DNA of 64,000 nt from NCBI GenBank assembly GCA_964270895.1, contig OZ185435.1; one strand, given 5' to 3'. Positions 1-64,000 of the stretch are shown piece after piece. This DNA comes from Podarcis filfolensis (Eukaryota). Both the position numbers and the translations under genes were made by a program. The stretch's first letter is position 1. Every line of letters begins with the position of its first letter. The notes below the pieces were generated by a model, which made no database searches, was not told where the DNA came from, and worked only from the letters and a program-made list of their open reading frames with translations.

Positions 1-1144
1 CTCAGCATCAGATGGTGGTCTGCCGCCCTCCACCAAGGGTACCACCTTCTCCACTCTCTCTAAATAAATAAATAAATACATCCCAAATTGATAACAAATC
101 CAATCCAATCCAATCACAATACAAACAGATAAGACCAAATTACATTCCAAATTAAAGAACATTTCAGAGGGGCTTCCCACGTTCTGGATGTCTGGAGAAA
201 TTGTCTCACACATTCTCCCCCCCCCCCCCCCCGCTTTCTTCGCTGTTGTTATGCCCATTTCCAAATTCCGATCTTAACCTCTCAAAATATCTTCAGTCGC
301 CGGTGCATATCACCTCTCGCATTAAAGAAATCCATATGTCCATTCGCCTGCCGGAACACAGTTTAAGTCATGTTGTTGTCCATCAATAAGAATTCTCAGC
401 GCTGCCTTCCTCCCAAATCTGGGCTGTTGTACAAGTCTGCTTCATTTACAGGTTAATGACGCCGTAAGCTCTCAAGTTGTTTAACAAGCTGTTATTCCAA
501 CTTTTTTGTAGCCCATTTCCTGGGCTGACCTTGTGGATGGGGTCCACACCAGTTTTACCCATGATAATGTTTGGGGCTATTCTTTTTAGTCATGTAGTCT
601 GCTGCTGGGTCCCTGTTTGGAAGTGGAACCTAAGGAAACAGTATCAGTGGGAGCATCACTTCCTCACTGGTACGACAGCTGTTCCCCATAGTGCCCTACT
701 TTGGAGGACATAACCTGATTTGGATGCACAGCTCAAAAGAGTTCAAAGAAACAAGTGCAAATGCATCCCCATCATCTTAAAAAAAGCAGTGGTTTCAAAG
801 CACTGTACTGTCTTCACTTGTCAGTACAGAGCGGAGCATCAGAGTTAGCAATGCAGACATTAATGGAGATGCAATAGTTTATCTTGAATTTACTGCTGGA
901 ATAAATGATCGCTGCTTGAAAGTGAGCCGACGCTGCAGTTATCCAGAGGTTATGTTCTTTAATCTAAAGATACTGCAATTGCAACACAAAATGCTGGCAG
1001 CCAGATGCTTTTGGAAGTCAAGTATAATTACTATATTACATGATATTAAATGATGTTTGAGAGGAAATAAAATTAATTTGAGAGGAAATGTGAACCCCAC
1101 TGCAAAAGCATTTTAAAAATACAAATAAAAATTCCCCAAACCAT

Positions 1145-1378
1145 AAAGGTCAAGGCACCCCTGACCGTTAGGTCCAGTCGCGGACGACTCTGGGGTTGCG
1201 GCACTCATCTTGCTTTACTGGCCAAGGGAGCCGGCGTACAGCTTCCGGGTCATGTGGCCAGCATGACTAAACCGCTTCTGACGAACCAGAGCAGCACACG
1301 GAAATGCCATTTACCTTCCCACCGGAGCGGTACTGATCGGCAAGCCCTAGGCTCTGTGGTTTAACCCACAGCGCCACC
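1145..1378 (-). mobile_element. Sauria (Squam1) SINE with internal deletion
   Basis: Reverse complement of 34451-34800 lacking ~100 bp of the 5' body. Confidence 0.88.
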
Positions 1379-1436
1379 ATAGAGAGCACCTGACAAGCTA
1401 AGACCTATGTCCACCAAAAACCAACGTCTTACTTAA

Positions 1437-2085
1437 CAGGGTTGGCCCAGATATTTTGGTGCCTGAGGCAAACTACAAAATTGCAGCCTCCGCCCATCCT
1501 CCCTGCCAGTGAAGAAGGGCTGGGTGAAACAGGAGCAAAGGGGGAATAATATCTGGCTGGTCTGCCTAAAATCATTTTGTGATAAATTTAGCTATTTCTT
1601 CTCTGGTTTTGCATATCAAACAAACAGACGTAATCTGAGATTTGGGGCTATAAAGAATATGAATCTTTTTTAAATTCAATTGACATAGTGTTTATTGTTA
1701 TAAGGAAGGGGTTGGATAGTTTATACAGCAGAGTTTATTCTAAAAACATTTTTGTGTGCAGCAACTGTTCACTGCAAATGGCTGTGTCCCTGAGAAGCAG
1801 CCTCTGGCTGTGGAAACAAAAGACAGTTAAATCAAGAGAAGTTGCTTCACAAATTATTTTTGTTGATTGTCGACTGCAGCAATAAAACTGCTATCACAAC
1901 TTGCCAAAGCTCAGCAGATGTGGTTTCAAACTGGATGTCGAGATTCCTGTGGGGTTGGACTAGATGACTCTGGGGTCCCCCAACTCTACAACTCTATGAT
2001 TCTATGTGATATACATTGGGATCTGCGGCGCCCCATGGATCCTGCCGCCTGAGGTGGCCAACTCACTTTGCCTCATGGCCCTGCG
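1437..2085. mobile_element. Possible PIF/Harbinger-type non-autonomous element (contains a CR1 tail at ~1940-2005)
   Basis: Ends resemble AGGGTTGGCCC..GGTGCCTGAGGC and GCCGCCTGAGG..GGCCCTG, with TTAA-like flanks. Confidence 0.4.
1553..1849 (+). repeat. Unclassified interspersed repeat, copy A
   Basis: Collinear with 45003-45311, including exact 27-, 17-, 16- and 15-nt blocks. Confidence 0.8.
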
Positions 2086-2118
2086 CCTTAATAAATTGTG
2101 CCAGCCCTAAACATTCCT

Positions 2119-2253
2119 GGATAGCTCTTTGGTTAGATTTAACACCAAGGTGGCAGGTTCAATCCCTATGTGTGCCAGCTGCATATTCCTGCATTGCAGG
2201 GGATTGGACTAGATGACCCACAGGATCCCTTCCAACTTGACAGTTCTATAATT
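2119..2253 (+). mobile_element. tRNA-related SINE with CR1-like tail
   Basis: A box TAGCTCTTTGGTTAGA, B box GGTTCAATCCC, same CR1 tail as at 44160. Confidence 0.65.
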
Positions 2254-2499
2254 CCACCAAGGCTGCCCAATCAGGGCGACACCTCTCGCACAGGTAAAGT
2301 TTTGCAGGACGGTTTGACCTGCCTGTACAAAAAAATTTTTTTCCTTCCAGTAGCACCTTAAAGACCAACTAAGTTAGTTCTTGGTGTGAGCTTTCGTGTG
2401 CATGCACACTTCTTCAGATACTTCTTCAGACCTGCCTGTGTCGCTGATGGGCCAGGCCCAGGGCCAAGATTCCAACGTTAAGCAGGGGGAGGAGCCAGA

Positions 2500-3100
2500 A
2501 GGGGAGGTGGGCGGAGCCACCGCTCGCGGGTTCCTCTCGTATTGCCCGCTCTCCCAAACAGACTCAGCGGATAATGCAGTGGATAATTTGGGCGGGAGGA
2601 GGGGGCGGGGCCGCGCACGCGCGCAGCGCGCCGGGACAGCCTATAACTGCCGCGGGCCGACGCGTTCGACCTTTCACCCTGACGCTGACGGCTGAACGCG
2701 GAAGCGCGATGGCGGCGGCAGAAGGGCCGGCAGGCGGCAAGAGCGGCGCTTCCCCGTCGGCTGCGCACCGGAGGCTGCGGATCCTCTCGGGCCACCTGAG
2801 GAGCGGGCCGCCGGAGGCGCACCTGTCCGCTGCCCAGTGCCGAGGGCGGGCGGCGCCGGCGCCGGCTCGCCCTCAGCCGAGCACCTTCCCCAAGAGGCGG
2901 TAAGCGGGTGTGGCGGCGGGGGAAGCCTGGGCGAGGGCGGTTCCTCCCCGGTGGGACGCCAGCTGGATGGGGGCTTCCCGAGACAGGGGGCAAGGCCTCG
3001 CCCCGCCGCCCCTCGCGGAAAGGGCCCGAAGCCGGTGCTTTCCTTGCACGAAGAAGGGGACGGAGAGGCAGGAAAAAGCCGTTGCCGCTTTCCGCTATTC
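2500..3100 (+). promoter_or_regulatory. CpG island / AGPS promoter
   Basis: Sharp rise in GC and CpG content over exon 1. GC boxes (GGGCGG ~2508, GGGGCGGGG ~2602), NRF1-like GCGCACGCGCGCA ~2613, TATA-like TATAAC 2642, two TGACG half-sites ~2680-2690, strong Kozak gcgcgATGG at 2709. Confidence 0.85.
2709..2899 (+). CDS. AGPS: AGPS exon 1 (PTS2 targeting presequence)
   Basis: MAAAEGPAGG...RRLRILSGHL...QCRG...TFPKR(R). PTS2 RL-x5-HL at 2772-2798. Donor CG|gtaagc. Confidence 0.95.
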
Positions 3101-3194
3101 CTCCCTTTGGCCTCATTTAATTCAAAAAGAGAGTTTGGGGGCACACTCAAGTCTCATTTCTCCATAACATCTGAATTAGGAGGTCATATGTAGG

Positions 3195-4010
3195 CCCCCT
3201 GGGCCAGTGCCTGGGTTATTAAATCTAGCCGACAGGGTCTGATTGGTTGGGTCCAGAGCATGGTTAATGCTTCATTACTTGTGGGGGGAATGGTCTCTGA
3301 TGTCTTGAAAAAGGTAGGTGTGTGGCTTCTCCTAAAGAAACCGACTTTGAACACCTTAGACTGGAACAACTGTTGACCAGTAACAAATACACCCTTTTGG
3401 AGGATGATGGGGCAGCTGCAAGCATGTTTTGATAGCGGATTATTTAGATCTGTTCTAATCTGGGTTCAGGTCTGGCCATGGGACTGAGTTGCCCTTGCTC
3501 TTCCTAATGGATGATATTTGCAGTGGGTGGGAGAGGGTGTGTGTGAGCTTGATCCTGCTTCTTGATCTCTGGCTTTTGACACCATCGACCATGGTATCTT
3601 CCGTGACTGGCTCTAGAATGGGAATTTGAAGCACTGTGTTACAATGATTTTGGTTCTACTTCTGGGACTAAGGAGAGTGGGACTGGGAAAGTACTTTTCA
3701 GGCTTCTGTAGGTTACTTTATGAGGTGCTGCAAGGCACTATCTTAACTCCATTGTTGTTCAACACCTATATGAAGCTCCCAGGAATAATCATTAGGAGTT
3801 TGGAAACAAGGTACCAGCAGCATGCTGATGACAGACAGTTCTATTTCTCCATAACATATGACTTGGGAGAGAGCATTGGAATCTGCATGAAAGCAGTGGC
3901 GAGATGGATAAGGAAATATAAGCTGCATTTGAATCCGGGCAGGATAGAGGCACTGTGGGCGAGTGGTTCCTGTGCCTCAGAAGTTGCTATGAGCTTCAGG
4001 TGCCATGTCC
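3195..4010 (+). mobile_element. L2 (CR1/L2 clade) LINE RT fragment, degenerate
   Basis: Frameshifted motifs resembling FQSGFRPGHGTE, LLDLSAFDTIDH, QGTILTPLLFNTYM and QQHADD. Confidence 0.75.
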
Positions 4011-4057
4011 AAATAAATAACTTGTACATCTGTCCCCACTAAGGTATGAGCTCTATA

Positions 4058-4275
4058 CAGTAGTACCTCGGGTTAAGAACTTAATTCGTTCTGGAGGTCC
4101 GTTCTTAACCTGAAACTGTTCGTAACCTGAGGTACCACTTTAGCTAATGGGGCCTCCCGCTGCTACCGCCGCACAATTTCTGTTCTCATCCTGAAGCAAA
4201 ATTCTTAACCTGAGGTACTATTTATGGGTTAGCGGAGTCTGTAACCTGAAGCGTCTGTAACCCGAGGTACCACTG
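4058..4275. mobile_element. Tc1/mariner (Tigger-like) MITE family A, orientation 1
   Basis: TA TSD, TIR CAGTAGTACCTCGGGTTA / TAACCCGAGGTACCACTG. Confidence 0.9.
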
Positions 4276-4687
4276 TATAAGGATACAGCTTGTGCATTAT
4301 ACTGCAGGGAAGACACACCCACCCACCTTCCTGTGTTGGACAAGAAACACAAAAGTTGAGAGCGCAAGTCAGTTGATGGTAATGTCCAAAGTAGCTCAGA
4401 TTCAGTTTCCCCCATTTCTGTTACATGAAAGTCTTGAAGACCAAGTTAGTTAAATAGGAGTTATGGGGGGTGCGGTGGGGTAGGGTGTTTGCAGTTTATA
4501 TATCTATGAACCTGTAGAGAATAAACCTATTTATGATAGCATTTATTTAACTTAACAGTGCATTTGGTATTTCATATTTCCATTATTGAAGATTATACTA
4601 ATATGCCACTACAGTAGTGACATCTTGATTAGTAGCTGCTGCTTGGTTAGACCCTGAGTTCCTTGTTTGAATGTTTGAAATTTAGTA

Positions 4688-4947
4688 CAGTGGTACCTCG
4701 GGATGCAAACGGGATCCATTCCAGAGCCCCATTCAAATCCCGAACGGAACACAAGACGCGACAGTGCGTCTGAGCGTGCTCATGCCGCGTTTCGCCGCTT
4801 CCGCGCATGCGCGTGATGTCATTTTGAGTGTCTGCACATGTGCGAGCGGCGAAACCTGGAAGTAACGTGCTCCATTACTTCCAGGTTGCCGCAGAGCGCA
4901 ACTCGAACTCGCTCAACCCGAAGCGCATTCAACTTGAGGTATGACTG
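4688..4947. mobile_element. Tc1/mariner MITE family B (CpG-rich interior)
   Basis: TA TSD, CAGTGGTACCTC / GAGGTATGACTG termini. Confidence 0.85.
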
Positions 4948-7900
4948 TATTCCTAATTAATACTTGACAGACCACCATAGAACATGAACAGGATAGGGTA
5001 GAACAGCCAGGTAGTCAAATCTCCTGTCTGTTTAAATTTTGGTGAACAAGCAGGGCAATGTGACTGAAACACTTACCAGGTTGGGTGGTAACGCTTTCTT
5101 CTGCACAATTTTCTTAATTAAAATTGCATACAGTATGCATAAGATTTCCCCGCAAGGAAATAGTGCGTTTTTGTGGAGAGTTCATTGGGAAAGCGTTGCA
5201 AGGAGAGTGGTTTAACCTCCTTCCCACAGTGCCATGGCCCAGATCTGGATTGGATTCTCCTTCAGCTGCTATTTGCTGAAATTCTAAGCAGTGGAACGTC
5301 CACTTATGAATCTCAAGCATCTTGTCTTGTTTGGCTTTAAGAAACTTGTTGACTTTATCTAGATTTACTCTCAGTGCATAGTGCCAACAGCTCCCTCTCC
5401 CCCGATACCTTTTCTTAAGAAATCAACCTTTTATTTAGGTAAGGATATTCAGACTGTGAGGCAAATGGTTACAAAACAAAATGTGAATTACTTTGCTTGT
5501 TAAGGGAGTTTCCTGGTGGGCAGTAGGAGTTCATGGAATGTGTCAAGAGAAGAGGAGGTTCGGTGCATTGTGAAAGGACTGGGATTAAGTGAACAGAAAA
5601 ATCATACCTTAAATGACAGCATTATCATTAAGTATTATGTGTCCTGCTAAGATATTATCACATGATCTCTTTAACCCCCGCTTTGCCCCTGGCAGGAGCA
5701 GACTTGCTATCTAAAGTCCTACTGACTGTATCTTCAGTCTTGAGAAGCCAGTTGCCCAAGAGAGATCAGCCCATAGGCAAGGAGGTCATTAGCAGTTTTT
5801 GACTCCTGCTTGTTCCTATGATTAAGTAAGCTTTTGCGTGACAGCATTGATGGGCTCAGGTTGTTCCCGAGGCCGCAGGTAGTGCAGAATGTGGTGGCCC
5901 TATGCAGCTCAAGCCCAGTATACTTGCCCTGTCTTAACCTTTATATACCCAGTAGGTTACTGCATCTTGCAGGAGTGTTTCTCCTTCAAGTTCTGAAGAT
6001 CTCAAAAGCTTGCTCTACAGTAACAGAGAGCTATGCCTCTTCTGTGGAGTGGCACTCCAGTTGAAATGTGACCTGTACCTTCCTTATGCACTTTTTTTGG
6101 AAACAAAGACACTCTTGTTCCGATAAGTAATTCCAGCTAGATGAATAGGTTTCTGCGTAGGTGTCCATTCTGTATTTCTTGTAAATTCATCTTTCGTTAG
6201 TTTTGTGCTGTTCTGTTACTGTTTTTAATGTATTTGGGACATCACCTTGGGCATATGTGAAAGTGAGAAATAAGAACAACAACGTTCTTAAACACACACA
6301 CACACTTCTCTTTTTTCTGCAGCTGGAGGTTGCCTGGTGGAGAAGGAGAAACCATTGGCATTCCAAAGGGGTGGAGGGAAATTCTCAGCTGATGGATCAG
6401 TTCCAGAACCAAGCCAACCTCTGTGGGCCATTAGACTATACCTACACTGTTGACAAGCCTATACTGCTTCCTTTTACCATCCAAAGAGGAAGCAGAGGCA
6501 TATCTCTTAGTGCTGTGGTTCATAGCACTAAGATCAGTATGTCTGTTCTTAGTTCAGGAAAGCCACATCTCCATGTCTTGTCTTATGATGCCAGGCGGCA
6601 GGTGTGTGTGATTTGCTTTTCTTCTGCTTACTTCCAACAGGGACCTAAAGCAGGAAATTTCAGCAGCACCAGGCATGCCATGCAAGAGGACTGGTGTCTT
6701 CTATTATTGTGTTTCTACATTCAAATGCCTCTGTCAGGGGTCCTGCTTGCTGTAACTACTGAGGCCAAGAAAGTACCCCAGTCTCTCACTGAGACTCCAT
6801 AGCTGCTGGCAAGAAATGTATTGTTTTTTGGTCCCCCATTACACGTTAGGCAAATGAGTTGTCATGCTAAGTCATACTCAAACCCATTGGAAGAAATGGT
6901 CCTAAGATAGTCATGACAGTTTTAAGTCCACTGATTTCAGTGCATCTACTCAGATTATCACATGGTTGGCAAGATCCATTCATTGACTCCCTTAATTTAT
7001 ACTACAAGTGAAACTTCAGACTGAGTGTTTGGTATTTTTGAAAGTCCCTTGCTTTCAAAGTCTCCCTTAAAGACTTTTTTTAAAAATGGCTGTAGATTCT
7101 GTTGCAGATCTTTAAAAAAGAAAAATGTTCTGCTGCATATATTTTGTTTGGGTGATATTAGAGGTCCACTAAGTTTGGATGGGCTTGGTACTCGGTTATT
7201 GTTTCTAGTAGCCAAATTTTTGATGCTGTATGGAAGCAAAGTACATATTGTCTTAGCCGTGTAGTTTCACATTTCAAGCAACACATTCATCAGAGGATTA
7301 AAAATAGAAAACAATAAGATGAAATTTTTTCAGAGTTGGAGAATCTCTTAGCTGTTTGAAAAACTTTCTTCAGTATGTATCAAGAGCACATTTCTTACTT
7401 CAGTCATTATCAGCTACTTAATGGCATCTCCTCTTAAGCCAACTGTCAGATCATATTTCAAACGAACATTTTAACCAACAAGAGAAAGTCTCAGTAGTGA
7501 TTTATAGGAGTTTCAAAAATAATTGAAGAAAGGAGGACTTGCTGGTCTTTGCCCTAGGGATTGAACTCCAGGGTTATTGTGGGGTTTGGGCAAGGTTATG
7601 TTTTTTCCATTCCCCCGTCACTCATCCACGTTCCTCAAAGATTTCTTGGGCGCACGGCAGGGAGTAATCCTTCCAGAACATTTGGAAGTTAATTCCTGTT
7701 ATCTTTGTCCCTCGGATATAATAAGATACAGTAGCCATCACTAATCGCCACTTAATTATCTCTGCCAAGGGTCTTGACAGAGATGACTAACCAGCCATGA
7801 GGTCTCCCCGGAAGTCCTGAAACCCACTAGATTTTTGTGGTTGTAAGTTGTTTACAGTTTCAGTTTTTGATACTGTCTTAATTGTTGTAACCTGCCCTGG

Positions 7901-8734
7901 GACATTGGGGAAAAGTGTGAGATGGCAGCAAAATTATTATTATAAGCTGCAACCCAAGATAAAAGAGCACACCTAGCTACTTTAAAAGAATTGAGATTCA
8001 CGGATGCTGTGATTACTAAGAACCAGCATGGTTTCTCAAAAACAAGTCATGCAAGACGAATCTCTTTCCTTCTCTCTCTGGATAAGGCTACAAGCCTGGT
8101 GGATCATGGGAATGCTATGGATGTTGTGCACCTTGCTTTCAGTAAGGCTTTTGACAAAGTTCCCCATCATATTCTTGTAGAGAAGCTGGTAAAATGTGGG
8201 TTGGATGAGGTAACTCTTAGGTGGATTTATAGCTGGTTGACTGACCAATCCCAAAGAGTGCTCAATAACTGTTCCTTATCCTGGAAAAAAGTGACAAGCG
8301 GAGTGCCACAAGATTCTGTCCTGGGCCTGTTGTTGTTCAGCATCTTTATAAAGAACTTGGACAAAGGAATTGAGGGGATGCTCATCACATTTGCAGATGA
8401 CACCAAACTGGAGCTGCAGACAGAATCGGGATTCAATATGACCATAACAGATTGGAGAACTGGGCCCAAATTAACAAAATGAAATTCAGTAGGGACAAAT
8501 GTAAGGCTCTTCACTTAGACAGGAAGAACCAGCTGCACAAATATAAGATGGGGGACACCTGGCTTACTAGCAGTACATGTGAAAAGGATCTAGGGGTCTT
8601 AGTAGACACAAGCTTAACGTGAGTCAAAAGTATGATGCAGCAGCAAAACAAACCAAAAAAGCTAATGCTAAGCTGCATCAGCAGAAGTCTAATGTTCAGA
8701 TCAAGGGTAGTAATAATAACACTCTATTCTGCCT

Positions 8735-8786
8735 GGCGGGCTCTGGTCCATGGGGTCACAAAGAGTCAGACACAACTAAACAACAA
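8735..8786 (+). mobile_element. 52-bp BovB 3' end inserted inside CR1
   Basis: GCTCTGGTCCATGGGGTCAC..AGAGTCAGACAC..CAACAA flanked by 9-bp TSD ATTCTGCCT (8726-8734 and 8787-8795). Confidence 0.85.
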
Positions 8787-8923
8787 ATTCTGCCTTGGTC
8801 AGACCACACTTGGAGTACTGTGTCTAGTTCTGGACACCACGATTTAAGGACATTGACAAGCTGGAATGTGTGCAGAGGAGAGTGACGAAGATGATCAAGA
8901 CTCTGCAAACCAAGACTTATGAA

Positions 8924-9273
8924 CAGTATAAACTCTGATATATCAGTTAGGTGGCAAATGGCTCCTTAAACCATTTGGAAGTCGCCAAAACGGAATGTCT
9001 AGTTGCCATTTTGGGGCCAGGAGGCTTGAAAGTTGTATTTTTCAACACGACATCTTGATTCTTGAAATTTGCTCTGTGCAGATAAAATATCACAAATAGA
9101 ATACTACAGGATGTGTTGTTAGCATGTGAAAACAGGCAAGTTCCAAGGATACCTAGGCATGCACCTCCACATGGTGGAGGCATCAGGTGCCATTCTGGCA
9201 CCCGGGCATCTTCACTTGGTCGCAAGTGGCTGATATCCAGGTGCAACATGCCTCTGGCGAATTTCAAATGCTG
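8924..9273. mobile_element. Non-autonomous hAT-like element nested in CR1
   Basis: CAG...CTG termini with 8-bp TSD CTTATGAA/CTTATGAG (8916-8923, 9274-9281); the CR1 sequence resumes on both sides. Confidence 0.65.
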
Positions 9274-9875
9274 CTTATGAGGAATGGTTGAGGGAATTGG
9301 GGATGTTTAGCCTGGAAGAGAGGAAATTAAACAGCCATCTTCAAGTATCTAAAGGGCTGTCACATGGAAGATGGAGCAAGATTGTTTTCTCCTGCTCCGG
9401 AGGGTAGGACCTGAACAAATGGCTGCAAGTTGTAAGGGAGGAGCTTCCAACTAAACATCAGAAATGACTTTCTGATAGTAAGGGCTGTTTAACAGTGGAA
9501 TGGACTCCCTTGGGAGGTTGTGAATCCCCTTCCTTGGAGGTTTTTAAGCAGAGGTTGGATGGCCATCTGTCATGGTTGCTTTAGTTCAGATTCCTGCATT
9601 GCAGGGCTTGGCCTAGATGACCCTTGAGGACCCTTGCAGCTCTGCAACTCTGATTCTTCTTCTTCTACTGCTGCTACTACTACTACTAATTATATTTCAG
9701 CCTTTGGCCTGAGCCTCCAGCACTGTTTTTTGCTAAAACTTTAAGAGATAGTGCCTTTTGCATACGTATCTTAAGTACTCCGTGAGAGGTGTGAGCTTTC
9801 TTTTTCCAGGTAATCTCTGTTATATTAGGTCTAATTTGAGACGAATGAACTGTCATCTCCTTATCAACACGATGA

Positions 9876-10122
9876 AGCCTTTCTGTGGTGCAGTGGTTAA
9901 GAGCTGTAGACTCGTAATCTGGGGAACCGGGTTCGCTTCCCCGCTCCTCCACATGCAGCTGCTGGGTGACCTTGGGCCAGTCACACTTCTCTGAAGTCTC
10001 TCAGCCTCACTCACCTCACAGAGTGTTTGTTGTGGGGGAGGAAGGGAAAGGAGACTGTTAGCTGCTTTGAGACTCCTTCGGGTAGTGATAAAGCGGGATA
10101 TCAAATCCAAACTCCTCTTCTT
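9876..10122 (+). mobile_element. Squam3-type tRNA-derived SINE with L2-like tail
   Basis: A box TGGTGCAGTGGTTAAGAG, B box GGTTCGCTTCC, body GCAGCTGCTGGGTGACCTTGGGCCAGTCAC, tail CTTTGAGACTCCTTCGGGTAGTGATAAAGCGGGATATCAAATCC. Confidence 0.85.
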
Positions 10123-10129
10123 TCTCTTT

Positions 10130-11095
10130 TCTGATCTTCCATATTTGTTAGAGTTGTAAATGTTTGTTCACGGCAATATATCATGGAGAGTTATAGAAGA
10201 ATAGCCAATGCTCTTCAAGAGAGTTGTGGATATTGTTTCTGGTTGTATATCCAAAAAGAGTTCAGTGACATATTTCTGTGTTTCATTTTCAAATTGTGAT
10301 CGCTCAAAATGTAGGCCATTTCCTCCTCCTCATTCAGTGTCAGTCCTGTATAGCTGCAATTCACAAAAGTGCCTCAATATTTGTTGACATTAACTATTCT
10401 TCCGTGAATTTTATCACCAGACAAAGGAATTTCCATAACTTGTTATTCAGCATCTTCATCAAACAAATTTTTCACAATCAAGCCACAGACAGGCTTAATC
10501 AGTTTTTCAGCTGCTGTATGTGCTTTGTCTGTTGAGCAATCAATTCAGCCAGTTGGTAAGGTATAATTTGCATCTTACCTGAGACTTTACTCATTTTTCG
10601 AAATATGATCGTTGGCATTTCCACTGTTCCAACTGCCTTTCAAAATACTGAAACATTGCATTTTCGTATGTTTGGGGGCCATATTGGAATTGGAAAGCTT
10701 CTCACCGCAGATCAGACACATAGATTGAGGGACATTTTCATCTTCAGTCCATGTGAATCTGAGACTTGGATAGCTATCCACATATTGTTGACTAACTTTC
10801 TTTTTTGGAGGTCTGCTTAGACTTGCTACTGGCGTTGAATTAAACTAGTCTTCTCCAGCACTCTGTTTGAATGGTGATTCTGGATCACAACTAGGATTGC
10901 TTTCAGTATCACTTGATGCTCATGCTCTCATTTCAAAAATATATCTATCCATATTCTGCAAATAAAGTGATTTTGATACTATACAGTACACTGGAGTGTT
11001 CAAATGTTTTTTGATTATTCTTTAATCTTCCTCCTGCACATGCCATCCTCTCCTGCTACACCAGTGGGGTGAACCGCACCTTTTGAGAACCGCTG
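10130..11095 (-). mobile_element. hAT/Charlie DNA transposon remnant
   Basis: Minus strand begins with Charlie-type TIR CAGCGGTTCTCAAA (11095). Decayed transposase: BED-finger FTWTEDENVPQSMCLICGEKLSNSNMAP (10587-10781) and downstream EIPLSGDKIHGRI-like motif. Confidence 0.75.
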
Positions 11096-11938
11096 TGTTA
11101 AGTTGTCTGTTAAGCTATGGTGTAACATCCGCATTTATGATAGTTATCAGATTCAAGTAATGATGTGGGTGGTAGACACACCATGAAACTGTGTGTCTTT
11201 TTAAATAAAGGTGGCATCAGATTTGGAATTGTTTTCATAGGTAGATGTGCTTAGATATTTTAATTGTGTGTTAATTTATCAGTGACATGTTTCCCAACCT
11301 GGGCTCATTTGGAAGGATGAAGGCATATAAATATGATAAATAAGATAGTAATGAAAATGACTTGGATTAGCAAGGAGGAAGGAAGTTCATTCAGTCTGCT
11401 GGTGTGGGTGTTAAATGTGTTTTTGAGAATTGAGGTGTTAATTATTTTAAGCTGTGGTGTATGCATTGCATGGGTAGGTTAGAAATTCTCAGATTAATTA
11501 ATGGGAGTCAGTATTTCTCTGTCCAGAAGGCAATCCGTGATGGTTTGTTTTTGATTTAGCTGGAACTATACTGCACGTTCTCAATTTGAGGGGTGGAAAC
11601 TTCTAAAAGCTCTCCTTATTTTATTCTTGTATTTATATATTAAGCTCAAACAATTCCATAGTGTACACATCTGTCTGCCAGCGGGATGCACTTTGCTTGA
11701 ACAATGGGACTTCCCCTTCATCTCCTTCCCCTTGCAGTTCCCTTGTGTGCCTGTCCAGTCAGCTGCAGAGAGTAGAGGGAAGTTCTACATGAAACTCGAT
11801 TTTACCTATGATTTAGATTTTAAAGATTGCGGGGGGGGGGATATGAAGGTACTGAAAACTATTAACCTGCTCAAATAATTATCTAAAAATTTATGTATCT
11901 AAAATTACAGTTGTGGTAGTTAACTAGTATTGTTCTTG

Positions 11939-12048
11939 AAACATGAGTTTGACCAAACTGCGGGAGGCAGTGGAAGACAGGAGTGCCTGGTGTGCTCTGG
12001 TCCACGGGGTCACGAAGAGTCGGACACGACTAAACGACTAGACAACAA
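11939..12048 (+). mobile_element. BovB LINE 3' end fragment
   Basis: Near-identical to 59451-59559 (AACATGAGTTTGACCAAACTG...GAAGAGTCGGACACGACTAAAC). Confidence 0.9.
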
Positions 12049-12324
12049 TCTGTTCCAATTTCCATATTTGTTTTGTATTATTTCCATTGGCTAGATTACT
12101 AATTCAACCATGCATATTTTTTTTCCAAACAGACAGCTTCCCACTAACATCACCAGAGTTGAAATCAATTGTCAATGTGTACCTTAAACCTTAGGGGGCG
12201 CCGGTCACATATTTTAATTTAGGAATGTGAGCTTTAATGGCACGATTAATAGAGTGGGGAAATCTCTGAAAAGGATATGGTAAGAAGATGTCTTTAGATA
12301 GGATGGCTTCTTGGAGCAGTATTC

Positions 12325-12555
12325 ATTCATTTATTTTCTTTTAGTATTCCTTTCAGTACTACCTTTATAGACTACCTTTCCTCCAAGGAGCTCAAGGTGG
12401 CCAATACATATTTCTCCCCCTCTCCATTTTTATCCACACAACCACTATGTGAGGAAGCTTAGGCTGAGAGACTGTTCATTCAGTGAGTGTCCTAGCTGAG
12501 TGACCTTCGAATGCTTTGTCTGCCTGGTTCCAGTCCCACATTCTAACTGCTTCAT
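12325..12555 (-). mobile_element. Old SINE with L2-like tail
   Basis: CCTTTCCTCCAAGGAGCTCAAGG, ACAACCACTATGTGAGG..GGCTGAGAGA, decayed tRNA-like head. Confidence 0.5.
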
Positions 12556-12639
12556 CAGACTGGTTAGAGAGTATGAGATGTATTTGTGGTGACCCAAATT
12601 TCACTGCAAATTTTGACAAATGGGGGGGGGCATTCTTGA

Positions 12640-13119
12640 TGTCAGAATGAACGGGCCCCATCATGCAAAGATGGTGCCTGACATTTCCACTATCTGGGGA
12701 TCAGTGGATCTGGACTGTTTTCATACACACCAATACCCCATCCTGTAGAATTCTATCAGTTATATTTTATCTGCGCAATCAGAATGAATTTCTGGAATCA
12801 AATTGCTTTTTCTGTTTAGCCTCAGCAGAAGTCATCATTAAGGAAAAGAGGTCTGAATAGGCCAATATATATGTGGACTGTCCCTGAATCAAGTGACTTC
12901 TCTTCTTTAAGTTCTCAAAGCTCTTAACGTAGCTCACAGTTGTCATCTGAACTAGCTAGATTTTTAACGGAGAATCAATCCCAGTCAGTCCATCATTTGA
13001 AAAATAAGATTTTAAAGCCGTCGTGCCCAAAAATGGCAACTAGAAATTCTGTTTTGGCGATTGCAACTTTGGTTTAAGGAGCCATTTGGCACCTAGTTTA
13101 TATATGAGTTTCTAACACT
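12640..13119. mobile_element. Second, inverted copy of the 8924-9273 element family (boundaries approximate)
   Basis: 12998-13110 and 12715-12790 match the reverse complement of 8924-9045 and ~9065-9137 (e.g. CCAAAATGGCAACTAGA, TGGTTTAAGGAGCCATTTG). Confidence 0.7.
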
Positions 13120-13901
13120 ACTCCCTGACTTAATCTGTATGAAGTGGTAGGGTCCAGAAATGAAATCCACATGACAATTGGCATGTAAGAAACACACATT
13201 TAATGTGGCTGAAAGACACTTTCTAACCTTTTGCGGATGAATGAAGTTGAACACTAGTTACATGGCTTTTTTGTAATACAGTACAGTATCTGCTTGCTTT
13301 GATATGAAGATCTTACAAAAGGATTGCCTGTCTCATTCAAATAAATGGAAATACTGCCACCTTGTGGGTGGTGCTTTGTGTGCCATAGCTCCCTCTTTAT
13401 AACATTTCCTGATAACATCTGTTGTTGGATTGTGAACAAATAATCTTCCCAGACCCTTTGATCATTCTTCCCTGAATGTCTCCTCTCAAATGGGGGGGGG
13501 ATGCATATGTTGTAAGTTTTGTTGCTTTGTAAAGAAATATGAGTAGTGCTCTTTTAAAATTGGCAGCGCAAATCATAAAGCTGTATGTTTTGGATGGAGG
13601 AGTGTTTTAGAATTACTTAACATCCTGTTTTAACATGCTGTTCTCACAGCTTGAATTTTTCTAAGCATGGTTCTGTGGAAACATTTTGGGGGTGATTTTC
13701 TTAACACTGTAGAGGAATACATTGAAGCAGCAAGCTGTCACTGTCACACCAGATGTGTAGCGCACTTGAGTTTTTGTTTTATTCTTATCAAAGTTAAACC
13801 GCCAGACACAGTTGCAATTCTAGTTTATTTTAGCTAGGTTAGGATTGCCTTTATTGAACATTTGCTCTAGCAAATTCTCACAACAGGTCTTTCTGCACAC
13901 C

Positions 13902-14228
13902 TAAAGGGTGGGAAACTCAGACTCTGGGGGCAAATGGGGCCCCCGGGGCCTTTGTCTGGCCCTTGAGACTTTTCTAGCCATATTTTTCATCAGCCTTGCT
14001 TCACACCCTCCTAGAGTGATTTTTCCCTGGCTGGAATGAGTCTGTGCACTTTGATAATGCATCTTGGTTTCCTGGATGGCGGGTGAGAGAGGGTTGTGTG
14101 AATTTGTGCAGAAGCTAGTCTACTGTACATAGGTAAAGTTTATATTTATGCTCCACCCACGTGTGCCTGCGGTTTTGCCTGCCCAGAAGGAAATGTAGTC
14201 TTCAAACTGAAAGGTTCCTTATCCCTGG
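13902..14228. mobile_element. hAT-type MITE, degenerate
   Basis: AGGGTGGGAAACT..GGGGCCCCCGGGGCC start and GGTTCCTTATCCCTG end. Confidence 0.5.
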
Positions 14229-14511
14229 CATATACCCAGCACTCTGTTGCATAGTTAGCCTCGCTTCAGGATGCAGATGTTGCATCTACAAATTTCATTC
14301 TAGCTTCACCCGTCCCCTTCTTAAGACTCTTCTAAATTGTGGGAGCAAGTTGCTGACAAACAAAAATCTTCCCTTCATTTACAACAATAGCATGTGGTGC
14401 TTCACAGTTTCAGCTGTCACTTGTCAACATACCTACACACCTATGTCGTAACTCTGGGTATTTCATTAAGTAAATCAGGCTCTGGATAATGTCCTTCTTC
14501 AGAATGTCATT

Positions 14512-14645
14512 AACATAAGAACATAAAGAACATTAAGCATCCTATTCTCAAGAGTGGCATCCAGACCTGTGGGAAACCTTCAAGCGCAAGAGCGCTGTCT
14601 CTCCCCGTCAGCTTCCAGCAACTGGTGTTCAGAAGCATTGCTGTC
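14512..14645 (-). mobile_element. CR1 3' tail fragment
   Basis: (CATAAGAA)n tail and CCAGCAACTGGTGTTCAGAAGCATTGCTG. Confidence 0.7.
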
Positions 14646-14821
14646 ATTTTTGGTATACAGAAGCATTAATGTAACAAAAATGAGTGTTTATAAGCAGCTA
14701 AGGGGCTACATACAGCTTTGTACATCAGTTATATAATAATGCAAGCTGATGTAATGTTTCATCAGAATGGACAGTATCTTAGAATTATAACGTTGACAAA
14801 AATGAGCAAACAACATAGTGA

Positions 14822-14953
<132 letters not shown>

Positions 14954-15569
14954 TAACATCCTTGTAGATACATAATATTTCTAAGGGATGGGGGGCAGGA
15001 GGGATTTAAAAGCACGAAATGGATATTAAATAGTAGGTGAAGTAATATCATTGGCTTTTGGGTGGATTGCCCCTGTCAGGTATGTGGTCTGTTGGTTACC
15101 TTTATGTGAATAGTTCATCAGTGGCAGACTAAAGCCAAAGCTGTTACCCTGATTGTTGCGTGGATTTGTAGAAAATGGAGGGGTGATTGGAGTGTCTGGC
15201 CACTTCTACTAGTCTATAGTTTTTTGAGGCTTGGCTTTGTCACCCAGACTCAGATACTCGGGACGTTGTCTGACCCCCGACCCAGCATAACTCCAATCCC
15301 ATAGGTGATCCATTCCCTTATGCACATCTGTTGCTTCATCCTACATGAGCCAAGATGCAAGTTGCTGCTGGACTTCCAGCTCCCATCAACCCCGGCCACC
15401 ATGGCCAAAAGTCATGGATGATGAGAGCTGTGCTTCAGTCATGTCTGTAGAGCCACAGGTTAATTAACTACAAGTACCAGAGGATTTGTCGGAATCCTAC
15501 CCTTATGTATACAGATGAGTTAATTATTCTTTGTGAACATAAGAGGGACCCTACTGAGTCAAACCAAGA

Positions 15570-17150
15570 GCTCATCTCATCCAACATCCCATTTCCTATA
15601 ACAGCTGTATAGATGCATCCAAAAACCCTGTAAGAAAGGCAAGAAGGCAATAACTTTGCCATCCTGGTTTCCCTACTTGGCAAGGATGATCACTGAATGT
15701 GGAGATGCTTTTTTGGCATCAGTTCTCATACCTTTTTTATGAGAGGAGACTTCTCCATGAATTTGTCTAATCATCCTCTATAAAACTACTTAAGCCACTG
15801 GCTGTTGCCACATCGTAGGATGGTGACGTTCATCAGCTATTTATGTTGTTTAAAGGTGTGCTTCGTTTTGCTAATCCTGAATTCATTTGTCTAATACTTA
15901 AACCATTTAAGCCACTGGCTGTTGCCAGATCATGCGATGGTGGCTTTCATGAGCACGTGAAAGGTGTACTGCACATTTTGTGAATCTTGAGGCTATTGCC
16001 CAATTAATTTCATTGGGTAAACCAAAGGTCTAGTATTAGAGACGGCCAAACTTATTTCTATTCACTTGCTTCACAGTTTGCATAACTTTTATCTTTAAAA
16101 ACTACATCCATGCCTTTTTTTCTGAACTAAAAAGCCACAAATGCTGCAGCTCTTCCGTATAGGAAAGATGCTCTAACCCTTGTTCGTCTTGGCTTCTCTT
16201 CCCCAGCTGTAGTCTCCTAGTCATCTTTTCTTCAAAAGAACCTCATGCCGTATTCAAAATTTAGCCACACCACTTTTCTTAAAGTACTGCAGCGCTTGGA
16301 TTCTTCTTTTCTGGAAATACAGTATTTGTAATTCCTCCTGTAGTAAACTTGATGTCAGTTAATATGATGACTTCTAGTTTTTGAAGGAATAAATTCTCTT
16401 CAGCTACTGTTTAATTTTTCAATCTAATTTAGGTGTCTTCCCCTGCAGATTAATCCCTGAAAACTTGAAGGAAATAGGCTTCAACTTCTGATCCTTGTAT
16501 TTGTCCTGTATTTGGCAGCTCTGCGCTAATTCTCTTTGGATGCTGTCTTTGGGGCATCCTGAACTGTACACAATATTCTAAATGTGAGCATGCCATGAAC
16601 GAATGCAATTGTGGCTTTTTATTTCAGACCTATTCAGCTATTTTGTTGTTTATTTACCCAGACCAGAGAAATATGTGGGAACTCTTTAATACACTTCAGA
16701 CTTTGCTCTGTTAACTACCTTCTCAGGCAACAAGTAGTTTATGTTGCAAATCACCAGGTAATTTCTGAATAAGTTAAATAGCACTGTTCCCAATACCAAA
16801 CTTTGTGTTACTACCAAAAACAGCAACCCTACTCTCTGCTCATGATTTTAATTAACTACTATCTGTAAGAGGGTTCTTGTCACCTCACTACTATGTTTTC
16901 TTCATCTTTGATGGGCTTTCAAAAAGCATTTGGACAATTCAGAAGTATATAACTGTACAAAACTGGGTGTTTATTTGACTCGGGATTATGAAAGGTTGTT
17001 GAGCGATACTTTCCTTTGCAGAAGCTGTTCCGGCACTTCACCCACAAGACTGATTCTTCTTTCTGCTTAAGAATGGCTCATATTAAAACTCTTTGCAACT
17101 TAGCTGGATAGGTGAGACTGACACATCTATAATTTCCTGGATCCTCAGTC
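15570..17150 (-). mobile_element. Old, fragmented CR1 sequence
   Basis: Decayed reverse CR1 motifs (AACTAAAAGCCACAAATGCTGCAGC, CTGAACTGTACACAATATTCTAAATG = LEYCVQ, AAATAGCACTGTTCCCAATAC). Confidence 0.55.
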
Positions 17151-17259
17151 CCATCCTTCCAGAAATTACATACTCTTTGTGTATATTTGAACAAATAAAA
17201 TACTAGATTTGTACTAGCTTCAGGCTAGAAAGAACTGACTAAAATACTTTCGAATTCAG

Positions 17260-17350
17260 GTATCGGCTAGGTGGTACGGTGTTGCCTTTTTTAATAGACT
17301 TGATGGAGAAATATATGAGCGGAAGTCTGGAGCATAAAAGTACTTCTAGA
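17260..17350 (+). CDS. AGPS: AGPS exon 3
   Basis: ttcag|G, YRLGGTVLPFLIDLMEKYMSGSLEHKSTSR, |gtaagt; 91 nt, correct phases; more divergent than neighbouring exons. Confidence 0.9.
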
Positions 17351-19433
17351 GTAAGTATATAAATGAACTTCTAATTTGGTGTAACTCAGTGCGACTTCTA
17401 AGAGTCCTTTGCATGCAGTTGGAATAAGGTTTAACCTCTGATCCATTGCCATTGTCCTTTTTGTACTATCTGATATCCGATAACTTGGGCAGAGGCCTTT
17501 CCAAAGCTTGCTACCAGTGCCCTGTGGTTCCTTACTATATGGTTCAGTGTCAATCTGTGTCTAAAAATGAAGTACCTTATTTAATCTGATTTGATTAGGT
17601 TTCTTTCCTCTGTAACCTTTCTTAGTAACGTTACATTGCTTCCTTTTTGACACAGGTTGGAAATCCTTTTCTTTCTTTCTTTTAGTGTTTTGCTTCTGTA
17701 TTTTATATTTTTATTTTTTAAATCTATTTTTTATAATGTTACGATTTACTAGTTCTCAGTTGCTCTGTGGATAAAAAAAGCTGGGATAAATATCGAATAG
17801 CTAACATACTAATACTATGTTTCTGCAAGGTTTCTTGGTCACTAATTGTTTAGACATTTGATCAGTACCTTTACACCTGCCCTCCAGATACTTGGCCAAT
17901 TAAGTGATCAAATATAGATGGGCAGGTACACTTTTAAGTTAATAAAATTCCAGCACAGGTACCTGCTAATTCCAGATGCCCTAGTTAGCTGTGAAGCATT
18001 GAAATTGTTCCCTGTACCACTGGTCTCCATCGTTTTTAGCAAGTGTGCCACAAGTCAAGTCCAAAATGAATGTGCCAAGGTCCTTTTACTTTGGGACAGT
18101 TTGACTCAGCTAGCATGGGGGGAGGCAGAGAAGTCCCCTCCATGCCATAGCTGGGATATAAGCACCACCTACTCTTGTCCACAAGTGCTGCAAACCCCGC
18201 ATGCAACAGGTTAGCAATTTGATTACCGAAGCTGAGGACGGATTTATTTTTAGCTAGTAACATTGGCACAAATTTAAATGTATTAAATCTCCTACAAGAG
18301 ATTGGATTGTAAAGCATGCTTTTAAATCCAGGGGAAAGTGTGTCCTGGTTGTCAGCTGGAAGTTTGGGAAGCAAGCGGGCATGATACAACTTGGTTGCTG
18401 TTGAGGTATAATCCTGCCCCACTGCTTTGCCTGCATTCTTACGCTAAACTGCATTTCCAAGTATTTCAGTAGAACTTGTCTAGAACAATTGCTTTGCAGT
18501 GCAATTGTTAAAGCGTTTGGGGCAGACCTAAATGGAGAAGTAGATGTCTTTTCCAAGAAAGATAATGTTATGAAGTACAGCCTGAGCTCAGGATCTCCTA
18601 AAAAGGACTTGCATTTCTACTAGAGTGAAATGGAAGTGGGATGGATAAATACAATTAAAACTTTCAGTTCTTAGAGCCTTTACCTTCCATTCATTAAATG
18701 TAATCCACTTCAGACCAATATTTTAGGTCAGTGATACTTGATGGCTAGAGTAGAAGCACCATGCAGTAGAATATCCCTTTTTCAGTAGAAATCTGTCTGA
18801 TGCTTGTGCCTCTCAGCTGGCTGTAGCTCAGGCAGGCAGAAATGAAGCAGGGAGAAAGCAAGTGAGATAGACATGGTACCCTCCTTTTCCTTTAACACCA
18901 TTGATTTGTGCAACCCAGATGTTGACACAGGTAGCAGAAAATAAAAGTCCTTTGAAATATAACAGTGATGTTGAATGAGCTGAGCGTTGACCACAAGAAA
19001 GGTAAAGGGTTTTACCCAATTTCAACACCAGTAAATGGGTTTGAGTCATACTTTACCTTTGGCTTCTGGGAAGAACTATCAATGGTTTGTCCTTCCTGCA
19101 CCTTCCCTAGGACTATTTAAAACCTTTGTGACCCGAGGAAAGGCTGAAACAAGGAAGGCCAGGCCAGGAAGCTATTGCCATCAGCTTCCAGTCAGCTTAA
19201 GAAGACTGCATTCTCTAGCACTTTTTGGCGTTAGTATTTCAAAATTGTGTATCGCCCCGGCTGCCTTGTTAGAAAGGTGCTATATATTTGCAATAATACA
19301 GAGAAATAAATAGTTTGAAAGGGGACAGCAAAAAAATGAATTGGTTTCCCAAGAGCTTGGCATTTCTCTTATTGTAGAAGTACCTTGCCTCTCTGCGGGA
19401 GTTTCTTCTTCTGAATAGGTGCACTGAGCATAG

Positions 19434-19625
<192 letters not shown>

Positions 19626-19663
19626 TAACTGTATGTTTATTTTTTAACTTGACATCTTTGTAA

Positions 19664-19816
<153 letters not shown>

Positions 19817-20796
19817 TGAAGTCCAATATAGCAAAATACAAATCTGGGGGCGGGGGATGAACTTGATATTGGAAAGCACTTGCAGATGTTGGCAGAGCAC
19901 AGAATCTCATCCAGTACTTGGTCCAGGAATGTTGTTTGGAAGTCTGCCAAGAATGCTGCTTATGCAGCCTGGTGAAAAAGCCTTTGCAAAACACAGGCTC
20001 TGCTTTACTTGTTTGGTCACTTTCCTCCAAAGTGAAAGAAAACTGTCAAAATTTGAAAGGTAGATGCAACATGGGCACAGGATCAAAACATACAAACACG
20101 TGAAAGACTTGGAAGCTTTTTTTAGTGTGTGCAAACCTTTAATTTTCTGAAGATGAAATAAAGTTCTGATATGGTAAGCTTTCAACCAGATTTTCACGGG
20201 CAACGGATTCTTGCTAAAGAAAGAAACCTGAGCCATGCTAGCAATTTCAAGAACATGTAATTTGCTGTTCAGAATGCATTACATGGGTTCTTGTTTACAG
20301 TTTCTGTGATTTACTGGCCTTTACCCAGCTGGCTCCTTCCAGCTGTGCAACTTAGATGCTGGGAAAACTTGGCTCAGTATCCTTTATTTTTATTTCTAGT
20401 TGTTAATACCAGAACACTTGCTGGGGTGCTTTCTGAGCATTTTCCAGAGAAACCAAAGCTTCTTCATTTATGCTCCATTGAAACCAACATAGCAAGTTAG
20501 TCGAAACCAACTGGAGAGTTTCATGACCCATTTTAGATGAATTCAGGCCGCTGCTCTAAATCAAGATATGGACACCTTTCCTATTGACGGTCCTTGCTAG
20601 TTCATTTTCAACTTTTTTCAAACTAGCAGAAATATATAGGGAGGAATGTAGCGCTAGGTAAGCTTTTCAGATTTCCAGGCAAAATAATCCCCTCTCTCCT
20701 TGCCCCCTCCTTCTGGGGGTTCTCATGATCTCTCCAGAGCCAGTGGAGTCCTTGTGCAAGCTTCTGTTCCTGGGATGATTCATTGGTTGAATCTAG

Positions 20797-21146
20797 CCCA
20801 TACTTTGTTGTCTGTAGGATATAAAGTATTTTTCAGTGTATTGGACAAGATTTTTTGACTCAAAAATCACGTCAAAAAACTGGGGTCGTCCAATACACGG
20901 ATAGTGACATGGCTGGGGCGGGGGGGAGAAGCTGTGCGCCACCAGCCAGCTTGTTGGCGGGAGCGCAACTTCCCCCAATTCTGCTGTGCACAGGAAATGA
21001 TCTAGGGAGTGTTTCCTGCCCGAAGCTGCGTGGGGGGAGAGGCTCAACAACTTTGGGCCATCTCCCCTCATTTTCCTAAAATTGAGTCCCCCAAAATGGG
21101 GGGTGGGTCTTATACATGGGGGCGTCTTATAGACGGAAAAGTATGG
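20797..21146. mobile_element. pogo/Tigger-type MITE
   Basis: Right end CGTCTTATAGACGGAAAAGTATGGTA with subterminal GGTCTTATAC repeats; degenerate left TIR CCATACTTT. Confidence 0.6.
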
Positions 21147-21992
21147 TACTTATTTGCACCTCCATCTCATAACACTTGGTGCATCCATAACTCCTTCAAG
21201 CGCTAAGAGTTTTTACCAGTTTGGGCTGGTGCACCAACTATGTCCCTTCCTCCAGAAGCTGAATCTGGCCAGGGTTGCTTTTCAGTAACCTCCAGACCTG
21301 AGTACTATAAAGCACTTAACACCAGGCTGGCCTTGAAAAGCTTTTGGAAGCTTCAGTTAGTGCAGACTCCTGCCACCAGGTGGACTAACACCCACCAACA
21401 ATCAGAGCGTATTACAGAGTGGGACCAGACCAGTTGCCTATTGATTTTTGGGCTTGAATGCTGATTCTTGCTGCTTGAATGCCCTGTTTGGGACTGGAAA
21501 ATCTTATAGAATGCCTTTCCTTTGTGCACTCTGTTCAGTGTCTGAGATCCTGTCTTGCAATCCCACACCAAAGTTCATTCAGTTTTTGCTAGAAGCAGGT
21601 GTTTTTCAGTTGTGGCATCAACCTTACAGAATGACCTTTCCAGAAGAACCCATTATGCACCATCATCTTGGACCTTCAGGTGCCAAGTTGAAGCCTGACT
21701 TTGTAGAAAGGCTTTTGGCTGGCTGTTGGTTTTACTTTCCTCCTGTGTTACTTCTGTTTTCACGGCCTTGCTTTTTTGAGCATCTGCTAAATCTGTAATT
21801 TGCTGTTACTTGAATTGTAATTTTGTTGTGAGGTTCTCGTTGATAATTTTAGCTTTTTGTGTTTTGTTTTGATTTTAAAAAAGGAAAAGTGTAAGCAACT
21901 TTGGTTCAATGTTTAAGAGGAACATGTGAAAAATTCAGAACTAAATAGATGATCTGGGCTCAATCCATTTTTGCCAGCCAGTGTGGCATATA

Positions 21993-22226
21993 CAGTGGTA
22001 CCTCAGGTTAAGTACTTAATTCGTTCCGGAGGTCCATCCTTAAACTGAAACTGTTCTTAACCTGAAGCACCACTTTAGCACCACTGCTGCCACCGTGCCG
22101 CCGGAGCACGATTTCTGTTCTCATCCTGAAGCAAAGTTCTTAACCTGAAGCACTATTTCTGGGTTAGCGGAATCTGTAACTTGAAGCGTATGTAACCTGA
22201 AGCGTATGTAACCCGAGGTACCACTG
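21993..22226. mobile_element. MITE family A, orientation 1
   Basis: TA TSD, same TIR and internal AACCTGAAG repeats as 4058. Confidence 0.9.
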
Positions 22227-22389
22227 TAGTTCTTCCCTGAGCCCCAATATTGGTGGTGCAGAGACTCCTTTTCATCTCATAGTGAAAGTGTCCAAAACAT
22301 TGAGACTTCACTTCCTTAACTCTAGTATAGTTGTGGCCTCTGACATCACTGTAACAGCAAGCCGCTGTGAAATACTTCAATACATTTAA

Positions 22390-22545
<156 letters not shown>

Positions 22546-22827
22546 TAAGGAGAATAACTGTCTTGTTTTCAGTGGCCAGAATCCAAAGTGCTGCTTCAGA
22601 CATAGCTAATGGCTTTTGTATGCCCAGTGGGATTTATTTTTATTTTTATTTTGAAGAGCCGACTCCCTTGTTATGTTGCCTTTTGCTGGAGGAAGCCGCC
22701 TCCCAAGTTCAAATGTAGCACTGTTTATTATTTTAAAAATGATTTGAGCCCCATAGTTAAGTATCAGGGAACTAACATGAAGGCACGTGAACGAAAAATA
22801 ACGGAAATGTGTTTCTTGTATCTGCAG

Positions 22828-22907
22828 GAGGAACAAATGTTTCTAATGCTCTTCAGTGTCCTGCTGAGGAGAAAAGAACGATTGTTTCATTGGACACCTC
22901 ACAAATG
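22828..22907 (+). CDS. AGPS: AGPS exon 7
   Basis: GTNVSNALQCPAEEKRTIVSLDTSQM; 80 nt; with exon 6 forms the PxGGGT FAD-binding motif. Confidence 0.97.
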
Positions 22908-24013
22908 GTATGTGGAAAAAGCATTTTCAGGCAAAACTGTGTAGAATGTCAGATTGTAAAAAGTATTTCAAATACCAAAAACATAACTTAAGCTGACTTC
23001 CCTTACATAGTAACAAAGACTGTGGGGAAGGTGACAATGGACATCTTTATAAGGCCTTGACTATTTTTGGTTCCTATCCAAAAAGTTAAGTATTTTGTAG
23101 GATCAGCATGCTTGGTAGCAGAGTGAAGATTTTGAGCCTGGCTTTCTCAAGTCCCAAGCCCAGCACTCTTAACCATTATGTTACATTGGCTGTCTGTTGG
23201 GAGCTAATTGATTTCATAAGGCATGAACTAGGGCTTTCAGCTTTCGAATAACTTAACAGGTAACTTTGGAGGGGGTGGGAAGAAACACTGTGGTCCTTCT
23301 GTATACAATGCAAGGTCAATCTTTATTTCAGTGAATATGTGCAGCATAAAGATGTCATTACTGAACATCAGTTTGTCCAGAATCCTTTGTCTTAAAAGTT
23401 CTGTATAAAATCCCCTTCTGGTTTGCGCATAGGGTGGAGCACTGCATGGCGTGGTGTTTGCCATACTTGCCCAATCCCAGTTCATAGTGCAACACCCATG
23501 TAACCAGGGCGAGGTGCCCCAGGAGAAAACAGGATAAAGTTCAGCCATTAATATCCAAAGTAGGCACAAGCACATCTAGCCTCTAGCAGGATTGAGTAAG
23601 GGGGAAAAAAATCACCTGTTAATCTTTTATCCTTTACTACTCTGAGTACTTCATCTGCAAACGATTTGCTAAGACCATATTGATTGCATTGGTAAATTGA
23701 TGCATAGTTCTTATATGAATCCATGGGCCTCAGTTCCCTGCGGATATTTTTGCTTTAGGCTATTGGGCCTACATCATTAGAATTTTAGCTCCTGTGTGAA
23801 ACTAATAGTTCAGACAGGCAAAAAATATGTATGTTTACACCTTCCCATTTCCAGCCGCTGAAGGCACAATCCTATACACGCCTGCTTGGAAGTAAGCCCT
23901 ATTGTGTTTAATGGGGCTTACTTTCAGGTAAGTGTGTGGAATTGGCTAAACGCTGTTGATTTTGTCAACTATCAAATCATTTCACAAGTCTTACTTTGGT
24001 TTCTTTGTAATAG

Positions 24014-24975
<962 letters not shown>

Positions 24976-24979
24976 AGAT

Positions 24980-25105
24980 CAGGGTTTCCCAAACTTGGTT
25001 CTCCAGCAGTTTTTGGACTACAACTCCTATCATCCCCAGCTAGCAGGACCAGTGGTCAGGGATGATGGGAATTGTAGTCCAAAAACACATTTGGGGAGCA
25101 CTGCT
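24980..25105. mobile_element. hAT-type palindromic MITE
   Basis: CAGGGTTTCCCAAAC start; internal inverted repeat GGACTACAACTCC..TCATCCC / GGGATGATGGGAATTGTAGTCC. Related decayed copies at ~15360-15470 and ~28345-28440. Confidence 0.7.
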
Positions 25106-25183
25106 GTGGAACTTGTCTAAAAGCATTCTCAAGTCCTACATACTTTAAAACATGTTTGAATCAACTACTTGCAATACTTAGTA

Positions 25184-25444
25184 CAGTCGTACCTTGGGTT
25201 ACAGACGCTTCAGGCTGCGTTTTTTTGGGATATGGACGCACTGAAACCCGTAAGTACTGGAACGGGTTACTTCCGGGTTTCAGCAGCCGCGCATATGCAG
25301 AAGCGCTAAATCACTCTTTATGCATCCGCAGAAGCGATGAATCGCAACCCGCACGTGCGCAGACGCGGTGCTGTGGGTTGCGAACGCTGCAGGTTGCGAA
25401 CGTGCTTCCCTCACAGATCACGTTCACAACCCGAGCGTCCACTG
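25184..25444. mobile_element. Tc1/mariner MITE related to family B, inverted
   Basis: TA TSD, CAGTCGTACCTTGG / CCGAGCGTCCACTG termini, similar CpG-rich interior. Confidence 0.8.
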
Positions 25445-27779
25445 TAATGGACTTTCTGTAGACAAGTGGTCCTCCTTTAAAAGGGTTCTGTAGCTTTTTC
25501 CAAAGAAATGATTTTTGTTGCAATCTACGAACACAGCACTTTCTGATGAGATGGCCTTTCATACTTTTTATTTTTATATCCTCTTACTGTTTGATGTAGT
25601 ATTTTAACCTTTCCAGAGCTGTAGCTTTTTTTAAAAAAGGTTAGAATTAAAATGCACGGAGCATATTCTCTTAATTTAAATGACATTTTTCCAGGCTAGT
25701 AACTTCGGATGTTTCACTAACTGTTCCATTCTTGAAATGCCACAGACTCTTGTCCCACTAGAATAAGGCATAATAGCTTCTTTTGCTGCAGCAGCTTCTT
25801 TAAAACCAAAGCAATTCCTGCCATTTCTCTTGGGGGGGGGGCTTCTTCTGGATCACAAAGATCGTTACTCAATGTATATTTTTATATAATCAGAACATAT
25901 TCACAGCACTTTGGTCAACATACGAAGCATGTTCAAGAGTATATACTCAAGTATTGTGAGTGGGTCATGTGGTCCTGTAGGTGTTCCTCTGCAGAAATAT
26001 GTGATCTTGTTCAAAAGAATTTGCATAGCAAGGGAATTTGACATTTGACGGTGTTAGTCCACAGAAGCTCCAGCAGTGCCTATGCTTGCAATCTGTCCAG
26101 AGGATGCTAGGGGTTTGGAGTGGTTTTTATTTTATTTTTTAAAGCTTACGTTTCATATTTCTAATAATAAATTCATATACCCTGCTAGTGATTTAAACAT
26201 AACCCTCATATAATGTGGCTGTTTGGGAGGGATCCTTCTTTCTTGGTGTTTTATAAGAGGGTAGTATATAGTATACATTTATAAGTAAAACCATCTTTTT
26301 GCTAGCACACAGTCTTGTGATTTACATTTTAAGAGCTCAAGACTTGCTGTATTATCAGATCTTTAAGATAGGGAATGCCAATCCCTGCATCATTGAAATG
26401 TCATGGTGACCATACTGTAGCATGTAATAAAGCAGAAGAAACTGGCAGATATATATATTGTGTTTAAGCAATTCCAGACGCAGAGCAGCAACACTGCATA
26501 CGTGGACTTGCCCTTCCTCTCCTCACTCCTGCACCCTGAAAATCTGCTCCATACTGTCCCCACAATACTCCAAAGCAGATTTTGGGGGTACAGTGTATTT
26601 AATTTAATTTAACCAATGGTGTGTTCTGGTGGATGGACACAGTTGAGTTTTACCCTTATTATTATATTACCAAGAGAAGTTGTACCAGAAAACACTTGGG
26701 AGCTATTCCACCCCATAGGGCATTCTTGAATAATCCATCTCTCACATGTTTTCAGCACATAATGTGGTTTCAAACGCAAGCCCATGTGACCAGTTCCTGT
26801 GCCAGTTGACATAAAAGACTGCTCTGCTGAGCAGTTTCATTGGGAGAGCTTTGGGGGGGTCAATGTATAAAGGCGTTTCATTCCATTTTTGAGGCAGTGC
26901 AGATGGCAAAGCCCAACTAATAAAGAAAAATGAAACCAGTGACAAATGTGTAGAAATTCCTCATCTGCATAGCAAATATACTGTAGTATTGCACATAGAA
27001 ATCCCAGCCAGATGGTTGTATATTAAGTTGCCTCTTCTTGAACGAATGGAATATAATTGGTTGCTCAGGATTTCTACAGACCCAGCTGCATATTACCAGA
27101 ACCATAACTAAGTGCTTGCTATATTGTCTTTTAAGTGAAATCTTTTGAGCTGTAGTCTTCAAGCTAAAATTGTGTCATGTCGAATGTTCTTAATAAGGGA
27201 TCAGATTTAGGTTTTTTGAACTGTGGGGATAAATAAGGCAAAGCTAACAGCTACGTTTAATACATGCTACTGAGACCTGGGTCCAGTTCATACAATAATC
27301 TTTGGCTATTTTTCACCCTCTTCTGATTGTGTATTCATGGGCACAGTACAACATCAGCTTGAGGTATGTGGCTTTGCAACTGTTTTTGCAATAAGGGTGG
27401 TGTTAAAAGTACTGCCATGATAGAATCGTAGAGTTGGTAGGGACTTGGAACAGTAATCTAGTCCAGCTGCACCCCCCGCAAACGATGCAGCAATCACAGC
27501 TAATGCAAACGAATTGTCTCATTGGTGAATCGTCTGTGTACTTCTGGGTGATTGTATACCAGAGGGTGATAATGTGGAGAAAATTTGGTAGCAAAAAGTA
27601 CCGTTCTGTTTGGAGTAATCATGTTAATGAAAGCAGATTTTATTTTATTGGTGCAAAACAGCGGGCTTTCCTGCACGTCTCTGTCCTGCACAGTACAAAA
27701 CCAAATTCTGGAGTTCAAGTTCCATATCCTTAGAAAGCTGTCCATTACACAAATGCTGTCTTCTTTTTCACGTGTTTAG

Positions 27780-27956
<177 letters not shown>

Positions 27957-28073
27957 TGATGCTTGTTCTAGTTCTAATCTTTTTGTCAGTTAGTGGAAAC
28001 TTAGGTTGTTGTTAAATTCCAAAGATAGTTTTTTTTTAAAAAACCCAGTCTAGTCTTAGAGAGGCAAAGTTGA

Positions 28074-28400
<327 letters not shown>

Positions 28401-28673
28401 TAATGGAAGGAGTCCAAAACAACTGGAAGACATTGGATTTGAAAGGGCTTATTCCTTTTGCCATAAAGAATAAGATTTCCACAGTTGATGCCGTTAGATA
28501 CAGTGCAATTTTAACACAGTATATATAGCTGTAGACCTATTTTGGTATGATGTACTAATTTGTACTGCTAAGGAAGAGGCTGTTGCCTTTTTCTTGGAGC
28601 AGTTCCAGATTAGTAATGCCTCCTGCTTAACGCTAACTCTCCTGCATCTTAGACTGCATTTCTAAACACACTA

Positions 28674-28904
28674 CAGTGGTACCTCAGGTTACATACGCTT
28701 CAGGTTACATACGTTTCAGGTTACAGACTCCAGTAACCCAGAAACAGTACCTCAGGTTAAGAACTTTACCTCAGGATGAGAACAGAAATCACACGGTGGC
28801 AGTGGGAGGCCCCATTAGCTAAAGTGGTGCTTCAGGTTAAGAACAGTTTCAGGTTAAGAATGGGCCTCCGGAACGAATTAAGTACTTAACCCGAGGTACT
28901 ACTG
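28674..28904. mobile_element. MITE family A, orientation 2 (inverted)
   Basis: TA TSD; reverse complement of the 21993 and 4058 copies. Confidence 0.9.
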
Positions 28905-29100
28905 TATTGAGTAAGCCCCACTAAGCACAGTGGAACTTTGACCATATCTAGGGTGCTTTTTGCTTTAGCCACTCCTCTTAAAAGTCATTATAGCTTGGAT
29001 TTTCTGCTCATAGAAACTCTGTGTTCTATGTAAGGTGAAAAAACTAAAACAAATGGAGCATCACAGCATTTTGTAAGAAGGTAGCCCTGTGTATGCAATA

Positions 29101-29465
29101 GGTAAAAGGTGAAACACCCCTGGATGGTTAATTCCAGTCAAATTCAACCATGGTGTCCGTCGGTCATCTCTGCTTTCAGGCCAATGGAGCTGGCATTTGC
29201 CCACAGACAGCTTTTCTGGGTCATGCACTTTTGGCGCAACGGGACTCCGTGACTAAAGCTAGAGCACATGGAAACACCATTTACCTTCCCGCCACAGCAG
29301 TACCTATTTATCTCCTTGTGCTGGTTTGCTTTTGAACTGCTAGGTTGGCAGGAGCTGGGACAGAGCAACGGGGGCTCATCCCATCGCAGGGGTTCGAACT
29401 GCCAACCTTCCGATCAGCAAGCCCAAGAGGCACGGGGGCTTAGATCACAGCGCCATCACGTCCCT
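29101..29465 (-). mobile_element. Sauria (Squam1) SINE, older subfamily
   Basis: Same architecture as 34451-34800 in reverse with an (ACCTTT)-type tail, more diverged. Confidence 0.85.
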
Positions 29466-30295
29466 GTTATTCAGTAGGGCACTACAGTACAGAGTGCCTA
29501 GTTTCCTAGAGGTGCTTCATTTGCAATGGACATCCAGCTAAATGCTGGATCACAAGAGTGCAGAGATGAAAATTCTCTGTCGGGATTAAGTAGGGACAGT
29601 ATAACTCTGGTGCACTGTGTTTGCTGAAGCGTTAAACTAATTTATTAAAACCGTTTTAGAGTTCTCATTTGGAATAAGGGAAAAGTGATGGACACGTGAC
29701 AGATAATGTGAAATTGCCCTTTTTTTAGTCTACATTGTCATTGTACAAAATCTGTGCAAGCCTATCCCGTCTGTGCAAGCGTATCAGCTTGCTGGACAGA
29801 ACAATTCCCTCTCTCCCAGCCCCTTCTCCTGACCTCCCCAGAAGCCATTGCGCTGGGCTTCAATTGATGCTGATACACAATGATGCACAATACATTTCTA
29901 TGAAGAAATTCTGAGGCACTCTGTGTTGTACTATTTACTACATGCAGTAGCTCGGGCATGATGCCAAACCATGGATTGACTTAGTTATAGATTAGAACCC
30001 AGACTATTTTGACTACTAAACATACAAGGCAGCCATAGTTATAGAGCTGCTGGTTTGCTTGCAGTTTCTTTCTGTTTCAGCATGCTTCCACTGGTTGGCT
30101 GGGCACACGCTGCCTTGTTTCCCAGTACTTTTTTCTGTTCTGTTTAAATGATTGTCAGGTGCTGTCAAAATATGAGAAAGCCTCTTTTGATGTTCTGCTT
30201 GATACTAAACAGTGCAAAAATTTCTTTCTATATTGGTCTTTTTGGAAGAAAAACACCTAGCACACTAGTTATAACTTGCCCTTGGTGCTTATTTC

Positions 30296-30435
30296 CAGTG
30301 CTTTTTTTTCTAAAAAAAATGTTTAGGGGGTACTCTCATTTTCCTACTCATATTGAAATACTGCCCCTCAATGAGGCCAAACATAGATTCACAAAATGTT
30401 TAGGGGTATGCGTCCCCCCCCAGAAAAAAGCACTG
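30296..30435. mobile_element. hAT-type MITE
   Basis: TIR CAGTGCTTTTTT / AAAAAAGCACTG; 8-bp TSD CTTATTTC / CTTATATC. Confidence 0.8.
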
Positions 30436-30754
30436 CTTATATCATAGTTTTAACTACACTACGTTGAAAGAGCAAAGATTTCTTCACATTATGATGGAAC
30501 TTTGAAATTACATCAATATTTAATCTTACGAATTTTATTTCTACAATTAGAAAGCTAATCCTCACAGTTTGATAAATACTGCATTAACTGAACATTACTG
30601 CGCTAACTGAACACTGCCGTTTGGAGGTTCTGGAATAGGAAATATTTGTTAAAGAATTGGGCATGGTTTTCAAAGTAAACAAAGATGGGATTCTTAATTT
30701 TGCCTATTAAATCACAAAATGATTTTTGTAAATCTTTCGACGATAGCAAAATGA

Positions 30755-30910
<156 letters not shown>

Positions 30911-31635
30911 TAATCTTATCTTCAAGTTGTGTTTTATTGCACTTTTTATTTATTTATATAAAAAAGAGTAGTATCAAAATGCTTTCACTAGATGGCATGC
31001 TAATGCTCTGCTCTGCTGTCTTTTTTTTGAGGCTGGGCAATATGCTTAAAGGGGAAATCTCCCACTAAGCTTCTGGGAGATTGCTAAATCGAATGTTAAG
31101 ATTTTATATTTCTCTGGTTTGCTTTCCTGGATTTAGTATCCCCCCCCCCCCCCGCTGTAATTAGGCAGCAGCTATTGCTTCAAACTTGAAAACATTTACA
31201 AATTAGCATAAAAGGGCTTGGGAAACTGTATTGCTAGCATACTGAGTTCAGGGTGAGATCTGGGCCAGTTAAAGTATTCAGTGTCCTTATTTAACAAATG
31301 ACTCATTGTAAAAATGTTGCCCTTTACATCCTTCTCCCTCTTCTTTATTATATTCCCCAGTCAGTCCAATAAATAATTCCCTTATTCTGTACCTTTTCCA
31401 TAGGTCAGTCTTTGTTTGTTTCCCCCCACCCCCTTTGTTAGAATACCTAGTTTCTTGGGTATACCCAAATTGTGTGTGCATCTGTCTGCACACAATTATC
31501 TTTTGCACTGCATATAAGTTCTGTTCCGTCTTTCTCAGTTAATGGTTGTATCCAGCTAAGTTCTACTCAGAGCGTAGTCGTTTCCATTAATTTCAGTGGG
31601 TATCCTCTTAGTATGACTAACATTGTCAACAACCC

Positions 31636-31636
<1 letters not shown>

Positions 31637-31675
<39 letters not shown>
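31637..31675. repeat. (CA)n microsatellite in intron 11
   Basis: Directly visible. Confidence 0.95.
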
Positions 31676-31679
<4 letters not shown>

Positions 31680-32174
31680 AACCATTTGCTTACCATTTCT
31701 TCTATTTTATTATTGACATGGGGAACACACTCTTTTTAAGAATGACAGGGCATTATTAGTAGGTCCTAGAAGGTGCGCCAACTCTCCCCCCACTAAACTT
31801 GACTATTTCCCCCATTGTTCCAAGGAGTTTCTAAAACCTTACATAGCATTGATCCATAGAGAGCTGGTTCTATATCTTAAATGTATGTATTTGAGGCTGG
31901 ACAGACTACAAACGGGGGTATGCTATCAAAGGCCAGATGTTGACCTAATGTAATACAATGCAAATTTTGCAAACCACATTAATCTTAATCAGTCTGGGCC
32001 TCTGTGTTAAGATTACCGAATGTGTTTTTTTACAGCATGATGTAACTCCTTTATAGAGGTTCAGTATTTGACTGTATTTCATCCCATGCCAGATTTTTCT
32101 AAAAAAAAAAAAAAACACAATTGCTTTACTTTCTATCGGTGTTCTTTATTCACATGCAACTTGTCTCTTTATAG

Positions 32175-32226
32175 CGATGTGCTCCTGCATCCATTCGCCT
32201 TATGGACAATAATCAATTTCAATTTG
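32175..32226 (+). CDS. AGPS: AGPS exon 12
   Basis: RCAPASIRLMDNNQFQF(G); 52 nt. Confidence 0.97.
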
Positions 32227-34092
32227 GTAAGTTTTTACTAATTTTGCTCATGATTTGCTTTTGTAAACTTGCGCCGAACCTTGTGGTCTGATAGCGGGTA
32301 TTCTGTGACCTTGGTGATAGGGGATTGAAAATTAAAAATGTGCCCCCTCTTTCCCATACTCCCTTGTCATTCTCTAATTTTTGCCTCTCCCAGCTTTGGT
32401 GCCAGTAACCATGGTTCATTGTAGTGACCAATATCTAGAGAACTGCTCAGCTAGTTCTGCATGGCTAAGGCAGTTTTGGACTTGTGGTTCTTGAGCATCC
32501 CCCGCTGCCTAGCAAGCAGCTTTTGCAAATAAGTTGGTTTGTCAGCTGTCAAGGAAAAAAGTCAAAGAGCTTGACCTCTTTGAATCTAGACTTGGTTAAT
32601 TCTAATCCAACATTTGAAATCAGAATTTAAAGGGACGAGGGCACGATCTGCAGTTGGTTACTAATTCCTATGTTTTCAGTTCATTCCTTTGTGCCATTCA
32701 TCACTGACGTCAGATGGAGTTGATTATGCAGTATGGATACTTTGATTATTTTCTACCTTTCTGCTGACTGCACTGGGCTCTCAGTGACTCACATAAAATC
32801 CAAATGCAGTCAAAACCATTCTTCAAAATTAAGATTGTAGTGTCTTAATTTATTGATTCCCCCCCCTTTAATTAAAAACCTCTTGATCAACTGATCAGGG
32901 GCACCTTAATTAGACAACACATTTTTAAGTGATTTAAAACATACATAGTCTCATTTATCTTAGAGGCATTCCTAACTTCTCTCGCACAAGAAGAAATGTT
33001 TCTCCACACACGCATCATCTGAAAACAGAGCATACTTAGTTTTTCCATTCTGTTTATTAGTATGCATACTTTCGTAGGTTTAATCAATTAAAACTCACAT
33101 TATTTTTCAGTTTCTTTGATTGGATGGTGTCCCTAAAGAGAGAAAGCTTAAAAGCAAGACAAAAAATAGACCCCCATAAAGTGCAGCAGCAGTCATTGTA
33201 CTAGCAATCTCCCCCTAAAGCTTGTTGAAATAATAAAAAGAACCATCTTGTGATTCTTACATCTCTTTCCTTCTACCACTACTTTGTTGGTTTATTATCT
33301 TTAAGAAAATTAGAACATTTTTGGGCAGAGCTTGACTGAGGAAGTTGACTTAGGGCTGCAGTTAATGAAAAAGAGCATTTGAGTTGTGGGAGCAGCCTTA
33401 GTGAACAAGGGTTCTTTGTTGCATTGGGGGTGTGAAATACCATCTCCCACCCCATTCTGACTTGTCAGCAAAAGCTAGATAATGTAGGCAAAAATAATCT
33501 GAGACTAGGTAAACATCTCCTAGCACTTCTACTATAGATAGCATTGAGTCAAAGTGTAAGATTGTTACAGAAGTAGTTGTGAAAAATCCACTCTCCTTCT
33601 CTTACGTGAATGTCTCCACTAGATGAAAAGCTGATCCACAAACAGAACTTCAGAGCTCGGTTTCTCCCATCGGTGTCTGTGTTTGTAATCTGTAAAATAA
33701 ACAGCCAAATTAACTTTTGAATGCATGAATATACAAGTGGCTTCTAAACAAACAAAAATAGGGAATCTACCTGACTTTATGGACGGGACTGGGTAGTAGC
33801 AAATACGTCTGTTCTCTGTAGTGCAGAGGTAGTCATTCTGTAGGAAAGAGAATCACAAACTCCTATTTTGATGTACTTTTGTAAGCAGGCAAAGAATTAG
33901 ACTTGACAGATTTCACCGAGTGTTCAGATTTCTTGCATTTATGCCTAAACGTGCAGGGTTCCCATAAATCCCTTGCAACAGTGTTAGTGGTAAGTTTATT
34001 TTGGTAAGAAATGGAGCACTTACTAATAAAAAATTTAAGCTCCAGCTTTTCAGTCGTGTTTCCAAATAAAATTCTGAACTCCATTAATATAG

Positions 34093-34296
<204 letters not shown>

Positions 34297-34450
34297 TAGG
34301 TCTTCTCTTCTGCCCCCACACCAAATCTTAACCTGGATTTTTTTTTTATAAAAAAAAATGTGCTTAATGTCTACACTAGTCCAGAGTCTAAGGGTGCAAA
34401 TGGCAGAACAGCATCTGCCAGCTGTTTTAGTTGAGAGTAGTAGCACAACA

Positions 34451-34803
34451 GGACACGGGTGGCACTGTGGGTTAAACCACAGAGCCTAGGACTTGCCGAT
34501 CAGAATGTCGGCAGTTCAAATCCCCGTGACTGGGTGAGCTCCCGTTGCTCGGTCCCTGCTCCTGCCCACCTAGCAGTTCGAAAGCACCTCAAAGTGCAAG
34601 TAGATAAATAGGTACCGCTCCGGCAGGAAGGTAAACAGCGTTTCCGTGCGCTGCTCTGGTTCGCCAGAAGCGGCTTAGTCATGCTGGCCACATGACCCGG
34701 AAGCTGTACGCCGGCTCCCTCGGCCAATAAAGCGAGTTGAGTGCCACAACCCCAGAGTCAGCCATGACTGGACCTAATGGTCAGGGGTCCCTTTACCTTT
34801 GCC
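34451..34803 (+). mobile_element. Full-length Sauria (Squam1) SINE
   Basis: tRNA-like head GGTGGCACTGTGGGTTAAA...GTTCAAATCC, tail CCCTTTACCTTT, 13-bp TSD TAGTAGCACAACA (34438-34450, 34804-34816). Confidence 0.92.
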
Positions 34804-35374
34804 TAGTAGCACAACACAGGTGGGGAAGAGAGGTGGGAACTTCTGGTGTCAGAGTTCCTGCATTTATCTGAATGAGAAATATTTTTGCGTGTGCAAGATA
34901 TCTCTTCATTGACTTGTTGGCCTCTACCATTAGGGTTGGGGGAGGAAAAAAGTGAAACCACACACGCCAATAGGCTGTTCCTGCTAATCTTGATGCCAAC
35001 ATATTAATTCTGTATCCTCCATTATTTTAGCAGCAGAAGTTTGTTGAACTTGGAAAGTTTCAAAATGAAATTTCATGTTCAGAGAATGAAGATTCACTTA
35101 TTATCAGAAACATCCACATGGCAGTAGTTGTAAATGGTTACAGAATAGAAAATAATGGATGCTTTTCAACACTTCAGTTGCTCTTTCCCCCCCTGCTTGC
35201 GTTCGTAAAAGTGAATTTTCAGATTGGTTCTCTTGACGACATCCTCTTGAGCGTTTCTCTTAAGTATCACACTTTCAAATATGTGCCATGTTACCTTGAA
35301 ATATGCCTCTTGTTTATGCTAAAATGCTTGTGAATCTGCTTTAGAAGAGTTGTATTGTGTTCAAAATAAGTTAG

Positions 35375-35608
<234 letters not shown>

Positions 35609-37214
35609 TAATAGTTAAGCAATGTGTTGAAAAGTCCAAAATCTTTGTAGAGCTGAAAACCAGAGGCCTTTTATGAAAATTTCTGGAAATCATGAGGTAT
35701 CATGAATTTTTTCAATAATACAAAACCATTTTGGAAAGTGAGAATGAAATTGTAGACATTAACTAAGAGGTTAGTGCATAAAAATGTACCTGAAAACACA
35801 AGAGAGTCATTTGAATTTGCTTGAGCACAAATGTTTATAGGGACTTAACTGTGATACAAAATTGAATACATTTTGCCATAGTCCAGTTGAGGTCAGGGCT
35901 ATTTCCTTTTCTCTGTAGCACACGAAAGGGACTTTTGTGACACTAAACAAACAAATCTTAACGCACTGAAGGAGAGCATTGTTTTGACCATTATACCTTA
36001 ATACTGTGCATTATTGACTAAAGCTGTGACTCAGGCCAGCCTGTTTTAAAAAGGAAATTGTATTTAATCAACAGAACTTGATTAATTATATGTATTCCAC
36101 CTCCTGTCACTGATTGCTCTGTGCTGTTACAAAGGAACAGAAAACATTTCACTTTAATAACAAGCTGAGTAATGATAGGGTGGTTTGTGTCCATCTGGTT
36201 TGATTGATTACAGGACTAATCAATGAAACCACGGTGAAGATATTTGTCTGGGCCACAACTTTATTTCCCATTTAAGCAAATTATTACTTAGATCACTGTG
36301 TTTAATGGGGAAAAACAGACACTTTGCAAATGTTCTGCGTTACAGGTTCACTAACCTAATATCTGAATGACATGTTACAACGCTCAACCTCCCATTCTTA
36401 CCAAAATGTCCTTTCAAGAAGCAGTGAATTGAGATTTAAGGGGCAGGCTGATAAGGGGACAGAAGTAAAACACCTTCTGAAATATAGATACTTTGTGAAC
36501 ATTAAGCAATTACAGGATAGCCTGGCAGCTTAAAAAGTAGGAGCTGTCCTGCATTCTTGGTCAAACATCTCTGCCCCATCATTCTTTTCTTCTGTTTGCT
36601 AGCCTTGAAGCTAGAAGAGGAGGAAAACTGGAACAGACGGCCACTGTTAGCTGTTTTGGCTACTAACCCCAAAACTCAGCTTGTTCCACCTAGAGGGTGT
36701 TTTCCTTGTACTTGCTACCTCTTTGCTCTTCTGCCAGAAGAACAAGGGGATAAAGTGTCGCCAGCTTATCCAAGAATACCCCACCATGTTGCCCCAGCTG
36801 TCAGCTGTTGCCCATGGCTAGCTAGAACACTGCCGGGCTGCACATGCCTGGTTGGGTTTCAGAGTTTTCTCTGCCTCAAATGTGCCAGTGAAACTGAAAG
36901 CCCAAAAGTCAGCTTACAGGTGAAGTGCCTATATAGCCAGCAGCACAGCCAGGCTAAGCTGCCATTTCAGTTTTCACTGGGGGCCCCCTCACTTGAGGGA
37001 AACAGGCATGTAACAAACACCATTCTTACATGCTGTTTGCATAGAAGTGTTCTCCTTGGCCCCTGAAGTCTCTGAGTTGAAGCTGCATGCTGTTTTTCAT
37101 TCATTACCATTTGGTATTTGAGAAAATCTCTTAAATAAAAGAAAATGCTGCTGAAAATAGCGGACATTTCTCTCACAATTTCTATCACACGCTGCTATAT
37201 CTGAGCAGGCTGAA

Positions 37215-38178
37215 AGCAAAGAGTAAGGTTACCGTAACTTCCGTCATAGAGCTTCAGTATGCTGTTGACAACGTAGTGTTCGCACGCTCAGAGGATGACC
37301 TCCAAACCATCCTAAATATCTTTGCAGAAGCTTACAAAAATCTTGGCCTATCACTCAGCATCCAAAAAAACCAAAGTGCTGCACCAACAAGTACAAAATA
37401 ACCCCTCTGCAGCGCCACAAATCCAACTCAGTGGTGTAACGTTGGAAAATGTCGATCACTTCTCCTACCTGGGCAGTTATCTTTCCACAAGGGCCAACAC
37501 TGATGCTGAAATCCAGCATCGCCTGAGCTCTGCGAGTGCGGCTTTCTCCCAACTGCAGAGTGCAGAGTGTTTGAGGACCGGGACATTTGCAGGGAAACCA
37601 AAACATTTGTTTACAAAGCTATTGTACTACCAACCTTACTGTATGCTTGTGAAACATGGACCACTTATAAACTTATAAACGCCATCTCCAACTCCTCAAA
37701 AGATTCCATCAACGGTGTCTCCGAAAATTTGTACACATCACTTGGGAAGACAGGCGAACTAATACCAGTGTACTGGAAGAAGCAAAGATCACCAGTGTTG
37801 AAGCAATGATTCTTCAACATCAACTTCATTGGACTGGTCATGTTGTGCGGATGCCTGATGATTGTTTTCAGTATAAACACTGACAACTGGGAATCACTGG
37901 CCTGCGAGCGCTTCAGTTGGAGAACAGCCTTTACCAAAGGTGTCATGGGCTTTGAAGACGCTTGAACTCAGGACGCAAGGGAGAAACGTGTTAGGATGAA
38001 GGCACGCTTGGCAAATCCACACCACAATCAACTTCCGCCTGGAAACCAATGTCCCCACTGTGGAAGGACGTGTGGATCCAGAATTGGCCTTCACAGTCAC
38101 TTATGGACTCATTGTTAAAACCGTGTGTATGGAAAGACAATTTTACTCGGCTATGAGTGATCGCCAAAGAAAGAAGAA
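37215..38178 (+). mobile_element. RTE-clade LINE 3' fragment
   Basis: ELQYA.D, VDHFSYLGSYLS, EIQHRLSSASAAF, YKAIVLPTLLYACETWT, C-terminal CPHCGRTC..RIGLHSH knuckle, (GAA) tail. Confidence 0.88.
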
Positions 38179-38721
38179 GTTAGGTAGTCTTATTTCAAAC
38201 TGCCAGGTAGCAAAAATCTCTCCCTCTTGTCTCTTTCGGATCTCCAGGAGGCCTGAGCTCTATTTTTAAAACTAAATGAGGATTATGAAGGGAAGCTGAA
38301 CAAAATCTAAATTAGATGTGCCTGTTCTTTAAACCTAGCAAGCTAGCAAGAATCAGAAGGGTAGGGGTGACTGTTGCTACTTGAATTTTAAAATAATAAA
38401 AGTAAATGAGATATGACTGCCTGTCACTTTGATATTTTGTTCCTACACGCCTTGTATTTTATTTTATTCTTCAGAGAAAATGAGTTTAGGCTGTCCTGCC
38501 ACTCTGTAATTTTTTTGGGTCAGCTTCTCAAATACACAAACATTTAAACTTAATATGTATTTATTTAGAGCATTTGTACCCCAGTCTTCAGCTGGGGTAC
38601 CCCAGAGCAGCTTCCATAAAAATCAATTCAAATGGGGCATTTTAAATGGAACTTAATTTACCTGCCTAAATTCTTGATTGGAAACAACCTTGCTGTAAAC
38701 CATTTCATGCCATAGGAATAA

Positions 38722-38847
<126 letters not shown>

Positions 38848-39766
38848 TAAAAAAACTCAATTTCTCATCATGTACTGTGCGGTTGTGTATATGAGACAAG
38901 GAGGGGGGGAAGGTGTTGCATATTTTAATGGTTCAGAGTTTTTTCATATACAAAAGAACAACATGCATATTGGGCTACTCCGCTTTCTTGTTACACTTCC
39001 TAAAAATTTGTGCAGTTGCAAACTTTTGCCTACAGGATGCACACCGACCCCATGACAAATGAATCGGTCAGCTTTAGTAGTTTGGGAAGGATTAGATGGG
39101 GAAGAAGTTTGAATCCAGGTCTATCCACATTCTCTCCCCCCACCCCAAAACAGCTTGAACAAAGATCTCTCAGCTACCTAGCCCTGAGCATCTCATTAGG
39201 TAGATATATGAAGGTCAGTAGGCACTGTCAGGAACAGGCCAGCAATGAGGTGATGCCATTTGATTTTGGCAGCAGATCTGACCCCACTATTGCGCTGTTA
39301 TCGAGGAGAGGTGAGGGGAAGACAGGGTCCTAGAGTCGTCCCTCCTCCTTCCCAAGGCCCAGTTAGTGCTTTTCCAGTTTGGGGAAGGAGGTAGGAGGGC
39401 TCTAGGACCCTGGCAGAGCCTTACGCCTCCTTCTCAAAACCCAGTGCATCACTTAGTCTGCTTTGGGGACTCAGTGGCAAATCTCTTCCTGATTAAAAAA
39501 AAAAAAACACTTGACCTGATAACATGTCAGCTGTGTTCCTGATGTCTAAAGGCTGAAAAGACTATAGCAATTTGAAGTAGTTGGTAGAATAAACAAATTT
39601 ACGCAGTAGGTCCTGGGAGTATGCTAGGTCTCTTTGACAAATTAATATTCTCAGAATATTAATACACTTGAATGTTTTGGGTTCTGTAATTATACAAAAT
39701 AGCAGGTTCGAGGCCTATAGATACATAACTTTAGGAGTTCTAATCTGCAAATGATCTCCTCTATAG

Positions 39767-39828
39767 GACCTGGGCCTGGATCATTATATAATAGGAGAAT
39801 CGTTTGAAACGTCTGTTCCCTGGGACAG
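39767..39828 (+). CDS. AGPS: AGPS exon 16
   Basis: DLGLDHYIIGESFETSVPWD(R); 62 nt. Confidence 0.97.
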
Positions 39829-40607
39829 GTAAAATCAGTGCATTTTCTGTTTTTGCATTGTCTGAAGTTGTAAAAGCTGTGCACCATATGAAAAGGGTCA
39901 CTAAGGTTTTCCAAAATTAGTAAGGTGAGATTATACATTTTTCAGGCCATGTGTGACCTACTTTAGCAGTAGAATTTCTAATGAGGGTTCTTGTTGAATT
40001 AAACAAGCCACTGATTTTTATCCAAGAATATATTGAGAAAACAGCTGATTTCTCTCAGCTGATAAGCAAGTGAATAGCTTCCTGTATACATAACTGTTTT
40101 CCGAAGACAATCCAAATCTTCCAGCTTCATCATGTTCCACATGCATAATTGTTCTTAACTGTTATCAATTTCCAAATACAATTTTCATGTCCTACAACAT
40201 GCATAAACACAATTTTCTGGATTAGGCTTTCCATTTGTGAGAAGTTCTCTGTATCTATACCATACATTACGTAACTTTGACTTCCTTCAGGATCATGGCA
40301 GTTTTGAAACAACAAATGTAGATTTAGTTCACTGGAAATACTTGCATCCCATGCAAACAGTTTGCAAGCCATGCCCATCAACATCTTATATAGGAGCATT
40401 TACAAAGTAAGTGTGGGCCATGTTATCTGTTGCAGGATTAACGTTTGGAGCTTGGCAGAAATATACAGTATCTGCTTTGTCAGATTATGCAGTAGATACA
40501 CCTAACTAGAAGAGGATTCCTAAGTGGTGAGCTGTTGGGCAAAATATTGCAATAGATGCCACAGCTGTAGCAAAGAAAGAAATGTTTTTGAGAAACAAGG
40601 AAATACA

Positions 40608-40610
40608 GCG

Positions 40611-40641
<31 letters not shown>
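40608..40641. repeat. Compound (GC)n(CA)n alternating purine-pyrimidine tract
   Basis: GCGCGCGCGCGC followed by (AC)11; Z-DNA-prone composition. Confidence 0.9.
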
Positions 40642-41031
40642 CAGCGCTGTGTTCAAAACTCTTCCTCCATTAGTCCTGGAGAGCTATGTGACTTTTTACA
40701 TTTCTTTTCCTCTGTAAACGCGGCCATTTTCTTTTTGCATTGCAAACGTTAGTATGTCTAAACATTGCGTTTAGAATCCTACTAAACTTTATTCTTTTCT
40801 GGCAACCTGTGTTTTAAAGCAAACAAGCTGAATTTAACCTTGGCTCCCTAACACTTATAAACTTACAGTGCTGACAGATAAAATTACACAACAGACTTAA
40901 ACTTAGAATCATTTCTTTTAACGAAACAAAATGTGCTTCAATTTAACATAAATTGTTTTTTTTAAAAAAAACCCTACTGAAATGCAATATAAATCTCACA
41001 TAAATCTCTAATAAATACGTACACAAAATAA

Positions 41032-41163
<132 letters not shown>

Positions 41164-41809
41164 TAAGACACATTAAATTTCAGCTGCCTATGAAATTGAA
41201 TGAAATCAGTCTAAATTAAGGGCAATAGCAGTCTTGATATTCTTTTGATTTGAGGTGGTTGGGGGGAAAGGGCCAGATCTTGGTTTTGGGACACCACGAC
41301 CATACTGTCTGATAGATCCACCCTCTCCCACTACCCAATGCATGGATTGGTGGCTTATCATTTTTTTCCTCTACATATGCAAATACCGAAGTGTAACAGC
41401 GTGTACATTATGGCATTGGTGAAGCAGAAGTGTACCTAGGTAAAAAATATATATCAGAATTGTATTTCTCATTGCATTGCTATTTCCCCCCTTTTAGCCC
41501 TATTAGTGAGTGCTGATAGCCATTTTTACCTAGTAAAACTATCTCATATTCCCATTGTCCATAGCATAGCTGTCAACGTTTCCCTTTTTTTAAAGGGAAA
41601 TTCCCTTATTCCGAATAGGATTCCTCGCAAGAAAAGGGAAAAGTTGACAGCTATGGTCCATAGTGGTCTTCATCAGGAGTGTACAATTAAACTTCAAGCA
41701 TAGTCCTTCCCCTTCTTGCACCTTGAGTATTTTAATGTGTTGAAACGAAATTGTGGGTTCCGTTTTTTAAGAGGCAGCTTTTGTGCCTTTCTGGTCATTG
41801 CACCTCAAA

Positions 41810-42285
41810 AAGTATATTGTAGAGTTGAAAAAGGTTCAGACAAGGGCAAAACGGTCCTGGGGATTGGAGTTCATAACATGATACGTGGCACAGAGAAAGC
41901 AGATCTAGAAAGGTTTTTCTCCCTCATTACACTAGAACTCTTGGGCATGTGGTGAAGCTGAATGTTGGAAGATAAAAGCAAGTGCATAGTTAAATCATGG
42001 AGCTTGCGCCTACCGGTGATGGGCACCCAATTAGATATCTTGGAAAGAGCATTCAGCAAAGGTTATCAGCAACTGCTAGCCACAAGGGCTATGTTGTGCT
42101 TCCATAGTAGGAGGTGATGGGCCTCTGAATACCAGTTGCCGGGAATCGCAGATGGACATGTGCCCTTGTGTTGATGTTCACCTTGCAGGCTACCCCCCCC
42201 CCCCCCGGCCATCTTGTAAACTACGGTGAGAACAGGATGCTGAACTCAATGGGCCTAATCCAGCAGGGTCGGCTTATGTTATTAT
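41810..42285 (+). mobile_element. Old CR1 3' fragment
   Basis: GAAAAAGGTTCAGACAAGGGCAA (EKVQ.RA) and tail GAGAACAGGATGCTG...CTTATGTT. Confidence 0.7.
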
Positions 42286-42313
42286 GTATAGAACAGTGTA
42301 GTACTTGATCTAA

Positions 42314-42484
<171 letters not shown>

Positions 42485-43083
42485 TAATACTTGGCTGTAG
42501 TAACTCATTCACTATAACAAGTAAAACTGCAAGTTAGAGGCAGACACCTTGTGGTCAGAGGTTCCCGCTCATGAGATCCTCCCACCAGGAAAAAGTGGGG
42601 AACAGTTTCTGCCGATTGCTCCCACCACCCCCAACCCCGAGAAGCTGCTCCAGAGGGCTGGGGAAACCTACAGAACAAGGTCAGCAAGGAGAAGTGTGTG
42701 GAATTGTTGTCCCCCACCCCACCCCTTTCCTCAATTCCACGAACAGAAGGAGCCCTTTTTGTAGATGGCTCCAACCCTGTATATGTCAATATTCCAAGCT
42801 GAGATGCTTCCTTATCTTTGCCAGCCTTTGAGAGGAGTTGTATCTCCTTCATTTATGTGGACTTCCAGTAACGTGCGGTGGAAACCTCTCCCCCAATAGG
42901 AGGGTGGGATACAACTATTTTGCAATACGCAAGTCGATTCTAAACTTGGCAGAATGCGTAAATAATCTCGATTGATGTGTTGTTTGTTTGCTAGTATTTA
43001 AAACGAATGAAAGGTGTGTAATTGTCCAGATTGCTACATCAACATTGAGCTTAGGGACTAATTAAGTTATTTGCATTCTTTAG

Positions 43084-43141
43084 ATGTCAGCTAGAGATGA
43101 AATCCTTGCCAATGGAGGAAGCCTGTCACATCATCATGGAG
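43084..43141 (+). CDS. AGPS: AGPS exon 19 (catalytic HHH motif)
   Basis: MSARDEILANGGSLSHHHG(V); 58 nt. Confidence 0.98.
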
Positions 43142-44083
43142 GTAATGTTTCCAGTTGCTTACATAGGCAGTGTTTGATACCTGTTTTTGTTAAAACTAGC
43201 ATTGTGCAGTTAAACCTAGCATTGTGGTGCTACTCGTGTTATGCAGGAGAGCTTTGGGAGACTTATCATGAACACGACTTTCAAGGTTTTGACGTGGTTA
43301 ACTTCTGCGATGATCCTGAGCTTGGTTCGGTCCATGTTTTAAAGCGAACTGATCTGATTTGCATTTCATGCCCTAATACCCAGAGCCATAACACATAGCT
43401 ATCCTTCAGATTGCACACTTCTCCAAATGTTGCGACACAGTTAAGTAGTAGAAAACGGGATGGAGCAGACATATGACTGAACAAATCTGTGAAACTAAGT
43501 GATTAGAAATAGACCGATACTTCCAACTCTAGGTAACGCCTATTTTAAGTGGTTGTCAGAAGAAATATTCTCCTGCGCGCCAGCCAAGGGGCTGCTGATG
43601 AAAACCTTTTTGCATCAGGAAGGTGGCTCAGGAGCACATTAAGCCAGTGCTTCTGGATCTGCACGGACTCCCTAATGGTTTCTGAGCACAAGTTGATATG
43701 GTAGCATCGGTAGCTAGTTGGCACTAGTCTCCCTCCTTTCCTATATGCCATCATTATAACTGCAATATGCTAAAACCAGTGGTCTGACAGTTCTTTATCA
43801 ACCCTGTGCTGTCCGTATGACTGGCAAGGGTGTAGTGGGAAGGAAGTGTCTGGGAAGGAAGGTAGTAGTATACCCTGAGCTGCCTAAGCCGTCACTGACT
43901 GTTCCAAGGCTGCAGTATTCAGTTTGGGGTTAGGCCATGTGGGTGTCTTGCCCCTGCTGTCTCATTGGTTCCTCTGGCCCTTCAAGGGTACAGCCTGACC
44001 ACTACAGCAGAGAGCACCACACAGCAGAAACATGTTGAGACCCAACGGGCTGAGCCTAGAGAATTTCTGTACATGTGTTTGAG

Positions 44084-44234
44084 AACAGTATAGCTCAGTC
44101 GGTAGAGCGTGAGACTCTTAATCTCAGGGTCATGGGTTCAAGCCCCATGTTGGGTGAAAGATTCCTGCATTGCAGGGGGTTGGACTAGATGATCCATGTG
44201 ATCCCTTCCAACTCTACAATCCTGTGATTCTATG
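44084..44234 (+). mobile_element. tRNA-Lys(CTT)-headed SINE with CR1 3' tail
   Basis: TAGCTCAGTCGGTAGAGC.TGAGACTCTTAATCTCAGGGTC.TGGGTTC.AGCCCCA.GTTGGG fused directly to the CR1 tail ATTCCTGCATTGCAGGGGGTTGGACTAGATGA...TGATTCTATG. Confidence 0.85.
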
Positions 44235-44361
44235 CATCAGGATAAATATATAAGTATATTCAAAATGTCTTACGGTTGCCTGTCCTGATCCCAGAGATAG
44301 AAATATGGCATGCAATACTGTTGCAAAAACGGAGCGTGGGAGAATTTGCTAGAATGGTGTA

Positions 44362-44576
44362 TAGTGGTACCTCAGTTTTCGGACATCTCCGTTGCCAAAC
44401 GTTTTGGTTTTCAAACGCCGAAAACCAGGAAGTAAATGCTTCCACTGCGTATCTGTTGTTTTTCACATCTTTCTCTGTTGACTTGGCAGACTGCCCTTTG
44501 CACCTCGGTTTTCAAATGTTTCGGAAGTCGAACGGTCTTCCAGAAGGGATTACGTTCGAAAACAGAGGTACCACTG
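44362..44576. mobile_element. Tc1/mariner MITE
   Basis: TA TSD, TAGTGGTACCTC / GAGGTACCACTG termini. Confidence 0.8.
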
Positions 44577-45002
44577 TACAAGGAATTATGAAGTCAATGG
44601 CTATAATCCCGGCACATTGGGTGCTTTCCCCCTCTATCTTGTAAATCGCCTTGAGATGGTTGTTTATAAGGCGATTACTAAATCAATGGTGGCAATTGTC
44701 TTCTATGGCGTAGATCACATGACGAAAAAAGCTTGAAACTCCCATTTCCCCACTTTGCCAATGGCGTTTCTGTGGTGATCTGATCTAATATTGTGTGTTA
44801 AATTCCTCCTGTGTATCTTAATGTTCCTGGAGTTTACTGTTCAGGATTAAACTGGTTGTATCCTTTTTTAAAAATTATTATTATTTACTGACCTTGCTTT
44901 TTAGTTCCTCTGTGAGGAAGAATATTGATGCAATTCCTCTTCAGTGTTTGCCCTATAATTGTGATTAATAACAGTTGCTTTCACTATCTGGAAACAGACA
45001 GC

Positions 45003-45311
45003 CTGGTTAGTCTGCCTACAATCATGTTGTGATAAATGGAGCTATTTTAACTCCGGTTTTGTGTATCAAACAAAACAGATGTAGTCTGAGACTTGGGGCT
45101 ATAAGGAATATAAAGCCTGTTTAATTCAATCTTCATGGTGTTTGTTGTTTTAAGGAAGGGACCGAATAGTTTATACAGCAGAGTTTATTCTAGAAACTTA
45201 AATAGTTACCATTTCCGCATGCAGCAACTGTTCACTCTAAGGGACACGTTCCTGAGGAGCAGCCACCTGCTGTGGAAACAAAACTTGAGACACTTAAGAG
45301 AAGTTGCTTCA
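45003..45311 (+). repeat. Unclassified interspersed repeat, copy B
   Basis: Collinear with 1553-1849. Confidence 0.8.
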
Positions 45312-46963
45312 AAAAAAATAACTTCACAAATAAACCAATAAAGAACAATAAAAAGGTTAAGTATATAGGTAGCTCATTTAACCTAAAACTCACTGAATGC
45401 CAACCTTCAACAAGAGCTAATGATAGAGAGAACATGGCATAATGAATATGCAATGTCAACTAAGGGCTTGAAGCAAAATGTTCAGCGAAATTCTCCTTAC
45501 CTTTTTCCATCCAATGGTCCAGGCGCTGATATGTTCTCCTCTCCATCCAGTGGGAGAATATTTTCATCGATTGGGCCAACTAGGGTGTACTTTCCACCCT
45601 CCCATGTAGAGCCAGTCTGGACTTTTTCTTCTTCCCTTCCATGCCCTCATCACTATTCTCCAAAATGCCAGAAAAACAGGGGAGTGTGGATTGCGGACCT
45701 TTCCATGTCTAAGACTTGCATTAGCAAGTCTTATTTCTAGCCACAGGCTGCTCAGTGTTGCCAGTTGCTGGTACCAGTCTGCAGATATGTGCTGGGGATT
45801 CACCTAAGCAGTCCCATCAGTGGAAGCCCTGAGCAAGGACTTCCCCTTCTGCAATAGTCCTCTCCTCCCTGCCCCTTCCCAAAATTGACTTGGGGAAGGG
45901 ATTGGGACAATGCCTAGAACAGTGTGTGCGCGTTGTAACATCTGGCAAGCTGCAGTGCTTGCACAGACTGGAAGAGTTTGAGGTTGAATTGCACCCCTCA
46001 GATTATGCTAAGCATAGCAGAATGTTATAACACATTTTCATTGATGATTCTGGAGTATTACGAGTATAAGTGCCCAGAAGGAAAACACCATGTGTGGTGA
46101 AAAGGCTCTCAAAAATCTACCAAAAGTTCTAGGTTCTTAAATACTGTTAGTGATTAACAGTGGTGTCCAAATTTGATGAAGTGAAGGGCCATGAGGGCCG
46201 GCCAAAGTTGTTGACCTTTTTTTAGGATTAAGTTGTTGAGGGTTTCTTTAGGATTTTACCCCAGGAAATAAACTGCCACAGGGGCCAGATTAAACAGACT
46301 GGCAGGCCAGGACTAGGCCCCCAAAGAGGATTTTGGACATGCCTAGATTAAAATGTCTTAGGCTTCATCATTTTGTGCCTGTTTCCATTGAACATATTGC
46401 TCAGCTGATTTGTGCACACAAGGTTGTGGTAAAAAGCCATTACCCCCATTTAGGTGATATTTATGGGTTAATTGAACAAATGGTGGTTGTGCATTTTCAA
46501 CCCGCAATTGTAGTTTAGAGTCTCAAGTCACCTAACTATGACATCAGAGCAGACCAGCTAATGATATTAAGAGGGAGGGAAGGCAGGTGAAAGCAAGTAT
46601 TGCAATGGATAACTGGTCAGGACTGCAAATAAGCCTAAATGCAGCCTGTCAGTCATGATAGGCTCTACACTAATTATTGCAAAAAAATACTCAATTACTA
46701 TGCTACAGGTTGACTTGCAGGCAAAAAGCCTACAAGACAGAAGCAGATCTAGATTAAAGCCACACAGCATGAATCCTTCATGCTGGTTGACACTTACGTA
46801 TGTCAATCACCCAGTGACTGCTGCAGGAACAGATACTTTGGATCTGTGAAATAGCCATCACATATCAGCTATCCCAGAATGGTCCAAGGGAGTTCGCTAG
46901 TAGAAAGTACTCACTGAGAAGTCATGGATTTATGCAGCCAGGTGGACAGGAAGTTTGTACATC

Positions 46964-47065
46964 TCTAGCTCAGTGGTAGAGCACTTCCTGTGCATGCAAG
47001 AATCATTGGCATGTTCAGGGAGGAATGAGAAAGTCTCCCTGCAGGCCGGAAACACCGGCAAGCCA
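46964..47065 (+). mobile_element. Decayed tRNA-derived SINE fragment
   Basis: A box TAGCTCAGTGGTAGAGCAC..TGCATGCA; B box missing. Confidence 0.35.
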
Positions 47066-49150
47066 TCTGATTCAAAGAATATTCTTTCTTTGTTCCTCAA
47101 GGAAGACAAAATGGTGTTGCTCTTTTTTTAAACGAAACCTTGGTTAGCCCACATAGTTGTGGTTAAGCACTAAGGACATGCAGCTTGTAACTTTATGGAA
47201 CAAAGGGGTTAATTTTTTTATCATCAAATGCGTTCATAAAGGACCACCAGTGTCCGCTGTACGGCTTCTCCTCCCCCCCCCCCGGCTTTCCGGTTCGCTA
47301 ATCAAATGTATGTTAGATTTATTATTGCAAAAGTATAAAGCATAGAAAATGTGACAAGATAGATGTGTAAATTATCACTCTGACAGAACTAATGATGCAC
47401 TCCGAGCACCTTCTGTTTTCAAGCACTTGGTGAGCGACTTCATTAAATATGCAATGGCTGTTTGGTGCAGCGGCTGAGAGATCAGTTCAGTCCCTCGTGG
47501 AATTGCATTATTACTGGAGGTGGGGGAAAGACAGGCATGCGAGCTGTCGGACATCCTGCTGTGGCTTTAATGTGCTCCATCTTGTTGGACCAGTTGTTTT
47601 CGGTCTTCTTGAGACAATTACATCCATAACCACAGGATACGTTCGCCGAAACAATATTACGGATAATAGCGGATAATAGCATAGACTATTCATTGTCTCT
47701 TTAGCTCTAACTGGAATGTGGGTGGTTGGACTTGAGAGATCTCTGCCGTCCTTGGAATGTCAGCCTTGCCATATTGAGAATAGGAATATGGTCACAGGAA
47801 AAGGCCCATCTTTTTCTAACGAAATGTGCATTTTCCATACTCTCTCCAAACCACACTGCTTATACGTTTGAGGTTGCCATATGAATTTGATGCCAATAAT
47901 TGGCTTGTGCTTTTGCCAAATACTTAGAAAACAGATCAGGCTTTTTTTTCTCCTAGCCATTGCTGTTCAGTCAGCTCTGCAACACGGTTTGTATTCCTCA
48001 GAGAGAAGAAACAAAAATGCTCTGCTCTCCTTTGGTAATCCCCATCATTAATTATTTGAACGACACTTTAGGTAGAATGGGCCATGCAAGATGGGTTGAA
48101 TTTAGTTGCAAATACGTGGAAGAGGCAGGGGCTGTGGCATATTGGCTTATACAAATGGATCATGCCCTTTGTTTGTTCGTTACATTTATATCGCGGCCTT
48201 CCTCCCAACGGAGCCCTGGTTGAAGCTAGCAAATATAAATGGGTGTCTGCCTTGATAATAATTAAATAATTAAAATATTTAAGTAATTAACAGCCATTAA
48301 AAGACACAACTGATGGTTAATAATAAAAAAATCTGTACTTTTATGTTCGAATGTTGTAGATCTGCAACTGTATTTGAATTTTTTTTAATTGTTTCATCTG
48401 GTCGCCCTTGGGCTCTTTGGGGAGAAAGGGTGGGGTATAATTTTAATTAATAAAATAAATAGATTATCATTGAAATCAGAAAACTGAGTTATGATATCCT
48501 AGGCAATATGAGTACTAAGTCGCACAAAAGTCCTGGCAACTGTCATGGCGATCTTCGTTGTACGCATAGTTAACAGCACAATCGTATATATGTTTACTCG
48601 GGCGTAAGTTCCATTGAGCTCAGTGGGGACATCCTTCCAGGTAACTGGGTATAGGATTGCAGCCTTAAGTTCAACCACCCACTTTTGTGAGAAATGTGCT
48701 TCCTGGCTTGTTAGCCAGATTTTTTTAGTAACAGCTGCATCCACTTTGTGCATGTTTAAGTGCTCAACATTTAAAAAGCCTCTTTGTATGAAAGCCTACA
48801 TATTTTTGTATATCTAAAAAAGAATAAGCCTTAGGATTGGTGTTTCCTTTGCCGTATCTCAATATATCCTGCTCACAGCGTTCAAAATATATGCAGCTTT
48901 AATTTAATTTTTAATGTGACGCACCATCTTGGCCTAAACTTTATCTAAATTTCATACTTTGTAAAGAGAGTAGGCAGTGTGGAACACAGGCTTCCTCTGG
49001 GAGTACATCGGGCTTAATGAGCTTGATAGTCTGGTGGGCTCAATAAATCAAATAAAGCAAAACATTTCTCATTTTTGAATAAAAGCATTTATCACCCAGT
49101 GTTTGTTCATTCATGGTCACAAGATTGATTGGCTCCTGCTATTATGGTGA

Positions 49151-49312
<162 letters not shown>

Positions 49313-50860
49313 GCCTGGTTACTATCCAAAGTGAAATTACACACAAAAAAGCGATCGTTTATGAGTCTCATGGCTATCCCAGTATCCAGATATAGCGTGG
49401 ACCCAATTTGAAAGCTGTTTACTCCTTACATCTTTAATTTTCTTCAGTTAAATGTGATCATACAATTTACTCATAGCACACTTCCCACAGAGTACTCCAA
49501 AACGTTTCTCACACACAACCAGCCCAAAGTATACTGATGTCAATCTAACTGATAACCTGTTTGGATGGCTTCCCCTGCTATAGTGCAAGAATAGCTAAGG
49601 CGGATACTAAATGTTTCTGTCATAGGAGACGTTCTTGACAAAGCAGCACTCCTGAGAAGCAGATGAAAAATGGGTTTATATTTCTATAAAACAGCTTTTC
49701 TACTGAAATTTTTAAACAAACAGGCGATGAAATTTATGCCATGCTGCAATTTTTTTAAAAAACAAAACCCGAAAATAATTTTGGGTTACTAGTTCCCCCT
49801 ATCTGGTATTACTGAAAGCATTAGTTCACAAAGTGTAGTCTCAATAGCATTTGTAACTTTATGTTCTGAACAATACTTACTGACTCCAAAAAGCAAACAT
49901 TTATTTTTAAATACAGAAAAACACACTATCTTTTTTAAACAAAGTGTAGTGCTTTCATAATTTTGCCCTGCTGATTCTTTTACAGGGCAAAATTTCCCAA
50001 GTAGACAAATGGTCCTGTTAATTCTGAAGTGTAATTTGGAGTTTCGGCCATTTCCATTCTGAAACAGTCTGTTTTAAATTTTGACTCCTAGCTATGAGTG
50101 TAATCATTTAGTCCACAAAAATAAAATGTCATGCTTTTCTAAACAGTATCAGAAAGCATTAGAATGGAACCTACCTTAGAATTGTTAAAATAATTTAATT
50201 CTGCCTATAAATACCTACATTTTTAGGCACCAGTTCTTATTTGTTTAAAGTTTTTTCAGATATATATATAGAATATCTGAAATTGTGACACTCACCCCCC
50301 AAAATAAAGTTTATGTTAATGTCTGCTAGCAGTTGGTAATAAATGTGAAGTTTAAATACATCTGTTAAACATCCTGTTCTAATCTCCACTAAATTTTTGC
50401 TATTTAATCTTAACCCAGCATGTCAACTCAAAGCAGTATATGGTCAAATCATAGCTACTGCATTCATGCCCTAAAACACCTTCAAAACAGACCCAATGCA
50501 TAATATCTCATCATGACGATTGTCAGTTTGCTATTGGTCTTACCAGAACTCATGAAAGCGATCCAGTTAGTCCTTTTAAAAATTTAATCCACAAGAGTTT
50601 TTTTTAAAAAATTGCAGCGTGATAGGCCTGAACAATTACTCTCTACTTAAGTCTGTACCTATAGTAAACATTAAGACTGAGCACAACATTAAGATTTTTG
50701 TTTCTTAACCATGTACAAGGTATCCTCATTGGCAACAATCTGGTTACACCAGGGTACTCAGTTTTGTTTTTGATAGGAAAAAGAGTGTTTTCATGTGCCT
50801 AATGAGCACCATATCTAGGATCAGATGTTTGTTTCAGGGAATAAAATTGCCTTTTTGATA
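49313..50860 (+). other. AGPS: Probable AGPS 3' UTR (end uncertain)
   Basis: AT-rich with no recognisable repeats. AATAAA at 50120, 50303, 50338 and 50840; another at 53151 could mark a longer isoform. Confidence 0.55.
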
Positions 50861-53601
50861 GCAAAAGTTTAATTTCCTGATTATTTTTGCTTGCTCTGAC
50901 CAAGTTTATTCTATTTTCAAATGTGTAGTTTCACTTATGGTGCTTAATTGATTTACTTAATTATTATAGGTTTCCTAACCCTTTGTTACTGAAAATTGCA
51001 CAGGGAAATGCCCTATGGGGATATTTTTCATAAGTTTATAGATAAATAGATGACAAGGAGTGTTCAAATCATGAAGTATAAACTTGTGTCTTGTTCACAC
51101 TGTCCTATCTAATGAAGTAACTGGGGGGAGCTGCAAAAAGTGGATAGGTTTTGGGGGGAAAGATACAATGCAGATTACTGTGAACATATTGTAAATTGCT
51201 TTACTTAACGTCTATTTTGCTAGACCTTATTTCGTTTTCTTCCTTGTTGAAATGGTTAAATTGTTTGGAGCGTTAGCAAGAGCACCTGTAAAACATATGC
51301 AAGTGTGTGAGTGCTAATTCAAAAGACTGAGATGCTCATTAAAAAGTGAAAATTTTCAAATGGAAAGCTATTTACAGTGTATTCATGACACACCAACAGG
51401 GCCAAAAGTATTGGTGAAGGATACGCAAGAACATCCATTTAGCTTTCTCTAATGGTGATTTGCAACATCCTACCATCTTTTCACTGAAGTTGTAAGACTT
51501 GAATCACTCACTCTTGACTAGGCTTCCAAAGGACCATATATGTGCAACCATACACAATGCCACCATTCTTCTGGCCTTCAGGAGTGACATCTGGGAAGAG
51601 ATGGCAGAGAACCCTCCAGATCAGCATCCAGTGTGGTGCTAAAGGTTGACCAGAAATGGAGGCAGGTATAAAGCTATTTCAGAGGCACACACTTGGCTTT
51701 GGGACACCTGGCCATAATCTGAACCCTTCTGACCATTCATTTTGCTGAAGGTTCAAGATGTCTGCAGTATTGCAGTGCCTCATGGTAGAGAGGAGCTGGC
51801 ATGCAAAATGCAGTACTGCTTTCCATGCCCCCTTTCCATCTGACCAGAAGCAACTGAGAGGGGTGACCTAGAGATTCTGTGTTCTTGCTAAAACCATTGG
51901 AACCTCTCATTGAATGCTAAGCTGGTGAAGCAGAGCCTTTTTTGGTTGCTTTAAGTAGGGGATGTGTAAAAACAACAACACACCACTGCATGCTGATTGG
52001 CAAATCTGAATTCCCAGCGCAATGCTGTGAGTGTCTTCAAATAAGGGGGGACTCAAATCCCACAGGACGTACATAGTGTAACTTTGGATTCCTAGGATTT
52101 TTTAATCTTCTGTTTAAAATTTGAGCGTTGTAGCTGAACCGTCAGTGTGATACCTGGGCAGAGCATAATTCCGTTTGAAATATGGCATAGTTGGCCATAT
52201 TTTCATTTACTGTTTTACTCCAATGCCACAGTAATGGGCAGGATCCAAAGAACCAGGAAACTTATTCCACACACCTGAGGCCTTGAGTGGTGTTTGCATG
52301 CATGGAGAATTGCAATCTGTTTAAATCTGTTAGGAGTTTCAATAGCAGTTTGTGGTGTTGTGAAGGGGAAGAGAATCTAGAATCCCACGGGTGATATGTG
52401 AGCTGTGTTGTGTGCTTTTAAAAAGCTCTTTAGGTCCTGGCTAAAACCCATTTTCTATTTTGGCAGAGTTCAAGCCTGTAAAACATGTTACTGACTGTTA
52501 CATCTCTTTGCAATGGGGTTAGAAGGTTAGATGCAAGGTTCTTGCCAGTCCATAGGTTTTTTGGTTCAGAAATCTGTGGGAAAGTTGGGTTTCCTTCTTA
52601 GGAATTGTTTTACACTGAGCGTGCCTCTTATTCTAAGGACCAAACCAGGTTACGTTAAGTGTGTCTATGCACTAGAATCATAGTGGTGGTTTTTAATGGC
52701 AGTGAAGTGGGCAATGTGGGTCTGGACTGCAACACAGTAGAGAGCTAATCCCTTCTGCTACCACTGCAATCTCAGTCCAAATTGGAGTCTGCCACAGCTG
52801 CATTTTTGTTATTATTAATGCACACGCGAAGACTTATGTAACATAACAACTTTGGGGCCCTAGATGAAATTCACCAGTCTTGTCCACTAGAATACTAACC
52901 AACCAAAAACATACAATTGAGCTTTTGGCTCATAGCGGGAAACCATGTTTATCATATACTGAACAGGTAATTGTACAACTACAGTTATAATGTTGAGATT
53001 ATAAAAGCTTATTAATCAAACAAAATGTTCCTGAAATTTCTCCTTAAGCCAATTAAATTAATACTTTTTCAAATGGCTGGTTGTTTTTGATTCATTGCCA
53101 AGTAACCAGAGAGGCTACAGCAGCACCTGAAGCTTTGGGCATCTTATGGAAATAAAAAAGCTTAAGGATGTGGATCTGTAACATTAACTGGGTGGATATA
53201 AGCTCAGCTTTGGGGGAGGAAAGGAGGTTAGACCAGGCGTAACCATGGAAGAAGACAGCTGTTTTCAGGTTTTAAGAGTGACCAGCAACTGGTGGTCACT
53301 AAATATCTTGGTTGATGAGGCAGCTTCAGAGTGGTTGGATTTCTCGGTTTTTCTTTTTTGCCTACCCTATAGCAGCCCCAGGGATCTATATTAGCCTGGT
53401 ACGTTTTGGTGCAACAATGGAATACATCCTATGAACTATGCTGTTTTTGGCATTAAACTTGATTTTTGTGTGTGAGATTTTTGTGTGTGAGATGGATGGC
53501 CACATATGATCTGGGGTGGTTTGACTTAGCAGTGTAGGCTTGCCAAGCAATCCTGCAGTTGTTAGGGGTGGACACAAAAGGGGAATAGTGTGTGATCTGC
53601 G

Positions 53602-53838
53602 CAGTCAAACCTCGGTTGTCAAACTTAATCCATTCCAGAAGCCCATTTAGCTTCTGAAATGTTCGACAACTGAAGCACGGCTTCCGATTGACTGCAGGAG
53701 CTTCCTGCACTCAAGTGGAAGCCGCGTTGGACGTTCGGCTTCTGAAAAACATTCGAAAATTGGAACGCTTCTGGATTTTCGGCGTGTGGGAGCTGAAACG
53801 TATGGTAACGGAAGCATTCAGGAGCCAAGGTTTAACTG
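53602..53838. mobile_element. Tc1/mariner MITE
   Basis: CAGTCAAACCTCGGTT / AGCCAAGGTTTAACTG termini. Confidence 0.7.
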
Positions 53839-54159
53839 TGTCAGCCTCTCTAATATCTTCCTCCTAGTTCAGGCAGGCCAGCACTTAGATGCAGCCTGTG
53901 TGATTATTATGCCCCTGCACTTTTTTTATCTTTGCTACTCAGTAGCAGGAAAGTCAATGGAGGTTGTTGTGTAGTGGACAAAGGCCTCAAAACCAGCAGA
54001 AGGTCCATCCCACTAACATTCCCATTTCACACAGAATATCCTAGAAGATTAGATGCAGCCTAAGAGTATACATGGCCTACCTCTTCCTGATTTTTTATTA
54101 AAAATTTTTTGGAGGGGATGTGTGGCAAGATCCTGAAGGCAACACTGCTCAGTACTATA

Positions 54160-54402
54160 CAGTGGGTACCTCAGGTTACATACGCTTCAGGTTACATATG
54201 CTTCAGGTTACAGACTCCGCTAACCCAGAAATAGTGCTTCAGGTTAAGAACTTTGCTTCAGGATGAGAACAGAAATCGTGCTCCGGTGGCGTGGCAGCAG
54301 CAGTAGGCCCCATTAGCTAAAGTGGTGCTTCAGGTTAAGAACAGTTTCAGGTTAAGTATGGACCTCTGGAATGAATTAAGTACTTAACCCGAGGTACCAC
54401 TG
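54160..54402. mobile_element. MITE family A, orientation 2
   Basis: TA TSD; collinear with the 28674 copy. Confidence 0.9.
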
Positions 54403-55589
54403 TATTACTGAAGCTGCTAAGATATTCAGGATCAATCCATCCCAATAAGTGTGGGTACTGTCTCACTCCAGCTACCTATTAGCTGATAGAATATAAACTC
54501 CTGAATATATCAGTTTAAACTTCAAACCTCACCGAATAACTACATTGGGAAATGACTGGCGAGATCCAGAACAGACAGTTGGATAATTGTAATGTGTTTG
54601 TCTGGAAGGAGCAACACAGGAATGGGTGAAGGAAAACAGACACTTGATGTTGACACGGAACACGATGCGAGTGCAATTCATCAATCCTGAAGAAATGGAG
54701 CCCTAGGGAGCCAGAGGCAACAACCTGGGCCAAATACAGCAATTGACCTTTATCCCAAAGGCAAGAATGACGAGGGTTTCATGTCGCAAACTTCATTAGG
54801 ACAGAGAGATCCAGGGAACCCCGACTCCCCCAGCAGCAATAGCTTTCAAAATGTGATTAGTATATTTCCCCCCTCTTAATTGTTTTTTATTGAGTTTTGA
54901 TACAGAAAACACCCAAATAGCACACAATAAGCATGGCAACCTTTCAATTACATCACTTGCAAATGTAAAAAGTCCATAAACCATGTCTCTCTGATCAGGC
55001 CATTTGTCTTCTGCTATCTTCCGACAACAGTGCCGCTGGTATAACTGATGCATGTTTATGAGAGACTGAAAGGAGGGGGTGCCTACACAAACGAGGGGAA
55101 AGGAGAACCAAAAAGAGCAGGAGAGGGAACTCTAGTGACTAAGTAGGTCAGGGATAGGGGACCTATATGTTGGAATGGTGCATCCAAAATACTATGCAAA
55201 GGGTTAGTGCTGTAGTATAGAATTTTGTGATGACACACACAGGCATTTTTTTCAGTTCAGTTATCAACTGTGTGAGTTTTAACTGTGAGAGCAGCAAGTT
55301 GTGTTGTGCTATGCTGCTGCCTGCCTCAGAGCCAATCTGTAAATATCAGTCCGTCCCAGATACAAATTCTTGTAAATATGTTTCAGTAAGGTAAGTATCA
55401 CCTGCCTCTCTTCTACATTCAACCTGACGAGAGCAAGTACAGCAAGCAAAAGTCATATGTTCCTTTTAAACTTTGAAAGCAAGTATTGAATGGTTGTTTT
55501 TTTCTGGGAGAAAAGACAACTATAACTATTAAAAAGAGTCAAACGACATGGGGCAGCTTCCACACAACTCTGTAAAATATAATTACAAC

Positions 55590-55738
55590 ATAATAATAAT
55601 AATAAATAATAATAATAATAATTTATTATTTATACCCCGCCCATCTGGCTGGGTTTCCCCAGCCACTCTGGGCGGCTTCCAACAAAACACTAAAATACAA
55701 TAACCTATTAAACATTAAAAGCTTCCCTAAACAGGGCT
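55590..55738 (-). mobile_element. L2 LINE 3' end with (TAA)n tail
   Basis: (AAT)n at 55591-55628 followed by ACCCCGCCCATCTGGCTGGGTTTCCCCAGCCACTCTGGGCGGCTT. Confidence 0.7.
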
Positions 55739-55943
55739 ATAGCAGCCAACAGATGAGAGCTGGGGAGGGGGGGGGTCCACCATTAAGAGCTACCTTTGAG
55801 AGAGGACTCTGCACTTTCTCTGTTCTTGTTTTTGTTTAGATAGTTTTTTATCTTGCTGTATTATGAAAAAGCTTTAATAAAATCTTTATTACTATTGCTT
55901 TATTTTTGACCATAGGCTGTGATTAACACAGGAGTAAAAAAAG

Positions 55944-56184
55944 CTCCTGCCAACCTCCCAGTTCGAAAGCACGTCAAAGTGCAAGTAGATAAATAGGTAC
56001 CACTCCGGCAGGAAGGTAAACGGCGTTTCCATGCGCTGCTCTGGTTCGCCAGAAGCGGCTTAGTCATGCTGGCCACATGACCCGGAAGCTGTACGCCGGC
56101 TCCCTCGGCCAATAAAGCGAGATGAGCGCTGCAACCCCAGAGTCGGTCACGACTGGACCTAATGGTCAGGGGTCCCTTTACCTT
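55944..56184 (+). mobile_element. 5'-truncated Sauria SINE
   Basis: Nearly identical to the 3' two-thirds of 34451-34800. Confidence 0.9.
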
Positions 56185-56262
56185 AAAAAAAGACCAGGGA
56201 GGATAAAAGTGGCTGTTGGCATCTCTCCGGGAGCCTGCACATTCATGTAGGTCCCTGTACAC

Positions 56263-56989
56263 CAGGGATGGAAAACCTTTCTTTCAGCCCATGGGCCACA
56301 TTCTCTTCTGGGCAACTTCCCAGATGCTGGGTGTCAGAAGTGTCAGCTTGGCCCCGTGACCATGGGTACCATGCAGCGTGCATGGCCCTGGCAACAAAAT
56401 TTGTGGGTGCCCATCACCTTTATGGTAAGGTTACCAGATGTCCCCATTTCCTGAGGACAGTCCCCGGATTTACAAATCAGTCCCCTGACAAAATCCTTTT
56501 ATGTAATAGGAAGTTGAAAAGTGTCCCTAGATTCATTGGGAAAAAAATCTGGTAACCTTACTTTATGGGGAATTCGGTGGGACCGGGGAGTTGGCACCTA
56601 TGGCTGGGTGGGTCAGAGGGAAAAATGGGCAGAGGGATGAATCTATTTTGTATTGTTGTTATTATGTAAATTTTCACACGGCCCTTCGTCCGAGGATCAC
56701 GGGGCAGTTTATAATATAAAACCAGAAAAATGCACATAACTTTTATGCTAAGCTAGTTTCTACACGCACTCCCACACTTACATATCTGTCCTCCATTAGG
56801 ACCAGCAAGAGGCATTGCCAGGGTCCAAGGACAGATTCCAGCCAGGCAAAAACAAGGGTGCAAAGCAGAGCTAGTGAGGGGTGTGGCCTGGGGAAATGGG
56901 TGTGGCTGTGGAGGGGGTGTGGCCTAAGGGCCAAGTAGGGAGGCTTGGAGGGCTGCATTTAGCCCTGGGCCTGAGGCTACCCAACCCTG
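56263..56989. mobile_element. hAT-type non-autonomous element hosting a nested MITE
   Basis: CAGGGATGGAAAACCT..GGGCCACATT start and GGGCCTGAGGCTACCCAACCCTG end. Confidence 0.6.
56426..56560. mobile_element. hAT MITE nested in 56263-56989
   Basis: Perfect 13-bp TIR TAAGGTTACCAGA / TCTGGTAACCTTA and perfect 8-bp TSD CTTTATGG. Confidence 0.88.
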
Positions 56990-58320
56990 CAGTATGCCAT
57001 AGTTTGGCTTATTTTGATGTGCAAACCAAAGAACCCCCGGAAAAGAGAGTAGCAAGGGCTTTGAAGTTGCCCATCAACAGCTGACTCACAGGTCACCTGG
57101 TTCCAGTTTTCTGTTTAAATTATAGTAGCTATTTCCAAATCATGTAGCTTATGCACATTTTGTGTGTGTATGTGTGTAAATCCATTTTGTTTTGATGATA
57201 CATTTGCACTTTTTTTGGTGAGGCATAAGAAATTGAAATAAAAGAACAAAAGTTGCTACTGATATATAGTGGAAATGCTGGGCCTTCTCGTGTGCTTTTC
57301 AAGTCTTTAAAATTTGACTAGCACTAAATTACTGATTGAGCACCATCATTGTATATGTGGAATCCTTGGTTGAAGGCCCTGTCAGCAAAAGAACTGCAAG
57401 CCTTCTTCCTTTTAGAAGCTTAAGATAGTGGTGTCTGAAAGCTTTGGAAACCTCCGTTTTTGAAAATAGCTGCTGGTTTTCCAAAACCCTTTCACTTATG
57501 CTGTTTTTTCCATTTATTTCATTCTCTGCACTTCAATAGTTTTTCTCCATTCATGCTGACTCTTTAACAGCTGTGGACTTCACATCCCAAGTGTGGGGGC
57601 CTGCTTAGCCTGGTCTATATTTTACCTTCACCTACTTTTCTGGAAGCAGTAATTCTTTTTTGTTTTTCTTCTCTTTTTCTATGTTTCCTGAAAACGGACA
57701 TTAGAATTTAATTTATTTTCAGACCACTGTATCACATCAGTCTGAGCATGAACTGGCAGTAAACATTTCCAGCTGTAACAGGGGACTCATCTCCTTCCTT
57801 TGTTCCTCCTTTGCTCCCACTTTAGGAAGGTAGGCAAGCTGGTTGACTATAGAATAAATTAAGAGGAACAGCATACTAAAATATTTATTAATAAAAGTGA
57901 TTTGGGATCCAGTGTGTGGTGGCTTGGCTTTTTCTAGTGGGCCAATTGCAGAAAATAAACGTATGTGTTTTTAAAACTGTATGCTTCACTTTTTATTAAA
58001 TTTGTTATACAAATGTGTGTGTGTTCTTTTGACGGTACCAGCAATGAGGACTATTTTTTAAAAGGCGAGTAGGAGACATATCAGCTTTAGGTGAGGGGTA
58101 ATGGTTTTCTGGGTGTAAGTGTCCAGCTGTGTGAGGGGTGGTAATCTTTTGTGATACAGCGCCAGGCCAAAATTTGGCACCACCAAATGGATCTTCTCAA
58201 TTATGGATCTTCTCAATCTTGCTTCCCCATGGCTTGGTGCCTTGTGCAGGGAAACCCCCCAGAGCGCCCTAAATTCAGCGTTAGCTTTGTACAGTAAACT
58301 GGAGAGGGTCTAAACTGTTA

Positions 58321-58542
58321 CATACCCTTCAATATGCTTACCTTAAGATCTGGGACATGGCCCCTCTCCCATGTCATATCATGGAGCCTCAAAACATGTG
58401 TTTTGGGGCTCCGTCATATCACACAAGGTCATGATCCCACATGTTTTGGGGTTCTGTGATCGTGCGTTTTGGGGCTCCATGCTGAGAGCATGCTGCCCGA
58501 AACTGGGGTGCCCCACTTTTATTGGAGCAGTTGACAGGTATG
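58321..58542. mobile_element. hAT-type MITE
   Basis: CATACCCTTCAA / TTGACAGGTATG termini; internal GTTTTGGGG repeats. Confidence 0.6.
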
Positions 58543-59192
58543 CTATCACAACCGATGGCGGTCATTTTAAATTCTTTGTCATATGCCCCTACAACTGCTT
58601 TACAGTAGAGATTCCATGCCTTAATTATTTCAATAAGAGTGACAAAGATTAGTCCTTTTTTTAAAAAAAAAGTGTGCTTTTTATGAAGTTGTGTGTTGAT
58701 GCAGATCTGCCTTTTTGTCTACAATATGTAGAATGGCTTTTCATATTAAGCAACAATGACAGTAGGAGTTTGACGGTAGGCCTTTTGGTATGAAGACATT
58801 AGAGACATACTTTTTTCCTAGTACTGTACTTACTTAGTCGCGTGAACTGTTAAGCCTGGGTTGTTGTTTTTTAGATAAAGGCTTTTCATATTTTCCCCTA
58901 GTGGGGCAGTGGCGCTTGCAGGCCTGCCAAAAAAAAAAAAAAAAAGCATTGGTTTTGCAGCTAGAGTATGTGTTTTCTCATATTTTGCTTAAATGTGATT
59001 TTTCGAGCCATTTTGAGGCATGTGCTTTCTAGAAGGAGTGCAATGTGCCATGTACGCAGTTTGGGTTTGGAGGTGTTGGGGCAGGAAATCACTTGGGAGT
59101 GTGGAATGTTAAAAGCAAGTGGAAAATGAGGACTCCAAGGAATGAAAGCTGGACGGGTTTGCTGATGGTTCACAGTTGGGAGGTAGAGCGTG

Positions 59193-59559
59193 CTTTTGAA
59201 TTATGGTGCTGGAGGAGACTCTTGAGAGTCCCATGGACTGCAAGAAGATCAAACCTATCCATTCTTAAGGAAATCAGCACTGAGTGCTCACTGGAAGGAC
59301 AGATCGTGAAGCTGAGGCTCCAATACTTTGGCCACCTCATGAGAAGAGAAGACTCCCTGGAAAAGACCCTGATGTTGGGAAAGATGGAGGGCACAAGGAG
59401 AAGGGGACGACAGAGGACGAGATGGTTGGACAGTGTTCTCGAAGCTACCAACATGAGTTTGACCAAACTGCAGGAGGCAGTGGAAGACAGGAGTGCCTGG
59501 CGTGCTCTGGTCCATGGGGTCATGAAGAGTCGGACACGACTAAACAACGACAACAACAA
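59193..59559 (+). mobile_element. BovB (RTE) LINE, 5'-truncated young copy
   Basis: Encodes FELWCWRRLLRVPWTARRSN...RGRQRTRWLD; (CAA)n tail; perfect 8-bp TSD AGAGCGTG at 59185-59192 and 59560-59567. Confidence 0.92.
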
Positions 59560-59658
59560 AGAGCGTGGAAAGGGATTAGCTGTCTGGGAGTGGTTTTTGG
59601 AGTCGACTAATTCTAAGTGCTTTGATCCTTCAGCTTACCTCAAATTAGTTTTCGCATG

Positions 59659-60019
59659 TGTCAGGGAATCAGGAGCAGGAGCAATGGGGAGAGAGGAATT
59701 GGAGAGCGAAGGGGAAGAATCCGAGGGCAGCGTAGGGGAGTATGACAGTGGCCCGAGAGATTCCATGAGCTTCTCCAGCGAATCAGAAGATTCCCAAAAG
59801 GGGGCGCCTATGGTCAGGGCAAGGGGGGTCCCAGGGGGGACGCACCAGAAACAAGGAGCCAGAGGGGAACCCCAAAGCAGCAGTGGAGGATCGGGACCAG
59901 TTTCCCCACCAGAGCGTAGTGGGGGGGAAGAGTCACATGTGTCAGGGCCAGCGTCTCCTCCATTGGGGAGAGAGAGTGAGTTAGGGCTGACCACGCCTCC
60001 ATCGGAGAGTGGGGGAATG
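59659..60019 (+). mobile_element. Probable partial Gypsy-type LTR interrupted by the copia element
   Basis: Begins TGTCAGGG, purine/GC-rich and unlike the AT-rich flanks, ends abruptly at the copia LTR boundary. Family assignment is by resemblance only. Confidence 0.45.
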
Positions 60020-60350
60020 TGTTAGTTTAAAGCAGAGTCCCGTGCACAGCAGAAGGATGAGGAGTACGTGCTGCATACTCTATATTGCTTTATTTAAAGT
60101 TCAAAGCGATTATATTACAGAAAGACATCTTGCCTCTGCCGGAGCAGAGAAATGCATCCTCTCTCCTCGACAGCTCGGAGAGAATCACCAAAGTGAAACT
60201 GCAAAGAACAGTGAAAAACAGGAAACCAGTGTACGACACATCCAGTCTCCCTTTCCCGTGAGAAACTCCAACAGTACAGACTGTGGAATGTAAACACCTG
60301 TCTCGTGACAAACCCTTTCGCTGCACAGTGAAGGAAAGCAGAAACCAACA
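60020..60350 (-). mobile_element. Copia 3' LTR (331 bp)
   Basis: On the - strand begins TGTTGG and ends CTAACA (imperfect inverted repeat). Directly preceded by a PPT. TATAAT-like element at ~60109-60114 and AATAAA at 60089-60094. Confidence 0.85.
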
Positions 60351-60364
60351 TCCTCCCCCTTTCT
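60351..60364 (-). other. Polypurine tract of the copia element
   Basis: Minus-strand AGAAAGGGGGAGGA abutting TGTTGG, 33 nt after the pol stop codon. Confidence 0.85.
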
Positions 60365-60397
60365 GTGAACATCACTGGGCAGCGTGTTCGTACAATA

Positions 60398-63300
60398 TCA
60401 GTACAAACCCAACTTTTGCACATAGGTACAGTGTTGATCCCTGGATACAATCTTGGACAATACATCAGCAGGAATTTCATTACCTGGCATATAGGACACC
60501 GTTACGAGTCCCTTCTGAATACATTCCCTAGCATGCTGCAACTTTAATTGCAAGTGCTTTGTGCTTTGCTTACAACCTTCAGACTTCAGCAAAGCTAAAC
60601 ATGCTTTGTTGTCCTGGTAAACCCGGATTGGACATTTGACAGGAATTTTCATATCTTTGCACAATTGTATTAACCATTCACAATCCTTAAGTGAATAAGA
60701 CAGTGCATTCAGTTCGGCTTCACAAGAACTTAAGCTAACTGTTGTTTGCTTCTTGCATGACCAATCAAACAGACCCTGATTGTACATGTAGCAAACTCCA
60801 GACGTACTTTTCTTGTCTGTAGTGTCACTTCCAAAACTTGCATCTGCAAATATCTCAAGACCACCAGACTTTCGATTGTTAAATCTCAGTCTGTAATGCA
60901 TAGTGCCTTTCAAATACCGCGCTATGCGTTTCAGAGCTTTCCAATCCTTGATACTAGGATTGTTGACTTGTCTGCTCAGCAAATTACAGCTAACAGCAAT
61001 GTCTGGTCTTGAACATCTGGCAATGAAGTTTAGCTTGCCTAGCACACTTCTGTACAATGTAGTGTCAGAAAATGCTTCTTCAGTGTCATCTATCTGATAA
61101 CCTGTTGTCATCGGTGTGTCTACAGGGTTAGCATCCATCAGATTTAGTTTGCTTAACACATCAGCAATTTTCCGTGACTGGTGTACTAGAATGATACCAT
61201 CTTGATCTCTCTCTATTTCCAGAGATAGGTAGTTGTTTACCTCACCAAGATCTTTCATGTCAAAGTGCTCTTTCAGTTGAGCTAGGGCGTTATTGTACAT
61301 TGCGACATCTTTCCAAAAGAATAATAAATCATCAACATAAAACAAACAGTACAGTTTCTTCTGCCCCTCCTCTTTGACAAATACACATGGATCAGCTTTC
61401 CCTTGCTGAAAACCTAGAGAAAACAATACTTCAGTGAGTTTTGTGTGCCAACACCGTGTACTTTGTTTGAGACCATAAAGGGATTTCTTCAGAGCACAAA
61501 CAAATCCCTGTTTTACCTGTACGCCATCAGGTGGAAGCATATAAAGTGATTCATCTAGAGATCCATACAGAAAAGCTGTATTAATATCATGGTGACTAAT
61601 GTGTAGATTTTCCTCTGCAGCTAGCTTGAGCATAAGCCTTATGCTCTCATACCTCACTGTGGGTGAGTAGGTCTCGTGATAGTCTTCACCTGGTACCTGT
61701 GCAAAACCTCTGGCTACCAATCTGGCTTTGTGTCTGACTATCTTGCCATTTTGATCTGTCTTCGCTTTGAAGACCCATTTGCTTCCAAGCAGTTTCATTC
61801 CTGGAACTACTGGAACTAGCTCCCATGTTTTGTTCCTTTCTAAGGAATCAAGTTCAGCTTTCATGGCATTTAACCATGGCTCAGCTTCCTTTGAATCCAA
61901 ACCCTGGATTTCTTGGAAACTAGAAGGTTCAAATACCTTCTTGGAGCTTTTAACAGCTGTTACTGCTACCGTAGCAAATTCATCAGCAAATCTCTTTGGA
62001 GGTCTGCCTTTTGTGGCTCTCTGTGACCTACGAATTAGCCTTAAGTCTTCAACACTCTCCTCTTCCTTCTTAGGAGAAAAACGACCTATTGTGAACAATG
62101 GTTCCTCCAATTCTTGATCAGAGCTTTCAGAGGGTCGCATAGAGGCTTTCGCACTCTTGAAATCCTCTGAATCACCCGATTCAGTTTCAGATTCAGACTC
62201 AGAACCTTCATCAGTGGGTGTGGGTTGTTGTGGCTGCTTTTGACTTTCCTCAGTCTCATCACCGTCATCAGGATAACATTGGAAAATTCCCACATTCTCC
62301 CCCCACTTTGCATTGTACTCAACACTTCTCGTGAGCTTAATTGCCTTAGAGTCAGTCATCATTATTCTGTAAGACCCTTTCTGATAACCTAGAAAGATAC
62401 CATGCAATCCACGCTTGTCTAACTTGGAATTTTGTGGTGAATGAACCCACATGTCAGAACCAAAAATTTTCATGTGTTTAATGTATGGCTTCTTGCCAAA
62501 CATCTTCTTATAGGGGGTACAACCAATCGCTGAAGATAACCTGCGATTGTAACTGTAAACAAAACACGAGAGAGATTCGGCCCAATAACTCTCTGGAAGA
62601 TTGGCATCATGCAGCAAGGTTTTTAACCCTTGAAGCAATGTCTGATTTGCCCTTTCCGCAAGTCCATTCTGCCATGGCGAGCGAGGACTAGACAAATCGT
62701 GTTGAATTCCTTTCTCAGTCAGAAAAGCTTCAAACTGCTGAGAAGTGAATTCTCCCCCGCGATCACTGAAAAGAGTCTTTATCTTCTTACCATGCACATT
62801 TTCCAACCAAGCACAGAATTCCTTGAACCTAGGAAAAGCCTCTGATTTCTGCTTGAGATTGTACACAAAAATATATCTGGAAAATGCATCAATGAGAACC
62901 ATGAAGTACCTATTGCCACCCAAAGAGGGCGCTAGTGGTCCAACCAAATCTGCATGAACAATCTGGTATGGTTCCGTAGCTTGCCTACTAGACACCTTAC
63001 CTTTCGCAGCCATTTTTACCTTGTTTGCTGCGCATGCTTTGCACTTCATGTGGTACCTGCAGGGTTTAATAGTCATACCTTCAACCAAGGCAGGCATTTT
63101 AGATACTGCCTCAAAATGCAAATGACCAAATTTTCTATGAAAATCATGAATACATTCTGCATGCAAACTTTTGTTAGAACCTGCAATGCAACAAGTGTCA
63201 TCCTGCACAACATCATCATAATACAAAACAAACAAACGATCAACATATTCAGCATGCAATACATAATCATTTTTCTTTGTGATGATGCACTTCCTGTTCT

Positions 63301-64000
63301 TGAAGGAAACGTCAATGTTCCGCTCATTCAGCTGTCCAACGCTGAGCAGATTATGTTTGGCATCTGGCACGTAAAGCACATTCTGTATCGATAAGTCCAA
63401 ACTGTGAAGAACAACAGTTCCGTAGCCTTTACTGGGAATTGTGTGGTCATCCGCCTGGTGAATCGCACCTTCCTGCGGTGTAAAAGACACAAACAGTCTC
63501 TTATCGTTGCACATGTGGTGGGTCGCCGCTGAATCAACAACGAAGAAAGATCTAGACGTCTTCTGGACCTCTGCAACCTTTGGAGTGAAGCGTGAAACCA
63601 TAGCCTTGTGCTGCGTTGTCCTTGACACCGGACCTTTGCCTTTGCCTCGGCCTTTTCCGCGCGATGAGCTTTCGCTGCGCTGCTCTGTCTTGGCCCTGGG
63701 ATATCTGCATTCCCTCTTCATATGGCCTAGACGTCCACACGAGTAGCATTTCACTGCCTTCAAAGCTTTGGCGCCATCTGGTGGTTCCACTGCACTATGG
63801 GACGACGTCTGTGAAGACTCCCCCTTGCCCATGCAGCTAGCACCCCGGCGATCTGCTTCATTTAAAATCACGGCAGTAACATAATCCACTGTTAGCTGAG
63901 CTGTTGGTTGCACAGCAATCTGGGTTGCAACAGACTCCCAACCTGAACCCAAAGATTGTAGTATCATGAAAGAATACACAGCCTCTGGAAAGTTGAGTCC
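60398..64000 (-). CDS. Ty1/copia gag-pol polyprotein, 5'-incomplete (runs off window)
   Basis: Stop-free for 1200 codons from the window edge (GLNFPEAVYSF...) to TGA at 60398. Zn knuckle CYSCGRLGHMKREC (63707-63748), protease VDSAATHHM, integrase HH-CC and D,D35E (HADLVGP, SDRGGEF, NGLAERAN), RT (LKKSLYGLKQS, YVDDLL), RNase H (ADASFG, SCEAE, QDNKA, ADVLSK). PR-IN-RT-RH order is diagnostic of copia. Confidence 0.96.
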   Translation of the reverse strand, partial: GLNFPEAVYSFMILQSLGSGWESVATQIAVQPTAQLTVDYVTAVILNEADRRGASCMGKGESSQTSSHSAVEPPDGAKALKAVKCYSCGRLGHMKRECRYPRAKTEQRSESSSRGKGRGKGKGPVSRTTQHKAMVSRFTPKVAEVQKTSRSFFVVDSAATHHMCNDKRLFVSFTPQEGAIHQADDHTIPSKGYGTVVLHSLDLSIQNVLYVPDAKHNLLSVGQLNERNIDVSFKNRKCIITKKNDYVLHAEYVDRLFVLYYDDVVQDDTCCIAGSNKSLHAECIHDFHRKFGHLHFEAVSKMPALVEGMTIKPCRYHMKCKACAANKVKMAAKGKVSSRQATEPYQIVHADLVGPLAPSLGGNRYFMVLIDAFSRYIFVYNLKQKSEAFPRFKEFCAWLENVHGKKIKTLFSDRGGEFTSQQFEAFLTEKGIQHDLSSPRSPWQNGLAERANQTLLQGLKTLLHDANLPESYWAESLSCFVYSYNRRLSSAIGCTPYKKMFGKKPYIKHMKIFGSDMWVHSPQNSKLDKRGLHGIFLGYQKGSYRIMMTDSKAIKLTRSVEYNAKWGENVGIFQCYPDDGDETEESQKQPQQPTPTDEGSESESETESGDSEDFKSAKASMRPSESSDQELEEPLFTIGRFSPKKEEESVEDLRLIRRSQRATKGRPPKRFADEFATVAVTAVKSSKKVFEPSSFQEIQGLDSKEAEPWLNAMKAELDSLERNKTWELVPVVPGMKLLGSKWVFKAKTDQNGKIVRHKARLVARGFAQVPGEDYHETYSPTVRYESIRLMLKLAAEENLHISHHDINTAFLYGSLDESLYMLPPDGVQVKQGFVCALKKSLYGLKQSTRCWHTKLTEVLFSLGFQQGKADPCVFVKEEGQKKLYCLFYVDDLLFFWKDVAMYNNALAQLKEHFDMKDLGEVNNYLSLEIERDQDGIILVHQSRKIADVLSKLNLMDANPVDTPMTTGYQIDDTEEAFSDTTLYRSVLGKLNFIARCSRPDIAVSCNLLSRQVNNPSIKDWKALKRIARYLKGTMHYRLRFNNRKSGGLEIFADASFGSDTTDKKSTSGVCYMYNQGLFDWSCKKQTTVSLSSCEAELNALSYSLKDCEWLIQLCKDMKIPVKCPIRVYQDNKACLALLKSEGCKQSTKHLQLKLQHARECIQKGLVTVSYMPGNEIPADVLSKIVSRDQHCTYVQKLGLY

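Follow-up and report, generated by a model that had tools for sequence, protein, structure and literature searches.

A Ty1/copia retrotransposon of autonomous type on a Podarcis filfolensis chromosome and its relatives

A copia-type retrotransposon has been characterized at one end of the window, i.e. the whole 64,000-nucleotide stretch of Podarcis filfolensis DNA which was analysed in this study. It is probably an autonomous Ty1/copia element on the minus strand of a lizard chromosome, of which the 3' four-fifths lie in the window, and long residence with ongoing replication accounts for it better than a recent transfer from another organism. Judged by its sequence, the element is of the autonomous Ty1/copia type, with all the catalytic motifs in place across the visible 3.98 kb except for a variant of the protease triplet. 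It is best placed in a distinct squamate-dwelling copia clade with probable recent activity in two or more families of lizards.

Organization of the Gag-Pol frame and the 3' LTR

The minus strand from 60401 to 64000 was found to carry a gag-pol frame of 1200 codons with no stop codon, the 5' end of which meets the window edge. The probability of such an open frame arising by chance is negligible (about (61/64)^1200 at 43% G+C), and the largest other ORF in the window does not exceed 326 aa. In comparison to P0001, a relative of 1338 aa, about 148 N-terminal Gag residues lie beyond the window edge. Some 1 kb of the element, comprising the Gag start, primer-binding site and 5' LTR, lies outside the window, and the length of the whole element is predicted to be about 5.1-5.3 kb. 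The positions of the various features are given in Table 1.

Table 1. Features of the copia element and their positions in the window
Feature	Window position	Strand	Residues of the frame	Basis
Gag zinc knuckle	63707-63748	-	85-98	Pfam zf-CCHC and motif position
zf-CCHC			84-99	Pfam
Aspartic protease (Pol_BBD)	63317-63544	-	153-228	Pfam, E 2e-20
Protease active-site triplet D-S-A	63527-63535	-		sequence reading
Integrase (HHCC part, DD35E core, SH3-like C-terminal part)	62312-63235	-	256-563	Pfam
gag_pre-integrs			256-327	Pfam
rve			342-442	Pfam
SH3_retrovirus			501-563	Pfam
Reverse transcriptase (RVT_2)	61106-61834	-	723-965	Pfam PF07727
RNase H domain	60446-60868	-	~1045-1185	fold and acidic residues
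gag-pol stop codon TGA	60398-60400	-		sequence reading
Polypurine tract AGAAAGGGGGAGGA (plus-strand primer site)	60351-60364	-		sequence reading
3' LTR, 331 bp, TGTTGG...CTAACA (TG..CA)	60020-60350	-		sequence reading; start by conservation
TATA-like TAATATAAT in 3' LTR	60117-60109	-		sequence match only
AATAAA in 3' LTR	60094-60089	-		sequence match only
Candidate target-site duplication (3' side only), GAATG (+) = CATTC (element strand)	60015-60019	.		five bases adjoining the LTR end

Pfam domains follow one another along the frame in the order zf-CCHC, Pol_BBD, gag_pre-integrs, rve, SH3_retrovirus and RVT_2. The Gag zinc knuckle has the spacing C-X2-C-X4-H-X4-C, counted from residue 85. In the integrase, H288/H293 together with C320/C323 form the HHCC part, and D351, D413 and E449 are the catalytic residues, the latter two being separated by 35 residues (DD35E); this region also matched the solved Ty1 integrase 7z0h with an E value of 2e-15. 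The reverse transcriptase covers positions 1-243 of the 244 positions of the RVT_2 model (E 3.8e-70) and has YVDD at residue 888. In case of RNase H, profile searches in Pfam and NCBIfam gave no match, and the domain has been assigned by its fold instead. The model of this region has a pLDDT of 87, and Foldseek aligned it to solved RNase H domains, those of RNase H1 and of retroviruses, with a probability of 1.00 and a TM-score by target of up to 0.72. The acidic residues D1053, E1094/E1096, D1130 and D1179 occupy columns which are invariant among 20 copia sequences.

The resulting Pol order of protease, integrase, reverse transcriptase and RNase H, with the integrase ahead of the reverse transcriptase, is that of Ty1/copia elements (Pseudoviridae), and an RVT_2-type reverse transcriptase with YVDD and an integrase with HHCC and DD35E are likewise of the Ty1/copia kind. 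A first-pass annotation of this DNA had described a single stop-free frame of 1200 codons with the copia domains in this order, the zinc knuckle, HHCC, D,D35E, YVDD and four RNase H acidic residues, and a polypurine tract abutting a TG..CA LTR. All of these could be located, the order being borne out by the Pfam coordinates and the RNase H fold. The anatomy thus stands, with two corrections: the LTR extends over the 331 bp listed in Table 1, and the protease triplet is DSA instead of DSG.

As expected for Ty1/copia, the polypurine tract directly abuts the LTR start TGTTGG, and this junction is conserved in four relatives. The LTR start is anchored by the conserved tract and by TGT(T/C)(A/G)G in the unlabelled contigs L003 and L001 and in the copia element of the lizard Elgaria; moreover, three of the four clade members carry GGGGGAG.A immediately 5' of the LTR start. 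The window contains one TG..CA LTR, the 3' one, as the 5' LTR falls beyond base 64000. Repeat search, blastn and tblastn detected no second LTR or further copy of the element in the window, and no further copia-like sequence was found there. Dating by LTR divergence is therefore impossible. The insertion site is without a tandem repeat, so the empty site cannot be inferred from neighbouring repeat units. A scan of the LTR for bacterial-type promoters and terminators returned nothing, and such a scan is irrelevant to a eukaryotic LTR.

The junction between the LTR and its flank lies inside the window, with a clean TG..CA terminus and BovB/RTE-type host repeats before it. This bears on the suggestion of an assembly artefact or contaminant, in which copia sequence from other DNA (parasite or food) would have been mis-joined to lizard sequence. 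Nothing specific points to such an event, which was considered only due to the cut at the window end and the occurrence of relatives in metagenome assemblies. The clean junction with adjoining host repeats and the chromosomal location of the closest labelled relative in another lizard make it exceedingly improbable.

The element may be expected to follow the standard copia cycle, in which transcription would begin in the 5' LTR (outside the window) and one Gag-Pol polyprotein would be translated and cut by its own aspartic protease. Reverse transcription would be primed at an upstream tRNA site, probably by the initiator methionine tRNA by analogy with the relative L001, where TGGTAGCAGAGG two bases past its LTR corresponds to the primer site for this tRNA. 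The plus strand would then be primed at the polypurine tract, the template would be removed by RNase H, and the DD35E integrase would insert the new copy, giving rise to a 5-bp duplication.

Protease variant and age of the copy

The protease triplet of the window copy is DSA, the usual form being DSG; the retroviral-type protease consensus is D-S/T-G-A (PMC7212762). DSG is present in the four closest relatives as well as in the sibling fragment L005, and the variant was at first considered as a disabling private mutation. This idea was dropped once the quartet DSAA had turned up in 9 of 120 full-length copia proteins whose frames are long and open, on animal-like as well as plant branches. On account of this recurrence DSA is taken as a repeatedly arising and apparently tolerated variant, and the protease carrying it may be active.

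The same residue enters into the possibility that the copy is dead. Its 5' part, within the roughly 1 kb beyond the window, might be truncated, rearranged or damaged, or the Gly-to-Ala change might disable the protease, whose triplet departs from the consensus and from the five relatives; the copy would then move only through the proteins of sibling elements, or never. The recurrence of DSAA in animal-like and plant branches speaks against a disabled protease, and every other motif is intact in 3.6 kb of stop-free sequence. We consider a dead copy unlikely.

The frame extends over 3600 bp without a stop or frameshift, and 3.7-4.9% of all possible substitutions in it would give a stop codon. 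With indels assumed to occur at 5-15% of the substitution rate, its intactness limits neutral divergence to about 0.5-1% (95% bound), a limit which is biased because the copy was chosen for being open. The CpG observed/expected ratio is 0.46 in the element vs 0.34 elsewhere in the window. Within the window the copy looks undamaged; it is therefore probably young, and it may still be mobile. The unbroken 3.6-kb frame fits the view of a young copy put forward in the first-pass annotation.

Relatives of the element and the question of transfer

Among the named relatives, the nearest is a full-length copia element of the anguid lizard Elgaria multicarinata, which has 45% identity with the window copy in Gag-protease-integrase and 60% in reverse transcriptase-RNase H. 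The two LTRs of the Elgaria element have 97.1% identity, and it is bordered on both sides by a perfect 5-bp duplication, CAACC. The tree groups these sequences as (Elgaria,(P0001, window, L003)) with an SH-aLRT support of 100 and a stem of 1.36 changes per site, so that the window copy, the Elgaria element and two unlabelled public contigs form one long-stemmed clade, placed among arthropod and nematode sequences and not among plant ones. This tree comes from a quick search, and vertebrates are poorly sampled in it because transposon proteins of vertebrates are scarce in the protein collections. Elgaria is the single labelled squamate relative available, the closest contigs L001, L003 and L005 being unlabelled.

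Fragment L005 is 96.8% identical to the window copy (dS 0.095, omega 0.175), and L003 is 79% identical (dS 1.2, omega 0.11). The differences between L005 and the window copy are mostly synonymous (omega about 0.18), and for this reason they are taken to reflect a family diversifying by replication. The sequence comparison thus points to an element family that has diversified through replication.

The first-pass annotation had considered the copy a candidate for horizontal acquisition, to be judged by an RT-RNase H tree. According to this explanation, an unrelated host, such as a vector among the arthropods or nematodes, would have passed the family on to the lacertid lineage not long before this insertion. 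Copia elements are scarce in amniotes and missing from birds and mammals (PMC4350176), as that annotation had rightly stated, and such scarcity would favour a transfer. It would also suit a transfer that, of the four closest sequences, three belong to unlabelled public assemblies, and that arthropod and nematode sequences, not plant ones, surround the clade in the tree. On the other hand, the nearest labelled relative is a squamate, with 100% clade support, and the clade has a very long private stem, RT-RNase H identity to non-squamate sequences being at most 44% among the proteins scored. Excess similarity between hosts is the hallmark of transfer. Synonymous differences from both Elgaria and P0001 are saturated, at a proportion of 0.78-0.81, and hence there is no similarity above the divergence of the hosts. 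The element and host trees gave no sign of incongruence either, in a comparison which, with one labelled member in the clade and thin vertebrate sampling, is not a strong test. Further, a 3%-diverged sibling under purifying selection implies time spent replicating as a family. A recent acquisition of this kind is quite improbable, and we give similarly little credence to the wider version in which the family, or the whole clade, reached lacertids by transfer; L003 (79% identity in DNA) and P0001 (58% in protein) would then derive from non-squamates, parasites or prey. If a transfer were true, it would be a rare case of copia moving into an amniote.

Comparison with known elements and significance

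The Elgaria multicarinata webbii copia (locus L004, within Gnomon model LOC134395383) shares its clade and domain order with the window copy. The two resemble each other at the polypurine tract and LTR start, and the Elgaria element has TG..CA termini on its LTRs and a duplication of 5 bp around it. It differs in having an LTR of 412 bp vs 331 bp in the window copy, one stop and one frameshift, and a DSG protease. The 1338-aa polyprotein of P0001/L001 (ENA assembly ERZ27260045) has 58-59% identity to the window copy over the whole frame and is similar in its single gag-pol ORF and polypurine tract, with an LTR starting with TGTTAG. P0001/L001 has 67% identity to P0004, a derivative lacking the reverse transcriptase, whereas the window copy has only 47%. 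Drosophila copia, yeast Ty1 and tobacco Tnt1 (Pseudoviridae) share the order of protease, integrase, reverse transcriptase and RNase H and the RVT_2-type reverse transcriptase. A zinc-knuckle Gag, a short TG..CA 3' LTR and an integrase matching that of Ty1 (7z0h) further connect the window element to these classical references. Arthropod and plant copia members show only about 30-34% identity to the window element, which sits in a separate long-stemmed clade.

The copia element of the corn snake, compared by its description, is another squamate Ty1/copia with gag, integrase, reverse transcriptase and RNase H. This young element is present in 85 copies with evidence of current activity (PMC11948899, PMC4657000), and two colour mutants as well as insertions in OCA2 and CLCN2 have been described for it (PMC4657000, PMC11948899). 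It measures 5,832 bp vs the 5.1-5.3 kb predicted here, resides in a snake and not in a lacertid, and has evidence of current activity, whereas the window copy is a candidate for mobility. No dedicated description of copia in lacertids was found in the literature.

The window element is best explained as an ordinary young member of a copia lineage that is resident and recently active in lizards, and not as evidence of transfer. That squamates harbour young, active copia was already known from the corn snake (PMC11948899, PMC4657000); our study mainly contributes one more annotated member of the family and the definition of a squamate copia clade. If its 5' end is intact, the window copy would be a candidate source of reverse transcriptase and RNase H for the copia derivatives lacking a reverse transcriptase, and it could yield insertion polymorphisms usable as markers. 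Copia has been inferred to be part of the ancestral vertebrate mobilome and to have been kept in reptiles (PMC4350176). As birds and mammals are without it, living amniote copies can help to show why certain lineages have retained the superfamily.

Domain organisation and the 3' end of the element

The copia element of the window was found to carry 1200 stop-free codons on the minus strand, and its frame is still open at the window end. Integrase lies ahead of reverse transcriptase (RT), which is the copia arrangement, and the window integrase matched the solved Ty1 integrase 7z0h (E 2e-15). For the final 180 residues the profile libraries gave no name; folded using an alignment of 20 copia sequences, they reached a mean pLDDT of 87, and Foldseek matched the model to RNase H1 and retroviral RNase H domains (probability 1.00, TM-score by target up to 0.72). 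The RNase H acidic residues D1053, E1094/E1096, D1130 and D1179 occupy invariant columns across the 20 copia sequences. The zinc knuckle, the HHCC residues (H288, H293, C320 and C323), the integrase triad (D351-D413-35-E449) and YVDD (residue 888) are also in place. The single open frame, copia domain order and preserved motifs described in the first-pass annotation were thus confirmed by the Pfam coordinates, the RNase H fold and the motif positions, and the element is a real autonomous-type copia.

Positions of features in the window and in related contigs
Feature	Position	Strand	Remarks
Gag-Pol frame	60401-64000	minus	TGA at 60398-60400
Zinc knuckle	residues 84-99	minus	Pfam
Pol_BBD, copia-type protease barrel	residues 153-228	minus	Pfam
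GAG-pre-integrase, zinc-binding part	residues 256-327	minus	Pfam
Integrase core	residues 342-442	minus	Pfam
SH3-like integrase tail	residues 501-563	minus	Pfam
RVT_2 reverse transcriptase, complete	residues 723-965	minus	Pfam, E 4e-70
Protease Ala codon (GCG)	63527-63529	minus
Polypurine run AGAAAGGGGGAGGA	60364-60351	minus	33 bases past stop; TGTTGG directly after
3' LTR	60020-60350	minus	331 bp; starts TGTTGG, ends CTAACA at 60020
Candidate target-site duplication, one side	60015-60019		CATTC (GAATG on plus); adjoins LTR end
LINE 3' end	59200-59560	plus	~460 bp from copia insertion point
A run, 17 bases	58930-58946
326-aa open frame	59045-60025	plus	acidic, serine-rich segment 59690-60019
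RVT_1 fragment, 163-aa ORF	7991-8482	plus	E 1.5e-13
CpG-richer block	1-5000		48% G+C
L001 (P0001)	1-4931		LTR ~62-479; bases 1-141 recur exactly at 4791-4931
L002 (P0004)	298-3153		845-aa ORF
L004 (Elgaria), CM068556.1	6896-11857		LTRs 6901-7312 and 11436-11852
L005 (P0241)	280-1080 of 1-1080		96.8% identical to window copy, bar 29-bp deletion and divergent patch exactly at protease active site

The abutment of the polypurine tract on a TG..CA LTR, also claimed earlier, holds on direct reading and by conservation: the junction is kept in all four clade members, with the core GGGGGAG.ATGTT identical in the window copy and in the related contigs L003 and L001. This conservation fixes the LTR boundaries. 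A putative TATA-like TAATATAAT and a putative AATAAA were recognised in the LTR as sequence matches only.

The neighbouring LINE 3' end is one which we take to be BovB/RTE-like from its translated tail (...AWRALVHGV.KSRTRL...). The 326-aa frame passes this tail and a purine-rich, T-poor stretch into the copia LTR; Pfam gave no match for it, and base skew (GC skew +0.25 to +0.32) most likely produced it by chance. Elsewhere in the window, the RVT_1 fragment belongs to a non-LTR retrotransposon and is the only other RT remnant among ORFs of at least 140 aa. The first 5 kb, having a CpG observed/expected ratio of 0.58 vs 0.22-0.43 in the subsequent 5-kb blocks, could correspond to a CpG island or a promoter.

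Relatives of the window copy and the protease variant

Proteins of 660-2100 aa were scored in a 5.8-billion-protein collection, and only two close relatives were found among them. P0001 (ENA assembly ERZ27260045) is 58-59% identical to the window frame over its full length, and P0004 (Logan run ERR14657248), a Gag-PR-IN protein without RT, is 47% identical; the remaining scored proteins, spider, ant and plant among them, showed 30-34% identity. The RT-RNase H query alone added P0122 on contig L003 (78%; Logan run ERR14047923) and P0121, a protein predicted by Gnomon in the anguid lizard Elgaria multicarinata webbii, while a protease-region query found P0241 on contig L005 (Logan run ERR14657708).

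In L001 (k141_54570), the exact end repeat indicates that the assembler collapsed two LTRs into a 4790-bp unit; TGGTAGCAGAGG, two bases after the LTR, is an initiator methionine tRNA primer site. In L002 the ORF is followed by about 35 last RNase H codons, the polypurine tract and the LTR start, which marks it as having arisen by internal deletion from a P0001-like element; its protein is 67% identical to P0001. The runs of L002 and L005 share an accession series. The identity of L005 to the window copy DNA extends over 780 aligned bases and its 5' part is divergent, with only ~75% identity at bases 220-280 and no alignment of the first 219 bases to the window, ~130 of them beyond the window's end. 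This mosaic suggests either that subfamilies have recombined or that the contig is chimeric.

The Elgaria locus holds a whole copia, aligning to window residues 2-1200; identity is 45% across Gag-PR-IN and 60% across RT-RNase H. It is damaged by one integrase stop and a single frameshift lying between the integrase and RT regions; its 412-bp LTRs are 97.1% alike, and the target duplication CAACC is perfect on both flanks. The NCBI model LOC134395383 joins this copia RT to LINE endonuclease and RT domains, and is therefore a transposon chimera, not a gene.

The protease triplet of the window copy is D-S-A. D-S-G is found in P0001, P0004, the Elgaria copy and L005, and the retroviral-type consensus is D-S/T-G-A (PMC7212762). 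D-S-A as a disabling change was considered and dropped, since DSAA occurs at the aligned position in nine of the 120 full-length copia polyproteins retrieved (P0020, P0041, P0049, P0077, P0088, P0091, P0104, P0108 and P0117). These fall on animal-like and plant branches, one being a protein of pigeon pea (Cajanus cajan) and another a sequence from the animal branch, which shows that the variant arose more than once. Judged from these alignments, D-S-A is a recurrent, apparently tolerated natural variant and does not by itself indicate damage.

Age and origin

Alignment to the 1338-aa P0001 has shown that ~148 N-terminal Gag residues are absent from the window frame; these, together with the primer site and 5' LTR, lie right of base 64000. 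The element can hence be called intact, as first annotated, for its visible four-fifths only. Within the window, no second LTR and no other copia-like sequence was found. A stop would arise from 3.7-4.9% of all single substitutions that the frame can undergo, and with an assumed indel rate 5-15% that of substitutions, there is only a 5% chance that a frame this long remains open past ~0.5-1% neutral divergence. Squamate neutral rates are roughly of the order of 1e-9 per site per year, at which the copy would be at most a few million years old; as the copy was selected for its open frame, this limit is soft. The CpG observed/expected ratio of the element (0.46 vs 0.34 in the remainder of the window) is mildly in line with youth. 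The claim of a recent insertion thus fits both the unbroken frame and the CpG ratio, within a soft age bound, and the copy is probably young.

The RT-RNase H tree proposed in the first-pass annotation was built from 69 sequences (IQ-TREE, quick search, LG+C20) and, with vertebrates thinly sampled, places the window copy beside the squamate Elgaria element, which branches outside P0001, the window copy and L003 (SH-aLRT 100; stem 1.36 changes per site). This clade is nested in a well-supported group that also contains sequences from arthropods and nematodes and is separate from the plant groups. Omega is 0.175 against L005 (dS 0.095) and 0.11 against L003 (dS 1.2); against P0001 (pS 0.81) and Elgaria (pS 0.78) synonymous sites are saturated and omega is not computable. 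The low omega between copies indicates that the lineages diverged by functional replication rather than by post-insertion decay. Horizontal transfer into the lizard lineage, raised at first reading, is very improbable, and none of its customary signs was seen: the only labelled clade member is also squamate, the window copy shows no excess similarity to any host and its family has at least one sublineage, 3% diverged, though the test is weak, as three close relatives come from unlabelled hosts, their accessions yielded nothing in the literature and vertebrate transposon proteins are sparse in the collections. The window copy belongs to a squamate-resident copia clade.

Copia elements are absent from birds and mammals, in agreement with the first annotation, present in reptiles and inferred to have been part of the mobilome of the ancestral vertebrate (PMC4350176). 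The corn snake copia (5,832 bp), first described as matching Copia-6 of Anolis in Repbase (PMC4657000), is present in 85 near-identical copies, accounts for two colour mutations that arose independently and is regarded as possibly active (PMC11948899). Since squamate copia, including a possibly active one, is already on record, a young and possibly mobile lizard copia is of a known kind.
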